NCBI GenBank assembly: GCA_964625535.1 | Contig: CAZVEX010000002.1 | Coordinates: forward strand, 21,559-85,558 | DNA from: an uncultured Gammaproteobacteria bacterium | GTDB taxonomy: Bacteria > Patescibacteriota > Microgenomatia > Daviesbacterales > UBA10151 | Reading direction: 5' to 3' | DNA length: 64,000 bases | Shown: positions 1 through 64,000 of the stretch, one piece after another | How positions within the stretch are numbered: position 1 is the first letter of the stretch | Layout of the letters: each line of letters opens with the position of its first letter | Translations under genes and position numbers: made by a program | Notes under the pieces: model-generated | What the model was told of the DNA's origin: nothing | What the model saw: the letters and a program-made list of their open reading frames with translations, nothing else | The model's database searches: none

Positions 1-209
1 CCCTGTCCCGAATGTCCAAAGATGATGGCTTTGCTATTTGGATCTTTTGATACGGCCTCTGCCGCTTTAGATATGAAATCTGGATAATCGTCATCTTTAT
101 TAAATTCATGCGCTCCGAAATCTTCTACCTCATATCCTTCTTTTTTAAGAAATTCCTTAACCTTTTCTTTTAATTCAAAGCCGGCATGATCAGTCGCCAG
201 ATAAACCAT
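1..209 (-). CDS. rpiB: ribose-5-phosphate isomerase B (RpiB/LacAB family), 3'-truncated by window edge
   Basis: Minus-strand translation from the ATG at 209 gives MVYLATDHAGFELKEKVKEFLKKEGYEVEDFG..., a typical RpiB N-terminus. It runs off the window start. Confidence 0.7.
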   Translation of the reverse strand, partial: MVYLATDHAGFELKEKVKEFLKKEGYEVEDFGAHEFNKDDDYPDFISKAAEAVSKDPNSKAIIFGHSGQ

Positions 210-216
210 AGATTTA

Positions 217-486
217 TTATACATTAACTAATCCCAAGGCTTCATTAAGTTTATTTTTGTCAAACCCCAGGATTTTAACTACTTCCCCGTCATCTTTGGT
301 AATTTCCGTAAAAGGCACTCCCATTTGTCCAGATTCCTCAATCAATCTTTTGGCCTCATCGGGTTGTTGATCCACAAAAATATTTTCGTATTGAATGCCT
401 TTTTCTTCCAGGTACTGCTTTTCCATTTTGCAGAATGGACAAGTAGTGGTTGAATAAATTTTTACTTTCATAACCTCACCTCCCAA
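217..486 (-). CDS. glutaredoxin-like small redox protein (thioredoxin fold, CPFC active site)
   Basis: 89 aa with a CPFC motif near the N-terminus and a glutaredoxin/NrdH-like length. It sits 8 nt upstream of rpiB on the same strand. Confidence 0.7.
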   Translation of the reverse strand: MGGEVMKVKIYSTTTCPFCKMEKQYLEEKGIQYENIFVDQQPDEAKRLIEESGQMGVPFTEITKDDGEVVKILGFDKNKLNEALGLVNV

Positions 487-517
487 GTTAAATTATAGCA
501 GATATAGTTTGTACCAC

Positions 518-546
518 TTGACTGGACTTAAACCCTTTGATATAAA
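518..546 (+). promoter_or_regulatory. sigma70-like promoter (TTGACT-17-TATAAA)
   Basis: TTGACT at 518-523, a 17-nt spacer, then TATAAA at 541-546. Confidence 0.35.
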
Positions 547-582
547 TAATCTTGCTTACTGAAAAGTAGGTTTTCAAGAAAA

Positions 583-605
583 CCCGCTTGTGCGCGGGTT
601 TTTTT
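583..605 (+). terminator. intrinsic terminator-like hairpin (CCCGC-6nt loop-GCGGG + T7)
   Basis: A 5-bp GC stem is followed by a run of 7 T. It lies about 40 nt downstream of the promoter at 518-546 and upstream of the FMN aptamer. Confidence 0.4.
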
Positions 606-621
606 GTGGTATACTTTAACT

Positions 622-740
622 GTTCTTTCGGGGTTAGGTGAAAATCCTAATCGGTGGTAATACTCCACGAGTCCGACATAACGTCGGACACGATAAGGTG
701 AAAATCCTTAAGCGACCGTACAGTCGGGATGAAAGGAAGA
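622..740 (+). promoter_or_regulatory. FMN riboswitch (RFN element)
   Basis: Conserved RFN blocks are present: GGTGAAAATCC, CGGTGGTAA, GATAAGGTGAAAATCCTTA, CGACCGTACAGT and CGGGATGAAAGGAAGA. It sits directly upstream of ribE, and the 3' part overlaps the SD AAAGGAAG, which suggests translational control. Confidence 0.85.
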
Positions 741-1304
741 ATGTTTACAGGAATAATTACTAATCTTGGCAAAATTTCTCAAAAACAAGGATCTAGCTTA
801 ACAATTTCTGCTTCAAGCAAGTTTTTATCCAAACTAAAAAAGGGTACCAGTATCGCTGTCAACGGCGCTTGTCTAACAGTAGTTAATGTCCAAAAACTTA
901 CATTTACAGTTGATTTAATGCCGGAAACGATCAAGCGAACTAATATTCTTCGGGCAGAATTAGTTAATTTGGAGCTTCCAACTACCCCCCAATCATTTTT
1001 ATCCGGTCATCTTGTCCAGGGACATGTTGACGGAATGGGCAAAATAGAGAAAATTACCAGTCAAATCTTGAAAGTATCTGTTCCGTCAAATCTTGCCCAA
1101 TATCTAATTGAAAAAGGCTCTGTTGCCGTAAACGGCATTTCTTTAACAATAATCAAAGCAGAAAAAAATTATTTTACTGTCGGCATTGTCCCCTATACCT
1201 GGAACAATACCATGTTACACACCATTAAAACAGGTGATTTTATCAATATAGAAGTGGATGTACTGGCAAAGTATGTTGAAAATTTACTAAAGAAAGGAGG
1301 GTAG
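741..1304 (+). CDS. ribE: riboflavin synthase alpha subunit
   Basis: MFTGII... N-terminus with duplicated lumazine-binding halves. The ORF-track start at 729 lies inside the riboswitch; the ATG at 741 with the AAAGGAAG SD is preferred. Confidence 0.85.
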   Translation: MFTGIITNLGKISQKQGSSLTISASSKFLSKLKKGTSIAVNGACLTVVNVQKLTFTVDLMPETIKRTNILRAELVNLELPTTPQSFLSGHLVQGHVDGMGKIEKITSQILKVSVPSNLAQYLIEKGSVAVNGISLTIIKAEKNYFTVGIVPYTWNNTMLHTIKTGDFINIEVDVLAKYVENLLKKGG

Positions 1305-1307
1305 TTT

Positions 1308-1712
1308 ATGAAAAAAAATATCGCCATTGTGGCAACGTCGTTTCACAAAAAAAGCATGAAATTGATGGTAGATGATGCAAAAAAGACTGCTTTGGGGGAA
1401 AATCTGCGCGTTGCAGCAGAAGTCTGGGTGCCGGGATGTTATGAAGTGCCCTTGGCACTAAAACGCCTTTTTAGCTCAAAAAATATTGACGGGGCAGTAG
1501 TGCTTGGCATTATTGAGAAAGGGGAAACAAAACACGGTCTAATCATGGGCATGGTTGTCCATGATGCCATAGTAAGAATTGAACTGGAGACGGGAAAACC
1601 AGTAGGACTGGGAATCCTTGGACCGGAAATTCTTTTGAAACAGGTTCCTTCACGGGCAAAACTTTATGCAAAGAAATCAGTTTTGGCGCTAAAGGCAATG
1701 CTTGCAATATGA
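1308..1712 (+). CDS. ribH: 6,7-dimethyl-8-ribityllumazine synthase
   Basis: 134 aa of lumazine-synthase length and pattern (IAIVATSFHK..., GETKHG). Has a strong SD AAAGGAGGG. Confidence 0.85.
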   Translation: MKKNIAIVATSFHKKSMKLMVDDAKKTALGENLRVAAEVWVPGCYEVPLALKRLFSSKNIDGAVVLGIIEKGETKHGLIMGMVVHDAIVRIELETGKPVGLGILGPEILLKQVPSRAKLYAKKSVLALKAMLAI

Positions 1713-2290
1713 AACCGGCATCGGCAAATTTACCAACCAAATATGGCCATTTTAAGATATTTGTCTATCAATCAAAGAAAGACGGGCGTGAGCATACGGT
1801 ACTTCTCAAACAAAAAAATAAAAAAGATAAATTTCTGGTGAGAATTCATTCGCAGTGCCTGACAGGAGATACCTTTTCTTCACTGAAATGCGATTGCCGG
1901 GACCAGTTGGTAATGAGTTTAAAAAAAATCGGCAAAGCCCAAAACGGCGCCTTAATTTACCTAAATCAGGAAGGAAGAGGAATTGGATTAACCAATAAAA
2001 TCAAGGCTTATGCACTGCAGGATAGAGGTCTTGATACCATCCAAGCAAATAAAAAGCTGGGGCTTGCTGCAGATCTGCGCGATTACTCAGTGGCTGCGGA
2101 AGTTCTTAAAGACTTGGGCATTTTTCAGATTATACTTTTAACTAATAATCCTGATAAAGCTTCACAGCTTGCATCTTTTGGCATCACCGTTAAAAAGTGC
2201 ATTCCGCTGGAAGTTAGACCCAACCGGATTAATAAAAGCTATCTCAAAACCAAAAAAGAGAAAATGGGCCATAAACTAAAACTTGTTTAA
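1709..2290 (+). CDS. ribA: GTP cyclohydrolase II
   Basis: RIHSQCLTGD...CDCRDQL...EGRGIGL motifs of GTP cyclohydrolase II. No DHBP-synthase domain is present. Confidence 0.85.
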   Translation: MKPASANLPTKYGHFKIFVYQSKKDGREHTVLLKQKNKKDKFLVRIHSQCLTGDTFSSLKCDCRDQLVMSLKKIGKAQNGALIYLNQEGRGIGLTNKIKAYALQDRGLDTIQANKKLGLAADLRDYSVAAEVLKDLGIFQIILLTNNPDKASQLASFGITVKKCIPLEVRPNRINKSYLKTKKEKMGHKLKLV

Positions 2291-2295
2291 TTTGT

Positions 2296-3264
2296 ATGAA
2301 TAAAGACATTAAATTCCTCAAGGAAACTTTAAAGCTTGCCAAAAAAGGGCTGGGTTGGACCAATCCCATGGTTGGAGCAATCCTGGTTAAAGATGGCAAG
2401 ATGATAGGTAAAGGTTACCATAAAAAGGTAGGATTTCCCCATGCCGAAATCGAGGCATTAAAGAAGTGTCGGGAAAATCCAAAAGGGGCAACGCTGTATG
2501 TCAATCTTGAACCATGTGCTATTTTTGGCAGAACACCGCCTTGTGTGGATCCAATCATTAAAAGCGGTATTAAAAAAGTAGTCTATTCAACTTTAGATGC
2601 TAATCCCAAAAATCATGGCAAAGGTACAACAAAATTACAAAAAGCAGGTATTGAAACCTCATTTGGCATATTGGAAAAAGAAGCTAGAAAATTAAATGAA
2701 GCATTTTTTACATTCCATGAAAAAGGTCGGCCCTTTGTGGCCATCAAATTTGCAGCTTCTTTGGATGGAAAAATTGCGACCTATACAGGTGATTCCAAAT
2801 GGATTACCAATGAAAAGGCCAGACGCTATGCCAGAAGCTTGCGGGCAGAGTATCAGGCAGTGCTGGTGGGTATGAATACGGTGTTAAAAGATAATCCTCA
2901 TTTAGGGAATTCTTTAAGAATAATCCTTGGTTCCAAAGTCCCCAAAAATTCTCAAGTGTTACGAGATAAAAATGTTTTAATAATAAATCCCAAAAATATT
3001 AAAGATCTTTTAAATATCTTGAGAGAAAAAGAAATCGTTTCTGTATTGGTAGAGGGCGGGGGAAAAACTTTAGGGGCTTTTTGTGACTGCGGTTTAGTTG
3101 ATAAAGTTTATGCTTTTTATGCTCCAATCATTATTGGCGGCGAAAACGCAGTTAGTATTGGTGGAAAAGGAGCCTCAACTATTCATCAAGCGCTGCATTT
3201 AAAAAATATTTCCTACAAAAGATTTGATGATAATTTCCTGATCACAGGCTATACTGAAAACTAA
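2296..3264 (+). CDS. ribD: bifunctional riboflavin deaminase/reductase
   Basis: Deaminase zinc motifs HAEIEAL and PCAIFGRTPPC, plus a C-terminal RibD reductase-like domain. Confidence 0.85.
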   Translation: MNKDIKFLKETLKLAKKGLGWTNPMVGAILVKDGKMIGKGYHKKVGFPHAEIEALKKCRENPKGATLYVNLEPCAIFGRTPPCVDPIIKSGIKKVVYSTLDANPKNHGKGTTKLQKAGIETSFGILEKEARKLNEAFFTFHEKGRPFVAIKFAASLDGKIATYTGDSKWITNEKARRYARSLRAEYQAVLVGMNTVLKDNPHLGNSLRIILGSKVPKNSQVLRDKNVLIINPKNIKDLLNILREKEIVSVLVEGGGKTLGAFCDCGLVDKVYAFYAPIIIGGENAVSIGGKGASTIHQALHLKNISYKRFDDNFLITGYTEN

Positions 3265-3323
3265 TTGCTGAGCGTACCGGTTAAGACCCATTTTGTCGTT
3301 ATAGCGTTCAAAACTGGACGCCT

Positions 3324-3337
3324 CTTGATTAATCAAG
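3324..3337. repeat. perfect 14-bp palindrome CTTGATTAATCAAG in the convergent ribD/Mrr-like intergenic region
   Basis: Seen directly in the sequence; no T-run follows it. Confidence 0.4.
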
Positions 3338-3349
3338 TCTATCTAAAAC

Positions 3350-4090
3350 TTAGGTATCAAGCATATCCCAATCTTCACCAAGAACCCAGCGTAAGGTTGA
3401 TAGCTTTCCGTTAATCATGCCCCACTCAAAATCATCATGAGGTCCTAGACCCTTTTTCCCATATTTTTTCTCTACCTTCTTCGCAGCAGAAAAAGCACCT
3501 TTAAGAATATCTGGCGGTGTATCTTTACCAAGGTGACCTCCATTTTTCAACAATTGGTGCCGATCATACCAAACTTTATCGGAAAACTCTTCTTCTGCAG
3601 TAAGGATATCTTTTACATTTCTGATTGGGTCTGAGATAAGATTGTATTTCCGAAGTAGTGAAATTTTATTTTTGACCAATTTTTCTAACATCGGTCGTTC
3701 CCAGCACCTAATTTTATATGCTGGTTTATTATTTTTACAGTAATTTTCAAGATAATCTTTAGCCGGGTTAGATAAAAAGTTAGAAACAATAATGATTACT
3801 CCATCCGGTCGTTCTGCGTTTGCCCAAGAGAGAAGGTTTTGGAGTTCTTTAGGAGGTAATCCTTTCGTGTAGTGTTTACATTCAGCGAACCATGTTTCAA
3901 AGTATTTGGTACCATCAACATCCGGATATTCTCTTTGAAAAACAATATCCCTACCCCTGTCGGCAGGACTAGTTTTTAATCCTGTCCCCTTACGCCAATC
4001 GATATTGAAAAAGCCTAACTTTTGAAGCAAGTCAAAACAGAATTCTTCAAATTCAGTTGGACTAAGATTATTAAAAGAAATAGATCTCAT
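3350..4090 (-). CDS. Mrr-cat-like PD-(D/E)xK nuclease-domain protein, C-terminal half unknown
   Basis: The N-terminus (LSPTEFEEFCFDLLQKLGF...ADRGRDIVFQ...FAECKHY) matches the Mrr/restriction-endonuclease catalytic-domain pattern (D...ExK). It lies 60 nt downstream of tRNA-Gln. Confidence 0.5.
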   Translation of the reverse strand: MRSISFNNLSPTEFEEFCFDLLQKLGFFNIDWRKGTGLKTSPADRGRDIVFQREYPDVDGTKYFETWFAECKHYTKGLPPKELQNLLSWANAERPDGVIIIVSNFLSNPAKDYLENYCKNNKPAYKIRCWERPMLEKLVKNKISLLRKYNLISDPIRNVKDILTAEEEFSDKVWYDRHQLLKNGGHLGKDTPPDILKGAFSAAKKVEKKYGKKGLGPHDDFEWGMINGKLSTLRWVLGEDWDMLDT

Positions 4091-4149
4091 ATAATTAATT
4101 AGTTTTTAGAAACCATTTCAGACATCCAGGTCACTTTGGGTGCCCGTCT

Positions 4150-4223
4150 TGGCTGCGGGATTAGGAGTCGGACCTAAATTAACAGGTTCAGAGCCTGCTG
4201 TGCTACCATTACACCATCCCGCA
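4150..4223 (-). tRNA. tRNA-Gln(CTG), CCA encoded
   Basis: Hand fold: acceptor TGCGGGA/TCCCGCA, U8, D-stem GTGT/GCAC with an AATGGTA loop, anticodon stem GCAGG/CCTGT with loop CTCTGAA (anticodon CUG), T-stem TTAGG/CCTAA with loop TCCGACT, discriminator G, then CCA. Confidence 0.7.
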
Positions 4224-4547
4224 ATATTACTTTATTAACTGTTTAAAACTATTACCACCTTTATATGATTTTAATGCCTTCTCTCTTTCCCTTGCTACCT
4301 GATAACTTCTGTACTCTTCATAATGTATTATTTTAAAAGGTTTTCTTTTTCTTGTTGAATAAACCCCTCCTTTGTTATGTTGTTCCAATCGTTTTTCTAA
4401 ATTCTTACATATCCCAATATAATAGCCTTTATCTATTAAGCTTTGTATTATATATACAAATATCATGAATTCAGAGCCTGCTGTGCTACTTTACCCCGGC
4501 TTGCCCCGCTGAGCGGGGTGAACGGGGCAAGCACCATCCCGCAATAT
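4224..4547 (-). mobile_element. GIY-YIG insertion module with a duplicated tRNA-Gln 5' half (imperfect direct repeat 4187-4227 / 4470-4547)
   Basis: The tRNA 5' half (position 1 to anticodon loop CTCTGAA) is present twice. The upstream copy (4470-4543) has a 42-nt GC-rich nested hairpin replacing TAATG of the D-loop. The GIY-YIG ORF exactly fills the gap. Confidence 0.6.
4227..4466 (-). CDS. GIY-YIG nuclease family small protein (UPF0213/YhbQ-like)
   Basis: 79 aa with the N-terminal GIY-YIG pattern FVYIIQS...GYYIGICKNLEKRLEQHNKG. The ATG directly follows the anticodon loop of the duplicated tRNA half, and the TAA sits 3 nt before the tRNA-Gln 5' end. Confidence 0.8.
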   Translation of the reverse strand: MIFVYIIQSLIDKGYYIGICKNLEKRLEQHNKGGVYSTRKRKPFKIIHYEEYRSYQVAREREKALKSYKGGNSFKQLIK

Positions 4548-4591
4548 GATAAATTATACTTCTTCTGAAAACCTTAGGCAAAATAGGAACA

Positions 4592-4619
4592 TTGACCCAA
4601 ATAGTCAATGTTGTATAAT
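4592..4619 (+). promoter_or_regulatory. near-consensus sigma70 promoter (TTGACC-16-TATAAT)
   Basis: TTGACC at 4592-4597 and TATAAT at 4614-4619. Downstream there is only a Cys-rich 79-aa ORF (4631-4870) and the antisense of the LPXTG gene. Confidence 0.35.
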
Positions 4620-4870
4620 TATTACTTAAAATGCCTAAGGAATGTTATCAGCTCAAAACCGAACAACAAACGCCATGTTTTATTAAAGCAGGAAGTAAAC
4701 CTTGCTCGGGTGATGATTGTCCGGTTGCTAATCGAATACAAGAATTAAGTGCAAATGACACTGCTGTAAGCAACTCGTTGTTTAATCTAATGTTGCATTC
4801 TATATGTAGAATTAGCTCATTATCTTTTGATAACTGGGAGTACAGACAAAGAACCAATCAAACTTCATAG

Positions 4871-5179
4871 TTATTGAGGAAATTTGCGAAGAGACCAGCC
4901 GGAAATTATGGCCGAGAGAGAAAAAACACCAATAAGCAGCATGGGGCTGCCGGTATTTGGTAAAGTTTGTGCTCCGGATTTATTCCTATCCACTATCCTC
5001 GTATAGGCATTAGGAGAAGGCTGCAGCGGTTCTGTTGTTGCTTGGGGAGAGGATTGAGTAACTCCCTCAACTTGTTTTTTTTCTTGAGCAAATCTGCCGC
5101 TTATCAAAAAATATCCCACTGCCAAAGCAGCCAGCACCAACCCTATGGTAATTAGTCTTAGCCAAGGTGAACCTTCCAT
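4871..5179 (-). CDS. small LPXTG-anchored surface protein (sortase substrate)
   Basis: N-terminal signal/TM segment. The C-terminus has LPNTG, then a hydrophobic stretch, then a positively charged RKF tail. Confidence 0.55.
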   Translation of the reverse strand: MEGSPWLRLITIGLVLAALAVGYFLISGRFAQEKKQVEGVTQSSPQATTEPLQPSPNAYTRIVDRNKSGAQTLPNTGSPMLLIGVFSLSAIISGWSLRKFPQ

Positions 5180-5252
5180 GAGCGCAATTTTACCACAAAC
5201 CTATAACTTGAAGCAAGTTACAAGAAGCAAGATGTAATCTTGCGATTATAAT

Positions 5253-6533
5253 CTATGCAACTAAAAAATCTATGGCTGCTTGCACCCTCTCTATAGTCTC
5301 TTCTTCGCCCAGGATTTTAATGCTTTCAAAAAGAGGAGGGGTTACCAGTTGTCCGGAAATGGCCACCCGGATAAGCTGGAACATCTCTCCTGCTTTAATA
5401 TCCATTCCATCGGCCAACTCTCTGAAGGTTTTTTCAAATGAATCTGCATCCCATGGCTTTCCCATTGTTTCCATTTTCTCCAGAATCTTAGTTAGTATTT
5501 CTTTTTTACTTTTAACTTTTAACTTATCAAATTCTTGTTTATCGTATTCCGGAGCCTCCCAAAGAAAATCACAAAGCGGCACAACATCAGAAAGTTTTTT
5601 AATCCTGTCTTTAACCAGCGGAACTATTTTTTCAATCAGCTCTTCCGGGTGTCTTCTTTGCAAATATTCCCAAATTTGAGTTTTGAGTTTTGAATTTTGA
5701 CTTTTCCTTATGTATTCCCCGTTCATCCATTCCAGTTTAGTAATATCAAAAACAGGATTGGCCAGATGAACATCTACCAGATCAAATTCCTCAATCATTT
5801 CATCAAGAGATAAAATTTCTTTTCCGGAAGGAGGAGTCCAGCCCAACAGGGCCATGTAATTTAAGATTGCTTCCGCTAAAAATCCGTCACTGCGAAATTC
5901 CGAGGCCGCTTTGGCTCCATGTCTTTTGGAAAGTTTAGATTTATCAGTACCCAAAATAATCGGTAAGTGAGCAAATTGAGGAGGGGTCCATCCAAAAGCC
6001 GAATAGAGCATCAAATGTTTTGGGGTAGAAGAAATAAACTCATTCCCCCTGATGACATGAGTTATTTCCATAAAATGGTCATCTATTACATTCGCAAAGT
6101 TATATGTGGGATATCCGTCGGATTTGATTAAAACAAAATCTTCTTGAGTATTGTTAGGAAAAGCTATGTCTTTACTGCCCACTAAATCATGCCAGGAAGT
6201 TACACCTTCTTTTTTAGTTTTAAAATATATTGCCCCATCTTTTTCGTAGGCAAAATCTTTTTCCAGCAATTTTCCGGTATGCTCTTTGTATAAATCCCGT
6301 CTTTTAGATTGATAAATTATCTCTCCGTCAAATTGCAGTCCCAGCCATTTTAGAGCACCAATTATATCTTCGGCCGCGCCTTCCACCAAACGAGTCTGAT
6401 CCGTATCTTCAATTCTAAGTGAAAAGGTTCCTTTAGCTTTTTTGGCCACCAAATACGCATAAAGCGCTGTTCTAACGCCTCCTATATGCATTAAGCCGGT
6501 GGGTGATGGAGCAAAGCGGGTTTTAACACTCAT
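5253..6533 (-). CDS. gltX: glutamate--tRNA ligase
   Basis: PSPTGLMHIGG (HIGH motif) and KLSKR (KMSKS motif), which are class I GluRS motifs. Confidence 0.9.
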   Translation of the reverse strand: MSVKTRFAPSPTGLMHIGGVRTALYAYLVAKKAKGTFSLRIEDTDQTRLVEGAAEDIIGALKWLGLQFDGEIIYQSKRRDLYKEHTGKLLEKDFAYEKDGAIYFKTKKEGVTSWHDLVGSKDIAFPNNTQEDFVLIKSDGYPTYNFANVIDDHFMEITHVIRGNEFISSTPKHLMLYSAFGWTPPQFAHLPIILGTDKSKLSKRHGAKAASEFRSDGFLAEAILNYMALLGWTPPSGKEILSLDEMIEEFDLVDVHLANPVFDITKLEWMNGEYIRKSQNSKLKTQIWEYLQRRHPEELIEKIVPLVKDRIKKLSDVVPLCDFLWEAPEYDKQEFDKLKVKSKKEILTKILEKMETMGKPWDADSFEKTFRELADGMDIKAGEMFQLIRVAISGQLVTPPLFESIKILGEEETIERVQAAIDFLVA

Positions 6534-6557
6534 ACCGGAGAATAGTATAATGGAACT

Positions 6558-7520
6558 ATGACTTTAACTCAAATTGCTATTTTCACCAGACGAACTATCG
6601 TACTCTCAACCATAGTTTTGATTGTATCTGTCCTGGGCTTTATCGGATATAAAATCTGGCTAAACTATTATCTTTCCACTTTGCCGCCGGTTGAAGAACA
6701 ACCGGACACCAAATTCGGCATTCTCCCTTCCCTTGATTTTCCGGCCAGAGAGGTTTCCTCCTCCAATTTTTCTTATTCTCTTGACACAACCACAGGCGGT
6801 TTACCCAAATTTGAAAAAATAATCAAAGTTTTCTTTTTACCCAAAACTTATGCCACCTTTTTATCGGCTCAAAGAAGTCAGGATTTGGCGGAAAAATTCG
6901 GTATCAAAACCCCTCCGCAAATTTTAAGTGAAACAAACTACGTTCATAAAGAAGGCGATAAAACTTTAGAGGTCAACCTGGATAGCGGCAATTTTCGCTT
7001 TAAGAAAGAAGCTACTCCTTCCGCGCAAACTCTTGATAGCAATGATAAATTGGCAGCGGATTTTAAAAATGTCTTAAGTTTCTTGGGAGTTTTGAGGGAA
7101 GAGTTAAAAAACGGCCGCAGCAAAGCAATTGGCGCACAAATTTCCATCTGGCCGGAAGATTTAGACGGCAAAGCTATTTTTACCCCCGAATTTAATAAAT
7201 CTTTAATCAATGCAGAAGTTTTCGGATCAGCCAGTAATTTGGATAACTATCTTTCTCTAAATTACACCTCCTTCCCGATTGATGAAAGTACTTATGCCAC
7301 CTATCCTTTAAAGCGGGCAGAGGAAGCTTTTGAGGATTTAAAGCAAGGCAAAGGTGTGGTGATGATCGAGCCGCCCAAACCGCAAGTCTCCATTACTTCC
7401 GTTTATTTGGGTTATTATTCTCCTGAAAATTATACTCCCTATTTGCAGCCAATCTATATTTTCGAAGGACCGCAATTTGTGGCCTTCACCTCAGCCATTA
7501 GTCAGACCAGCGGAAATTAG
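6558..7520 (+). CDS. hypothetical membrane-anchored/secreted protein
   Basis: An N-terminal TM helix followed by a low-complexity extracytoplasmic region. No motif was recognised. Confidence 0.35.
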   Translation: MTLTQIAIFTRRTIVLSTIVLIVSVLGFIGYKIWLNYYLSTLPPVEEQPDTKFGILPSLDFPAREVSSSNFSYSLDTTTGGLPKFEKIIKVFFLPKTYATFLSAQRSQDLAEKFGIKTPPQILSETNYVHKEGDKTLEVNLDSGNFRFKKEATPSAQTLDSNDKLAADFKNVLSFLGVLREELKNGRSKAIGAQISIWPEDLDGKAIFTPEFNKSLINAEVFGSASNLDNYLSLNYTSFPIDESTYATYPLKRAEEAFEDLKQGKGVVMIEPPKPQVSITSVYLGYYSPENYTPYLQPIYIFEGPQFVAFTSAISQTSGN

Positions 7521-8415
7521 CATAGGTCCAGTTTATCAACAGGGTCGTTTCTCCAAAGCGGTCATCAGAACCCAGCACTACCAATAAAACTCTATGGTTA
7601 TCCCTGTCAACCAGCGTCACCAGATTTTCTTTGGCCAGAGTGGTGTACCCTGTTTTAATCCCCAAAATGCCGCTGATCTGTGAAAGAAGTTTATTTAAAT
7701 TACTTAGATGATGCGCATACTTTTTATCCAGAGAAAAAACGTCGGTTTCTTTGGTAGCAAAAATTCTGGCCAGCTGGTAATTTTTCAAAGCTTCCTCGGA
7801 CACTCTCCCAAGATCTCCGGCCGATGAAAAATGCTTTTTATCATCAAAGCCGGCCGGGTTGGTAAAATGAGTCTTGAGTAAACCAAGCTCCATGGCTTTT
7901 TTGTTCATGGCAGAAACAAAACTTAAGACTCCTCCCGGGTAATTTTCCGCAATGGTAAAGGCCGCATCATTGCCGGAATTTAAAAGCATGCCGTAAAGTA
8001 ATGACCTAAAACTTAAACTTTCTCCGCTCACCAGACCCACCTTGGCTCCCTCTATATTAGCACCATCTTTCACAGTTAAAACCGAGTTGGGTTTAAAATA
8101 TTCGCCAGCCACCAGGGCTGTGGCAATTTTGGTGGTAGAGGCAATAGGCAGGGGGATATTGGCATCTTTTTGATAAAGAACGGTATCGGTTGTTAAATCT
8201 TTGATAAACACTGCTCTGGCAGAAAATTGCGGCAGGGGCAAATTGGAAGATACCGGGGGGCTCAAGTATTTTTGCACCCCTGCCACTTGAGCATTATTTT
8301 GGGGAATTTGAAAACTAATCAATACGCTTTCTGTCGACTCAACTAGAATTGGAACTGTTATGGCAATAACTATAGCTATCAAAATTAAACCGGCAGAATA
8401 AAGATAATACCTCAT
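7498..8415 (-). CDS. D-alanyl-D-alanine carboxypeptidase (peptidase S11, PBP5-like)
   Basis: Carries the STTK (SxxK), SGN (SxN) and KTG motifs and an N-terminal signal anchor. Confidence 0.75.
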   Translation of the reverse strand: MRYYLYSAGLILIAIVIAITVPILVESTESVLISFQIPQNNAQVAGVQKYLSPPVSSNLPLPQFSARAVFIKDLTTDTVLYQKDANIPLPIASTTKIATALVAGEYFKPNSVLTVKDGANIEGAKVGLVSGESLSFRSLLYGMLLNSGNDAAFTIAENYPGGVLSFVSAMNKKAMELGLLKTHFTNPAGFDDKKHFSSAGDLGRVSEEALKNYQLARIFATKETDVFSLDKKYAHHLSNLNKLLSQISGILGIKTGYTTLAKENLVTLVDRDNHRVLLVVLGSDDRFGETTLLINWTYANFRWSD

Positions 8416-9662
8416 CGCAGTTTCACATCTACTCTTTCCATATCTCTTGGGAAAAGACTAGCTTGCCGAATATTGGCAAGGTCTAAAAATTGCATAGTTA
8501 ATCTTTCCAAACCAAAGGAAAACCCTCCATGAGGCGGCATTCCAAACTGAAATGCCTGAAGATACATTTGGAAATCTTTGGGATCCATACCCCGTTCTTG
8601 AATGACCATAACTAACTTATCATATTCATCAATTCTTTGACTGCCGCTTAAAACTTCCATCCCCTTGTACAAAAGATCGTAACTTAAAGAGTATTCCGGA
8701 TCGGCCGGATCGGGCATGGTATAAAAAGCTCTCTTTTTGGTGTAAAAATGAGTCACTGTTAAAAGTTCTGACCCGTGTTCTTCTTTAACCCATTTTCCCA
8801 GCACTTTTTCATCTTCGGGAGTTAGATCCAGTTCTTTGCTTTGATCCCGTTTGGTTCTTTTTAAGATAATTTCCTGGGCCTGCTTAAAAGTTATCCTTGG
8901 TACTTGACCTTGAAGGTTCAGCATCTTTTTGGCAATTGCCTCAAACGCATCCATTAGTTCTGTAAATTCCACCAAACCCATTTCCACATCAAGCTGAACG
9001 GATTCGGCCAAATGCCTGGTGGTCACGGACGGCTCGGCTCTGTAGGCATGAGAGAGCAATGATACTCTCTCAAAAACCGGCACCAATATTTGTTTATAAA
9101 GCTGGGGGCTTTGGATTAAAAAGGCCTGGTGATCAAAATACTTAAACTTAAATACTTCTGCTCCTCCTTCTGTAGAGGAATAAGAAATTGTGGGGACAAA
9201 AATTTCCGTGCAGCCCAACTCTTGAGTGGCTTTTCTAAAACTTTCCACCAAATTTGCCTGTGTCTCGAAAATTTTTTTTATTTTGGGGTGGCGCAAAGTG
9301 AGAGAGCGCCAGTCTAACAATGTTGGCAGCTCTAAATGAAGTTCCGGTCCTCCCATATCAAATGGTAGTTCTTTAGCTTTTGATAAAATTTCTATTTTTT
9401 CTGCACTAATTTCTATTTCCCCTGTGGGGATATTTTTATTAACTAAATTCTCCGGTCTTTTCTTAACAGTTCCTGTTATGCATACCACATCTTGAGGGCG
9501 TAAATCAGCAGATTGCGTTACCGCTTGTATTAATCCAGATCTATCCAATACATCCAAAAATAAAATTTTCCCATGATCACGCCGCGCCTGAACCCAACCG
9601 CAGATGTTAACTTTTTCCCCGATTTTATTATTACAATCTAAAATTAAGCTACGACCTGCCAT
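8412..9662 (-). CDS. aspS: aspartate--tRNA ligase, archaeal/type-2 (class IIb aaRS)
   Basis: N-terminal OB fold, then QSPQLYKQ, FRAE-like AYRAEP, GMPPHGGFSFGLERL and a C-terminal FPRD motif, which is typical of ~430-aa archaeal-type AspRS. The ATG at 9662 (MAGRSL...) is preferred over the 9704 extension. Confidence 0.75.
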   Translation of the reverse strand: MAGRSLILDCNNKIGEKVNICGWVQARRDHGKILFLDVLDRSGLIQAVTQSADLRPQDVVCITGTVKKRPENLVNKNIPTGEIEISAEKIEILSKAKELPFDMGGPELHLELPTLLDWRSLTLRHPKIKKIFETQANLVESFRKATQELGCTEIFVPTISYSSTEGGAEVFKFKYFDHQAFLIQSPQLYKQILVPVFERVSLLSHAYRAEPSVTTRHLAESVQLDVEMGLVEFTELMDAFEAIAKKMLNLQGQVPRITFKQAQEIILKRTKRDQSKELDLTPEDEKVLGKWVKEEHGSELLTVTHFYTKKRAFYTMPDPADPEYSLSYDLLYKGMEVLSGSQRIDEYDKLVMVIQERGMDPKDFQMYLQAFQFGMPPHGGFSFGLERLTMQFLDLANIRQASLFPRDMERVDVKLR

Positions 9663-9691
9663 GAATGCATCATAACAACTTACACTTATAC

Positions 9692-9720
9692 TTGACAAGA
9701 TCAAACTTATTTGATAAATT
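9692..9720 (+). promoter_or_regulatory. sigma70-like promoter (TTGACA-17-TAAATT) facing the plus-strand cassette
   Basis: TTGACA at 9692-9697, a 17-nt spacer, then TAAATT at 9715-9720. Confidence 0.4.
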
Positions 9721-9777
9721 ATTTTCTATGCAAAAACCAAATAGAACATTTTTGTTCTTTTTTACCTTCGCTTAAAG

Positions 9778-9862
9778 CGGAGGTTGGTTTTTGTGACCTC
9801 CGTTTTTTATGATGCACCGACTGGTGCGTCAGCGGAGGTTTTTTAGTGGAGAAAAGGAGGTG
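9778..9862 (+). promoter_or_regulatory. structured leader: terminator-like hairpin (CGGAGGT/ACCTCCG + T6), second hairpin, repeated GGAGGT elements and the SD
   Basis: CGGAGGT at 9778-9784 pairs with ACCTCCG at 9796-9802 and is followed by TTTTTT. A second CGGAGGT + T6 lies at 9833-9844, and the SD AAAAGGAGGTG at 9852-9862. The single ACCTCC can pair with any of the three GGAGGT copies. Confidence 0.45.
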
Positions 9863-9868
9863 ATTTAT

Positions 9869-10195
9869 ATGACAGCTGAAACTGTGGTAGCAGTTCGTTC
9901 TGTTACAGAAGCACTTGTGGCTGCAAGACAAGCACAAAAAGCAGGTCGGGTGATACCGATTGCACCATGTGTTCAGATCGATTCAGCAGGGAATACAGTT
10001 ACCTGCCCTAAACTGGATCAAACACTTAGGACTTTATGCAAAGAGCCTGATGGTGTATTACCAATACCTGGAGGCATAGAATGTCCTAGGCAATACGGCC
10101 AGTTAGTCTTAACTGTTCAGGAGTCTACAATTCGGGCTTTGAAACCTCCAGTGCGATTACCCTCGCGTCGGGAAAGCCCTTATTTCGTGAGATAA
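9869..10195 (+). CDS. hypothetical 108-aa protein with four Cys (CVQIDSAGNTVTC ... CKEPDGVLPIPGGIEC)
   Basis: Strong SD AAAAGGAGGTG sits 6 nt before the ATG at 9869. The ORF-track start at 9809 would include the leader hairpins. Confidence 0.45.
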   Translation: MTAETVVAVRSVTEALVAARQAQKAGRVIPIAPCVQIDSAGNTVTCPKLDQTLRTLCKEPDGVLPIPGGIECPRQYGQLVLTVQESTIRALKPPVRLPSRRESPYFVR

Positions 10196-10313
10196 ACTGT
10201 TACGAGAGAAAGTCTGGGCTGAAAAAGTAATAAACACTCAATCAACCCAGACGATCTATCGCTGAATATCATAGGTCTTGACAGTAGCCCATAATAAGAT
10301 TAGACTCATCCCC

Positions 10314-11447
10314 ATGGCTTTAGAATCATGGAATTACGCAAATGAACCAACCGTTGTTGTCGGAGGACGTGGAGAATTCGGCACAAGAGTTATGGATGGT
10401 CTAAGAAGAGGACTTCATGTCGCAAACTTAACCATTTGTGAAATAGGAGATCCAATTCAGGACCTATTGGCAAGAAATAGAATTGCTTTTTTTGCAACAG
10501 ATGAAGATACAACCAGAGACATACTTCAATCTGCAAGAGATAAATTAACTTCCGGTTATGTAGTTCTGGAAGGAGCAAGTACTAAAGGTAAACTTATTTC
10601 TCTTTTGGAAAATCTCGATCGAGATGGTATAAGTGGAGCATCGGTACATCTAGGTATAAAGACTGATAGTTCTTGGGCAGGAGCCAAAGTCTGGTTATGC
10701 CGTGTGGGGCCAAATTCCGATAGAGCTTTATTGCTTGCTAATCATTTATTTGCATATTTTGATACTCGTTTAGTTCCAATTAATTTAAGAGATCATCAAA
10801 AAGTACAAAAAACTCAGGTACACACATTTGTTGGTCAATTAACTTCCGCTATTTCTTTAAGAAATCGAGGGATTGCTCTTGAAGATTTAGATACGTCTGC
10901 AACGGCAAATTCCCAATTAGGTATTCTTTCTACCGCACGAGGGGTTGGGCAATCTCCAAAAATTATAGCGGAGGTATTGGGTGGACAGCCAGAAGACGTA
11001 TCCGAAATAATAGACAGTGACATTAAAGCTTTGCAGGAACTTAGAAGCAAACTACCCGATAAAGAAAAACTAGAAAAGTATGTAGAGACCCTTCAAAGAT
11101 TTCATGGTAGATCAACTGGAAAACTGCAAGAAATGTTTGGCGATACTGAACTTTTAGTGGCAGAGATTTTAAGAATAGCTTTGTACAATCTTCAGTTTAG
11201 TGCCTCGGATGATACTCCCGGGACATTGCTGAAATTACTTACTCCATTTGCAGAAAGAAGAGTTAACCTTATGGCTATTGCTTCTGCTAGGATTCCACCA
11301 ACTAAAGAAGCTATTCAGCAAGGTGAAGATGCAAAAAGAGATACTGTCCTTTTTAGGACCGGCGTAGACCTAAATACAATTGACACGAAAAAAGAACAGG
11401 AAATTAAAGCTAGGCTTCGGGAAATGGGTTGTATTGTCACCGATTGA
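10314..11447 (+). CDS. prephenate-dehydrogenase-like NAD(P)-binding Rossmann protein with a C-terminal ACT-like domain
   Basis: GGRGEFG dinucleotide-binding loop. A VHLG...RDHQKVQKTQVHTFV block resembles the TyrA catalytic-His/dimerisation segment. The C-terminus is ACT-like (VLFRTGVDLNTID...EMGCIV). The TTG at 10278 lies inside a TTGACA promoter, so the ATG at 10314 is preferred (possibly leaderless). Confidence 0.4.
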   Translation: MALESWNYANEPTVVVGGRGEFGTRVMDGLRRGLHVANLTICEIGDPIQDLLARNRIAFFATDEDTTRDILQSARDKLTSGYVVLEGASTKGKLISLLENLDRDGISGASVHLGIKTDSSWAGAKVWLCRVGPNSDRALLLANHLFAYFDTRLVPINLRDHQKVQKTQVHTFVGQLTSAISLRNRGIALEDLDTSATANSQLGILSTARGVGQSPKIIAEVLGGQPEDVSEIIDSDIKALQELRSKLPDKEKLEKYVETLQRFHGRSTGKLQEMFGDTELLVAEILRIALYNLQFSASDDTPGTLLKLLTPFAERRVNLMAIASARIPPTKEAIQQGEDAKRDTVLFRTGVDLNTIDTKKEQEIKARLREMGCIVTD

Positions 11448-11595
11448 CAAATAGGCATAGCAATGTTAGGCTATAATTAACAAATATGTCAAAAGCTTTG
11501 AGTTTGGATTTAAGAAGAATAGAAATTTTGCTTGGCCTCCTTATTTTGGTGGTCCTCGGGACCGCTATTTTGGGAGGTCTTTTTAGATAATTAAA

Positions 11596-11634
11596 ATCTA
11601 AAAGAAAGGTATTAAGACCTCCCATAGGGGAGGT
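11596..11634 (+). promoter_or_regulatory. hairpin sequestering the SD of the next gene (ACCTCCC-ATAG-GGGAGGT + T6)
   Basis: The stem ACCTCCC/GGGAGGT followed by TTTTTT ends 1 nt before the ATG at 11641. GGGAGG serves as both the SD and the 3' half of the stem. Confidence 0.4.
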
Positions 11635-11640
11635 TTTTTA

Positions 11641-12432
11641 ATGGGAAATATGGCAAGGGCTATTGAACATGAAATTAAAAACTGCTCCGAAAAAGGTAGT
11701 TTTCAATCTGATAATTCAGGTTCTAATAAACATACTGATGCTATACCATTCAGTGGAAAATGGCAGAAGTTAGAAGGTGTAGGAACTACCTTCGACTCTG
11801 TAGTCACGCGACTATTTGGAAGGTGCAGGGGTGAACGAGACTCGCTTGCGCTCAAATGGAACAGAAAACCTATTGGCTCTGCAGAAGAAGTTACAAGAAC
11901 GGCGATGTTTTTAAGGAGATCAGTTCACCTGTATAGAGCAACTTTGGGAGAAGAGTTTATTGTAGGAACACAAACTGTAGTTGGTGCGAAACGAGATGGA
12001 CACAAATTGAAATATAAAGTGTATATTGTCCAGCCATATGTAGATGGTTGGAACGGGAAAACATTACCTGAGACTTTACGCTCCAACGAGTATCTGGTTG
12101 AACAGTGGAGAGTTTTATATGCTCGTTTATTCCATCTTTATAATGTTGCTCGTGCAGTAAATTTGCGAGTTCCCCCCGATGGATCCTTCTTACCCTTCCC
12201 GATTACTTTAACAGTAGGTGCTTCAAGACAAAGAGCACTGGGAGGACAACAATGCGAAGAGTTGATCCCGAGAACTCCAAATCTCTTAATCGCTAGACGA
12301 GACATGCGAATTAGTCTTTGTGATTTTGGAGCATACACTACTTGGCAAGAAGGTATGAAACCAACATACAGACAGATTTTGGAAAGTACTCAACAGAATC
12401 ATTATCGAGATAATTTTATCTTAGTAGCTTAG
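11641..12432 (+). CDS. protein-kinase-like fold protein (DFG motif, atypical catalytic loop)
   Basis: Hinge-like VYIVQPYVDGWNG, catalytic-loop-like IPRTPNLLIARRD (no HRD) and ISLCDFG. Confidence 0.35.
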   Translation: MGNMARAIEHEIKNCSEKGSFQSDNSGSNKHTDAIPFSGKWQKLEGVGTTFDSVVTRLFGRCRGERDSLALKWNRKPIGSAEEVTRTAMFLRRSVHLYRATLGEEFIVGTQTVVGAKRDGHKLKYKVYIVQPYVDGWNGKTLPETLRSNEYLVEQWRVLYARLFHLYNVARAVNLRVPPDGSFLPFPITLTVGASRQRALGGQQCEELIPRTPNLLIARRDMRISLCDFGAYTTWQEGMKPTYRQILESTQQNHYRDNFILVA

Positions 12433-12466
12433 CATAACTTAGCTCAAGATATTGAAAGGAGAAATA

Positions 12467-12553
12467 ATGGAAAGGGTAGAAGCTAGACCAGAAACCTATG
12501 TTTACGGAGTTCATACTGATATACCAAATGATTACGGAAAAGGGGGTGAATAA
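12467..12553 (+). CDS. possible 28-aa peptide ORF (MERVEARPETYVYGVHTDIPNDYGKGGE)
   Basis: SD AAAGGAG sits 6 nt before the ATG. It is below the ORF-track length cut-off. Confidence 0.2.
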   Translation: MERVEARPETYVYGVHTDIPNDYGKGGE

Positions 12554-12564
12554 ATAGCATAGTC

Positions 12565-14133
12565 TTATTTTACCGCAATATCCTTAATTTTTAGCTGTAA
12601 TTTTTCAGAGCCATTGTAGTGATCTATTTCCGGAGTGTGTGCCATGTCTACAGCTTGACCGCTGCTTAACATATTTGCCAGTTCCCCCATACCGAAGGCT
12701 ATAAAATCCAGATCTTTGACTTTACCTTTTAGGTGTTTCCCAGAACCCACTGTTCTTAAATCTGAAACTTGTATGCCATATGTTGCAAAAATAGGTCTGG
12801 GGTTGCCAAAACCAAATGGTTCAAATTTTTGTAAGTCGCTCACTAGTTTTTTATTTAAGCTTTTAACATCAATCTCGGCATCAATTTCCAAAACTCTTTC
12901 AGCTTCCGGTAAATCTATAATATGTCTTTCCAATCTTTTCTTAAAAATTTCGACATGTTTGCTTAAAATGGAAAATCCGGCTGCTCCGGGGTGACCCCCT
13001 ACATCAATTAAAATATCTGCATGTTTTCTGATGACTTCCACGATATTCACTCCATCAATAGACCGGGCAGAACCTTTGGAAACTTCTTCCCCGATGGAAA
13101 TGGCAATGGCCGGGCGAAAATATTTTTCAGAAACCTTCCCTGCCACCAGACCAATGATCCCGGCAGACCAATCTTTGCTTGCTAAACACAAGATCTTTTG
13201 TTTTTCATCAACTAACAATGTCGCCTGATTTATGGCGTCCGCTGTCATCTTCTGACGGGTAGTATTGGTCTCACTTAAAAGTTTTGCCAGTCTTTTGGCC
13301 TTAATGGGATCTTTTGTACAAAGTAAGCGCAGAGAATCTATGGCATGCTCAATTCTGCCGCTGGCATTTAATCTTGGTCCCAAAATGTGCCCTATTTCAT
13401 AAGATCCGATACTACCTAAAGTGATTGCCGACTCATCAATTAAAGATTTTAATCCCAGGTTAGTGGTAGAATTTAAAATTTTTAACCCTTCAAAAACAAA
13501 AGCCCTATTTAAATTAAGAAGCGGCATTAAATCACAAACAGTAGCCAATGCCACAAATTGCAAAAGATCCCGAACCAAATCTTTTTTAATCATGTCACGG
13601 ATCAAACACCAAGCAACTGCCGCCCCGCACATTTTAGTAGAGTGGACTATGGCAAAAGCATCGGGTTTGCGAGCATCCGGCACATGATGATCTGTAATAA
13701 TCAAATCCAAACCAATTTCGCTGGCAAATCTTGCCTGATCGAGCGCCACAATGCCGTTATCGACTGTGATTACCAGACTGGCACCGCTATCTCTGGCAAA
13801 CTCCAGTCCCAGTTTTGAAAGACCATAACCCTCTTTTTCCCGGTGAGGAATATAGGGCAAAACTTTTGCGCCTAAAGAGGTTAAGCCTTTGTATAAAATG
13901 GCGCATCCGCAAATCCCGTCAACATCATAATCTCCATAAACTACGATTAGCTCATTATTTTTAATGGCTTGCGAGATTCTTTGCTGTGCCTTCTCGATTC
14001 CGGGAATTTGTAAATCTTTTTCGCAGTTAGAAATTTTAGGATTAAAAAAACTGTTTTTATTTTCTATCTTACGATTTATTAAAAGTTGTTCGATTAGGTC
14101 GTTACTTTTTTTAGGCAATACTTTCCATTTCAT
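12565..14133 (-). CDS. recJ: single-stranded-DNA-specific exonuclease RecJ
   Basis: DHH-family motifs DVDGICG and ITDHHVP, plus DHHA1 GGGHPGAAG. Confidence 0.85.
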   Translation of the reverse strand: MKWKVLPKKSNDLIEQLLINRKIENKNSFFNPKISNCEKDLQIPGIEKAQQRISQAIKNNELIVVYGDYDVDGICGCAILYKGLTSLGAKVLPYIPHREKEGYGLSKLGLEFARDSGASLVITVDNGIVALDQARFASEIGLDLIITDHHVPDARKPDAFAIVHSTKMCGAAVAWCLIRDMIKKDLVRDLLQFVALATVCDLMPLLNLNRAFVFEGLKILNSTTNLGLKSLIDESAITLGSIGSYEIGHILGPRLNASGRIEHAIDSLRLLCTKDPIKAKRLAKLLSETNTTRQKMTADAINQATLLVDEKQKILCLASKDWSAGIIGLVAGKVSEKYFRPAIAISIGEEVSKGSARSIDGVNIVEVIRKHADILIDVGGHPGAAGFSILSKHVEIFKKRLERHIIDLPEAERVLEIDAEIDVKSLNKKLVSDLQKFEPFGFGNPRPIFATYGIQVSDLRTVGSGKHLKGKVKDLDFIAFGMGELANMLSSGQAVDMAHTPEIDHYNGSEKLQLKIKDIAVK

Positions 14134-15483
14134 ATGACTTGGGGGTACAATTACATCATGAATTATACACTACCTAAGGAGGTAAAAAACATTTTAAATA
14201 AATTTACTAAAGCCGGTTTCCAAGTCTACATTGTGGGCGGGGCTGTTAGAGATTTGTTAATGAAGAAAAAAGTATCTGATTGGGACTTTACTACAGATGC
14301 CAAACCGGAAGAAATCTTAAAACTTTTTCCGGAGGGTTTTTATGATAATAAATTTGGGACAGTAGGGCTACCGGTAGATGGTGAGGTGTACGAGATTACA
14401 ACCATGCGCAAGGAGGGCAAATATGCTGATTTTCGCCATCCCAGTAATGTAGTCTGGACCAATAAAATTGAAGAGGATTTGGCAAGAAGGGATTTTACAG
14501 TCAATGCCATGGCATTGGGCGATAAGCTGGTTGATCCATTCAATGGTCAGGATGATATCAGAAACAAAATAATTCGCGCGGTTGGAGATCCCAACCAAAG
14601 ATTCAATGAAGATGCTCTTCGTCTAATCCGAGCTATCAGAATTGTCACAGAACTGGAATTTGATGTAGAAAATGATACATTTGAAGCTTTAAAGAAAAAC
14701 GCTCGTCTTATTAAGCAAGTTTCATGGGAAAGAATCCGCGATGAACTCCTCAAACTGCTTGCATCTATGTATGGATACATAGGTACATTGAAATTGAGGG
14801 AGGCGGGGATACTGCAAATTATTTTACCGGAACTTGAAAAATGCTTTGGGATAGTCCAAGAAGGACCAAAACATGACCGGATTTATGACATCGGGGAACA
14901 CTCCTTTTTAACCCTTAAGTTGTGTCCGTCAAAGGACCCATTAGTCCGCTTGGCTGCTCTCCTTCATGATATCGGTAAGGTAGAAACTGTGGCCACCCAA
15001 CAAGACGGCAATGTTACTTTTTATAACCATGACGTTGTCGGAGGTACTATTGTCCTAAAAATTGCCAGAAGATTTAATTTGTCTAAAAAACAAACTGATA
15101 AATTATTCAGGCTGGTTAGATGGCACCTTTTTACTGTTGATGAAAATCAGACCGATTCTGCCATCAGGCGATTTATAAAAAATGTGGGGGTGGAAAATGT
15201 TGATGACATGATGGATGTTCGTATTGGAGACAGATTGGGCGGAGGTACTCAAAGAGCCGTTTCCTGGAGAATGGAAAAATTCAAAGAAAGAATTAAAGAA
15301 GTCCTCAAAAAACCATTTTCCATTTCTGATCTCAAAATTAATGGCAATGATGTGATGAAAGTTTTGAAATTAAAACCAGGACCAAAGGTGGGAGAAGTTC
15401 TACAAAAATTATTTGAAGAAGTCCTGGAAGATTCTTCGAAGAATAATAAAAAATATCTTCTAGAAAGAATCAAACAGGTCTAG
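14134..15483 (+). CDS. cca: CCA-adding tRNA nucleotidyltransferase with HD domain
   Basis: PolyA-polymerase head domain (VGGAVRDLLM, DWDF) and HD domain (LHDIGK). Confidence 0.8.
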   Translation: MTWGYNYIMNYTLPKEVKNILNKFTKAGFQVYIVGGAVRDLLMKKKVSDWDFTTDAKPEEILKLFPEGFYDNKFGTVGLPVDGEVYEITTMRKEGKYADFRHPSNVVWTNKIEEDLARRDFTVNAMALGDKLVDPFNGQDDIRNKIIRAVGDPNQRFNEDALRLIRAIRIVTELEFDVENDTFEALKKNARLIKQVSWERIRDELLKLLASMYGYIGTLKLREAGILQIILPELEKCFGIVQEGPKHDRIYDIGEHSFLTLKLCPSKDPLVRLAALLHDIGKVETVATQQDGNVTFYNHDVVGGTIVLKIARRFNLSKKQTDKLFRLVRWHLFTVDENQTDSAIRRFIKNVGVENVDDMMDVRIGDRLGGGTQRAVSWRMEKFKERIKEVLKKPFSISDLKINGNDVMKVLKLKPGPKVGEVLQKLFEEVLEDSSKNNKKYLLERIKQV

Positions 15484-16370
15484 TGCCTTAATCTTTCTTC
15501 CCACCAGACCAGTAATGCTGTTGCATTAAATATTGAGGAATAAGTTCCAGAAATTATACCTATCAGAAGGGCCACCACAAACCACTTAATTGTTTCCCCG
15601 CCAAAAAGAAGAAGGGCAATTAAAACAAAAATAACAGTCAAAGAGGTATTTAAAGATCTGCCCAATGTTTGTACCAGAGCCAAATTGACAACTTCCGTAA
15701 ATTTTCTGCCAATATTTTTCAGTAAATTTTCTCTGATCCTGTCAAACACCACAATGGTATCATGAACCGAAAAACCAATGATAGTTAAAAGCGCTGTGAC
15801 AAATAAACTATCTACTTCCACCTGTAAAAATTTTCCCAGGATGGCAAAAACCCCCACCACCAGCAACACATCATGTAAAAGCGCTACAATAGCACAAATG
15901 CCAAATCTCCAGGGCGATGCCGGTCTTGGCACCTTTCTAAAAGAAAAGGCAATGTACAAAACAATGGCCAAACTGGCAGTGATGAGCGCATAAAAAGCTT
16001 TTTGCGAAAGCTCCCTGCCAATTGCAGGACCTACAAATTCCTGTCTTCTCTGCTCCACCTCGCCAAATCTTGCCTCAAGCTCTTTTGTAATATTATCCGT
16101 TTCTTCTTTTGTTTTAGATTGGTTTCTTATAATGTAAGTGTTATCGGAAATAGGTGAAATTTGCCCGTATTGCTTTAACTCATCCGGAGCAATATCTTTT
16201 TCAAAACGATATTCCAGCAAAGATCCTCCTGTAAAATCAATGCCAAGTTTTAAGCCGGAAGTTACCAAAAAATACAACCCGGGAATAATCAGGACCAGAG
16301 AAAAAACAAAATATAAAAATTTATGTTTCATCAAATCCATATTATTTTTGACTTTCTTTAATATCTTCAT
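15480..16370 (-). CDS. secF: protein translocase subunit SecF
   Basis: DFTGGSLLEYRF motif and six TM helices in SecF topology. Confidence 0.85.
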   Translation of the reverse strand: MKILKKVKNNMDLMKHKFLYFVFSLVLIIPGLYFLVTSGLKLGIDFTGGSLLEYRFEKDIAPDELKQYGQISPISDNTYIIRNQSKTKEETDNITKELEARFGEVEQRRQEFVGPAIGRELSQKAFYALITASLAIVLYIAFSFRKVPRPASPWRFGICAIVALLHDVLLVVGVFAILGKFLQVEVDSLFVTALLTIIGFSVHDTIVVFDRIRENLLKNIGRKFTEVVNLALVQTLGRSLNTSLTVIFVLIALLLFGGETIKWFVVALLIGIISGTYSSIFNATALLVWWEERLRH

Positions 16371-16665
16371 GCATTTCCTTGATCAAATCATCGGCTACCT
16401 TTTTAATTTTTTCTTCTAACCCTTCAACTTTATCCTTTAAAAATTCCATTAATTTTTCATTCTCCGGATCCTCGTGAAGAAGTTTTAAAAATAATCTTTT
16501 ATCATGTTCTTCCAAGCAAGATAAAATCTCATCTAAAATAGCATGGTGCAAACTGGAATCAACCAGGGAGGCAAGGTGCAGACGCTCATCCTCGGATAAA
16601 TCCATATTGTGGAGCTCTGCAATTAACGATTCTATAACAATGTACTGGCTGTAAAAGTATTTCAT
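16342..16665 (-). CDS. hypothetical acidic 107-aa protein
   Basis: An ORF between secF and secD with no recognisable motif. Confidence 0.3.
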   Translation of the reverse strand: MKYFYSQYIVIESLIAELHNMDLSEDERLHLASLVDSSLHHAILDEILSCLEEHDKRLFLKLLHEDPENEKLMEFLKDKVEGLEEKIKKVADDLIKEMHEDIKESQK

Positions 16666-17534
16666 GCTTGATTTTTAATCTTAACAGGTCCAAGAGGAAT
16701 TTTGTCCTCCGGATCGTCAATGAAAAAATAGAGTACCGGTCCTTTCCTTGGACCTGTGGCCAAACCTAAAACATCCATCACCTCGGGCGATCCGCCTAAA
16801 TGTTTGCCTGTCCACTCGGCCGGTCCCGCATCGCCAATCACTGCCACCACTGACTGTCCACTCGAAGGATTTACCACCAGCATTTTTCTAAACTTAAAAA
16901 AATCCCTGTATTTTGCCACATTTTCCGCGAAACCGGGTGACAAAAAAGTTTGAATTGCCAAATAATATTTCTCCCTCATTTTATCAACTTCGGTAAATTC
17001 CTGCTTTGAGAGAGCAAAATATCCCCAAGCCCCCAGACCCGGCGCGATACCGGCCGAACCATATTTGGCCCAATCAACCGCGCTGTCAGCGTGTTGCAAC
17101 AGGGAATCGCCCGGGTAACGGTAAAGATGCTGCTCTCCTCCAATTAAACCATAGTTTCTATTTATTCTTGTCCCTTCAATCTCCGCAGTTACCCCAAACC
17201 CGAAATCTTTGGCAAGTCTTTGTAAGATTTTTGCTTCTTCCTCCGGGTTTAAAGGTCTTATTTCTTCCGGCAAATCTTCTTGCAATTTTTTTGCCAAAGC
17301 TGCATTTTCATCAAAACCGGCTAAAATATCGTCTTTAGCATGAATCGGTGGAGTAATAGGCAAGGTTATCGGATTAGGAGACGTCAAAAGCAAAAGTCCT
17401 CCCAATCCTCCTGCTGTCAACCAGTTCAGCGACTCTTTATGTTTATCCCACAACTTATTTTGCAGGCTTCTGTGGCGCGCTGTCCACTTTTTATGCAAAT
17501 GTTCGAAGTGCGGTCTTTTTGACTTAAATTTCAT
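16662..17534 (-). CDS. RlpA-like double-psi beta-barrel domain protein, membrane-anchored
   Basis: The C-terminal block VVNPSSGQSVVAVIGDAGPAEWTGKHLGGSPEVMDVLGL resembles the RlpA/DPBB core. Has an N-terminal TM. Confidence 0.4.
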   Translation of the reverse strand: MKFKSKRPHFEHLHKKWTARHRSLQNKLWDKHKESLNWLTAGGLGGLLLLTSPNPITLPITPPIHAKDDILAGFDENAALAKKLQEDLPEEIRPLNPEEEAKILQRLAKDFGFGVTAEIEGTRINRNYGLIGGEQHLYRYPGDSLLQHADSAVDWAKYGSAGIAPGLGAWGYFALSKQEFTEVDKMREKYYLAIQTFLSPGFAENVAKYRDFFKFRKMLVVNPSSGQSVVAVIGDAGPAEWTGKHLGGSPEVMDVLGLATGPRKGPVLYFFIDDPEDKIPLGPVKIKNQA

Positions 17535-17535
17535 A

Positions 17536-18852
17536 TCACGAGTCTCGTATCACATATTTCAATATTGTTCTTGTTACCACATAAGCCGTAAACATTGAAA
17601 CCAAAACTCCAATGCTTAAGGTTACGGCAAAACCGCGAACAATGGGTATGCCCATGCCATAGAGAATTGCCGCCGTCATTAACGATGAAACATTAGATGC
17701 CCAAATCGATGTCCATGCTCTTTTAAAACCAAGCTCCATTGCTAAAGATCTTCCCTTGCCCCATCTTATTTCTTCCTTCATCCTTTCAAAAATTAAAATA
17801 TTGGCATCAACTGCCATGCCTACCGATAAAATAAATCCCGCCACCCCGGCCAGAGTCAGAGTGATGGGCGGGATCAAAAACAACCCGGTTCTAAAAATGG
17901 CCAAAACCAAAATAGTATAAATTAACAATGCCACATCTGCTACTGCGCCCAAGAGTCCATAGTATAAAACCATAAAGATCATGACCATAACTAATCCAAT
18001 TACCCCTGCTACCAAGCTTTTATTTACTGACTCTTGCCCAAGTGTCGGGCCAATGTGGCGCTCCTCCAAAATATTAATCGGTACCGGCAGCGCTCCGGCA
18101 TTGAGTTGAATAGCCAAATTTTTTGCCTCTTCCGTAGTAAACTCACCCGTTATAACTGCATTCCCGCCGATGATTTCCTGTTGGACCACGGGTGCGGAAA
18201 TGGGCAAATCATCCAAAAAAATGGCTAGGGGTTTACCTATATTTGCTTTGGTAATTTGGGCAAACTTTTGGGCACCTGCCTCATTAAATTCTATCGCGAC
18301 TTGTGGTCCTGCCTGTTTGCCGCTACCTCCAAAAGTTACCTCCGCCTTTTTTAAATCGGCTCCTGTTAAACCGGTGGGGGTAAAGGAAAAAACTGCCGGA
18401 ATACCGGAGCGGGTAGCTTCTGCAAGATCTGCGGATGGGGCTTGCCCTGAGCTTGCCGAAGGGGTGGCCGGCTCTTCCCGAAAATCGAGCTGGGCGGTTT
18501 TCCCCACCAAATTGGCGGCAGCAGAGGCATCTTTTAACCCAGGCAGTTCAACTATAATCCGTCTTTGGTCTCCCAATTTGGAAGTTTGCACCAGCGCCTC
18601 CGATACTCCGTACAAATTGACTCTTCTTTCTATAACTTCTTTTGCGGACTCCAAAGCAGCATCCCTTTGCTCCGGATCAATCTTATCCATTTGAGTCAAA
18701 AGTACCAGCTGCGTACCGCCTTGCAAATCAAGACCCAATTTTAGCGGAAAATTAGGGCCAAACGGCTTGGGAAGATTAACCTTGGGAAGATTAACGAAGA
18801 CAGCAAACAAAGTTACGGCAATAATAAACCAAAAACCAAAACGGGAGCGCAT
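17536..18852 (-). CDS. secD: protein translocase subunit SecD
   Basis: LGLDLQGGTQLVL motif, a periplasmic domain and a C-terminal six-TM bundle. Confidence 0.85.
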   Translation of the reverse strand: MRSRFGFWFIIAVTLFAVFVNLPKVNLPKPFGPNFPLKLGLDLQGGTQLVLLTQMDKIDPEQRDAALESAKEVIERRVNLYGVSEALVQTSKLGDQRRIIVELPGLKDASAAANLVGKTAQLDFREEPATPSASSGQAPSADLAEATRSGIPAVFSFTPTGLTGADLKKAEVTFGGSGKQAGPQVAIEFNEAGAQKFAQITKANIGKPLAIFLDDLPISAPVVQQEIIGGNAVITGEFTTEEAKNLAIQLNAGALPVPINILEERHIGPTLGQESVNKSLVAGVIGLVMVMIFMVLYYGLLGAVADVALLIYTILVLAIFRTGLFLIPPITLTLAGVAGFILSVGMAVDANILIFERMKEEIRWGKGRSLAMELGFKRAWTSIWASNVSSLMTAAILYGMGIPIVRGFAVTLSIGVLVSMFTAYVVTRTILKYVIRDS

Positions 18853-18855
18853 GTC

Positions 18856-19440
18856 TTAAATTATAACTCCCTCCAGCATTTCGTTTTCATCCCCTGCAAT
18901 CATCACCTTAGGTTGCATTAATACCTTCAAAATAAAGGGGTCTCTCCTTCTTACCCTGAATTTAAACTCTGCTTCATCCATAAAGGAATAGTTAATTTCC
19001 GTCTCTCTCTTAGCCTGCTCATCAGCCACCAGAGCCTGAAGTTCAGGCAAAACTATGCTTCCGACAACCAAAAGATCAACATCATCTGCGCCGGATGGAA
19101 ATCCCTGTAAAAAGCGGCTTGACAAAAAGGCAAATTTAATCCTGCCCAGTTTGGTTTTATGTTTAATAATATTCCCTCCCAAACCCGTAGTTTTGGCAAC
19201 TAATCCTAATATTTCCCTGTAAAAAATATAATCTTTCCTAAATCGATACAGCCTTCTGTTGGCCCGCCATTCGGATTGGACCATACCATATTTTTCCATT
19301 CTGGCAAGTTCGCGCCGGACCGCATTGATTTCTTCGGAAACACGTCTTACAATTTCACGAACATGCAATAATGTCTCCCTGGAGCTTAAGAAAAGTTGCA
19401 GTAATTTCACCCGGACACGGGACACAAATAATTCTTCCAT
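18856..19440 (-). CDS. hypothetical protein: N-terminal winged-HTH-like region plus nucleotidyltransferase-like GADDVDLLVVG motif
   Basis: Motif-level reading only. Confidence 0.3.
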   Translation of the reverse strand: MEELFVSRVRVKLLQLFLSSRETLLHVREIVRRVSEEINAVRRELARMEKYGMVQSEWRANRRLYRFRKDYIFYREILGLVAKTTGLGGNIIKHKTKLGRIKFAFLSSRFLQGFPSGADDVDLLVVGSIVLPELQALVADEQAKRETEINYSFMDEAEFKFRVRRRDPFILKVLMQPKVMIAGDENEMLEGVII

Positions 19441-19469
19441 TGATTCACCACCTTTCTAGGCAGTGGTTT

Positions 19470-20654
19470 TTAATAACTAACCTTTGATCCTTCCGGGACA
19501 GTCTGGATCCAAATTTGTCCTCTTAAAAATTCTATTTCTTTACCGTTTTTATCAAGGTACTTGCTTCGTGCAGTTCTGGACGGTTTAACCCATTTGCCTT
19601 CAATTACATTACCATTTTGAAAGATTAACGCTCTACCGCTGCCCGTGGTTCCATAAAGCAAGTGAACATTACCTGGGTAGCCGTCATTGGCATTTGATTC
19701 TCTCTGAAACTGAACAACGATATTTTTTGCCGCCAGCTGCTGGGAATTGTTTAAATCAAGATGGCCGCTGTCTCCGTTTTTTCTAATATATAAATTATTT
19801 TCCTGATCATAGTTCCACGCTACCTGATATCCCGGCTGACTTTCCCAAAAATTAACTTTAATAGTGGTCACCTGCCCTGCACCGTCTGGTGCGGGGTCCT
19901 TAAACTTCCAGGGGTCAAATTCGTCGTCCCATTTTATCCCTGCCGAATCTGTAGCTGTCCACCCTCTTTTTGCTCCAATTTCCCAAAGCTTGGAAGTAGT
20001 CGAATACATAGTGTGCTCCGTTGCCACCGGATGACCTAACCTTTGATAATCCCTCCAGAAAACAGGAAAGCCAATGCTAAATTGATTTAAGTCCTTAACC
20101 TCATACCTGATAATTTGCCCCAGAGCATCGGCCGGACCCGGAGTATTGGCTCCTCCCACATGGGCATAAAGGGCATCATATTCTCCCAACCAATCAAGAT
20201 AATAAGTCCTGGCAGATCTAACAGGACCTACCTGAACATCAGCCAGGTTGCAGTAAAAAATAGCCATAAATCGGGTGATGCCGCCTTCGGCTACTGCCTC
20301 GTAAACAATATTCGCGCTGGACAGCCCGCTCTGGGGGCGGGCTTCGGTGTGATTCTCAACCATGACGGCTAGGGGTCGCCGTTTTTCCCAAGATTCTTTG
20401 GCCTTTTTAGTATGCAGGCTACCGTCCAAGGGACAGCTTTCGGTCTTTGGTTCATCGGGATCCTCTTCAACTATATTGGATGGCGAAGGAAGAGAAGATA
20501 CCAGCGACCCGTTGCCCTGGGATTTAAGAATGCCGGCAAATAACGAGTAAGACAAACTGGTGGAAAAAGTGTAAAACAGCACGGAAATAACCACCAGTGT
20601 TAAGGTTTTTTGCAAATTGGTCAAACTTTCAAAAATTTCTATTATTTTGCTCAT
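19470..20654 (-). CDS. secreted/lipoprotein-like protein, DUF3048 (YerB)-like
   Basis: N-terminal TM/signal, then a Gly/Trp/Asn-rich two-domain pattern reminiscent of YerB-family proteins. Confidence 0.3.
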   Translation of the reverse strand: MSKIIEIFESLTNLQKTLTLVVISVLFYTFSTSLSYSLFAGILKSQGNGSLVSSLPSPSNIVEEDPDEPKTESCPLDGSLHTKKAKESWEKRRPLAVMVENHTEARPQSGLSSANIVYEAVAEGGITRFMAIFYCNLADVQVGPVRSARTYYLDWLGEYDALYAHVGGANTPGPADALGQIIRYEVKDLNQFSIGFPVFWRDYQRLGHPVATEHTMYSTTSKLWEIGAKRGWTATDSAGIKWDDEFDPWKFKDPAPDGAGQVTTIKVNFWESQPGYQVAWNYDQENNLYIRKNGDSGHLDLNNSQQLAAKNIVVQFQRESNANDGYPGNVHLLYGTTGSGRALIFQNGNVIEGKWVKPSRTARSKYLDKNGKEIEFLRGQIWIQTVPEGSKVSY

Positions 20655-21121
20655 TTTTTTCTCATCGCCATATCCAACGCTTCCTGCTCTTCTTCGGAAA
20701 GATTTTTCCCCGCCTTTCCCTGATCAATCGACTTGGCAAAAACTCTGGTGCCAGACCTTGAGTGCAAACTTGTTACGATTATGCCGTTTCCCTCCCAATC
20801 AAGCAAGACGGCAGAAAAACTTAAATTTCCCCCGGTATCGCCGTATGGGTTATAGCGCAAAAGAGCGACCCTTTGAACATGTAACTTACTGTCTCCCGCT
20901 AAATCAGCCAGATTCTTTGTAATCTTACCTAAATCTCCCTTAAACTCTTTAATGCAAGATAACACTTCTGCAAATTTTTTTCTGATATCTCTTTCTCCGC
21001 TCTTGGGAAAAAGAGATTTTAGAAAATTTCCCTGTTTCCAAACAAAAAAACTTAAAACCCCGAGCCAGATAAAAATTGCCGCCGCCACCAGTCCGGCGAA
21101 GACGGACCAATTCGAATACAT
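20651..21121 (-). CDS. hypothetical membrane-anchored protein
   Basis: N-terminal TM, then a soluble domain. Its stop overlaps the start of the previous gene by 4 nt. Confidence 0.3.
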   Translation of the reverse strand: MYSNWSVFAGLVAAAIFIWLGVLSFFVWKQGNFLKSLFPKSGERDIRKKFAEVLSCIKEFKGDLGKITKNLADLAGDSKLHVQRVALLRYNPYGDTGGNLSFSAVLLDWEGNGIIVTSLHSRSGTRVFAKSIDQGKAGKNLSEEEQEALDMAMRKK

Positions 21122-21403
21122 AAGTTACTCTTTTAATATAACTTGAGTAAAAAATTTTGTCAATCCTTCAACAAGTTCAGGATCAATGAAGAAGTTGATA
21201 TCTAATCTCACGAAGAACCCTCACAGAATCAAATCCTCAGGTCTCTGTTTTATTTTTCCTCTGTTTTTGGCATCTTGAGCAAGTTTGAGTTATATTGGCC
21301 ACATCCAAATAATACTTTAAAACTCCCTAAATAATCAAATAGCCCATAATTTTAGGTTCATTTGGTGCTTGACAAGCTCACTGGTGCGTGTTAGGCTCAT
21401 TCC

Positions 21404-21640
21404 ATGCCTATTCAGCGAACCTACCAGCAATCTGATATCGAAAAAAGGCTCAAGCTGCTTAATCTTCAACTGTATGGAAAACGGTTCGAGGTAGCTCCGA
21501 GGGTCAAAGAGTCATCCCCAAATGACCTACTTTACCTCAAACATGACCTAAAGAAAATCACCCTGTTGGCCACACTGGCCATTGCTGCGGAGCTAATTCT
21601 TTATTTTAGCCAATTGCCAAATAAAATAAAATTATTTTAA
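21404..21640 (+). CDS. hypothetical 78-aa protein
   Basis: Only a plus-strand ORF with a TTGACA-like promoter upstream at ~21371. Confidence 0.25.
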   Translation: MPIQRTYQQSDIEKRLKLLNLQLYGKRFEVAPRVKESSPNDLLYLKHDLKKITLLATLAIAAELILYFSQLPNKIKLF

Positions 21641-21661
21641 GAAAGGGGGTGAAATTTCTTT

Positions 21662-21799
21662 ATGCAGATGTATTGCGTTAAATGCCGCCAGAAAAGAGAT
21701 GCGGAAGATGTACAAGCGGTAACCATGAAAAATGGTAAAAAAGCCTCAAAAGGTAGATGCCCAGTTTGTGGCACTTCCATGTTTAAGATCGGCGGCTAA
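21662..21799 (+). CDS. 45-aa zinc-ribbon protein (CVKC ... CPVC)
   Basis: MQMYCVKCRQKRDAEDVQAVTMKNGKKASKGRCPVCGTSMFKIGG. The SD AAGGGGGTG precedes the ATG. It is not in the ORF track (<60 aa). Confidence 0.5.
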   Translation: MQMYCVKCRQKRDAEDVQAVTMKNGKKASKGRCPVCGTSMFKIGG

Positions 21800-21816
21800 T
21801 GTGGTAAAATATACTG

Positions 21817-22172
21817 GCCTAGGAAGAAGGATGATTAGTCCGACGGAATGTCGGACAGGAAAGTCCAGACAGCAAAGAGCAGGGTGGTCCGTGTAAGCGG
21901 ACGGTCGCAAGACCCAGTTAGAGCAACAGTGACGATTCGGGTGGCGCCGAGTGAAACGACCAAGCTACCGGGTATTTGTTTCGTAGAGCCGTAAGGGGTT
22001 TATCCTGAAGAATTGAAGGGTTTACCCTGAGCGAGTAAACGAGTCGAAGGGCAATCCTCCCCGCTGCAATCCTAGATATGACTTGGGCTGCTCGCCCAAA
22101 AGTCTAAGTAAGGAGCATTAGATAAATTATCATCTCGCAACAGAATCTGGCTTACTAGCTTCCTAGGCACCA
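21817..22172 (+). ncRNA. rnpB: RNase P RNA, bacterial type A-like
   Basis: P1 pairs GCCTAGGAAG (21817-21826) with CTTCCTAGGC (22159-22168). The conserved GGAAAGTCCAGAC...AGCAGGGTGG block and ACAGAATCTGGCTTAC near the 3' end are present. Confidence 0.8.
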
Positions 22173-23149
22173 ATTTTTCTTCCTCTTATTGCTTCCGTGG
22201 CTATAATTTGTAAAACCACTGCCAGAGGTACTGCCAGAAGCGCTCCGGCAAATCCTAAAAGCCTTGAACCTACGGCAATTGCCAAAATTACCACCAGAGG
22301 ATTTAAACCCACTGCCCGTTTCATCACCTGCGGAACTATCAAATGATTTTCCATCTGCTGTATGACAAAAAACATGGCCGCCACTCCCAATGCTAAAACA
22401 GGTGAGATAGTCAGGGCAATAAAAATTGCCGGAATGGCCGAGACAATCGGCCCGATCACCGGCACCACTTCCAGCACTCCGGCCACCAGAGCCAGTGGCA
22501 AAGCGTAGGGGATACCTAAAATCAATAAACCCAAATAAACCAGCAAACCGATAATGACGCTTAAAAAAAGTTGTCCTCTTAACCACGATCCCAGTTTTTC
22601 TTCAATGGCCACAATCGATTTTTTAACTCTCTCCTCTTTACCAAGAAACAAAGAGGCGATGCGAGCTTCCAGATTTTCCCGTTCCAGTAAAAGATAAAAG
22701 GTCAAAACCAGCAAAAATATCAGTGTTAATACATTGTCAAAGATAGATAAAGTGATGGAAAAAATGTTTTTGGAAAAAGCAGAGAGTTCCTGCTGGAACA
22801 GCGATTTGTCAATGTCGGCAATGTTAAAAAATTGCGAAGCAACCGAGGGTAAGGTTACTATCAAGTGGGTAGTTTCCTCAACCAGCGGCTGCAGTATCAG
22901 CGTTAAGACCGAGGCAATAATGGCTATTATTATAATGTATGTTACGGCAATACTTAAAGCCTTCGGGATTTTAATTTTGACAAAGAAATTTACCAAAGGC
23001 GAGAGCGCAGACATTAAAATCGTGGCCACAAAAAGAATTATTAAAAGATCGCGAATCAGGTAAATTATCAAAACCACAAGTATCAGCGCGGCTATAAAAA
23101 GGATTGTTTTGCGGGAGATGTCAATTTTTTGTACCATGAGCTCGATCAT
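22163..23149 (-). CDS. AI-2E family (UPF0118/PerM-like) transporter
   Basis: Eight-TM pattern with an N-terminal TM pair and C-terminal GxxxG-rich helices. Its 3' end abuts or overlaps the rnpB 3' end. Confidence 0.65.
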   Translation of the reverse strand: MIELMVQKIDISRKTILFIAALILVVLIIYLIRDLLIILFVATILMSALSPLVNFFVKIKIPKALSIAVTYIIIIAIIASVLTLILQPLVEETTHLIVTLPSVASQFFNIADIDKSLFQQELSAFSKNIFSITLSIFDNVLTLIFLLVLTFYLLLERENLEARIASLFLGKEERVKKSIVAIEEKLGSWLRGQLFLSVIIGLLVYLGLLILGIPYALPLALVAGVLEVVPVIGPIVSAIPAIFIALTISPVLALGVAAMFFVIQQMENHLIVPQVMKRAVGLNPLVVILAIAVGSRLLGFAGALLAVPLAVVLQIIATEAIRGRKIGA

Positions 23150-24116
23150 ACCATTTAACTGCTAATTTTTCCACATTGGCAGGAAATTCTTTCTTGCTAA
23201 TATCAAACCAACGCACGTTTAGTTCTTTTTTAAACCAGGTCAGCTGGCGTCTCATTAAGCCATGAATTTTCCCCTGCATAATTTTAATTAGTTCGTTGAT
23301 ATCTTTAATATTCCCTTCAAGATAATCAGCCAACGCCCCATATTCCAATCCCAGCTCTCTCATTCTTGTTAAACTTAAACCTTTCCTATGCACTTTTTTT
23401 GCCTCCGCCACTATACCTTGTTTAATTCTTGCTAAAACTTTTTTCTCAGCCCTTTTGTATAAAATATGTCGTGGGGCACTCAAGCCAATTTTTAATATAT
23501 TAAACCTTTGAGCTATACCAACATATTTTTCCTTCGTATTCATGTATGGATACATGGATAAAAGTTCAATATGACGAGACAGACGTCTTGGATTTTGTCT
23601 GTCGGATTGATTTAGATCCTGCCACCTCTCCGGGGAAAGCTCTTTTAATTTATCTTGTAACTGCTCCAGAGAGAGTTTCTCCAAATTCTTTCTTAAATTT
23701 TTATCAGTGGGAACTATCAAATTAGGTAATCCCTCAAGCAAAGCTTTAAGATACAATCCTGTCCCTCCCACCACAATTGGCAACTTTCCCCTGCTCCTAA
23801 CATCCTCAATTACTCTACCTGCATCTTTGACATAATCTACCACTGTATACTGTTTCTTTGGATCTACCACATCATACATCCAGATATTAATTCCATTAAT
23901 TATCCACTGTCCATTTTCTTTTTTAATTTTCAATTTTAAATTTTCAATTTTAAATTTATCCGGTGCTTTCCCGGTTCCAATATCTAAACCCTTGTAAACT
24001 TGTCTGGAATCACAAGAAATCAGTTCACCCTGAAACTTGCGTGCAAGTTGAAGTGCCAAATCAGTTTTACCAGTAGAAGTAGGTCCTAAAATAGCTAAAA
24101 TTTTGGTATTTTCCAT
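23121..24116 (-). CDS. miaA: tRNA dimethylallyltransferase
   Basis: P-loop ILGPTSTGKTDLALQLA, DSRQVYKGLDIGT and VVGGTGLY motifs. Confidence 0.85.
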   Translation of the reverse strand: MENTKILAILGPTSTGKTDLALQLARKFQGELISCDSRQVYKGLDIGTGKAPDKFKIENLKLKIKKENGQWIINGINIWMYDVVDPKKQYTVVDYVKDAGRVIEDVRSRGKLPIVVGGTGLYLKALLEGLPNLIVPTDKNLRKNLEKLSLEQLQDKLKELSPERWQDLNQSDRQNPRRLSRHIELLSMYPYMNTKEKYVGIAQRFNILKIGLSAPRHILYKRAEKKVLARIKQGIVAEAKKVHRKGLSLTRMRELGLEYGALADYLEGNIKDINELIKIMQGKIHGLMRRQLTWFKKELNVRWFDISKKEFPANVEKLAVKWYDRAHGTKN

Positions 24117-25294
24117 AAATTAAGAAAACTAATCATAATTACTCCCCATAAATTAATTAAAATGCTGAAAATGATTAATAACTTGGAGTATAGATTGAAT
24201 CTATTTTTTAATCCGCTAGCTGTTAAAATTAATAAGTAAGGCAAAAAATCTAAACTATAGCGAAAACCAAATTGAGTGAATCCATTGCCACCTTTCATTA
24301 AAATGGGAAATAATATCATCAAAACTGTTATTAATGACGAGTATATTAATCTTTTTTTAAATGAGGCAAATAGAATCAAAAAGAATGCCGGGGTAACTAT
24401 GTATAAAGCCATAGCATACAAGGAAGGAACAATAAAGGGAGGATGAGTAGTAAAAACTGGGAATGAAAAAAGGATATCTTTAATTCTCTCGGGAATATAT
24501 TGGATGCTGAAAAAACCATGAGAAAACACTGATTGTTTGATAGCTAATGAATTTGAGCTTAAATATAAAGAGTATGCATAATCATCAAATTTACCAAAAC
24601 GAAAAAAGTTATAAAAGCCGTTAAAAATAAGTGCAGGCATTAATCCTAGAAATAAGAAGCAAAAATTTCTGATATGAACTTGATTTATGCTCTTTCCGGT
24701 TAAAAATCTCTCTTTCAAAAAAATTAAGGCAAAGATAATCGCCAATACAGTTGGTAAACGGGCAAGATAGGCACCTCCAATAAAGAGTCCTATTAGAAAT
24801 AGTCTTTGTTTAGTTACTATTTCCAGAAGAGCAAGCCATAAGAAAAATAAAGCCACAATGTGGGCAACATACCAGGAAGAACCTACCTCGGCATGATACC
24901 ACTGAATTGTGCCAAAAGCATATAAAATACTTATCCATAAAGCGAGCCTGTCGTTTTTGAAAAGCTTTACCAAAACTATGTAGGATATGGAAACATTCGC
25001 TGCACCCAGCAATATTGATAGTATCGGCTGATAAAAGTTGGTTCCAAATATAGCCACAAAGGGCATCAATAAGATTGCAGGCATTGGTGGATATACCACA
25101 AAATAATGACCACCCCAGGAAACTAATTCCGTTAGGATATTTGGGATATATAAACGGCCGTGCAAAAAGGCATCTGCGAGATAGACAAAATGATTCCACT
25201 GCGCTCCTTCACCTCGATTGGAAATTGAGTATACTAATAATGTGAAAATAAATAATACTAAAGCCATATATTTAATTTTAATACTTGGTGTCAT
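24095..25294 (-). CDS. polytopic membrane protein, GT-C fold glycosyltransferase-like (ArnT/PMT superfamily)
   Basis: About 11 TM helices and an N-terminal extracytoplasmic-loop acidic motif (YLADAF). Confidence 0.4.
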   Translation of the reverse strand: MTPSIKIKYMALVLFIFTLLVYSISNRGEGAQWNHFVYLADAFLHGRLYIPNILTELVSWGGHYFVVYPPMPAILLMPFVAIFGTNFYQPILSILLGAANVSISYIVLVKLFKNDRLALWISILYAFGTIQWYHAEVGSSWYVAHIVALFFLWLALLEIVTKQRLFLIGLFIGGAYLARLPTVLAIIFALIFLKERFLTGKSINQVHIRNFCFLFLGLMPALIFNGFYNFFRFGKFDDYAYSLYLSSNSLAIKQSVFSHGFFSIQYIPERIKDILFSFPVFTTHPPFIVPSLYAMALYIVTPAFFLILFASFKKRLIYSSLITVLMILFPILMKGGNGFTQFGFRYSLDFLPYLLILTASGLKNRFNLYSKLLIIFSILINLWGVIMISFLNLWKIPKF

Positions 25295-26456
25295 TATAAG
25301 ACTATTATTATCTTTTCTTCCAGCTTTTGAATCCGATCAAAATGCTTTCAGGTTTTGGACCGACAGATTAGCAGGGGTAGGTCCTAGTAATTTTTATTCT
25401 TCTTTCATATTCACCAATAATCCTCTTGGAATGTTATATTTCTTCTGGTTAATCGGTTTCCTCAAAAGCACGCTTCTTTCAAGCATTATTATTCCACCCA
25501 ATATTGATCTGTTTTTGAAACTTGCCGCCAATGCCTCTGATTTGGCAACAGGATTTTTAATATATAAAATAATAAAAGAAAAATTGAGTGCCAAGGCAGG
25601 GAACATAGCTGCTTCTCTGTATATTTTTAATCCTGGCCTTACCTTTAATTCTGCGGTTTGGGGTCAATACGACAGTGTGGCAATTTTATTTTTAGTGTTA
25701 AGTATTTATTATTGTCTTATTAAGAAAAATCCGGTTATCTGTTCAATATTTTTCTCTCTTGCCTGGATTACCAAACCTCAATCGCTGGAACTGGCACCGT
25801 TCTTACTTTTCTTTTTTTTAAAAAACTTTAAACCGATTCAATGGATATATTCTTTTTTTTCATTTGTAATAACTGCAATTATAGTATTTTTCCCTTTTTT
25901 TCCAAATAATCCTCTTTACGGAATATACTCTGTCAATATAGGGTCAACCAGTTTATTCAGCTGCACTACATGCAATGCCTTAAATTTTTGGGGAATTTTT
26001 GGTAACTGGAAGAACGATATGAATTTATTTCTAAATCTTCCCCTGCTTACCTGGGGTTTTATTTTATTATCAGTATTTTTAATTATAGTTTTTAGCCTTA
26101 AAAAACTTAAAGGAGATATCTCATATTTTACAATCTCTATATCAATGCTGGCATTTTTTATGCTACTTACCAGAATGCACGAAAGATATCTTGCATATTT
26201 CTTCCCTTTTATCCTACTTTCGGCTATCCTTTTAAAATCTAGAATTTTAACAGGCTTTTACGCATTTTTTTCTCTGGTTTTTTTGTTAAATCTTTATTTA
26301 CCCTATGCTTATTACAATAATCTTGCTAAAATTACAAATTTGCCTGTAAATATGTTAATGAATTTTTTCGGTTATTTCTCGTTTGTATCATTTTTTGGAT
26401 TTATACTATTATACTTATATTATCTTGGCTATGTTAAAAAGAATACTGTCACTTAA
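25218..26456 (+). CDS. polytopic membrane protein, GT-C fold glycosyltransferase-like
   Basis: Many TM helices. Its 5' end overlaps the divergent upstream gene, so the true start is probably internal. Confidence 0.35.
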   Translation: MEIEYTNNVKINNTKAIYLILILGVIIRLLLSFLPAFESDQNAFRFWTDRLAGVGPSNFYSSFIFTNNPLGMLYFFWLIGFLKSTLLSSIIIPPNIDLFLKLAANASDLATGFLIYKIIKEKLSAKAGNIAASLYIFNPGLTFNSAVWGQYDSVAILFLVLSIYYCLIKKNPVICSIFFSLAWITKPQSLELAPFLLFFFLKNFKPIQWIYSFFSFVITAIIVFFPFFPNNPLYGIYSVNIGSTSLFSCTTCNALNFWGIFGNWKNDMNLFLNLPLLTWGFILLSVFLIIVFSLKKLKGDISYFTISISMLAFFMLLTRMHERYLAYFFPFILLSAILLKSRILTGFYAFFSLVFLLNLYLPYAYYNNLAKITNLPVNMLMNFFGYFSFVSFFGFILLYLYYLGYVKKNTVT

Positions 26457-27654
26457 AAATCCTAAAAAAATTTTGATGCTAATTTTAGTACTAACGGCCT
26501 TTCTCCGTTTATACCGATTAGATTATCCCAATCAATATATCTTTGATGAAGTTTATCATGCCTTTACGGCCCAGGAATATCTAAAAGGCAACAAGGATGC
26601 TTGGGAGTGGCGGACTACCCCACCCCCGGGTGTAGCTTTCGAATGGACTCACCCGCCTCTGGCTAAAGAAATCATGACTGCTTCTATGTTTTTGCTCCGC
26701 AGTACAGACGCCTGGGTCTGGAGATTGCCGGGGGCACTTTTAGGAGTATTGTCCGTTTTTCTAGTATATAAACTGGGCCTGAAACTTTTTCAGAACAATA
26801 TTTCGGCAACGCTGGCAGCTTTTTTGTTTTCCATTGACGGCTTAAATTTTGTTCAATCTCGAATCGGAATGAATGATATATATTTCGTCACCTTTTTCCT
26901 TATAAGTTTATTATTTTTGTTAAATAAGAAAATTTTTTTTTCCGCCATTTTTTGCGGTCTGGCCATATCCAGTAAGTGGGCGGCAATTTATGGCTATATT
27001 TTTTTATTTGTCCCCTATCTGCTACTGAAAAAACAGTATTTAAATCTGATATTATTAACCGGCATTCTACCTATCATTTATCTTGCAACTTACCTACCCT
27101 TCTTTTTGCTTGGCCACCGCTTCGATCAATTTGTGCAACTGCAACAACAAATGTGGTGGTATCATACCGGCCTTAAAGCTACTCATGACTACTCATCCCC
27201 CTGGTGGAGCTGGTCTTTAAACTTTTATCCTGTCTGGTATTTTGTGGATTATAAAGATAAATTTATTGCCAATATTTTTGCCTCTGGTAACCCTCCTCTT
27301 TTTTGGTTTGGTGCTCTAGCCATACTGGCAACCGGCTGGGAAGCCATCAAACAAAAGTCTTTAAACTTGTTTTTAATTTTAATGGGTTTTTTGGTGTTTT
27401 GGCTGCCTTGGGCCGTCTCTCCCCGGATCATGTTTTTATATCACTATGCTCCATCAGTTCCGTTTTTAACTTTGGCTTTGGGTTATCAACTGGGATCAAG
27501 ATTCCAAGGTAAAATGAGAAGTAAAATTTTGCTTCTTTTGAGTATCATGGTTTTGGGCTTTATTTTGATTTATCCATTTTTGACAGGAATACATATTCCC
27601 AATTTTTTTGTCCGATTTTTTTTCTTTACCAACTTGACTAAAAACCCCTTTTAA
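26383..27654 (+). CDS. PMT_2-family glycosyltransferase (dolichyl/undecaprenyl-phosphate-sugar : protein/glycan transferase-like)
   Basis: YIFDEVYHAFTAQEY and WTHPPLAK motifs typical of the GT39/GT83 PMT_2 family, followed by a multi-TM body. Confidence 0.55.
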   Translation: MYHFLDLYYYTYIILAMLKRILSLKNPKKILMLILVLTAFLRLYRLDYPNQYIFDEVYHAFTAQEYLKGNKDAWEWRTTPPPGVAFEWTHPPLAKEIMTASMFLLRSTDAWVWRLPGALLGVLSVFLVYKLGLKLFQNNISATLAAFLFSIDGLNFVQSRIGMNDIYFVTFFLISLLFLLNKKIFFSAIFCGLAISSKWAAIYGYIFLFVPYLLLKKQYLNLILLTGILPIIYLATYLPFFLLGHRFDQFVQLQQQMWWYHTGLKATHDYSSPWWSWSLNFYPVWYFVDYKDKFIANIFASGNPPLFWFGALAILATGWEAIKQKSLNLFLILMGFLVFWLPWAVSPRIMFLYHYAPSVPFLTLALGYQLGSRFQGKMRSKILLLLSIMVLGFILIYPFLTGIHIPNFFVRFFFFTNLTKNPF

Positions 27655-28445
27655 CTGGAAGCGGAGGAGTACTGTCTTAAACTTAAGTTCCACACCCTTA
27701 AAGATAAATAAAGTAGAACGAGAGCAAAAATTACGGAATAAGCGATTAGCGCAGGAGACAACAAACCCAATAAAGATTTGGCCGGAAAACTCATCATGAT
27801 TCCTACTGGTATGATAAATGTCAGAAAACCTCTTAAGGGTTCACTGTAAATATCAATGGGGAAGCGCCCCATCCCCACAATATCGCGATACATCATAATG
27901 GCATGATCTATCTCTGTGGTGACAACGGCCAAGCTTAAAACTAAAATATGAAAAGAAAGAGCAATCAGAAGTGAAGCGCCAATAAGCAGGATGTACAATA
28001 AAACGCTGGAAACGGTACCAATATTTAATCTGATCATTAAAAATATAATGGCTCCCAGAAGGGGCAGTAAAGTTAAAAAATCAATCAGGTCCGGACCACC
28101 AAAAAGAGCTCTAAACAAAGCATTAATTGGCTTGACCAGATAGAAGTCAAAAGTCCCCATCACTACTGTCTGTCTAAAGCGATAAACCTCTCTAAAGGTC
28201 AGTTGGGATAAAATATCCACCAGGTTAAAACTTAAAAAAAAGAAGATTGTTTGATCTAAATTATATCCTGCTAAAATTTTTGTTTGTTTTACCAAAATAA
28301 CCATAAAAGCGCCGAAGACAAAAAATCTAAGCAGTTTCCCGATCAGAAAAATGGCCATGGCAAAGCGGGCCTGGGTTTGAGTTTGAAAACCGTTAATGGC
28401 AAATCTAAGCCATACATAAAAATATTTTTTTATATTAATAACCAT
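27651..28445 (-). CDS. ABC-2 type transporter permease
   Basis: Six-TM ABC-2 permease pattern, in an operon with the ATPase at 29509-30435. Confidence 0.5.
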   Translation of the reverse strand: MVINIKKYFYVWLRFAINGFQTQTQARFAMAIFLIGKLLRFFVFGAFMVILVKQTKILAGYNLDQTIFFFLSFNLVDILSQLTFREVYRFRQTVVMGTFDFYLVKPINALFRALFGGPDLIDFLTLLPLLGAIIFLMIRLNIGTVSSVLLYILLIGASLLIALSFHILVLSLAVVTTEIDHAIMMYRDIVGMGRFPIDIYSEPLRGFLTFIIPVGIMMSFPAKSLLGLLSPALIAYSVIFALVLLYLSLRVWNLSLRQYSSASS

Positions 28446-29232
28446 AAGCGCTGTATCTTCTTAAACCTGATTTTAAAACTGCCAACATCAGAAGCCAAGA
28501 CGCCACTACCCAAAAAGATAAAACAGTAAATCCTGCAACTATACTATTCAGCGGTAGAGTACCAAGATAGATTTTGGCGGGAAAATAAATAAAGTAGGGA
28601 AAAGGTGTCAGCATTAAAATATTACTGACTGTTTTGGGCAGTATATCGATGGGAAAAAGTCCCCCTCCAAATCCTTCCAAAAGTATCATCACTAAAAAAA
28701 GCGGTCCCCAGGCATTTTCCACCCAAAAGGCCAACATGCCTATGATAAAAGCAAAAGCAAAATAGAGTATTAACCCTAAGACCGTGGCGAGAAAAAACAA
28801 AGTTAAAATTCCAGGATCCTGTTGAAATTGGAGAGGCGGTTGCAAAAGTACCAAAAGCAGGGTTATTTCAAAAATAACAAAGGCAATATTGAGGAGTTTA
28901 TCGGCCAAGTCCCGGGCAAAATAATATTTAATAAAGCCCAAGGGTTTGACCAAGAAATTAACTATGCTGCCTTCATTAATCTGCCCTGCCACATCAATGA
29001 CTCTGGAGGATAAAATGATGGCCCTGATAAGAGCGGACACTATGATATAAGTTAAAATTTGGGCTTGACTGTAATTAAACACGCTAATGTTGGATTGAAA
29101 AACCGTCCACCAGATAAAGTAAACCAGCAGGAGCTGCAAAGCTGATCTCACTCTCCAAAGAAGAAAATTTAATCTATAAACCAAGCCTTGTTCCCAAGAA
29201 ATTTTAAAAACTGCCAGGTATTTGTTGATCAT
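28435..29232 (-). CDS. ABC-2 type transporter permease
   Basis: Six-TM ABC-2 permease pattern, paralogous to its neighbour. Confidence 0.5.
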   Translation of the reverse strand: MINKYLAVFKISWEQGLVYRLNFLLWRVRSALQLLLVYFIWWTVFQSNISVFNYSQAQILTYIIVSALIRAIILSSRVIDVAGQINEGSIVNFLVKPLGFIKYYFARDLADKLLNIAFVIFEITLLLVLLQPPLQFQQDPGILTLFFLATVLGLILYFAFAFIIGMLAFWVENAWGPLFLVMILLEGFGGGLFPIDILPKTVSNILMLTPFPYFIYFPAKIYLGTLPLNSIVAGFTVLSFWVVASWLLMLAVLKSGLRRYSAYGY

Positions 29233-29492
29233 GTAGCTTTACCAAAAATCCAGGGAGTCTGGGTCCTGATAACTTTTTTAGGAGGACGCTGCTCCATCAT
29301 TTTGGCAACACGAATCACCGTATCCGTACCTACATTAACTTTTTCCGCCACTTTTCTGACTGTCAACCCTTCCTGTAAAAGATTCCTGATCCGATATCGA
29401 TTTTTCAACATTCTCATCTCCGAAGATGTGAGCAACGATCTTAAAATATCATCCGGTATATTAATATTGGTATTTATTTTAGGTTTGCTCAT
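29229..29492 (-). CDS. TrpR-like DNA-binding protein (YerC/YecD family)
   Basis: MSKPKINTNINIPDDILRSLLTSSEMRMLKNRYRIRNLLQEGLTVRKVAE...GTDTVIRV matches the YerC/YecD signature. The ATG at 29492 is preferred over the TTG at 29549. Confidence 0.55.
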   Translation of the reverse strand: MSKPKINTNINIPDDILRSLLTSSEMRMLKNRYRIRNLLQEGLTVRKVAEKVNVGTDTVIRVAKMMEQRPPKKVIRTQTPWIFGKAT

Positions 29493-29508
29493 ATGTATCC
29501 ATACATAA

Positions 29509-30435
29509 TCATACACCCTTTTGAAAAATCTGTCGAATAATATCTTCAATTGGCGGATCTTCTATGGTCAAATCCGCTACTTTAAACTTTGACAGAAGTT
29601 CCCTGGTTTTCTCTGCCACCTCATTTTTACCGACCTGAATTTCCATGTAATTTCCCGAATATTCTTTTACCTTAATCACTTTGAAGGGGGCAAATTTATT
29701 AACTATTTCTTCCAAAAGACCATCATATAAAATCTTCCCCTGATCAATAACAATCACTCTTTTGCAAAGTTCTTTTACATCAGCCATGTAATGAGAAGTC
29801 AAAATTATCGTGGCTTTACCCTGTTCATTATATTCTTTGATAAAATCCCGCATGGTTTTTTGAGCCACAATGTCCAAACCGATGGTCGGCTCATCCAAAA
29901 ATAACACTTTGGGGCTGTGTAGTAAGGAAGCTACCAACTCGCATTTCATCCGCTGACCCAAAGACAACTTCCGGACTTGAACTTTTAAGAGATCTTCAAT
30001 TTCCAGCATTTTGGTTAGTTTAGCCACGCTTTCCTCAAATTGTTTTTGAGGGATTTCATAAATTTCTTTATTGAGAATAAAACTTTCCCAGGCAGGCAAA
30101 TCCCACCACAGTTGGTTTTTTTGCCCCATCACTAAACTAAACTTTTTTTGAAACTCACTTTGTCTTTTAAACGGCTCAAATCCTAACACCTGTACTTGCC
30201 CTGATGTGGGGAATAACAGTCCTGATAAAACCTTGAGGGTGGTAGTTTTACCGGCTCCATTTGGGCCGATAAAACCCACTAATTCACCTTCTTGAATTCC
30301 AAAAGAAACCCCATTAACCGCCTTAACGTCATAGTGCTGGCGGACAAAAAGAGATTTGATAGATCCCCAAAGTCCGGGTTCTTTCTGATAAACACGGTAA
30401 TATTTTTTTAAATTTTTAACAGAAATAATATTCAC
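29509..30435 (-). CDS. ABC transporter ATP-binding protein
   Basis: Walker A GPNGAGKTT, signature LSLGQRMK and Walker B LFLDEPT. Confidence 0.85.
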   Translation of the reverse strand: MNIISVKNLKKYYRVYQKEPGLWGSIKSLFVRQHYDVKAVNGVSFGIQEGELVGFIGPNGAGKTTTLKVLSGLLFPTSGQVQVLGFEPFKRQSEFQKKFSLVMGQKNQLWWDLPAWESFILNKEIYEIPQKQFEESVAKLTKMLEIEDLLKVQVRKLSLGQRMKCELVASLLHSPKVLFLDEPTIGLDIVAQKTMRDFIKEYNEQGKATIILTSHYMADVKELCKRVIVIDQGKILYDGLLEEIVNKFAPFKVIKVKEYSGNYMEIQVGKNEVAEKTRELLSKFKVADLTIEDPPIEDIIRQIFQKGV

Positions 30436-30459
30436 TAAGGAGATAGTACGTTTTGCGCG

Positions 30460-30738
30460 TTATTTAATCAACCTCTTAATGGTTTTTCCGGCTGTAAAAC
30501 CGGGCAGTTTTTTGCCCGGGATTTGGATAGTTTCTCCTGTTTGGGGATTTCTGCCGCGTCTCGCTGTCCGGGATCTGATTAAAAATGTGCCAAAGCCAGT
30601 AATGACTGCTTTTTCACCCCGAACTAAAGAATCCCTGATTAAATTAAAAACGCTATTGACTGCATCACGGGAAGCTCTTTTGGTCAAACTGGCCTTTTTG
30701 GCCACTTTCTCTATCAGTTCGTTCTTAGTCATAACCAA
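30460..30738 (-). CDS. hup: DNA-binding protein HU
   Basis: 92 aa with the GFGTF...R..R.GRNP.TGE pattern. Confidence 0.85.
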   Translation of the reverse strand: MVMTKNELIEKVAKKASLTKRASRDAVNSVFNLIRDSLVRGEKAVITGFGTFLIRSRTARRGRNPQTGETIQIPGKKLPGFTAGKTIKRLIK

Positions 30739-30782
30739 TTTATATCAAATGTTTAGAGCTTTGTAAAGAGCTAATTTAGGCC

Positions 30783-32111
30783 TTACTGTGGAGTAGTCAT
30801 GGTTGATTCGGAGTAGCGTGTTTCTCTGATGGCAGTTATCTTGACCGCTCCCGGCACCATTACCTCTTTGGAGATCCTCTCGGCAATATCATGAACCAGT
30901 TTAGGCAAAGCATCATCTGACACTCTCTCTGGCATAACAATAACTCTTACTTCCCTTCCCGCCTGTAGGGCATATGCTTTCTCCACCCCTTCAAAAGAAA
31001 CCGCGATATTTTCGATATCATCCAGTCTTTTAATATAATCTTCCACATTTTCATGTCTTGCGCCGGGTCTTGCACCCGAAATGGCATCCGCTATATAAAC
31101 TAAAATTGATTCGACAGCAGAAAAAGGTTTATCTTCGTGATGTTCGGCTATGCAGTTGACCACTTTTTCCGGCATGTTAAATTTACGGGCCAACTGAACT
31201 CCTTTTTCCACATGCGTTCCTTCATCTCCTTCTGTAATGATTTTTCCCACATCATGGAGGAGACAACCCAAACGCACCACATTCATGTCCGCACCGATCA
31301 TTTTTGCTAAAGCCACCCCGATTTGAGTTTCTTCCAGGGTATGTTGAATTAAATTCTGTCCAAAAGAATAACGGTATTTAAATCTTCCTAAAAGACAAAC
31401 CAGATCTTTTGGCAAATTATAAACCCCCGCATCGTGACAAAGCTTCTCCCCCGCCTGACACATTATTTTTTCTAACTCTTGCCTGGTTTTGGCCACAATC
31501 TCCTCGATTCGCTGCGGTTGAATCCTGCCGTCGGCAATGAGTCGCTCCAGCGCCACTTTGGCAATTTCCCGGCGGATGGGGTCAAAAGAGGATAAAATCA
31601 AACTGTCGGGGATTTCATCATCCATGACCAGATCTACCCCTGTAGCCTGCTCAAAAGTCCTCACATTCCTTCCTTCTTTACCAATAATCCTACCTTTCAT
31701 CTCATCATCGGCAAGTTTAACCCGTGAGGTGGTAAATTCGGAAATATAATCCGTCACTCCATGAAGCATGGCATCTGCCAGAATCTCTTTGGCTTTTTCC
31801 TCCGATGTCAGTTTTATTTCTTCTTCCGCCTCTTTGATCTTTTTGGAAATTTCGCCGGCCAGATCTTTTTCCACCTGAACCAGGAAAATTTTCTTTGCTT
31901 CATCAACCGAAATTTTGGCAGATTTTTCCAATTTTTCCACCAAGTCTTTGCGCAATTCCTCTAGCTGCTCCAATTTTTGATCAATTAGTTTTTGTTTTTC
32001 GGCAATCTGCCTTTCACGCTCTTCCAGGATCCCCTCGCGTTTGGCAAATTCTGTTTCATTTATATTTGCTTGCCCCGAGCTTTGTCGAGGGGGGCCGAAT
32101 GTTCTTTGCAT
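30783..32111 (-). CDS. rny: ribonuclease Y
   Basis: Coiled-coil N-terminus, KH domain (GRIIGKEGRNVR) and HD domain (LLHDVGK). Confidence 0.8.
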   Translation of the reverse strand: MQRTFGPPRQSSGQANINETEFAKREGILEERERQIAEKQKLIDQKLEQLEELRKDLVEKLEKSAKISVDEAKKIFLVQVEKDLAGEISKKIKEAEEEIKLTSEEKAKEILADAMLHGVTDYISEFTTSRVKLADDEMKGRIIGKEGRNVRTFEQATGVDLVMDDEIPDSLILSSFDPIRREIAKVALERLIADGRIQPQRIEEIVAKTRQELEKIMCQAGEKLCHDAGVYNLPKDLVCLLGRFKYRYSFGQNLIQHTLEETQIGVALAKMIGADMNVVRLGCLLHDVGKIITEGDEGTHVEKGVQLARKFNMPEKVVNCIAEHHEDKPFSAVESILVYIADAISGARPGARHENVEDYIKRLDDIENIAVSFEGVEKAYALQAGREVRVIVMPERVSDDALPKLVHDIAERISKEVMVPGAVKITAIRETRYSESTMTTPQ

Positions 32112-32222
32112 GATTTTTGAAGACTATAAAATGCCGCAGCTTAAATACGGTTGGCGAGGATATTCGCTTTGAGAAAACTTTTTTTCATAAATATCCTTAT
32201 TCCCCAGTCTTCTTGAAATATT

Positions 32223-32681
32223 TTACCTGTTTTTTAAAAAATTATCAACTACTACTTTTGCCACTTCATACTCAAACCCTTTTCTCATTAAAAAATCCGT
32301 AGCTTTTTTCCTAAACTCCAAGGCTTCTAAATTTTTCCATACTTTTTCTTTTTTCTCCAGTGCTTTTTCCGCAATTTGCGTTTCACTAACAGCTAATAGC
32401 TGATAGCTGACGACTTGCTCTATTATTTCTTTATTGATGCCTTTCTGCCAAAGCTCCAACCTTAGCGCCTTGACTCCCTTTTGTTTTGACCTTCTTCGCG
32501 ACTCAACCCATTCTTTGGCAAACTTTTCGTCATTCATCAAGCCTTGCTCTTTTAACTTTTCTATGATTTCACCACTATTTTCACTTTTCCCTTTTAAATA
32601 ATCCCTGATTTCTTTTTCCGAACGGTCGCGAAAAGATAACAATCTATAAACTTTCTGCAACAGTTTTTCAGTAGGGGACAT
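32223..32681 (-). CDS. recX: regulatory protein RecX
   Basis: 152-aa helical-repeat protein immediately downstream of recA. Confidence 0.7.
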   Translation of the reverse strand: MSPTEKLLQKVYRLLSFRDRSEKEIRDYLKGKSENSGEIIEKLKEQGLMNDEKFAKEWVESRRRSKQKGVKALRLELWQKGINKEIIEQVVSYQLLAVSETQIAEKALEKKEKVWKNLEALEFRKKATDFLMRKGFEYEVAKVVVDNFLKNR

Positions 32682-33743
32682 TTAAGTCACTTCTTCAACT
32701 TGAGATTCTTCTTCTCCCACCACCATGTGTTCCTTGCCTTCTTTTTCTTTTCCCCAAGCATCTCTTACTTCTTTTTCCAAATTTTGCGCTTCTTTGGGAT
32801 TTTCCTTTAAATATAAAATAGCTGCCTGCCTGCCCTGGCCTAAAATTACCTCTTCTTTTTTGATAAAAGCTCCGCTCTTTTGCAAAATCCCCAATTCTAT
32901 CCCTACATCCAGCAGCTCTCCTGCTTTGGAAATGCCCCGATCATCCATATCAAATTCGGCAATGCGGAATGGGGGAGCCACTTTATTTTTCACCACCTTC
33001 ACCCGATGCCTTGAACCCACTACCAAATCTCCTTCTTTGAGATTTTCAATTTTGCGGATATCCAGACGGATGGAGGCATAAAATTTTAAAGCCATACCCC
33101 CAGTAGTAGTTTCGGGATTACCAAACATCACTCCGATTTTTTGGCGCAGCTGATTGGTAAAAATCACCACGGTTTTGGTATTGGCAATGGCAGCTGTTAG
33201 CTTTCTAAGCGCTTGCGACATGAGCCGGGCCTGCATACCCATGACAGAATCTCCCATCTCTCCTTCAATTTCTGCCCGGGGAACTAAAGCTGCCACCGAA
33301 TCTATCACCACCACGTCAATGCCACCGGAGCGGATTAAAGCTTCGGCAATTTCCAGGGCTTGTTCCCCTGTATCCGGCTGGGAAATTAACAGATCATCCA
33401 GATTAACCCCGATTTTTTGGGCTCTTTGAGGGTCCAGAGCATGCTCGGCATCAATAAAAGCTGCTACCCCACCTCTTTTTTGGGCCTCGGCAATAACATG
33501 CAGTGTCACAGTAGTTTTACCAGAAGCTTCCGGACCATAAATTTCTATCACCCGTCCCTTTGGCAAACCGCCAATCCCCAGAGCTAAATCCAAAGCAATG
33601 GAGCCGGTAGGAATAACATCTGCTGTTAGCTTTTCCACCCTCTCACCTAAACGCATGATGGAACCTGTGCCGTATTGTTTTTGAATGCCCGCAATAGCGG
33701 CCGCAATAGCAGCTTTCTTAGCTTCGTCATTATTGGTGGCCAT
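32682..33743 (-). CDS. recA: recombinase RecA
   Basis: GPEASGKTT Walker A; L1/L2 loops are present. Confidence 0.95.
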
Positions 33744-33833
33744 ATTTTGATTAAACCAGACTTGTTTTTATTTTGCAATACTCCAAATTACTCTCATGTA
33801 TTGATGTATGGATACATAAATACGTAGGTTCGG

Positions 33834-33905
33834 TCGGGGATGAGAGAATTGAACTCTCTGCTTCTCGGACCCCATCCGAGCGGTCTACCGATGACCTAAT
33901 CCCCG
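33834..33905 (-). tRNA. tRNA-Pro(GGG)
   Basis: Hand fold: acceptor CGGGGAT/ATCCCCG, D-stem GGTC/GACC, anticodon stem CTCGG/CCGAG with loop ATGGGGT, T-stem GAGAG/CTCTC with loop TTCAATT, discriminator A. Confidence 0.75.
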
Positions 33906-33939
33906 TAGTGTGTTATATTTTACCATTAGAATACCTAGC

Positions 33940-34251
33940 ATGAAACATCTAAACATTAAGGTTTATGGTAAAGTTCAGGGGATATTTTTTAGGGCCAGTG
34001 CCAAGATAGAGGCTGATAAACTGCAAATTTCAGGGTTTGTCAGAAATGAACCAGATGGATCTTTGTACATTGAAGCAGAAGGAGAAAAAGAAAAATTAGA
34101 TGAATTTGTTAAATGGTGTCACCAGGGCCCATCTTTAGCTCAAGTAGAAAAAGTAACAGTAACTGAAAGTCAAGTGAAAAACTTTTCGCAATTTGAAATC
34201 TATCAAACCACTTTTTCCCAGGGGAATTCTTCCCGTCCAAAATGGCCATAA
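33940..34251 (+). CDS. acyP: acylphosphatase
   Basis: IKVYGKVQGIFFRASA ... GFVRNEPDGSLYIEAEG motifs. The ATG at 33940 is preferred. Its 3' end overlaps convergent metK. Confidence 0.65.
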   Translation: MKHLNIKVYGKVQGIFFRASAKIEADKLQISGFVRNEPDGSLYIEAEGEKEKLDEFVKWCHQGPSLAQVEKVTVTESQVKNFSQFEIYQTTFSQGNSSRPKWP

Positions 34252-35306
34252 GCGGCTGTAGGAAGATAAATTGGCCGCTGCAGGTCCAATCCTTGCAAAA
34301 TTCCCTCCACCGATGTATCCAAAATCTCCTTCATAAAATCTTTAATGACTTTCGCGCTTTTTCTTCCGGTGCCAAACGTTTCCACCTCCTGCATAGTGGG
34401 CTTTTTTGCTCCTATACAATAAGCCAGTCTGACCTCTACTTTATCCGCCAGTCTTTGCGCCACAATATTTTTGGCCAAAAATCGGGCTGCATATGCCCCG
34501 CCCCGATCCACTTTTGACGGCTCCTTGCCGGAAAAACACCCCCCGCCGACCCGGGCATATCCGCCGTAAGTATCAACCACAATTTTTCGACCTGTTAAAC
34601 CGCAGTCGGATGCCGGACCGCCGTTGTGCCAGACGCCTGTGCCGTTGACGATCAAATTGCGGCTTTTGATTTTAAAACCGAAGCTTTCCAAAACCGGCCT
34701 TACCACCTCCTTAAAAATATCTCTTTTAACTTGAGGAAGAGGAACCGATTCCTGATGGGGCGCGGCAATCACCACTTGTCTAACACCAATAGGTTTACCA
34801 TGGTGATACTCCACTGTCACTTGAGATTTTCCGTCCGGGCGAAGATAAGGTAAGATTCCCTGTTCCCGAACAAAATCAATTCTTCTCACCAAAGAGTGAG
34901 CGATCATGATGGGAAGAGGCATCAGCTCCGGGGTTTCCCTGCAGGCAAAACCAAACATCATCCCCTGATCACCCGCCCCTTTTTTTTTGACTCCGATGGC
35001 GATTTCCGGCGATTGCTGATGAACAAAAACTTCAATGGGTGATTGATAACTAAACCTAAACCGCGAGTCGGTGTACCCTAATCTTTTGATTTGCTGCCTG
35101 GCCACTTTTTCAAAGTTCACTTTGGCTTTGCTGCCAATTTCTCCGGCAATAATCAGCCGCTGCTCCCCTGCCAGACATTCAATGGCTGTCCGACCCTTGG
35201 GATCTTGAGCTAATACCTCATCCAAAATGGCATCGGAAATCTGATCGCAAATTTTATCAGGGTGTCCGCTACAAACAGATTCAGAAGTAAAAGTTGTTTT
35301 TGTCAT
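34203..35306 (-). CDS. metK: S-adenosylmethionine synthetase
   Basis: SESVCSGHPDKICDQISDAILD, GAGDQG and GGGAFSGKD-like motifs. Confidence 0.9.
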   Translation of the reverse strand: MTKTTFTSESVCSGHPDKICDQISDAILDEVLAQDPKGRTAIECLAGEQRLIIAGEIGSKAKVNFEKVARQQIKRLGYTDSRFRFSYQSPIEVFVHQQSPEIAIGVKKKGAGDQGMMFGFACRETPELMPLPIMIAHSLVRRIDFVREQGILPYLRPDGKSQVTVEYHHGKPIGVRQVVIAAPHQESVPLPQVKRDIFKEVVRPVLESFGFKIKSRNLIVNGTGVWHNGGPASDCGLTGRKIVVDTYGGYARVGGGCFSGKEPSKVDRGGAYAARFLAKNIVAQRLADKVEVRLAYCIGAKKPTMQEVETFGTGRKSAKVIKDFMKEILDTSVEGILQGLDLQRPIYLPTAAYGHFGREEFPWEKVV

Positions 35307-35313
35307 AATGACC

Positions 35314-35398
35314 GCATCTCACAACTACGAAAATTGTGGTTGGCACCGTCAAACTTTAACGGTTGTCGGTCCGACAGTACGTCGGACTCTCTTGATGC
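35314..35398 (-). promoter_or_regulatory. structured metK 5' leader: four-way junction (P1 GCAUC/GAUGC enclosing three hairpins), candidate SAM-responsive riboswitch
   Basis: On the minus-strand RNA: P2 GUCCGAC-GUACU-GUCGGAC, P3 ACCGU-UAAAGUUUG-ACGGU, P4 CACAA-UUUUCGUAG-UUGUG. The P1 3' strand ends 8 nt before the metK AUG. AUCAAGAGAG resembles the SAM-I P1/J1-2 sequence. Confidence 0.3.
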
Positions 35399-35424
35399 AA
35401 TCTTATTAAATCACAAATTATTTG

Positions 35425-36873
35425 CTATTGCAAGGCATCTGTATTAACGCCGTCTTTAAAATCAATTTCCGGATATTTGTGCAAAATATCTGCTAATACT
35501 TTTTTTAACTTGACATATTCCTCCGCATCCTTCGCTTCGTATTTGATGGTAATATAGGGACCGTTTTGAGAAGCGCGAATGACTCCCATCTCATGATCGG
35601 TATCAAAGCGCACTCCGTCAATTTCCACATAAGAAGCAGTTGGATAGATAGCTTTGATATCTTTGGTAATCCCGCCGGAAACAAGTTTAAACTTAATATT
35701 ATCAGGACATCCGACTTTCACTTCCGGACTGCTGTGATATTTAGGCAGTTCATCCACCACTTGATCCAGCGATTTACCAACTCTGGTTAAATAAGCTAAC
35801 AGTCTCAAAGTGGCATACGCCTCATCGTCATGTCCGTAAAAATTATCCGAAAAAAACATGTGGCCGGATAGCTCCCCTGCAAAAGGAGCTCTCTCTTCTC
35901 TAAGCTTTGCTTTAATAAAGGAATGGCCGGCCATCCAAATTATGGGTTCACCTCCATGTGCCTCGATTACATCTCTTGTCTGCTTAGAACATAGGACATT
36001 AAATATTATTTTTGCTCCTGGCATAAAATCCAAAACATCCATGGCAAAGATAGAAACCAGTGTATCATTCCAGATTAATCTGCCGGCGGAATCAACTATC
36101 CCCATTCTGTCTCCGTCGGTATCATAGGAAAATCCCATATCTGCCTTTTCTTTTTTAACTCTCTCTGCCAATCTTTCCTGTACTTCCCGCTCTGTTGGGT
36201 CGGCAGTTCCCAAAGGAAAAGTGCCGTCAAGCTCGGTATGTTGCTCTACGACTTCACATCCTGCTTCCCGCAAAATCTTGGGTAAAAAAAGACCGGCAGT
36301 CCCATATATTGTATCTACTACTACTTTAAATTTCTTTATCTTTCCTACCCTTCTTAAAATATCTACCTTATATTCAGGAAAAATATCCTTTTTCGTATAT
36401 TTTGCTTTGCGGTTAAATTTTTTAAACTGTCCGTCCTTGGCAATTTCTTTTAACTCCTGAATCTCTTGGGTAGTCATGGTGTCGGAAAATCCCACAGCCA
36501 TTTTTATACCGTTGTACTGGGCAGGATTATGAGAGGCTGTAATCATGGCTGCTCCTTTAAAACGCAAGGGGTATTGGGCAAAATAAACAATTTGGGCAAG
36601 AGATAAACCTATATCCACCACGTCAACACCACTATCCAGCAAACCTTTAACAAATGCTTTAGTGTAAGATTCAGATGTGGTTCTGTTATCCCTTCCAACA
36701 ATAACCTCCCAAATTCTTCTTTGATACAAAAATGTGGCATAAGCTCTGCCCAAAAACTCCATTACCTCTTCAGATAAATCTACTTCCGAAACTCCCCTTA
36801 GATCATAGCCCCGGAATATATGGTCATTAATAGTAACTTTTGCCATGTGATCTACTATATCATGGCTAGGCAA
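35425..36873 (-). CDS. phosphoglucomutase/phosphomannomutase
   Basis: Active-site TASHNP and Mg-binding DTDGDR motifs. Confidence 0.85.
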   Translation of the reverse strand: MPSHDIVDHMAKVTINDHIFRGYDLRGVSEVDLSEEVMEFLGRAYATFLYQRRIWEVIVGRDNRTTSESYTKAFVKGLLDSGVDVVDIGLSLAQIVYFAQYPLRFKGAAMITASHNPAQYNGIKMAVGFSDTMTTQEIQELKEIAKDGQFKKFNRKAKYTKKDIFPEYKVDILRRVGKIKKFKVVVDTIYGTAGLFLPKILREAGCEVVEQHTELDGTFPLGTADPTEREVQERLAERVKKEKADMGFSYDTDGDRMGIVDSAGRLIWNDTLVSIFAMDVLDFMPGAKIIFNVLCSKQTRDVIEAHGGEPIIWMAGHSFIKAKLREERAPFAGELSGHMFFSDNFYGHDDEAYATLRLLAYLTRVGKSLDQVVDELPKYHSSPEVKVGCPDNIKFKLVSGGITKDIKAIYPTASYVEIDGVRFDTDHEMGVIRASQNGPYITIKYEAKDAEEYVKLKKVLADILHKYPEIDFKDGVNTDALQ

Positions 36874-36888
36874 TTACTGCCAATAGGA

Positions 36889-37302
36889 TTACCTTTTTGG
36901 AGATTGTTTTTTGGCCCTGGCTTTTTGGGCATGGCCGTATTTGCGTCTTTCCTTAACACGAGCATCACGCATCAATAGACCGGCTTTTTTTAAAAGGGGC
37001 CTAAATTTTTTATCCTCCAGCTTTGCCAAAGCTCTGGATATCCCATGGATTATAGCCCCCAACTGGGCCGCTTTACCCCCACCTTCCACTTTGATAGAGA
37101 TATTAAATTTTCCGGAAGTTTGGGTAATCTCAAATGGACGATTGTACTGCTTTTGCAAGATAGTCCCCGGAAAATACTCTGCAACACTCTTGCCATTAAC
37201 AGTCACTTGACCCTGGCCCGGCATCAACCTAACTTTGGCCAAGGCTTCTTTTCTTCTGCCTACAGTATAAATGGCTGATGGTATCTTTGGTTTTTCCTCC
37301 AT
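36889..37302 (-). CDS. rpsI: 30S ribosomal protein S9
   Basis: C-terminal GGGKAAQLGAIIHGISRAL...RKYGHAQKARAKKQSPKR. Confidence 0.9.
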   Translation of the reverse strand: MEEKPKIPSAIYTVGRRKEALAKVRLMPGQGQVTVNGKSVAEYFPGTILQKQYNRPFEITQTSGKFNISIKVEGGGKAAQLGAIIHGISRALAKLEDKKFRPLLKKAGLLMRDARVKERRKYGHAQKARAKKQSPKR

Positions 37303-37694
37303 TATGTTTCCTCCGCGGCATATACTTTTAGCTTTTTGATCATTTGTTGACCGAGTTTACCCCTGGGAATCATGCCTTTGACCGCATGTTCGATGATATA
37401 TTCCGGCTTGCGTACAATCATTTTATCAAAAGTTTCACTCTTTAGGCCGCCGGGATAATCTGAATGACGGACGTATTTTTTTTGCACCATCTTCTTACCT
37501 GTCACTTTAATTTTCGCAGCATTTACGACTACCACCAAATCTCCCGTGTCAAGATAAGGCACGTAGTTTGGCTTGTGTTTACCCATCAACAATGTGGCCA
37601 CTTGGGTAGATAACCTGCCCAGTATTTGCCCGGCAGCATCAATTACATGCTTTTCTCGCTTTATATCTTTGGCCGATAAAACATTAGTATTCAT
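37302..37694 (-). CDS. rplM: 50S ribosomal protein L13
   Basis: 130-aa L13 pattern (DAAGQILGRLSTQVA). Confidence 0.9.
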   Translation of the reverse strand: MNTNVLSAKDIKREKHVIDAAGQILGRLSTQVATLLMGKHKPNYVPYLDTGDLVVVVNAAKIKVTGKKMVQKKYVRHSDYPGGLKSETFDKMIVRKPEYIIEHAVKGMIPRGKLGQQMIKKLKVYAAEET

Positions 37695-38041
37695 TTTTTA
37701 AGTAAACTCATCCTCACCATCATGGCTCCGTCTCCTTGGCGCGGGCCAAGTTTTACCAGAGAGGTATAACCCGAAGTTCTTGATTTTAAGACAGGAATAA
37801 CTTCTTGAATTAATTTTTCCTGAATTTTTTTGGAGGTCAAAAATGTTTGCAATAATCTTCTGGTATTGGGAGTTTTAGCCTGATTGATGATCTTATCCAC
37901 CAACCCTTTAATAGCTTTAGCTTTGGCTTCGCTTACTTGTATGCTACCATGCAGAATTAAACTGCCTACTAGATTTTTAAATAGTGCAGCCCGCTCATTT
38001 TTATCTCTTCCAAGGTGTTTACCATAAACTTTATGCCTCAC
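37691..38041 (-). CDS. rplQ: 50S ribosomal protein L17
   Basis: MRHKVYGKHLGRDKNERAALFKNL... N-terminus. Confidence 0.9.
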   Translation of the reverse strand: MRHKVYGKHLGRDKNERAALFKNLVGSLILHGSIQVSEAKAKAIKGLVDKIINQAKTPNTRRLLQTFLTSKKIQEKLIQEVIPVLKSRTSGYTSLVKLGPRQGDGAMMVRMSLLKK

Positions 38042-38933
38042 GCAAAGTTAGCCCCCTCTCTAAAAGCTTTTCCGATATTAAACTCAATGATTTTGCTCCC
38101 AGGTTCTTAGCTTTGAGAAGCTCTGCGCGGGAAACACTAAGCAATTCCTCAATAGAATTTATCTCAATAGCTCTTAGAGCATTGGTAATTCTAACAGGCA
38201 AATCCAGTTCTTCCACGGTCATCTTTAGCATCTCGTCCGAAATTGCAGGAGTTGCTTCTACCTCTTCTTCCTGATCGGGTTCATAGATTTTACGGAAAGT
38301 GTCTGATAAAATTTTGGCTGCTTCGTTTAAAGCGGCAAGAGGGGTAATCGTACCGTCAGTTGTAATCTCCAAAGTCAATTTATCAAAATTGGTTTTTCTA
38401 CCCACCCGGGTGGGTTCAACCGTATAATTGCAAGCCACCACAGGAGAAAATAAGGCATCAGTAGCAATTACTCCAATTTCAGTACCTTTCCTATCCTCGG
38501 CCATAGAATACCCTCTCCCAGTTTCTACTGTCATCTCCATATTAAGCTTGGCTTTGGAATCATTTAAAGTAGCAATCACCTGATCGGGATTGGCCACTTC
38601 CCCATCTCCCTCTATCTGTAAATCTCCTGCCTTAACTTGTCCCTTGCCGTTGGCTTTAACAGTGAGCTTGATCCCCTTATCTGAATGAATTTTAATCCTA
38701 ATCTTTTTGATATTTAATATAATTTCAATAACATCTTCCGATATGCCCTCAATGGTGGAAAATTGATGAGCCACCCCGTCTATTTTGACAGAGGTCACGG
38801 CCGAGCCCAAGAGAGAAGTCAAAAGCGCTCTTCGCAAGCTGTTTCCCAAGGTATGACCAAAGCCACTCTCGAGAGGTTCGAGAATAACTTTGGCGTGATT
38901 TTCTTTTGTAATTTCTTCTTTTACTTTAAACAT
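38031..38933 (-). CDS. rpoA: DNA-directed RNA polymerase alpha subunit
   Basis: N-terminal dimerisation domain plus C-terminal alpha-CTD (LNLS...NALRAIEINSIEELL). Confidence 0.9.
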   Translation of the reverse strand: MFKVKEEITKENHAKVILEPLESGFGHTLGNSLRRALLTSLLGSAVTSVKIDGVAHQFSTIEGISEDVIEIILNIKKIRIKIHSDKGIKLTVKANGKGQVKAGDLQIEGDGEVANPDQVIATLNDSKAKLNMEMTVETGRGYSMAEDRKGTEIGVIATDALFSPVVACNYTVEPTRVGRKTNFDKLTLEITTDGTITPLAALNEAAKILSDTFRKIYEPDQEEEVEATPAISDEMLKMTVEELDLPVRITNALRAIEINSIEELLSVSRAELLKAKNLGAKSLSLISEKLLERGLTLREA

Positions 38934-39535
38934 TATCGTGAATAATACTCAACAATCAATTGTTCATCAATTGCCTGCTCCATCTCTTCCCGCTCCGGTA
39001 ATCTTAAAACCTTGCCCAAAGTAGCCTTTCTTTCAAGCCACCCCGGCAAGGTTTCCTGATCCGCTAAATTCTTCAGAACCTGTGTATTATCTGATAATTT
39101 GGGTAATAATGCAATAGTTTGCCCTACTTTAATTTGATAAGAGGGAATATTGACCTTTTTACCCTCAACTGTGACGTGTCCGTGACTAACCAGCTGTCTA
39201 GCCTGGGCTCTGCTTTTAGCAAAACCCAGCCTGTAAACCGTATTATCAAGTCTGGTTTCCAAAAGCCGTATCAGGCTTAAGCCCGTTGCTCCTTTGACTT
39301 TCGCCGCTTTTTGAAAATAGCGTTTAAATTGTTTCTCCAAAATACCGTAAAACCTCTTAGCCTTTTGTTTTTCTCTAAGTTCTAAACCATATTCCGAGAC
39401 TCTACGTCTTCTGCCTAATCCATGTTGCCCCGGTGGCACTGCCCCTTTTCTTTCAAGCGCTTTAGCATCCTTGGCAAATAGAGCAATACCTTCGCGTCTC
39501 GATAATCTTCTTTTGGGACCGGTGTAACGAGCCAT
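38933..39535 (-). CDS. rpsD: 30S ribosomal protein S4
   Basis: MARYTGPKRRLSRREG N-terminus. Confidence 0.9.
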   Translation of the reverse strand: MARYTGPKRRLSRREGIALFAKDAKALERKGAVPPGQHGLGRRRRVSEYGLELREKQKAKRFYGILEKQFKRYFQKAAKVKGATGLSLIRLLETRLDNTVYRLGFAKSRAQARQLVSHGHVTVEGKKVNIPSYQIKVGQTIALLPKLSDNTQVLKNLADQETLPGWLERKATLGKVLRLPEREEMEQAIDEQLIVEYYSR

Positions 39536-39927
39536 TACACCCTCCTCCTCTTTTTTGGCCTTGGACCATTATGAGGAATTGGCGTCATATCGGCAATCAT
39601 GGTAATGTTTACCCCTGCCCCTCTTAAAGCTTTTATAGTTGCATCCCTTCCGGACCCGGGCCCCTTAATATAGACCTCAACGGCACTCATTCCATAACCT
39701 TTTGCTTTCTGGGCCAGCGCTTCCATGGCCGAAATAGCAGCGAAAGGAGTTGCTCTTCTGGCGCCTTTAAAACCGGCTGTTCCGGAGGTAGCCCATGCCA
39801 GGGTATTACCGGCATTATCAGTCAAAGTCACCAAAGTATTATTAAATGTAGCAGTCACATAAACCCTGCCGCTTTGCAGTTTTTTTTCTTCTTTTTGTTT
39901 TTTTACTTTTGTTTTCTGCTTAATCAT
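39535..39927 (-). CDS. rpsK: 30S ribosomal protein S11
   Basis: TATFNNTLVTLTD ... GFKGARRATPFAA. Confidence 0.9.
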   Translation of the reverse strand: MIKQKTKVKKQKEEKKLQSGRVYVTATFNNTLVTLTDNAGNTLAWATSGTAGFKGARRATPFAAISAMEALAQKAKGYGMSAVEVYIKGPGSGRDATIKALRGAGVNITMIADMTPIPHNGPRPKKRRRV

Positions 39928-39929
39928 AG

Positions 39930-40346
39930 TTATTTAGCAGTCTCCTGGCTTTTGGTGTCACCTGTTGGCGTAGATGTTGCTTCCTTTTTAATAGCGCCAA
40001 TTGTTTTTCTCTTGCCTCTTCTTGTCCTCGCATTGGAACGGGTGCGCTGTCCACGAACTGGCAAACCCTTTCTGTGTCTTAGACCCCTGAAACTACCAAT
40101 GTCTTCCAATCTTTTGATGTTTTGTTCAATCCCTTGTCTTAAATCTCCCTCTACTTTAAACTGCTCAACCGCTTTTTGTAACTTATTAACCTCTTCTTCG
40201 GTCAGATCCTTAACTTTCTTCGCTCTATCAACTCCCGTATCTTTGATCAAAGATACCACATTGGACCTGCCTATACCGAAAATATAGGTTAGTCCGATAT
40301 CAACTCTTTTTTCACTTGGCAAATCAACTCCTGCAATCCTAGCCAT
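39930..40346 (-). CDS. rpsM: 30S ribosomal protein S13
   Basis: [11 protein letters not shown]-terminus. Confidence 0.9.
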
Positions 40347-40349
40347 AAT

Positions 40350-40466
40350 TTATCCTTGTCTTTGCTTGTGTCTTGGATCACGGGGGCAGATGACATATAA
40401 AATGCCTTCCCTTTTGACCACTTTGCAAAATTTACATCTTGTTTTTATACTGGCTTGTACTTTCAT
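40350..40466 (-). CDS. rpmJ: 50S ribosomal protein L36
   Basis: Hand translation [38 protein letters not shown]. It is not in the ORF track (<60 aa). Confidence 0.85.
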
Positions 40467-40518
40467 ATTTTTGATCCTTTCAAAAATTCAAGGTTCTGCG
40501 ATTAGCAGGTTCTTATAA

Positions 40519-40764
40519 CTATTTTAATCTAAATGTGATCCTTCCTTTATCCAAATCATATCTGGGACTCATTTCTACCCTGACTCTATCCCCTTCCAAA
40601 AGCCTGATATAGTGCATTCTCATTTTACCGGAGATATGACACAAAATCACCCTTCCCAAAAGTTCCGCTACGGCGCTTTTTTCAATTTCTACTCTAAATA
40701 AAGTGTTGGGTAAAACTTCAACAACTTTACCTTCTATCTCAATAACATCTTTTGTTTGCATCAT
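40519..40764 (-). CDS. infA: translation initiation factor IF-1
   Basis: S1-like fold with LPNTLFRVE ... [18 protein letters not shown] ... [10 protein letters not shown]. Confidence 0.9.
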
Positions 40765-40813
40765 AGTATTCTAACAAAATCAGCTTCAATATACAACCCA
40801 TAGGATTTACAAT

Positions 40814-41545
40814 CTAAGTCAATACTTCAGCTCTATCCTTGCCAACTGCCACAGTCATTTCGAATACGCCTCCCCAGGAGCCATCGGCTGTTGAGTAGGT
40901 CCAACCGTCGCCGTCCAAGACTACATCCGATGTTCCCTTGGCATAAATCACCTCAATTGCTATAGTCATACCTGCCTGAAGAGGCATTCCTGTTCCCTTC
41001 ATACCAAAACCCGGAATCTCCGGCTCCTCATGAAGCTTTTTTCCGATCCCGTGCCCAACCAAACTTCTCACTACATGGTATCCTGACCCCTCCACCTTAC
41101 TCTGAATGGCAAAAGAAATATCTCCTATCATATTTCCCTCTATCGCCTGGGCAATCCCGTCGCGCAATGCTTCTTCCCCAACCTTCAGAAATTTTTCTTT
41201 GTCTCGGTCTTTGCCCAATAATACACTCCAAGCACAATCCGTATGCCAACCCTTAAAACTAACTGCTAAATCTACACTGACCAAATCACCTCTGACAAAT
41301 TTTCTATCCGTTGGTATTCCATGTACCACTTGTTCATTAACAGTAATACAGGTGGCAAATCTATAATTTGGTACGGTTTTATAAGACAGGTCTCCGCCTA
41401 GTTTATAAATCTTCTCTCTGGCAATTTTATCTACTTCCAGCTCGCTAACCCCGGGCAAAACTATCTCCAAAGACTTTTTTAAAGCTGCTGCGGCAATTCT
41501 CCCGCTCTCTCTCATCAGCTTTAATTCATAACTATTCCTAATCAT
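40814..41545 (-). CDS. map: methionine aminopeptidase type I
   Basis: Pita-bread metal-ligand pattern (D...D...H...E...E). Confidence 0.85.
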   Translation of the reverse strand: MIRNSYELKLMRESGRIAAAALKKSLEIVLPGVSELEVDKIAREKIYKLGGDLSYKTVPNYRFATCITVNEQVVHGIPTDRKFVRGDLVSVDLAVSFKGWHTDCAWSVLLGKDRDKEKFLKVGEEALRDGIAQAIEGNMIGDISFAIQSKVEGSGYHVVRSLVGHGIGKKLHEEPEIPGFGMKGTGMPLQAGMTIAIEVIYAKGTSDVVLDGDGWTYSTADGSWGGVFEMTVAVGKDRAEVLT

Positions 41546-42053
41546 TTATCGCGTCCCTTATTCTTTGTTGTACTCTATCAATGCTACTCAATCCATCAAT
41601 TTGTTTAAGCATCCCTTTTTGTTGATAATAATCCAAAACAGGATCTGTTTGCTGATGGTAATTTCTTAATCTTTCAGCAATTAACTCTGCTGTATCATCC
41701 TCTCTGGCTCTTGCCAGAAGTCTTCTTGTAGCCTCTTCATCAGATAGATCTAAATAGATTACCTTGTCAAAGCCCGGATCAAAAAGTTTTATTTGCTCCA
41801 TAGTCCTGGGATAACCGTCAAGAATAAAACCATTCCTATATTCTTCTTCTCTTAATTTTTCCTCGACTATTTTAGATGTGGTTTGATCATCAACCAGTTT
41901 TCCCTGATCCAAAATTTGTTTGATTTCCCCTGTCATGGCCCGAAAAATATCACCTGTTGAAATGTACGGTAGTCCCAAAAATTGGGCCAGTAATTTACCT
42001 TGAGTTGATTTACCCGATCCTTGCGCACCCAAAAATAATATTTTTTTAATCAT
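41538..42053 (-). CDS. adk: adenylate kinase (short form)
   Basis: [11 protein letters not shown]-loop and an LID-less short form. Confidence 0.85.
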
Positions 42054-43348
42054 ACCGGCCTTTTGGTAAACACATCGTAACTTCGCTCAATCAGTTTGCT
42101 TTCAAACTGTTTAGCCGTATCCATAATAACCGACACTACAATCAACAGTCCGGTACCACCCAAAATCAGAGTGGTAATGCCTGTCAGCTGTGAGGCGATG
42201 GAAGGTAGAATTGCAATTAACCCCAAAAAGATGGCTCCTGCCAGAGTAACTCTGACCAAAATGTAATTTAGGAATCTGGCTGTGGAAGTACCCGGTCTAA
42301 TCCCCGGAATAAAACCCCCGTATTTTTTTATCTCATCCGCTACTTTAGTGGGATTAAAAATAACGGCGGTATAGAAAAAGGTAAACCCTACCACCAGCAA
42401 AAAATAAACGCTGTTGTAAGTGACACTCGACGGATTAAAATTAGAAACCAAAAATCTTCCCAAAAATGACAGCTGCGCTTGAGGAAGTTGCGATAAATAA
42501 GAACCTGCAAACGAAGGAATCAAAACCAGGGAAACGGCAAAGATAATGGGGATAACTCCGGCTTGATTAACTCGGAGGGGCAAATAAGTTTGAGCTCCTC
42601 CGGGACCGGATTTATCGCCAATAAATCTTCTGGCATACTGGACAGCGATTTGTCTTCTGCCTTCATTAATAAAAACAACCGACGCTATCACCAAAACTGC
42701 CAGAGCGGCGAATATTAAAATATTGATCAACTGCTGCTGATCAAAGATGGTGGCTGTCTGCCCGAAAACCACCGGAATTCTGGCAACAATTCCTGCAAAT
42801 ATTAAAAGCGAAATGCCATTACCAATGCCATATTCCGTAATGAGCTCCCCCAGCCACATCAAAAATATTGTTCCTGCGGTCATACCCATAATGATGGCTA
42901 TAATTTGAATGGGGGAAACAGCCGCCACAATCCCCTGGTTTTTTAAAAGCACAAACATCCCTATAGCTTGTAACACGGCCAGCGGCACGGTTAAATATCT
43001 GGTATATTGATTGATTTTCCCTCTACCATATTCTCCTTCTTTCGACAGTGCCTCCAGCTTTGGCCAAACCATGGTTAACAGTTGTATAATGATTGAAGCA
43101 TTAATGTAAGGGTTTAGCCCCAGGGAAATAATGGAAAAATTAGCCAGCGTCCCCCCGCTGAAAATATCAAGTAACCCCAAGAATTGATTGGAAGAAAACA
43201 AAGCTTGTAGAGCGGCCAGATCTACACCGGAAACAGGAATATGAGCAACTATTCTAAAAATAAAGATAATTATGATCGTAATAAAGATTTTCCGTCGCAG
43301 TTCCGGAATCTTAAAAGCGTTGGTTATAGGAGCCAGAATATTAGACAT
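42050..43348 (-). CDS. secY: preprotein translocase subunit SecY
   Basis: Ten-TM SecY pattern at its conserved position after rplO. Confidence 0.9.
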
Positions 43349-43775
43349 TTTCTACCTTTCCCCCTTTGTCTTCAATTGTTGCTCTAACGCTTTTCGAAAC
43401 CGGCACCTTAACGGTTAAAGCTTTTTCCAGTTGCCCGTTTCCTAAAATTTTAACGCCCGCTGTCATCTCTTTCTCGCTCACAACTTTCGCCTTCACAAGC
43501 TGTTCCATATCGATAGTAGCGCGGGCAGGAAAAACATTAAGCTGTGAGAGAGACACTACTTTGGGCTTTAACAAAGTCTTTAGATTACCAAAACCGCGTT
43601 TTAGAGGCAATTTTTTATAAAAAGGCATACTTCCTGTAAAGGTAGCCGGAATCTTGCCGCGGGCTTTTTGCCCTTTGGTGCCCCGGCCGGCAGTTTTTCC
43701 CCGACCGGAACCCACTCCACGACCCATTCTCTTACGAGATTTAAGATTAATTTTGATTAATTTATGTAGTTTCAT
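43341..43775 (-). CDS. rplO: 50S ribosomal protein L15
   Basis: Gly/Arg-rich N-terminus [22 protein letters not shown]. Confidence 0.9.
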
Positions 43776-44248
43776 ATTTTTTTCAATTTCCCCAAAGCCT
43801 CCAGCGTGGCGTATACATTAGACGCCCGATTTTTGGTCCCTAAAGTTTTTGATACAATATCATGAATTCCCGCAGCCTCTACCACAACTCTCACTGCCCC
43901 TCCGGCAATTACTCCTGTACCTTCTCTTGCCGGTTTCAATAAAACCTTGGCCGCACCTACTTTAACAAGTATCATATGGGGGATAGTCCGACCTTTTAAG
44001 GGTACATCTATTAGATGTCTTTTTGCATAGGCAGTTGCTTTTTTAACTGCCGATTGGACATCGGCTGCCTTGCCCAAACCAACTCCCACCCGTCCTTTCC
44101 GGTCGCCTACCACCACAATCACAGAAAGAGATCTTTTATCTCCTCCTTTAGTTTTCTTAGAGACTCTATTTACCTGAACCACTCTTTCAAAAAATTCAGA
44201 TTCTTCTCTGACAGTATTTGAATAAGAATTTCTATTACCCCGAATCAT
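43772..44248 (-). CDS. rpsE: 30S ribosomal protein S5
   Basis: RVSKKTKGG...VVVGD ... GTGVIAGGAVR. Confidence 0.9.
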   Translation of the reverse strand: MIRGNRNSYSNTVREESEFFERVVQVNRVSKKTKGGDKRSLSVIVVVGDRKGRVGVGLGKAADVQSAVKKATAYAKRHLIDVPLKGRTIPHMILVKVGAAKVLLKPAREGTGVIAGGAVRVVVEAAGIHDIVSKTLGTKNRASNVYATLEALGKLKKI

Positions 44249-44251
44249 ATT

Positions 44252-44587
44252 TTAGAAAATTAACCCTCCATCTCTTGCGCCTTTTGCCAACTCTGCAATT
44301 CTACCATGATACAAAAACCCGCCTCTGTCAAATATCACTTTTTTAATTTTCAATTTTAAAGCTCTTTCTGCTAATTTTTTACCAACCTCATAAGCTTTTT
44401 TACCCTTATTAACCTTATCTAATTTAATGTCAGATGCTGATACTAAAGTTTTACCAACACTATCGTCAATAATTTGGGCATAGATATGTTTACCAGACCT
44501 AAACACAGATAACCTGGGTCTATCTTTAATACCCATTAATCTTTTTCTTATTTTTTTATGTCTTTTTAACCTTAATCCTTGATTCAT
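44252..44587 (-). CDS. rplR: 50S ribosomal protein L18
   Basis: RLSVFRSGKHIYAQIIDD. Confidence 0.9.
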   Translation of the reverse strand: MNQGLRLKRHKKIRKRLMGIKDRPRLSVFRSGKHIYAQIIDDSVGKTLVSASDIKLDKVNKGKKAYEVGKKLAERALKLKIKKVIFDRGGFLYHGRIAELAKGARDGGLIF

Positions 44588-44598
44588 AACTGTTTATT

Positions 44599-45165
44599 CT
44601 ACTTACTCCCACCTGCTGCGGCCGCGCCTACTTTCCCGGCCTTACCCACTTTTTTCCTGATATATTCACCTTCATATCTTATTCCCTTACCCTTATAAAC
44701 ATCCGGCGCTCTTACTTTCTTTAAATTAGCTGCCACTTGTCCCACCAGCTGCTTATCAATACCGGAAACTACAATCTTGGTATTATCGACAACTTCAAAA
44801 GTGATCCCTGTCGGTGCTTCAACTTCCACCGGGTGCGAAAATCCTACATTTAAAATTATTTTATTGCCGGTAGTTTGCGCCCTAAATCCCACCCCCACTA
44901 GCTGTAAACTATTACTCCATCCTTTAGTTACTCCCTCAATCATATTGGCAACCAGGCTTCTGGTTAAACCATGCAAAGCTTTTACTTTCTTTTGATCATT
45001 TTTTCTTCGAAAAAAAAGCTGTTTATTCTCAATTTCAACATTAATATTTTGGTCGATATCTATTTCTAAACTACCTTTATCTCCTTTAACCATTAAGTGT
45101 TTGCCGGTTTTTATAACCTCAACATTATCCGGTATTAATATTGGTAAACTACCTATTCTACTCAT
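44599..45165 (-). CDS. rplF: 50S ribosomal protein L6
   Basis: MSRIGSLPILIPDNV N-terminus with two alpha/beta repeats. Confidence 0.9.
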   Translation of the reverse strand: MSRIGSLPILIPDNVEVIKTGKHLMVKGDKGSLEIDIDQNINVEIENKQLFFRRKNDQKKVKALHGLTRSLVANMIEGVTKGWSNSLQLVGVGFRAQTTGNKIILNVGFSHPVEVEAPTGITFEVVDNTKIVVSGIDKQLVGQVAANLKKVRAPDVYKGKGIRYEGEYIRKKVGKAGKVGAAAAGGSK

Positions 45166-45174
45166 ATTTTTTTC

Positions 45175-45552
45175 TTACCAGACTAGCGCAAGCACTTCTC
45201 CTCCCAATCTTTGTTTTCGCGCCTCTTTATCAGTCATTACTCCTTTGGGCGTTGAAACAATAGCAACCCCCAAACCGTTTAAAACCGAAGGCAAACTCTT
45301 AACCCCTTTATAAATTCTTAAAGAAGGAGTGGATACTCTTTTGACATCTGTCAAGACGGGAACGCGGCCATTGTACTTGAGAATCACCAGTAGTTCTCCT
45401 TTATTTTGCTTGACGGATTCAATATAACCCTCTTGTTGCAAAAGCTTCATGATTCTTAAAATAAGTTTGGAAAATCTCACATTAACGGAAATTTTCCCTA
45501 CCAAATAACCATTTTTTATTCTAATTAGCCCGTCGGCTATTGGATCTACCAT
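45175..45552 (-). CDS. rpsH: 30S ribosomal protein S8
   Basis: [13 protein letters not shown]-terminus. Confidence 0.9.
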
Positions 45553-45725
45553 GATGATTTTTTCACTCCCGGAAGTAAGCCCTGATGGGCAAACTCCCTA
45601 AAACAAAGCCGGCAAAGACCGAATTTTCGCAAGAACGCTCTCGATCTGCCGCATCGCAGACAACGATTTCTTTTTTGGACTTCATATTTAAATTTACTTT
45701 TAACAATGTTGCTGACTTTAGCCAT
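45546..45725 (-). CDS. rpsZ: 30S ribosomal protein S14 type Z (zinc-binding)
   Basis: Hand translation [59 protein letters not shown] (CxxC...CxxC). It is not in the ORF track. Confidence 0.85.
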
Positions 45726-45728
45726 AAT

Positions 45729-46268
45729 TTAACTCCTAAACGGTACTCCTAAATATTCTAATAACTTCCTGCCTTGTTCTTTATTTTTGGCGGTCGTCGT
45801 AATAGTCACTGCCAAACCTCGCGTCTTATCAATTAACTTATAATCAACTTCGGGAAATATTGTCTGCTCTTTTAATCCTATATTTAAATTACCTTGGTCA
45901 TCAAAAGAGCTAAGGGATATTCCTCTGAAATCCCTCACCTTAGGCAGAACAATATTAACCAGTTTATCCAAAAAGGCATACATCCTGTCTCCCCTCAAAG
46001 TCACCATCAACCCTACGGGTTGACCCTTGCCAACTTTAAAAGAGGCAACGGATTTCTTAGCCAAAGTTACAACAGGCGCTTGTCCAGCCAGTGCTCCCAA
46101 ATAGATTTTTACTTTATCCAAAACCCCCGCATTATCTTTAGCTTCACCCAATCCTATGCTAATAACAATTTTATGCAAACGAGGTACTGCCAATTTATTT
46201 CTTAGGCCTAACTCCTCTTGTAATTTAGCTTGCACTTCACTTATGTATTTTTCTTTAAGTCTATTCAT
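45729..46268 (-). CDS. rplE: 50S ribosomal protein L5
   Basis: [13 protein letters not shown]-terminus. Confidence 0.9.
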   Translation of the reverse strand: MNRLKEKYISEVQAKLQEELGLRNKLAVPRLHKIVISIGLGEAKDNAGVLDKVKIYLGALAGQAPVVTLAKKSVASFKVGKGQPVGLMVTLRGDRMYAFLDKLVNIVLPKVRDFRGISLSSFDDQGNLNIGLKEQTIFPEVDYKLIDKTRGLAVTITTTAKNKEQGRKLLEYLGVPFRS

Positions 46269-46593
46269 TTATCTCCTTTTTGCATTTTTTACAGACTCTT
46301 AACTTCCCGTCTTTAGTTTTTTTAAAGTTTACTTGCGTTGGTTTTTTGCACAAAGGGCAAATTAAAACCACATTGGATATATCAATCGGCTTTGGTATTT
46401 CTATAATTCCTCCTTCGGTTTGACCTTGTTTTTTAACATGCCTTTTGTAAACATTAACCCCCAAAATTAACACCTTGCCCTTTTTACCAAAGACTTTCTC
46501 CACGGTGCCTTCTTTTCCGCGGTCTTTTCCCAACAACACCTTGACTTTATCTCCTTTTTTTATCTTCGAAGAAGATTTTCTTTTCATCACCAA
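46261..46593 (-). CDS. rplX: 50S ribosomal protein L24 (with a C-terminal CxxC...CxxC extension)
   Basis: [21 protein letters not shown] motif. The tail CPLCKK...CKKCKK is an unusual zinc-ribbon-like extension. Confidence 0.85.
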
Positions 46594-46955
46594 ACCTCCT
46601 GGGCCAGAGAAACAATTTTGTTGTAACCGGCATCCCTTACTTCTCTGGCGATTGGCCCGAATATGCGGGTTGCCCGCAAGTTCCCGTCATTATCAATCAC
46701 AACTGCCGCATTATCGTCAAACTTTATATACGAACCGTCTCTTCTTCTTAATTCTTTTTTAGTTCGCACGATTACGGCTCTTACTACCTCGTGATTTTTA
46801 ACCTGACCCTCCGGATCTGCCCCCTTAACCACTGCTACCACCAGCTGACCCAAGGTAGCCTTTCTTTTTCCCGATCCGCCCAGAGGTTGAATTACTTGCA
46901 AAACCTTTGCCCCACTGTTATCCGCCACAATCAGTCTTGTCCTATGTTGTACCAT
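46587..46955 (-). CDS. rplN: 50S ribosomal protein L14
   Basis: [17 protein letters not shown]. The internal Met (aa 12 of the ORF-track entry) is preferred as the start, giving 122 aa. Confidence 0.85.
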
Positions 46956-47259
46956 GCTTTTTAGACTCCTTTTGTGATACCTCTGCAATAATCTCTTCTG
47001 CCGACTCTTTTAATTTTTCCTCTGCAATCTCTGCCAAATTCTTACCCTTCACTTGAACAATCTTCCAGTGTTTATACTTAGAAACAGGCTTTGTTTTAAC
47101 TATATCCACCACATCTCCCTCTTTTGTCTGCAGTAAGTCATGAACCAAATATTTCTTGCTGCGAATATAGGTTTTCTTGTAAAGCGGATGGGTCGCTTTT
47201 CGCTCTACCAATACCGTAGCCGTATTTTTTGATTTCGTCGAAACTACTCTGCCTATCAT
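46942..47259 (-). CDS. rpsQ: 30S ribosomal protein S17
   Basis: [27 protein letters not shown]. Confidence 0.9.
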
Positions 47260-47474
47260 TTTGCCTCCAGTTCTTCAAGCAGTTGCTTCTGTCTGATAAT
47301 TGTTAAAATCTTGGCCAGAACCTTTCTTTTCTTGAAAACCAATTTGGTATCTTTTAGCTTATTCATATTTTTATCTAAAACTGCATCCTCGATTTCTTTT
47401 CTTAAAATCTTTGCCTTGGCAAATAGCTCTTGAACAGATAACCCTTTTATTTGATTTAATTCATTTTTTTTCAT
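47256..47474 (-). CDS. rpmC: 50S ribosomal protein L29
   Basis: 72-aa helical L29 pattern at its conserved position. Confidence 0.85.
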   Translation of the reverse strand: MKKNELNQIKGLSVQELFAKAKILRKEIEDAVLDKNMNKLKDTKLVFKKRKVLAKILTIIRQKQLLEELEAK

Positions 47475-47480
47475 TGTTCA

Positions 47481-47894
47481 TTACCCCTTTTCCACAAAAT
47501 GAGTCTTAATCGGCAATTTATGAGCTGCCAGGCGTAGAGCTTCCCTGGCAATTTCTCCTGTCACGGCGCCCATCTCAAAAATCAGTTGACCCGGTTTAAT
47601 CACGGCCACATATCCTTCCACATCTCCTTTTCCGGAACCCATTCTTGACTCGGCAGGATGTTTAGTCACAGGCTTATCCGGAAATGCCCGTATCCAAATA
47701 CGACCACCCCGTTGGGTATAATGAGCCATGGCTCGCCTGGCCGACTCCAGTTGTCTGGAACTTAACCAACCTGCCTCCATAGCCTTCAGGCCATATTGAC
47801 CAAAAGAAATGCTGCTGTTGCGAGTAGCTATCCCTGTTCTTTTGCCTTTAAAAGTTTTCCTATGTTTTGTTCTCTTCGGTTGTAACAGCGCCAT
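47481..47894 (-). CDS. rplP: 50S ribosomal protein L16
   Basis: [14 protein letters not shown]-terminus. Confidence 0.9.
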
Positions 47895-47895
47895 A

Positions 47896-48537
47896 TTAAA
47901 TTTCTACCTCCCCCTTGTTAATCCAAACTTTCACTCCCACAAATCCGGACTTGGTTAGAGCCGGATAAGCGGTAAAGTCAATGTTTGCCCGCAAAGTATG
48001 TAAAGGCATACTGCCTTGAGCTTTCCACTCCCGTCTCGCGATCTCTGCTCCTCCGATTCTACCGGAAATAACAATCCGTATCCCTTTTGCCCCTGCTCTC
48101 ATGACTCTATCTATAGTCTGATTCATCACCCTCTGGGCCGGCAATCTTTTAACCAATTGTTCTGCCACGGCCTGGGCCACCAAGTAAGCCGAAAGGTCGG
48201 CGCTTTTAAGTTCCATGGGCGCAATTTCCAAACTATTTTCCTCCTTAATGTTTAGTTCCTTCACTAAAAACTTCTTCAGTTCGCTCAACCCTGCTCCGCC
48301 CCGACCGATCAAAACCCCCGGTCTGGACACAAAAATAATCACTTTTAATTTATTAATTGACCTTTCAATCTCAACCGCGCCTATGCCTGCCGGACGCAGT
48401 TTTTTCATCAGCAACTGCCTGATTTTAATATCTTCCGCCAAAAACTTACTATATTTGCTGTCTGTCGCAAACCAGCGAGACTGCCAGCTTGCGCCAATAC
48501 CCATTCTAAATCCAACCGGGTGAATCTTTTGACCCAT
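47896..48537 (-). CDS. rpsC: 30S ribosomal protein S3
   Basis: [14 protein letters not shown]-terminus with a KH domain. Confidence 0.9.
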
Positions 48538-48539
48538 GG

Positions 48540-48890
48540 TTACTTTTCCTCCTTCGGCCTAGAGTCAGAAGAGTCAGATAGGACGATTTTAATGTGGCTC
48601 ATTTTTCTTTTGTATGGTCTTGCTCTGCCTCTGGCGCCTGCCCGGAATCTTCGCATTTTTGGACCCTCATTGACCTCAATTGTTTTAAAACTAATTTTTT
48701 CCATACCTTTTGTCTTGGCATTAGCCACGACAGTTTTAATGGCTTTTATTAAATCCCCGCCGGCACCTTTATTAGTAAATCGTAAAGTCTCTAGGGCTTT
48801 AACAGGTTCCATTTTACGCACCAAACTTGCCACCAGCCGCAACTTGCGGGGCGAGGTATGCATATATTTTTGTATAGTTGTAGCTTCCAT
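48540..48890 (-). CDS. rplV: 50S ribosomal protein L22
   Basis: 116-aa L22 pattern. Confidence 0.9.
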   Translation of the reverse strand: MEATTIQKYMHTSPRKLRLVASLVRKMEPVKALETLRFTNKGAGGDLIKAIKTVVANAKTKGMEKISFKTIEVNEGPKMRRFRAGARGRARPYKRKMSHIKIVLSDSSDSRPKEEK

Positions 48891-49178
48891 CTATGTTTTC
48901 TCCAAAGTTCTCTTTGTCACTGTACCATGAGATCTAAATATCCTGGTTGGGGCAAACTCACCTAATCTATGGCCAACCATACTCTCACCCACATATACAG
49001 TCACAAAATTCTTGCCCTGATGGACCAGAAAAGTATGTCCCACAAAATCCGGCGGGATCTGTGATCTTCTGGCCCAGGTTTTAATGGGGTCTTTTTTAGC
49101 TAGACTTTTTTGAGCTAAAACTTTTTTCAATAATTTTTCATCAATGTAGGGACCTTTTTTACTCGATCTAGCCATCAT
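48891..49178 (-). CDS. rpsS: 30S ribosomal protein S19
   Basis: [16 protein letters not shown] ... [12 protein letters not shown]. Confidence 0.9.
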
Positions 49179-49909
49179 TTCCTCCTTTTGATAATATATC
49201 TATCAGAATATTTTCCTTTTTTTCTGGTCTTGCCAACAGCCGGTTTGCCATATTTGGTCATTGGTCGTTTGCGTCCGATTCCGGATCTTCCTTCTCCTCC
49301 ACCATGCGGGTGAGAATCCGGGTCTTGGGCCACACCCCGGACAGTTGGTCTAATACCCATATGGCGAGATCTGCCTGCTTTACCTAAAACTCTTTGTCTA
49401 ATCTCTTCATTACCCAAACTGCCTATAGTGGCCATGGACTGCAAAGGTACCATTCTAACCTCACCACTAGGCATTTTCAAATGGGCAAAGTTACCCTCTT
49501 TGGCTAAGATTTGTAAAGCGCTACCTGCACTGCGGCCCAACTGGCCACCTTTTCCGGGTATTAGCTCCACATTGTGAACTAAAGTTCCTACGGTAATATT
49601 TTTAAGCTTCATGGCATGACCAACTTTAACTTCAACTTTTTCTCCGGAAATGATTTTTTGCTTAGCTTTTAAATCTTTAGGTACCAGGATATATCGATAC
49701 TCTCCGTCGCTATATTTAATTAAAGCAATCTCCACATTTCTGTTTGGATCATATTCCAAAGCCACCACTTCACCTTCCACCCCAAACTTATCCCTTTTGA
49801 AATCAATAATTCTATAATATCTTTTATGCCTTCCTCCCTGGCCTCTCACGGTCACCCGACCTTTAGACCTGCCTGAATGTTTTTTTAGTATTTTTCTTAA
49901 ACTTTTCAT
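49175..49909 (-). CDS. rplB: 50S ribosomal protein L2 (N-terminally ~30 aa shorter than typical)
   Basis: [18 protein letters not shown] ... HPHGGGEGR. Its start forms an ATGA overlap with the rplW stop. Confidence 0.9.
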
Positions 49910-50334
49910 TTTCCGGTAATTACCTTTCTTTGAGTTGTCGGAGCTGCTCCTGTAGCACCTCTCTCAACCTTAACCTTGGTTCTTCTTAAAATATCTTTTT
50001 TCTCTTTAACTATCATTGGTTCGCTCTCGGCAGTTGTAACCGCTACTTCTTCCTTTGGTGCTTCAAAAATGGCAATCTTTTGATCTTTAGCAATTTGCAC
50101 AATGGCTTTTTTAAAACCTGTTGTCCGGTAAAATTTTCTCACTCTTTTCTGTGATTTAGTTACGCCTTTAATGTTTACCATTTTGACTTTCAGAACTTTG
50201 ACATTAAACTTATCAGCCACTTTTTTGGCAACTAGCGGCTTGGTAGCATTTTTATCTACCTGAAAAGTATAAAAACCTTTGCCTGCCAGTTGCATGGATT
50301 TCTCCGTCACGATTGGTTTTTGCAAAATAATCAC
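49906..50334 (-). CDS. rplW: 50S ribosomal protein L23 with a ~45-aa C-terminal extension
   Basis: The N-terminal 95 aa are L23-like. The C-terminal tail ends ...[20 protein letters not shown]. Confidence 0.85.
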   Translation of the reverse strand: MIILQKPIVTEKSMQLAGKGFYTFQVDKNATKPLVAKKVADKFNVKVLKVKMVNIKGVTKSQKRVRKFYRTTGFKKAIVQIAKDQKIAIFEAPKEEVAVTTAESEPMIVKEKKDILRRTKVKVERGATGAAPTTQRKVITGK

Positions 50335-50996
50335 AGCTTGCCTCCTAATTTTTCCACAGCATCTTTAGTCAATAATAAAACTCTATGCTTCAAAACTTCA
50401 TAAGCATTAATCTGATTTGAGGTTAAAATATTTGTTCCGGGAATATTTCTGGATGCCCTAACCGCATTATCCGTTTTTTCACCAGTCACAATAAGCACAT
50501 TTTTAATTTTTAGCTTATCAATAAGTTTTGCCATCTCTTTTGTCTTTCCGGAAGCTTTTTCCAAACCGGAAACCCCCAAAATTTCTTTGTCCGCCATTTT
50601 AGAAGATAAAGCCGATATTAAGGCTATCTTTTTCATCTTCTGCGGCAGCGAGAGTCTAACTCGCCTTGGTTTTGGCCCAAAAACTATCCCACCGCCCACA
50701 AAAATCGGTGCCCTAATAGCACCGTGTCTTGCTCTTCCCGTGCCTTTTTGTTTGTAAATTTTGGCTGTTGAACCTCTGACTTCTCCCCGGGTTTTAGTGG
50801 AGGCAGTAAAGTTTTTTTGGTTGGTCATATAAACTCTAACTGCTTGTACCAATAATTTTTTGTTGACCTTCTGCCCAAAAATTTCTTTGGGAAGTTGCAT
50901 AGTCCCCACAGATCTACCTGTTAGTGAGTACATGGGAACTGAAAGGCCACCAGTTTTTAGTTTTAAGTTTTTAGTTTTAAGTTTTTTAATTGGCAT
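50331..50996 (-). CDS. rplD: 50S ribosomal protein L4
   Basis: 221-aa L4 pattern. Confidence 0.9.
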   Translation of the reverse strand: MPIKKLKTKNLKLKTGGLSVPMYSLTGRSVGTMQLPKEIFGQKVNKKLLVQAVRVYMTNQKNFTASTKTRGEVRGSTAKIYKQKGTGRARHGAIRAPIFVGGGIVFGPKPRRVRLSLPQKMKKIALISALSSKMADKEILGVSGLEKASGKTKEMAKLIDKLKIKNVLIVTGEKTDNAVRASRNIPGTNILTSNQINAYEVLKHRVLLLTKDAVEKLGGKL

Positions 50997-51690
50997 CTTT
51001 TACTCCTTCTTCGGGTGCCGAAGCCTCTGGCGAAGGCCCTTCTTCCTCTGGCTTTTCCTCTGGCGGAGGAGTATAACCTTTTATCCTCCCCAATTTGGTT
51101 ACCATCAACAATCCTTCTGTTGCCCCGGGCACACCGCCCTTGACTATTAACAAATTCTTTTCTCTATCCACTCCCACCACCTCCAGGTTTCTCACGCTGG
51201 CTTTAACCGCTCCCATATGCCCGGCCATTTTTTTGCCTTTATAAACCCTGCCAGGAGTGGTACCGGAACCAATGGAACCGGGAGCGCGGTGGCGGTCCGA
51301 TTGACCATGGGTTTTGGGCCCGCCATGAAAGCCGTGGCGTCTCACCCCACCCTGAAAACCCTTTCCTTTGGAAGTTCCTGTTACCCGAACCGCATCTCCA
51401 ATAGAAAAAACCTGGTCAAGTTTTATATCTTGTCCAGGTTTTAAATCTTGTCCGTCATCTCTAATCTCTCTAAACCAGCGGATAGGTTGTTCAATTCCGG
51501 CTTTTTTAGCATGTCCAATTTGTGGTTTTTTCACTGATTTCTTAGTTCCAAACCCTAGCTGTACCGAATTAGCATTAATTTGGGTAATAAAATTGGGGTC
51601 TATTTCCAAAATAGTAGCCCCGACTCTTCTACCCCTAGAGTCATAAGTTGATGTCATATTTTTTTTAATTCCTAAAAGTGTATTAACCAT
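50986..51690 (-). CDS. rplC: 50S ribosomal protein L3
   Basis: GTKKSVKKPQIGHAKKAG ... FQGGVRRHGFHGG. Confidence 0.9.
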   Translation of the reverse strand: MVNTLLGIKKNMTSTYDSRGRRVGATILEIDPNFITQINANSVQLGFGTKKSVKKPQIGHAKKAGIEQPIRWFREIRDDGQDLKPGQDIKLDQVFSIGDAVRVTGTSKGKGFQGGVRRHGFHGGPKTHGQSDRHRAPGSIGSGTTPGRVYKGKKMAGHMGAVKASVRNLEVVGVDREKNLLIVKGGVPGATEGLLMVTKLGRIKGYTPPPEEKPEEEGPSPEASAPEEGVKDAN

Positions 51691-51725
51691 AAAAAAGAGT
51701 GATCCGCCAAAAGGCTAGATCACTC
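51691..51725 (-). terminator. intrinsic terminator/attenuator-like hairpin between rpsJ and rplC (GAGUGAUC-13nt loop-GAUCACUC + U6), directly abutting the rplC AUG
   Basis: Minus-strand RNA reads GAGUGAUCUAGCCUUUUGGCGGAUCACUCUUUUUUAUG. No SD lies between the U-tract and the AUG. Confidence 0.45.
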
Positions 51726-51866
51726 AGTATCTCGCTTTCAATCGCCGTATCTTGTTTTCGACGCGCGATCTACTGAAATTGACAATTGTTATATCAACCT
51801 GATAATAAAATCATCAGTAAGGAGATTTTACCACAAGCTCAAACTCAAATGCAAGCTGATGGCGGG

Positions 51867-52175
51867 TCACATCTTAACTTCAATATCAACCCCGGCGGGG
51901 ATTTCAAGATGCATTAGGGAATCAATGGTTTTTTGGGTGGGTTCAACAATATCAATCATTCTTTTGTGAGTTTTTATTTCAAAAGCTTCACGGGAATCTT
52001 TATCTGTATGAGGGGAAGTTAAAACAGTAATTCTTTCTGTTTTAGTGGGAAGGGGAATGGGACCGACAATTTTGGCGCCGGTTCTAAGGGCTGTATCCAA
52101 AAGGGATTCGCAGGTGTTATCCAACACCCGATGATCATAACTTTTTAATTTAACGCGAATGCGCCCTCTTGGCAT
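51867..52175 (-). CDS. rpsJ: 30S ribosomal protein S10
   Basis: RIRVKLKSYDHRVLD N-terminus. Confidence 0.9.
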   Translation of the reverse strand: MPRGRIRVKLKSYDHRVLDNTCESLLDTALRTGAKIVGPIPLPTKTERITVLTSPHTDKDSREAFEIKTHKRMIDIVEPTQKTIDSLMHLEIPAGVDIEVKM

Positions 52176-52211
52176 ATTTATTCCCCTTTCAATGTGCTAA
52201 TTGTACTACTT

Positions 52212-53396
52212 TTAAGCTATTATTTTGGTAATAACTCCTGCGCCAACTGTTTTTCCGCCCTCGCGGACAGCAAATCTTAAGCCCTCTTCCATAGCCACCG
52301 GAGTAATTAATTTACCCACAACCTTGACAGTATCACCCGGCATGGCCATTTCCACGCCTTCCGGCAGTTGTACTTCTCCTGTCACATCAGTGGTCCTCAC
52401 ATAAAACTGTGGTCTGTAGCCTTTGAAAAAGGGGGTATGTCTTCCGCCTTCTTCTTTGCTTAATACATAAACTTCCGCTTCAAACTCGGAGTGGGGGGTA
52501 ATAGATCCGGGCTTACTCAGCACCTGGCCTCTTTCCACATCATCTTTTTCAATGCCCCGAAGCAAAATCCCGGCATTATCTCCAGCTTCACCCTGATCAA
52601 GCAGTTTATGAAACATTTCAATGCCGGTCACCACGCTCTTTTTGGTAGGCCTGATTCCCACAATTTCCACCTCTTCATTTACTTTCACAACTCCTCTTTC
52701 AATTCTACCTGTTACCACAGTTCCCCGACCTTTGATGGAGAAGACATCCTCAACAGCCATCAAAAACGGCTTATCTTTATCCCTGACAGGTGTGGGAATC
52801 CACTCGTCAACCTTGGCCATTAATTCTTCAATTGACTTAACTGCCTCTGCATCACCTTCCAAGGCTTTTTTGGCGCTGCCCCTGATAATCGGAGACTGCG
52901 GGTCATACTCATATTTTTTAAGTAAATCACGAATCTCCTCTTCCACCAAATCCAACAGTTCCGCGTCGTCCACCATGTCTACTTTATTTAAATAAACTAC
53001 AATGGCAGGAACCCCCACCTGGCGGGCCAATAGCAAATGCTCTCTGGTTTGGGGCATGGGGCCGTCCGGGGCAGACACCACCAAAATAGCTCCGTCTGTT
53101 TGGGCAGCACCGGTGATCATGTTTTTGATGTAATCTGCGTGTCCCGGCATGTCAATATGAGCATAATGTCTTTTTTCTGTCTCATATTCCTGATGGGAAA
53201 TGTTAATGGTAATGCCTCTAGCTTTTTCTTCGGGGGCGTTGTCAATCTGGTCAACAGAGCGGGCTTCGGCCAAACCTTTGCCGGCCAAAACTTTGGTTAT
53301 GGCTGCGGTTAAAGTGGTTTTACCATGGTCAACATGACCCATGGTACCAATATTAACGTGCGGTTTGCTTCTATCAAATTTTTTTACATCTGCCAT
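52212..53396 (-). CDS. tuf: elongation factor Tu
   Basis: [17 protein letters not shown] and NKVD GTPase motifs. Confidence 0.95.
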
Positions 53397-53497
53397 ATTA
53401 TTATCCTTGATTTTACATTAAAAACCAGCCCATTTCAAGCTGGTAAATAAATACTACACTGCATCATCCAAAAATGCAAGAGGGAAGTTTTTAAAAT

Positions 53498-53526
53498 TTG
53501 ACTTCTGGTATTATGGGATTTATAAT
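53498..53526 (+). promoter_or_regulatory. consensus sigma70 promoter TTGACT-17-TATAAT on the plus strand between tuf and fusA
   Basis: TTGACT at 53498-53503, a 17-nt spacer, then TATAAT at 53521-53526. Confidence 0.45.
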
Positions 53527-53556
53527 GAGTCCATTATGGATAAAGGTGGTCCTGAA

Positions 53557-53844
53557 ATGCAGGGAGTGGAAGCTACCATTAATTCTGTGTCTGAAGAGGA
53601 GGTTCAACCACTTACTGCCTTAGGTACGAATATTGAACTACTTCGGGAGGGCTTACCAGCAGATAGTCCACTTCTTCCACTAGTTGAATCCATGGAAAGT
53701 AGTGTTCGATCTTTAGGGGGAATTTTACAAAAATATAGAAAAGCTGTTGAAACAGGAGAGATTACTCTATCTGTATTCCAAAACGGTGCACCCTGTTTGA
53801 ACATTCATAAACATTCAGTTGCTGCTCAAGAACGCCAACCTTAA
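53557..53844 (+). CDS. hypothetical 95-aa protein encoded antisense-oriented between tuf and fusA
   Basis: SD AAAGGTGG sits 7 nt before the ATG at 53557 (an alternative leaderless ATG is at 53536). Its stop overlaps the fusA stop on the opposite strand. Confidence 0.3.
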
Positions 53845-55907
53845 TGTTCAACTCGGCCAGTGAAGCCGGAGGATTCCACTATTTTGGCGGTAATATTTTG
53901 GGGGACAGGTTCGTAGTGGTCTGCTTCCATGTAATAAGTGGCCCGGCCCTGGGACATACTTCTAATAGTGGTCGCATAACCATGCATCTCGGCTAAAGGC
54001 ACCAAAGCCAACACCACTTTGGCATTGCCCCTTTGTTCCGAAGATAAAATCTGTGCTCTTTTGCTGGATAAATCACCGATAATATCTCCCAGAAACTCCT
54101 CCGGAGTGGTTACCTCCACCTTCATAATTGGCTCAAGGAGTATCATGTCAGCTTTTTTAGCTGCTTCTGATAAACCTAATGAGGCGGCAATCTTAAAGGC
54201 TATTTCGGATGAATCTACATCATGGAAAGATCCATCGTAAACTGTTACTTTGATATCGGTTAAAGGGTATCCTGCCAAAATTCCCGTATCCTCCTTTTCA
54301 ATGACTCCTTTTTCAATCGGGGGAATAAACTCCCGGGGAATAGCTCCGCCCACCACTTTAGATTCAAATTCCCGGCCCTGGCCCCGGGGAAGAGGTTCAA
54401 TACGCAGCAAACAATGTCCATATTGTCCCCGGCCGCCGGTTTGACGAATATATTTACCCTCACCCTCGGCCGGCTTGGTAATAGTCTCTTTGTAGGCCAC
54501 TTGGGGTTGACCCACATTGGCCTCCACTTTAAACTCCCGCTTCATCCTGTCTACCAACACCTCCAGCTGCAGCTCGCCCATACCGGCAATAATAGTTTGT
54601 CCTGTTTCAGCATCAGACTTAACTCTAAAGGTTGGATCTTCTTCCGAAAGCCTGTTTAGCGCATAACCCAGCCTTTCCTGATCTGATTTGGTTTTTGGTT
54701 CAATAGCCAATGATATGACCGGGTCGGGAAAGGTAATTGATTCCAAAATAATGGGTGAGGTTTCATCACACAAAGTATTGCCCGTGATAGTATCTTTTAA
54801 GCCTACTGCTGCCACAATCTCTCCTCCGTAGGCTTCATCAATTTCCTCCCGGTCATTGGCATGCATTAACAGCAACCTGCCCACTCTTTCTTTGATTTGC
54901 TTGGTGGAGTTGTAAACATAAGAACCCGATTTTAAAGTGCCTGAATAAACCCTGATATAAGTAAGCTTTCCCACATGGGGATCAACTTGAATTTTAAAAG
55001 CTAATGCGGAAAGAGGGCTGGAAGCATCTGCTTTTTCCACATCTTGCGGGGAAGGCAGATATTCTATCACCGCATCTAACATGGGCTGAACACCTTTATT
55101 GCGAAGCGAACTTCCTGCCAAGACAGGCACAATTTTATTCTCAATTACAGCTTTTCTCAAAGCTTGTTTTAGCTCTTCCACGGAAATTTCCTGACCGTTT
55201 AGATATTTTTCCATTAACACATCATCTGTACCTGAAATCTCTTCCACCAGTTCTTCTCTGGCTTGCTTAACTTCATCTACCATATCAGCAGGAATTTCTA
55301 CCTCGTTAAATTTAGCCCCGGTTGTATCACCTTCCCAAATTATGGCTTTTTGGGTCAATAAATCCACCACGCCCTTAAAATCATTTTCTTTGCCAATTGG
55401 CAGATTGTAAGCCACAGCATTGGCCCCCAGTTTATCCCGGGCACTTTGAATTGTGCCCAGAAAATCCGCCCCCACCACATCCATTTTATTAGCAAAAGCA
55501 ATTAAAGGCACATTATATTTATTAGCCTGTCTCCAAACGGTTTCGGTTTGGGACTGCACCCCGGATGATGCATCCAACACAATCACTCCACCATCAAGCA
55601 CGCGCAGAGATCGCTCCACCTCGGCGGTAAAATCAACATGTCCCGGCGTATCAATAATATTAATTCTATGGTCCTTCCAAAAAGTGGTAATGGCCGCGGA
55701 CACAATGGTGATACCCCGCTCTTTTTCCTGCTCCATCCAGTCTGTCACGGTTGTGCCCTCATCAATGTTGCCGATTTTGTAGGTTTTGCCGGTATAAAAA
55801 AGTATCCGCTCGGTGGTGGTGGTTTTGCCGGCATCAATATGGGCAATGATGCCAATGTTTCTAATATATCTTAAGGGAAAATCGCGTTTAGTCTTTTGAA
55901 CAGCCAT
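53841..55907 (-). CDS. fusA: elongation factor G
   Basis: [17 protein letters not shown] and NKMD motifs; 688 aa. Confidence 0.95.
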
Positions 55908-56128
55908 TATTTTTCCTCCAATTCAGCAATGATTTTTTTGACCTGATCAATCTGCACTCTGAAAGTTTCGGCATCTTCCGTAGCCATGGTATAGGCTGCA
56001 TTTTCCGACAAATCCCCTTCCTCTGCAGCTTGGCCTCGCTTTTGCATAGTTTCTTGAAGATCCGCCTCCAATTTAGCAAGATTATCCTTCCACATCTTCA
56101 ATTTTTCTTGTCTTAACTTTTTGTTCAT
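55907..56128 (-). CDS. GreA/GreB N-terminal coiled-coil domain-only protein
   Basis: 73 aa containing the Gre-factor signature [11 protein letters not shown]. No C-terminal FKBP-like domain. Its stop overlaps the fusA start by 1 nt. Confidence 0.5.
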
Positions 56129-56221
56129 AGTTTTAAAAAACCTCCCTCAAACTTACGGGAGGCCACTTTTTAATACTACCCTCTTTGCCCTCAAAAGTCA
56201 AGTTTATGTATGCTATAATAG

Positions 56222-56257
56222 AATTACATAATACTTTATGTAATGTATTATGTAATT
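56222..56257. promoter_or_regulatory. perfect 13-bp inverted repeat AATTACATAATAC-N10-GTATTATGTAATT (candidate operator) between TGCTATAAT (-10) and the AbrB-like ATG
   Basis: Seen directly in the sequence. It ends 1 nt before the ATG at 56259, and the TATAAT at 56214-56219 lies just upstream. Confidence 0.5.
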
Positions 56258-56258
56258 C

Positions 56259-56435
56259 ATGCCTACCAGAAAATTGGGTGAGCAAAATATTAGAAAATTA
56301 ACCAAGGCAGGCGGTAAAAGCATTGCCGTAACTATTCCTATAGAATTTGTTAGAGAGTTGGGCTGGAAGGAAAAACAAAAAGTCAGGGTAGATCTGGAGC
56401 GCAAAAAGCTCATTATCAAAGACTGGAAGGAATGA
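56259..56435 (+). CDS. AbrB/MazE/SpoVT-family (swapped-hairpin) small DNA-binding protein, antitoxin-like, no adjacent toxin
   Basis: Hand translation MPTRKLGEQNIRKLTKAGGKSIAVTIPIEFVRELGWKEKQKVRVDLERKKLIIKDWKE. It is not in the ORF track. Confidence 0.5.
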   Translation: MPTRKLGEQNIRKLTKAGGKSIAVTIPIEFVRELGWKEKQKVRVDLERKKLIIKDWKE

Positions 56436-56518
56436 TTAATATATCAACAGTTATCCCATGAGATTCAAAAATAATTGTTACCATTTTATCCTTAAATTAA
56501 TTACTATAGCACTATAGG

Positions 56519-56616
56519 TTGACAGTTGTGAATTTTTATCATATAATTCAACTATCTACAATAACACTCGGTCGGTAAATTTTAGAGGGCTTTTTATGAG
56601 GCCCTCTTTTTTGTAC
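56519..56616 (+). ncRNA. candidate ~60-nt sRNA: consensus promoter TTGACA-17-TATAAT (56519-56547) then an intrinsic terminator (AGAGGGC-10nt loop-GCCCTCT + T6, 56584-56616)
   Basis: The promoter and terminator are both near-ideal and 37 nt apart. The 5' ~26 nt of the transcript (56554-56580) is an imperfect direct copy of 56663-56691 inside the tRNA-like element. It would therefore be antisense-complementary to that RNA. Confidence 0.45.
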
Positions 56617-56625
56617 TGTTTTATT

Positions 56626-64000: not shown

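Follow-up and report, generated by a model that had tools for sequence, protein, structure and literature searches.

A GIY-YIG gene and a conserved hairpin within a partly duplicated tRNA-Gln gene of a Candidatus Daviesbacteria genome: a probable small homing-type element

Positions 4224 to 4547 of a 64-kb stretch of DNA from a Candidatus Daviesbacteria genome (the window, in which all coordinates are given) are probably occupied by a small selfish element of the homing type, which lies in the 5' part of a chromosomal tRNA-Gln(CTG) gene, rides on the promoter of this tRNA and preserves the tRNA by partial duplication. It consists of a conserved GC hairpin, a short tRNA relic and a gene for a 79-amino-acid (aa) GIY-YIG protein, and is bounded by a direct repeat of 14-16 bp that includes the first 12 bases of the tRNA, so that a complete tRNA is rebuilt immediately after the stop codon of the open reading frame (ORF). 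On the minus strand the locus runs from a promoter-like site through tRNA-Gln positions 1-12, a 42-nt GC hairpin, tRNA-Gln positions 18-37, TTC, the GIY-YIG ORF, TAA and TAT to tRNA-Gln(CTG), with the following features.

4553 to 4581, minus strand: promoter-like site TTGCCT-17-TATAAT (consensus scan, 10 of 12 matches), the native tRNA-Gln promoter, which the left partial tRNA copy adjoins on the downstream side
4532 to 4547, minus strand: 16-nt direct repeat, left copy, reading ATAT and then TGCGGGATGGTG, tRNA positions -4 to 12 (sequence reading)
4543 to 4532, minus strand: tRNA positions 1-12 of the left copy, identical to the intact tRNA
4490 to 4531, minus strand: 42-nt GC-rich nested hairpin, CTTGCCCCG TTCA CCCCG CTCAG CGGGG CAAGC CGGGG TAAA
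4470 to 4489, minus strand: tRNA positions 18-37 of the left copy, 20 of 20 identical to the intact tRNA
4467 to 4469, minus strand: TTC linker, joining the tRNA-derived leader to the ATG (sequence reading)
4227 to 4466, minus strand: 79-aa GIY-YIG nuclease ORF, UPF0213/SLX1-like (Pfam PF01541), stop codon TAA at 4229 to 4227
4212 to 4227, minus strand: 16-nt direct repeat, right copy, made up of the final base of the stop codon, TAT and tRNA positions 1-12
4150 to 4223, minus strand: intact tRNA-Gln(CTG) (ARAGORN; Rfam RF00005, 61.1 bits)

The left tRNA copy is made up of two exact blocks, linear positions 1-12 and 18-37 of the tRNA, the second of which comprises the 3' strand of the D-stem, the 5' strand of the anticodon stem and the entire anticodon loop CTCTGAA and ends at the last base of this loop, while the hairpin (4531 to 4490) stands in place of a 5-nt D-loop segment, TAATG. 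That two exact matches, of 12 and 20 nt, should lie in register at a distance of 320 nt is far more than chance would allow. The direct repeat, including 4 nt upstream of the tRNA, reads ATATTGCGGGATGGTG at 4547 to 4532 and again at 4227 to 4212, and TAT separates the end of the ORF stop codon (4227) from tRNA position 1 (4223). An identical structure is present in 6 independent assemblies of the window's population and is therefore no assembly artefact. Since both tRNA-derived blocks in the window are of host type, the boundary between element-borne and host-derived sequence has to be drawn from other loci. The tRNA-Gln(CTG), the 79-aa ORF, its TAA with a spacing of 3 nt and the upstream succession of tRNA sequence, TTC and ATG are all located where the original prediction had placed them. 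The duplicated tRNA-Gln 5' half that it described is likewise present in sequence, but it is not contiguous, as the 42-nt hairpin lies between positions 1-12 and 18-37. Only one of the two copies, both put forward as tRNA-like, is scored as a tRNA by ARAGORN and Infernal, namely the right one; the left copy goes unscored by both programs, as is to be expected of a truncated and interrupted tRNA.

It could be argued from this layout that the locus is an intron-containing or split tRNA gene, with the left copy as 5' exon and the ORF as an intron-encoded homing endonuclease, all the more so because the left copy stops exactly with the final base of the anticodon loop, where introns usually lie. 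This reading is extremely improbable: the downstream tRNA is complete by itself, the D-loop of the left copy is destroyed, copies in relatives end at variable positions, and Rfam searches with Infernal detected no further RNA family and, down to E=10, no group I or group II intron.

Comparison of filled and empty loci by end-free pairwise alignment supports the earlier suggestion of an invasive element. The Daviesbacteria relatives L170 and L169 (gltX 75% identical) and L168 (80%) carry, in syntenic position, gltX, a small ORF, a promoter and an uninterrupted tRNA-Gln(CTG) with no GIY-YIG ORF. The upstream flank of the window matches that of L170 at 110 of 123 positions and does so up to tRNA position 1; the tRNA itself is identical to that of the empty site at 72 of 74 positions, both differences belonging to one compensatory T-stem pair, and the filled allele is 320 bp longer than the L170/L169 allele. 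These three relatives represent empty sites, and the window accordingly contains an insertion of 320 bp. The locus is filled in L171 as well, there by a version with a different (simple) hairpin and a relic of UUG type in a CUG gene, so that one conserved site is polymorphic for presence (window, L171) and absence (L168, L169, L170) of the insertion. An ancestral insertion common to the window and L171 could have been lost precisely in L168 and L170; because of this possibility, and with ORFs 66% and gltX 68% identical between the window and L171, the gain need not be recent. The window's own population showed no empty allele, 6 of 6 independent assemblies being filled, and another Daviesbacteria genome carries the element at a tRNA-Gln(TTG) in a different context.

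As tRNA genes are classic integration sites, the repeats could also be viewed as an att-site duplication, that is, as the scar of an integrase-mediated genomic island with the ORF as leftover cargo. The 3' flank of tRNA-Gln is indeed variable in relatives, with an Mrr-like gene in the window and a serine recombinase in L171, which fits this view. The geometry contradicts it: the duplication concerns the 5' end of the tRNA (repeats from -4 to 12) and not its 3' end, the repeats bracket 320 bp in which the ORF stands alone and a recombinase is absent, and the tight arrangement of ORF and tRNA recurs at 144 unrelated loci. An island scar is thus very unlikely.

The 79-aa protein is a member of the GIY-YIG superfamily, in its UPF0213/SLX1-like branch, as seen from profile, catalytic residues and fold. 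It matches PF01541 with 54.3 bits against a cut-off of 22.6 (1.7e-14); a profile built from its relatives matches the PDB entries of UPF0213 BH0048 (9e-14) and SLX1 (6e-06); and its AlphaFold model (pLDDT 93, order beta-beta-alpha-beta-alpha-alpha) retrieves UPF0213, SLX1 (TM-score 0.70-0.75) and I-TevI with Foldseek. Among 35 relatives, conservation reaches at least 90% at Y5 and Y16 and is complete at R26, H30, N31 and E62; both the fold and the catalytic residues of this putative Mg-dependent nuclease are intact. The ORFs are under purifying selection (dN/dS 0.02-0.22 across ten ORF pairs), and a C-terminal KSYKGG motif is particular to the tRNA-linked GIY-YIG subfamily. The catalytic domain accounts for all 79 aa, leaving the protein devoid of a DNA-binding domain (NUMOD, zinc finger, helix-turn-helix) of the kind found in I-TevI and SegB; it is for this reason that the protein is said here to work like SegB and is not assigned to the I-TevI/Seg family.

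The ORF would have no promoter of its own and would depend on that of the tRNA, being transcribed within the tRNA precursor, from which RNase P cleavage 3 nt past the stop codon would separate the mRNA from the tRNA. Co-transcription, which had also been foreseen, is plausible on the following grounds: the sole good promoter-like site lies upstream of the left copy, a TTGCCT-17-TATAAT site is found directly upstream of the uninterrupted tRNA-Gln in the empty-site relative L170, and where a relative has a neighbouring tRNA the two share a strand in 144 of 144 cases. No canonical Shine-Dalgarno sequence precedes the ATG of the 79-aa ORF in the leader around 4467 to 4469.

Small GIY-YIG relatives are numerous, with 6,735 cluster representatives at E<=1e-10, and the family, which is very large and would be made up of clades each specialised for particular tRNA genes, occurs on the chromosomes of CPR, Bacteroidota, Ignavibacteria, Acidobacteriota and other groups; none was found among viral contigs in an IMG/VR scan. 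A tRNA on the same strand lies within -20 to +100 nt in 144 of the 161 loci that encode relatives, a further 11 being cut by contig ends, and an opposite-strand tRNA near the ORF occurs in none of the 161. At most loci a partial copy of the adjacent tRNA is found on the far side of the ORF, with the conserved hairpin interrupting or replacing one of its loops or arms. Protein clades follow tRNA isotype together with hairpin position: the Gln clade is pure, the breaks of the two Tyr clades fall at 15|18 and at 35|36, and the tRNA break lies elsewhere than 12|18 in other clades. In the Gln clade, identity to the adjacent tRNA extends 2 to 24 nt beyond the hairpin, so that the copy stops at widely differing points ahead of the ATG, and the constant break is the hairpin site, between positions 12 and 18. 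The end of the copy at the anticodon loop, which had been proposed as the insertion point, is accordingly not supported as such, and on the best reading it is the hairpin in the D-loop that marks the junction. Positions 1-12 of the left copy equal those of the functional tRNA in 18 of 25 Gln-clade loci, with at least 9 different 12-mers, and the segment after the hairpin is often foreign to the local tRNA, being of UUG type at a CUG gene in L171 and L013 and having a different anticodon stem in L008. No description of a tRNA-embedded GIY-YIG hairpin family was found in the literature searched, which consisted of open-access papers and yielded related work only on SegB and on insertions in CPR rRNA genes, and it appears that a large family of elements embedded in tRNA genes has gone undescribed.

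The strict same-strand, near-zero spacing to tRNAs and the strong purifying selection would both suit a gene that is beneficial to the host or domesticated, serving in tRNA-gene maintenance or copy correction, in defence or anti-defence, or in the control of precursor processing, the linkage then reflecting co-expression. The agreement of positions 1-12 with the functional tRNA in most Gln-clade loci could in such a case mean an RNA-level interaction with the 3' acceptor strand, and SegB is reported to be of benefit to its phage through amplification of tRNA or anti-defence loci (PMC13096335). Other features weigh against a host function and are signatures of selfish DNA. Presence and absence are patchy at one locus among close relatives; several copies per genome occur at different tRNAs (CAZPKD01, CAZJOI01, JAZDOQ01, CBDFHE01); and local amplification and decay are seen as identical tandem ORF copies (L050, L144), truncated ORF copies (L071, L018) and dead tRNA copies riddled with hairpins. 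A host-beneficial role is on balance doubtful.

The hairpin, which had escaped attention at the outset, is the hallmark of the whole element family. Its conserved consensus reads YCCCGC(C)-loop-(G)GCGGGR, and the density of GC hairpins within 200 nt of the ORFs is 4.1 per kb as opposed to 0.15 per kb elsewhere, with 141 of 161 loci carrying them. Of 228 pairs that flank the CCCGC..GCGGG core, 130 are C-G, 83 T-A and 15 non-Watson-Crick, which constitutes covariation; mismatches in imperfect stems, compared as a guide to which strand folds, are G-T in 15 and A-C in 6 cases, counts that are too noisy, with tRNA T-arms mixed in, to point to either strand. In the window the hairpin folds as an extension of the D-stem, the leader reaching -33.7 kcal/mol. 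The hairpin is, on sequence, more conserved than the ORF, as its block is identical to that of L090 at 41 of 43 positions while the ORF is only 69% identical. Several other roles for the hairpin were considered and set aside. A genome-wide repeat was rejected, as no further perfect copy exists in the 64-kb window; a promoter was ruled out, as the spacing from TTGCCC to TAAAGT varies from 12 to 30 nt; occlusion of the start codon in the window was ruled out, as the region of the ATG is unpaired in the predicted fold; and a glutamine-II riboswitch-like Rfam match on the hairpin (12 bits, E=3.5) was dismissed as chance.

These properties of the hairpin invite the alternative that it is itself the centre of mobility, acting as the cis site of an SLX1-like structure-specific nuclease that would recognise it as extruded hairpin, single-stranded DNA or RNA. 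Unlike cleavage of an empty allele, this would let the element move or amplify by a cut that depends on the hairpin and by recombination into the loops of DNA shaped like a tRNA, possibly through a putative excised or circular intermediate. Such a mechanism agrees with a hairpin sequence that is conserved beyond the protein, that is found in those 141 loci whatever the type of tRNA and always at the outer edge of the unit, and that lies in, or replaces, the D-loop, anticodon, variable loop, T-loop or loops of other hairpins. It also agrees with the accumulation of hairpins (up to 4 per pseudo-tRNA in L093, a tandem array in L110), with an arm spacing of 3 to 5 nt, which fits a folded hairpin and not a rigid double-stranded dimer site, with the SLX1 structure-specific nucleases as the closest solved folds, and with overlapping flanking duplications (L100, L093, L026, L162) that have the geometry of circle integration via a hairpin-bearing tRNA fragment. 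However, GIY-YIG enzymes form no covalent intermediate when they hydrolyse DNA and are not known to rejoin it, the stems, at 6-7 bp, are short for extrusion as a cruciform, and the hairpin is absent from the empty site of the syntenic relative, so that a naive tRNA gene can be a target. Mobility centred on the hairpin is for these reasons considered unlikely, to much the same degree as a host function.

Homing is the most likely way of spread. The nuclease would cut an uninterrupted copy of the cognate gene where the interrupted copy has its hairpin, which is in the D-loop in the Gln clade, the break would be repaired from the element-bearing allele with the tRNA sequence on either side as homology, and hairpin, relic and ORF would be copied while the tRNA is restored. 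It is the position of the hairpin, and this observation only, that points to cleavage near the insertion site. The signs of unidirectional gene conversion (super-Mendelian inheritance) are indirect only, namely the identical tandem copies of L050 and L144 and the heterologous cassettes of L006, L012 and L093, in which a different tRNA-Gln, distinct in its acceptor stem, has its two halves on either side of an ORF and a complete tRNA. Disruption of the target site alone does not explain the strong conservation of the hairpin sequence. One conceivable but quite improbable reading is that the hairpin and the flanking tRNA segments form a module by which a nuclease lacking its own DNA-binding domain is targeted: the enzyme would bind the hairpin, in leader RNA or folded DNA, and the segments of 12 nt and about 15-20 nt would direct it to the cognate gene by base pairing or through a tRNA-shaped structure. 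If true, this would be a minimal nucleic-acid-guided homing system, reprogrammed by recombination with a new tRNA, and it would explain specificity without a binding domain, the use of one hairpin across all tRNA isotypes, the clade-specific break point at the hairpin position and the way in which the left copy tracks the local tRNA sequence.

The closest precedent for the homing reading is provided by phage enzymes, SegB of T4 and the F-Tfl enzymes of T5, in which, as here, a same-strand GIY-YIG ORF is wedged between tRNA genes and is present or absent between relatives. SegB is a GIY-YIG homing endonuclease encoded in a tRNA cluster, which recognises a motif of a tRNA gene and is transcribed in the tRNA precursor (PMC2330249). 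It differs from the present protein in size and architecture (221 aa with a NUMOD DNA-binding part, as opposed to 79 aa consisting of the catalytic domain alone) and in residing in phages, whereas the present family is chromosomal and absent from the IMG/VR scan; partial tRNA duplication and conserved, hairpin-substituted tRNA copies are unreported for SegB. The rebuilt tRNA of the filled allele equals that of the empty allele through position 45, so that a nuclease directed at this gene would recognise the locus that encodes it as well, a form of self-targeting that only the SegB precedent addresses: the SegB genome stays cleavable, and the protection proposed is low expression through a 5' hairpin and tRNA processing at the stop codon (PMC2330249).

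The elements also share features with other systems. Free-standing GIY-YIG ORFs of fungal mitochondria (e.g. Allomyces atp6) supply the gene with a replacement end, the original end being displaced and left as a pseudo-copy. The likeness lies in an essential gene, a function kept by duplication of a part and a displaced piece beside the ORF; the fungal cases differ in having protein-coding hosts and larger endonucleases and in lacking a conserved hairpin or tRNA targets. Integrative elements that target tRNA genes similarly insert in an essential gene and repair it by duplication, but their recombinases are of the tyrosine or serine type, it is the 3' end that they duplicate, and they extend over kilobases. 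UPF0213/YhbQ-type proteins and the SLX1 domain resemble the present protein in sequence and fold; SLX1 requires its partner SLX4 and a RING domain, and to our knowledge UPF0213 has no assigned function and no tRNA linkage. In the same host radiation, insertion sequences in CPR rRNA genes encode GIY-YIG proteins outside introns, many of them at the tips of stem-loops (PMC11270868), and thus also place a GIY-YIG ORF in a stable-RNA gene with no group I or group II intron. These insertions interrupt the rRNA and are removed or tolerated at the RNA level, whereas here the tRNA is rebuilt at the DNA level and only a redundant partial copy is interrupted; that paper contains 0 mentions of tRNA genes.

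In conclusion, a widespread group of small GIY-YIG proteins related to UPF0213, with the 6,735 cluster representatives given above, would be tied to tRNA genes. For genome annotation, such elements explain odd partial or hairpin-bearing 'tRNA' calls as well as N- and C-terminal extensions of ORFs that result from reading into the tRNA. Nucleic-acid-assisted specificity, if it is involved, could be of practical interest, as it would correspond to a very small programmable nuclease with a catalytic domain of about 80 aa. For organisms with extremely reduced genomes, the arrangement could represent a strategy of persistence by which a selfish gene is maintained within an essential tRNA gene, with a borrowed promoter and a 12-nt duplication that rebuilds the tRNA.

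The GIY-YIG locus lies on the minus strand of the window, where an interrupted partial tRNA-Gln (the left copy) precedes the ORF and an intact tRNA-Gln(CTG) follows it.

Elements of the tRNA-Gln locus
4581..4553, minus strand: promoter-like site TTGCCT-17-TATAAT
4547..4532, minus strand: first block of the left copy, ATAT plus TGCGGGATGGTG, with tRNA positions 1-12 at 4543..4532
4531..4490, minus strand: 42-nt GC-rich block, CTTGCCCCGTTCACCCCGCTCAGCGGGGCAAGCCGGGGTAAA
4489..4470, minus strand: second block of the left copy, GTAGCACAGCAGGCTCTGAA
minus strand, between GTAGCACAGCAGGCTCTGAA and the ORF ATG: TTC linker
4466..4227, minus strand: 79-codon ORF with ATG start and TAA stop
minus strand, between the stop codon TAA and the intact tRNA: TAT spacer
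4223..4150, minus strand: intact 74-nt tRNA-Gln(CTG), called by ARAGORN and, at 61.1 bits, by the Rfam tRNA model

The two blocks of the left copy duplicate the intact tRNA exactly, at its linear positions 1-12 and 18-37, and the five D-loop bases TAATG are swapped for the 42-nt block, which is predicted to lengthen the D-stem into a long extension. This hairpin was missing from the original prediction, which had described every other element. An assembly artefact is excluded, since the identical arrangement is present in 6 independent assemblies of the population to which the window belongs.

Syntenic relatives were found using the window's own gltX (Candidatus Daviesbacteria MAG GCA_016192235.1), with gltX identities to the window of 75% for L170/L169, 80% for L168 and 68% for L171 (L numbers denote loci of relatives). 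The order aspS, peptidase, X, gltX, small ORF, tRNA-Gln(CTG) is kept in L170/L169 and L168, and the GIY-YIG ORF is absent from the syntenic tRNA-Gln(CTG) locus of all three, so that the search for empty sites called for by the original prediction favours insertion. In L170 an uninterrupted tRNA-Gln begins 7 nt beyond the conserved promoter. It is identical to that of the window at 72/74 positions (the two that differ make up a compensatory pair in the T-stem), and the upstream flanks match at 110/123 aligned positions, as far as the first base of the left copy's tRNA sequence; this alignment indicates that the native promoter and first 12 bases now lie 320 bp from the rest of the tRNA. The more distant L171 is filled at the same locus, and in a further Daviesbacteria genome a related ORF is found at tRNA-Gln(TTG), in another genomic context. 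On this small tree gain and precise loss of the insert cannot be told apart, and precise loss would be possible because a 14-16-bp direct repeat flanks the insert.

The surroundings of the locus also vary. The 3' flank of this tRNA-Gln is different in each relative, with an Mrr_cat restriction-endonuclease-like gene in the window (3350-4090, minus strand), a 91-aa ORF in L170, 218-aa and 59-aa ORFs in L168 and a serine recombinase in L171, and looks like a separate hotspot of gene turnover. On the other side, a small Cys-rich 79-aa ORF (4631-4870, plus strand), one with no family assignment, is transcribed away from the promoter region of tRNA-Gln. It has a TTGACC-16-TATAAT site of its own (4592..4619), and relatives conserve it as a called gene (L002; L170 5118..5357). 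Between gltX and the tRNA locus, a 102-aa protein (4871-5179, minus strand) conserved in syntenic relatives carries a C-terminal LPxTG-like sorting signal (LPNTGSP, then a hydrophobic tail) and a weak match to Pfam Gram_pos_anchor. Farther away, the 14-nt near-palindrome ATGTATGGATACAT occurs in 4 exact copies vs 0.03 expected by chance (14767-14780, 23542-23555, 29493-29506 on the minus strand, and 33804-33817), one of them just 3' of tRNA-Pro(GGG) (33832..33905, minus strand), and could be a motif with a regulatory role or one associated with terminators.

The element belongs to a very large family, in which linkage to tRNA genes is the rule. Relatives of the ORF were drawn from species-representative genomes and metagenomes (160 loci in total). 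Among 161 analysed loci, a same-strand tRNA gene lies -20 to +100 nt from the ORF in 144, contig ends cut 11 further loci, and in 4 of the 6 exceptions (L031, L056, L069, L072) a second ORF match adjoins a tRNA; none of the 161 loci has an opposite-strand tRNA. The linked tRNAs are of the Gln, Tyr, Ser, Gly, Pro, Thr, His, Asp and Val types, and the hosts are mostly CPR/Patescibacteria, with MAGs labelled Bacteroidota, Ignavibacteria, Acidobacteriota and Omnitrophica also represented. In the downstream layout, that of the window, a 3'-truncated tRNA copy is followed by the ORF and the intact tRNA; in the upstream layout the ORF starts 0-30 nt after the intact tRNA and its end is overlapped by the 5' end of the tRNA copy. 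In many members the stop codon comes from the tRNA (e.g. UAG at tRNA positions 8-10), which is why some database proteins end in CGIV (TGCGGGATCGTC translated). Such CGIV or CRVV tails are translations of the first 12 nt of the downstream tRNA, and spurious N-terminal extensions, i.e. translated tRNA-like leader and hairpin such as CRVVLAPFTPLSGASRGKVG, are common as well; additions of either kind are seen in the relatives' proteins P0006, P0019, P0020, P0003 and P0007 and in many family-profile matches. The profile search retrieved 6,735 cluster representatives at E<=1e-10, and no relatives were found in IMG/VR viral contigs.

The protein consists of the catalytic domain only, with a GIY-YIG match of 54.3 bits (Pfam cut-off 22.6), conserved residues Y5, Y16, R26, H30, N31 and E62, and a subfamily-specific C-terminal KSYKGG motif. 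Among solved structures, two UPF0213 proteins (BH0048 and EF2693) come closest and the SLX1 nuclease domain next, and the AlphaFold model (pLDDT 93) resembles UPF0213, SLX1 (TM-score 0.70-0.75) and the I-TevI catalytic domain. A dN/dS of 0.02-0.22 across 10 pairs of related ORFs indicates that selection preserves the protein; L071 and L018 hold truncated copies.

The family's hallmark is the hairpin. Of 161 loci, 141 have one or more GC hairpins (stem of at least 6 bp) within 200 nt of the ORF, at a density of 4.1 per kb there vs 0.15 per kb elsewhere in the loci, and the motif was not found elsewhere in the 64-kb window. The stem almost invariably joins YCCCGC(C) to (G)GCGGGR, C-rich arm first on the sense strand. 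When 228 instances were anchored on the core CCCGC...GCGGG, the next outer pair was C-G in 130, T-A in 83 and non-Watson-Crick in 15, a clear case of covariation; the inter-arm spacing varies from 3 to 5 nt, which fits a folded hairpin and not a rigid double-stranded dimer site. The hairpin is always located in the partial tRNA copy, at a clade-specific position.

Hairpin position by clade
Gln clade: in the D-loop, break 12/18
Tyr clade A: in the D-loop, break 15/18
Tyr clade B: inside the anticodon, break 35/36
Gly, Thr, His and Asp clades: in place of the anticodon arm, break 25/43
Pro clade: in place of the D-arm (the copy still scores 50 bits with the Rfam tRNA model)

Between the window and L090 the hairpin block is identical at 41/43 positions, the ORF DNA at merely 69%, which marks the hairpin as a constrained cis element and not a neutral scar. 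Nested hairpins occur, also in the window, and in L110 (365-478) the hairpin alone forms a five-fold tandem array. A recurrent variant, CACCGCC...GGCGGGG (13 distinct instances, in L015, L045, L054, L019 and L051), has a conserved A facing G at the second stem position, a hint that the stem is a specific motif and not just a helix. Pseudo-copies of tRNA-Gln lacking the first 3 nt lie 3' of the intact tRNA in L093 (about 1821-1990) and L006 (3338-3455); such dead copies carry up to 4 hairpins (in L093 the D-loop has two, position 26 and the variable loop one each), and their acceptor 3' strand agrees with the upstream partial copy, not with the intact tRNA.

Comparison of the copies within each locus moves the junction away from the anticodon loop, where the original prediction had placed it. 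The first block (positions 1-12, mostly with the 2 preceding nt) equals the adjacent intact tRNA in 18/25 Gln-clade loci, despite at least 9 different 12-mers among these blocks. After the hairpin the match to the adjacent tRNA lasts 2 to 24 nt and then diverges: L171 and L013 have UUG-type sequence beside a CUG gene, and the anticodon stems of L008, L095, L097 and L092 differ from the local tRNA. As this segment is variable and often non-local, the constant discontinuity is at the hairpin, and the segment behaves as a relic travelling with the ORF. That of the window is host-type (20/20 identical), which may reflect a donor having the same tRNA or subsequent conversion. In L006, L012 and L093 the ORF and a complete tRNA-Gln lie between the 5' and 3' pieces of another, hairpin-bearing tRNA-Gln with a different acceptor stem, showing that an ORF-tRNA cassette can enter a resident gene. 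Overlapping flanking copies (L100, L026, L162, L076) and tandem ORF plus hairpin-tRNA units, with ORF identities of 99.6% in L144 (1301-2200) and 100% in L050 (2367-3360), point to recombination and amplification still under way; L144 also repeats ORF-less hairpin-tRNA fragments upstream of the intact tRNA. An integrase scar is excluded by the repeat geometry and a tRNA intron by the Rfam results.

On the best-supported reading the element is probably a homing-type endonuclease gene that is free-standing and has specialised in tRNA genes. A break would occur at the site which the hairpin occupies, the left end would pair with block 1-12 in the interrupted copy of the donor, and the right end with the donor's intact tRNA or its downstream remnant; this standard break-repair scheme reproduces the window type, the two-flank heterologous cassettes and the solo hairpin-tRNA by-products. 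Homing does not account for target finding by an 80-aa domain, for the rebuilt tRNA escaping as a target or for the strong conservation of the hairpin sequence, and for these reasons two rivals stand beside it, namely a structure-specific nuclease acting on the hairpin and a role of the element that benefits the host. That the hairpin and tRNA flanks act as a guide has a low probability.

Free-standing GIY-YIG ORFs with partial gene duplication exist in mitochondria. For the homing reading, the closest characterised system is SegB of phage T4, a GIY-YIG enzyme encoded inside a tRNA cluster, and the anatomy of the window element is strikingly parallel: SegB recognises a tRNA-gene motif, its transcript is part of a tRNA precursor, its own genome stays cleavable, and a low SegB level has been proposed to result from a 5' hairpin and tRNA processing at the stop codon (PMC2330249). 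In CPR rRNA genes, GIY-YIG ORFs have been described within non-intron insertions (PMC11270868). No description of tRNA-linked UPF0213-like GIY-YIG genes or hairpin-substituted tRNA copies was found in the open-access full-text literature, and an earlier one could exist outside it; should the hairpin turn out to take part in targeting, the family would be the more novel.

Follow-up and report, generated by a model that had tools for sequence, protein, structure and literature searches.

A 14-bp palindrome upstream of recA and at a TrpR-like gene in Daviesbacteria, a predicted TrpR-family operator

Why does one 14-bp palindrome occur, letter for letter, upstream of recA, at the start codon of a small TrpR-like gene and inside two genes of tRNA maturation? 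A first-pass annotation of this DNA had reported four copies of the motif in the window (the whole 64,000-nt stretch analysed here) and had read them either as a LexA-like or TrpR-like operator or as a DNA-level signal, such as an uptake sequence, a restriction or methylation site or a homing-nuclease target. An exact search of the window confirmed the four copies at their coordinates (Table 1). Three read ATGTATGGATACAT on the plus strand, and the fourth, at the TrpR-like gene, reads ATGTATCCATACAT on that strand, i.e., ATGTATGGATACAT on the minus strand. The DNA derives from a Candidatus Daviesbacteria (CPR/Patescibacteria) MAG, and its recA maps to contig JACPUM010000003.1 (339 kb) of GCA_016192235.1. 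The gene context is also as the annotation had described it, since gene and domain annotation places the copies in cca, in miaA, in the gap between tRNA-Pro and recA, and at the TrpR-like start. Of the interpretations offered, the operator of a TrpR-like protein gained support from the comparisons described below, while the LexA/SOS box and the DNA-level signals did not.

Four copies in the window and their distribution across Daviesbacteria

No further copy was found in the window at one or two mismatches; in this count, the reverse complement of each site itself scores as a two-mismatch hit. Dinucleotide-preserving shuffles give an expectation of 0.39 hits at two or fewer mismatches, and the observed count was reached in 0 of 100 shuffles, which upholds the earlier claim that four copies lie far beyond chance. 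Copies with three mismatches occur at background level. The 10-mer core GTATGGATAC is confined to the same four sites, while half-motifs occur at background frequency, and neither other arm spacings (N0, N1, N3, N4) nor degenerate family members were found in the window. The four copies fall within 19 kb. At three of them (sites 1, 2 and 4) the core lies within an imperfect palindrome of about 26 bp, GTATyN-ATGTAT-GG-ATACAT-Nr-ATAC, whose arms are complementary at 10-11 of 12 positions; the flanks of the four sites have no extended homology beyond the site. The FMN riboswitch, SAM-I/IV riboswitch and RNase P RNA of the window, each detected at the Rfam gathering level, are ordinary known elements and are listed in Table 1 with the other features.

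Table 1. Coordinates of the sites, genes and other elements in the window
Feature	Position	Strand	Remarks
FMN riboswitch	620-744	+	ahead of riboflavin operon (729-3264)
Mrr_cat restriction-endonuclease-domain gene	3350-4090	-	beside tRNA-Gln
cca, listed ORF	14134-15483	+	
14-bp core site in cca	14767-14780	+	in frame, M-Y-G-Y
RNase P RNA	21819-22170	+	
miaA	23121-24116	-	
14-bp core site in miaA	23542-23555	+	in frame, M-Y-P-Y
14-nt tandem repeat in 5' part of miaA	23918-23956		TTTTCAATTTTAAA-like
Two ABC-2 permease genes (PF06182)	27651-29232	-	directly downstream of TrpR-like gene
87-aa TrpR-family (PF01371) protein HYZ06_01820	29229-29492	-	candidate cognate regulator
C-terminal tail T-P-W-I-F-G-K of this protein	29238-29258	-	residues 79-85
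14-bp core site at TrpR-like gene	29493-29506	-	reads ATGTATGGATACAT in gene direction; abuts TrpR-like ATG (29492)
Promoter-like pair TCGACA-17-TATGAT	29508-29536	-	consensus scan, 10/12 matches
recX	32223-32681		downstream of recA
recA	32682-33743	-	TIGR02012, 6.5e-150; putative regulated gene
Putative recA promoter	33750-33778	-	TTGCAA (33778-33773), 17-nt spacer, TTTAAT (33755-33750)
Third hexamer CA-ATACAT	33796-33803	-	promoter-proximal side of recA core
14-bp core site upstream of recA	33804-33817	+	reads ATGTATCCATACAT in recA direction; about -74 to -61 (A of ATG = +1)
tRNA-Pro	33832-33905	-	
SAM-I/IV riboswitch	35286-35403	-	ahead of metK

How far does the motif extend beyond the window? 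Loci were fetched via homologues of the 87-aa TrpR-like protein, and one further locus, L012, came from a scan of a genome collection with the bare 14-mer. The resulting comparison set comprises eight Daviesbacteria genomes with the 87-aa TrpR-like gene (PF01371) and 202,722 bases. L012, a Daviesbacteria recA site, was among the matches listed in that scan, and the other listed matches are single chance hits. Homologues of the 87-aa protein fall into 98 clusters, and each cluster that bears a source name is from Daviesbacteria. Within the 202,722 bases, 18 copies with at most one mismatch were found, all at four orthologous places: the TrpR-like start codon, upstream of the recA -35 hexamer, inside miaA and inside cca. 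The motif is not a dispersed repeat.

As a control set, 80 related loci with no TrpR-like gene within 10 kb were found via RNase Y in a metagenome scan; they contain 0 copies in 1,023,362 bases. The six closest RNase Y relatives (78-82% identity) lack the motif even at two mismatches, they also lack the TrpR-like and ABC genes beside rny, and upstream of recA no palindrome occupies the equivalent position. Its absence from these closest relatives had first led us to regard the motif as a species-specific oddity, an idea that was dropped after the TrpR-like-bearing loci were compared. On the 1.02-Mb contig L123, a near-complete genome, the motif is missing before recA, in the MiaA linker and in the CCA peptide. 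This contig carries none of the 98 TrpR-like clusters, since no cluster's contig reaches 1,023,025 bp. A search of viral contigs with the longer pattern gave one match, consistent with chance. Phylogeny confounds the co-occurrence of gene and motif: the genomes that bear the TrpR-like gene may represent one clade that shares another regulator too. L131 (21 kb), which is without the TrpR-like gene and the motif, has three copies of a 13-mer, TCCGATACTCCGA, built as a direct repeat of TCCGA, which could be another lineage-specific site.

Over 19 sites, the arms are near-invariant while the flanks diverge. All 19 have GG or CC at the centre, in either orientation relative to the gene, and the arm changes that do occur (ATGAAT, ATACGT, AAACAT, ATACAC) are never compensated in the opposite arm. 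The uncompensated changes and the GG or CC centre in either orientation argue for a site in double-stranded DNA that is read by a symmetric protein rather than for an RNA structure.

Sites at two predicted promoters

At the TrpR-like gene, the site lies in a gap of 16 nt that separates the stop codon of an ABC ATPase gene from the ATG of the 87-aa PF01371 gene. The promoter-like pair TCGACA-17-TATGAT ends 1 nt before the motif in the window, and its -10 hexamer shares bases with the stop codon of the ABC ATPase gene. L208, L209, L210 and L211 have a like arrangement, in which a TTGACT/TTGACA-17-TAnnAT pair precedes a motif that starts in or right after the -10 and adjoins or overlaps the start codon (MSKPK…); the promoters are consensus-based predictions. 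The site is exact in the window, L208, L210 and L211 and has one mismatch in L204, L206 and L209, so that seven of the eight genomes carry it with at most one mismatch. The eighth, L012, has a degenerate site, ACCTATGGATATAT, at its TrpR-like gene versus an exact one at recA. At least nine further homologues have mis-called N-terminal extensions, MYGY, MYPY or VYDVSIR ahead of MSKP, which are the translated motif, and several more encode variants with one or two mismatches. The predicted -10 lies only 12-13 nt before the TrpR-like ATG, which would imply a near-leaderless mRNA.

The recA motif ends 60 nt before the recA ATG, in the gap between tRNA-Pro and recA. Together with the third hexamer, its core makes up a 22-bp composite, ATGTAT-CC-ATACAT-nn-ATACAT, with an 8-bp period that spans about -74 to -53 relative to the A of the ATG (+1). 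The flank nnATACA is present in five of six recA sites (it is AAACA in L209) and lies always on the same side when the CC centre is used to orient the core; L012 has the entire composite the other way round with respect to recA. All six genomes for which the upstream region is at hand have the site (the window, L204, L209, L210, L211 and L012), five of them exactly and L209 with one mismatch. In each, it lies 24-25 nt upstream of the -35 hexamer, and the intervening sequence is unrelated. This promoter was read from the sequence and from an alignment of the orthologous upstream regions; the consensus scan omitted it because the -10 has no A at position 2. Since the -10 is only 6 nt before the ATG (33743) in the window (6-9 nt in orthologues), a leaderless recA mRNA is implied. 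Neither recA nor the TrpR-like gene has a Shine-Dalgarno sequence, and -10-like hexamers stand 6-13 nt before the ATG (window 33744-33755 and 29493-29513, and the orthologous loci), a pattern that would imply leaderless or near-leaderless recA and TrpR-like mRNAs in these Daviesbacteria. A site centred near -67 is unusual for a plain repressor. Class-I-type activation would fit this position, as would interference at the UP-element region.

Several other features were seen around recA. A near-invariant block, GGGTATTGACCTTTGGGwAATATTTGGT, lies about 60 nt upstream of recA in L123, L125, L126, L131, L210 and L211 and is missing in the window, L204, L209 and L012. It takes in the spacer between -35 and -10, and the conservation of this spacer suggests a second, different recA operator. 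In L209, a large serine recombinase gene and an HTH_17 gene (2352-4454) are directly upstream of recA, and the recA-site motif falls within the 3' end of the former, an arrangement that suggests an integrated element. The recA gene of L210 (2582-4987) contains an intein with a LAGLIDADG domain and encodes a product of 801 aa. In L123, a partial duplicate of the 3' end of tRNA-Pro (TTCTCCCCTCCCCGAC twice, about 8010-8110) lies between tRNA-Pro and recA and looks like an integration scar.

Is the palindrome the operator of some other regulator, either a divergent LexA/SOS box or a site for a lineage-specific factor, with the TrpR-like gene as a mere regulon member beside recA? The presence of the site upstream of recA in six of six genomes speaks for this possibility, recA being the classic SOS target, and the TGTAT/ATACA arms resemble those of the E. 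coli SOS box consensus. Like LexA boxes, it is a high-information palindrome conserved across related genomes, and a clade effect, in genomes that are each seen in part, could explain why it accompanies the TrpR-like gene. However, TGTAT-N2-ATACA differs in sequence and spacing from every LexA box compared: CTGT-N8-ACAG, GAAC-N4-GTTC and the Bacteroidetes boxes GGA-N5-TCC and CTAA-N5-TTAG. GAAC-N4-GTTC has one chance match in the window and none at recA. At recA, the site precedes the -35 instead of covering the promoter, and the position that is conserved most consistently, with the best-conserved copy, is the TrpR-like gene's own promoter, a hallmark of autoregulation. Moreover, no LexA/S24 domain was found among the Pfam-annotated genes in about 170 kb of loci, and no lexA gene was seen in the readable DNA, which for the source genome amounts to about 72 kb. 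We therefore regard a LexA-type or other separate regulator as unlikely, and the SOS box proposed in the first-pass annotation found no positive support. To our knowledge, none of the DnaA-box, Fur, NrdR, CopY/BlaI and IHF consensus sequences fits the 14-mer.

The TrpR-like protein as candidate binder

Which protein could read the site? The 87-aa protein encoded next to it matches the PF01371 profile with 42.2 bits (gathering score 27, E 8.6e-11). The NCBIfam TrpR and YerC equivalog models remain below their cutoffs (YerC/YecD, 21 bits versus a cutoff of 42), and the protein is thus a member of the PF01371 family that belongs to neither named subfamily. An AF2 monomer model has four helices and a mean pLDDT of 82.6. 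Foldseek ranks 1-20 in the PDB are all TrpR or TrpR-like structures (1tro, 3kor, 3g1c, 3frw and 1trr among them), with TMq values of about 0.52-0.55 and a probability of about 1; the E-values are weak because the domain is small. Of these, 1tro is a complex of TrpR with its operator, and 1trr is a complex with tandem binding. The turn and recognition helix (V54-G-T-D-T-V59, R61) do not vary across 46 homologues with 46-86% identity to the window protein, a constancy that matches that of the operator. E. coli Gly85 appears to align with Val62 of the 87-aa protein in a manual alignment. The C-terminal tail T-P-W-I-F-G-K is predicted to be disordered and is invariant in 46 of 46 aligned homologues; it might bind a partner or serve as a built-in ligand. 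The order of the TrpR-like and ABC-2 permease genes is the same in L206, L208 and L210, and the permease genes are probably co-transcribed with the TrpR-like gene.

How does this pair compare with known members of the family? E. coli TrpR, with operators at trpEDCBA, aroH and trpR, is likewise a small all-helical helix-turn-helix protein of PF01371, and TrpR is the best structural match of the window protein. The two systems have in common a palindromic operator with TGTA...TACA arms and a site at the regulator's own promoter. TrpR-family operators in general are palindromes with such arms, and the regulator's own site often precedes its gene (PMC9413887). The extra half-sites on an 8-bp period in the window recall tandem binding of TrpR dimers (1trr; half-sites in PMC9413887). 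There are also differences. The TrpR and HisR palindromes are described as 20-bp, and the family consensus has GNACT-type half-sites 8 bp apart (PMC9413887). In contrast, the operator proposed here has a 14-bp core, TGTAT-N2-ATACA, whose arms are 2 bp apart, versus the 20-bp TGTAcTnGTnnACnAgTACA of E. coli TrpR. No GNACT-type 20-bp palindrome is present at these sites, which have only the TGTA/TACA arm letters in common with the family consensus (PMC9413887). The targets are apparently recA and the ABC-2 transporter operon rather than the aromatic amino-acid genes of E. coli TrpR, and the window protein, at 87 aa, is shorter than its E. coli counterpart and ends in the invariant tail. HisR (YerC) of Firmicutes, the histidine repressor of the TrpR family, offers another parallel, as a find of comparative genomics with lineage-specific palindromes, frequent autoregulation and a link to a transporter operon (PMC9413887). 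The HisR motif (cacTTTAnnnnnnTAAAgtg, 20 bp) and its regulon of histidine biosynthesis and uptake are unlike the window system. No trp or his genes adjoin the sites, which belong to recA, the regulator's own operon with its ABC-2 permeases, miaA and cca.

Taken together, these results suggest that the 14-mer is probably an operator, in double-stranded DNA, through which the TrpR-like regulator would repress its own gene and control recA. The earlier proposal of a TrpR-like operator thus gains ground from a motif that, in every genome examined that bears the gene, is conserved at the TrpR-like promoter and keeps a constant distance to that of recA, and that is missing in relatives without the gene beside rny. 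Our inference of the binder draws on where the sites lie, how well they are conserved and how they accompany the gene, and on the protein's family and fold. A dimer of the TrpR-like protein would bind the inverted arms ATGTAT/ATACAT of the 14-bp core. At its own gene, where the site begins right after the -10 (in the window) or overlaps its last bases and fills the stretch to the start codon, the bound protein would block RNA polymerase and thereby repress the regulator's own gene together with the two ABC-2 permease genes. At recA, binding to the core and the third hexamer, upstream of the -35, would modulate transcription of recA and recX. The copies in miaA and cca would be further high-affinity sites that are kept at the DNA level and may serve as auxiliary operators, roadblocks or titration sites.

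Operator-like copies inside miaA and cca

Why would an operator be kept within coding sequence? In miaA, the site sits in a hypervariable linker that is unalignable among homologues. At the orthologous position, the motif is exact in L209, has one mismatch in L210 (ATGAATCCATACAT) and has two in L208 (ATGAATCCATACAC). The peptide M(Y/N)(P/G)Y occurs at this spot in 13 of 103 anchored homologues from the best 120 MiaA homologues, and MYGY and MNGY versions with a flipped centre are among these 13. In cca, the ancestral peptide is xNPY(I/M), and among the 26 top-ranked hits seven have MYGY and four MYPY. The replacement of the conserved Asn by Tyr makes the palindrome perfect, and Gly and Pro alternate exactly with the GG/CC flip of its centre; the orthologous cca site in L212 (GCA_016183225.1) is ATGTATCCATACAT, versus ATGTATGGATACAT in the window. 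Both intragenic copies are in frame, with no length change relative to orthologues. The change from xNPY to MYPY or MYGY together with the centre flip indicates that the DNA motif dictates the peptide rather than the other way round. The first-pass annotation had allowed that the intragenic copies might simply reflect a common MYGY or MYPY peptide; the comparison turns this around, in that the peptides are derived and either replace xNPY or sit in the hypervariable MiaA linker. Template switching within the small palindrome is a plausible mutational route.

The intragenic sites have no obvious regulatory target. Intragenic auxiliary operators are familiar from lac O2 in lacZ and gal OI in galE, which the exact copies inside coding sequence here resemble. 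The distances here are 0.9-6 kb, versus about 100-400 bp for lac O2 and gal OI, and here the coding sequence is altered to carry the site. As to the genes themselves, the listed start of cca is probably too early (database protein, 441 aa versus 449), and the tandem repeat in the 5' part of miaA codes for an insertion rich in Lys (FKIENLKLKIKK) that differs between orthologues. L212, which derives from the same MAG as L204, carries a longer PF01371 paralogue of 150 aa just downstream of cca (12045-12497). It shares its locus with genes of the chorismate and prephenate pathway, the window has no counterpart there, and it may be a more conventional amino-acid regulator.

Could the motif be a signal at the DNA level, i.e., an uptake sequence, a chromosome-organisation site of the parS or Noc type, or a target of restriction or methylation? 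Its copies are exact, two of them are intragenic, four fall within 19 kb, and CPR bacteria are thought to depend on DNA uptake. Signals of this kind do not explain why all 18 copies in about 203 kb are at four orthologous positions and none elsewhere, or why the spacing to promoter hexamers is fixed. Uptake sequences (DUS/USS) occur in hundreds to thousands of scattered copies, about one per kb, while the motif has a density of about one per 11 kb in a sample that was chosen around the sites. The 14-mer also shows no similarity to the parS consensus, TGTTNCACGTGAAACA, and no ParB protein or parB gene is among the annotated genes of the window. We consider a DNA-level role very unlikely, and the uptake, restriction-methylation or homing-target option raised previously finds no support in copies that are not scattered.

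A crossover site for a serine recombinase, with a layout like that of hix, gix or res, or the remnant of a REP- or MITE-like mobile palindrome is likewise very unlikely. Crossover sites of this kind have 26 bp with 12-bp inverted arms around an asymmetric central dinucleotide, three of the window sites are imperfect palindromes of about 26 bp around GG, the centre flips between genomes, the helix-turn-helix of the TrpR-like protein weakly resembles that of the Bin3 invertase, and L209 has its large serine recombinase gene beside recA. Yet no recombinase gene is consistently nearby, and the order and orientation of recA, the TrpR-like gene and miaA are constant despite sites that are mutually inverted, with no inversion products seen. 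A mobile palindrome is at odds with intragenic copies that lie in frame without insertion relative to orthologues and with the unrelated flanks. An RNA hairpin acting in translation or processing, or a by-product of a shared peptide, is very unlikely too. In favour of such a reading, the motif abuts a start codon and could adopt a small stem-loop, folding of the longer sites exceeds that of shuffled sequences (z -2.3 to -2.9), and both intragenic copies are in frame. Against it, the recA copy is located ahead of the promoter of that gene, shuffled sequences fold as well as the own-gene site does (z +0.57), predicted hairpins are weak, no arm mismatch has a compensating change, and Rfam has no hit at the sites. 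The peptides are also derived, with xNPY turned into MYPY or MYGY in CCA and an island in an unalignable linker in MiaA, and Gly and Pro follow the centre flip.

Returning to the proposed operator of the TrpR-like regulator, what would such a system mean for these bacteria? In the literature searched, the 14-mer does not occur, and TrpR-like regulators of Daviesbacteria are not the subject of any paper. What appears to be new here is a predicted pair of TrpR-family regulator and operator, with a compact operator and a putative regulon that includes recA. A more far-reaching scenario, which we put forward as speculation and think rather improbable as a whole, is that a minimal TrpR-family protein took over the control of recA in a Daviesbacteria lineage, instead of LexA or in its absence. 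Its small regulon would tie an ABC-2 transporter and two tRNA-maturation genes to recombination and repair, and selection on its operators as DNA would be strong enough to rewrite conserved residues (NPY to MYPY or MYGY in the CCA-adding enzyme). The TPWIFGK tail, as a built-in ligand or a motif for binding a partner, could replace free tryptophan as corepressor.

Almost nothing is known about transcriptional regulation in CPR bacteria (Patescibacteria), which cannot be grown alone, and the candidate regulator-operator pair described here, with about 25 bits of information, is directly testable. It would link recA to a protein of the TrpR family, which has so far been tied to tryptophan and histidine metabolism. 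It would also provide a first handle on the control of recombination and repair in reduced genomes and a defined DNA-protein pair for heterologous assays. The copies embedded in coding sequence, in which Gly and Pro alternate with the 2-bp centre, would be a clear example from nature of protein sequence yielding to a binding site, an effect that matters when 'odd' substitutions in conserved enzymes are interpreted.
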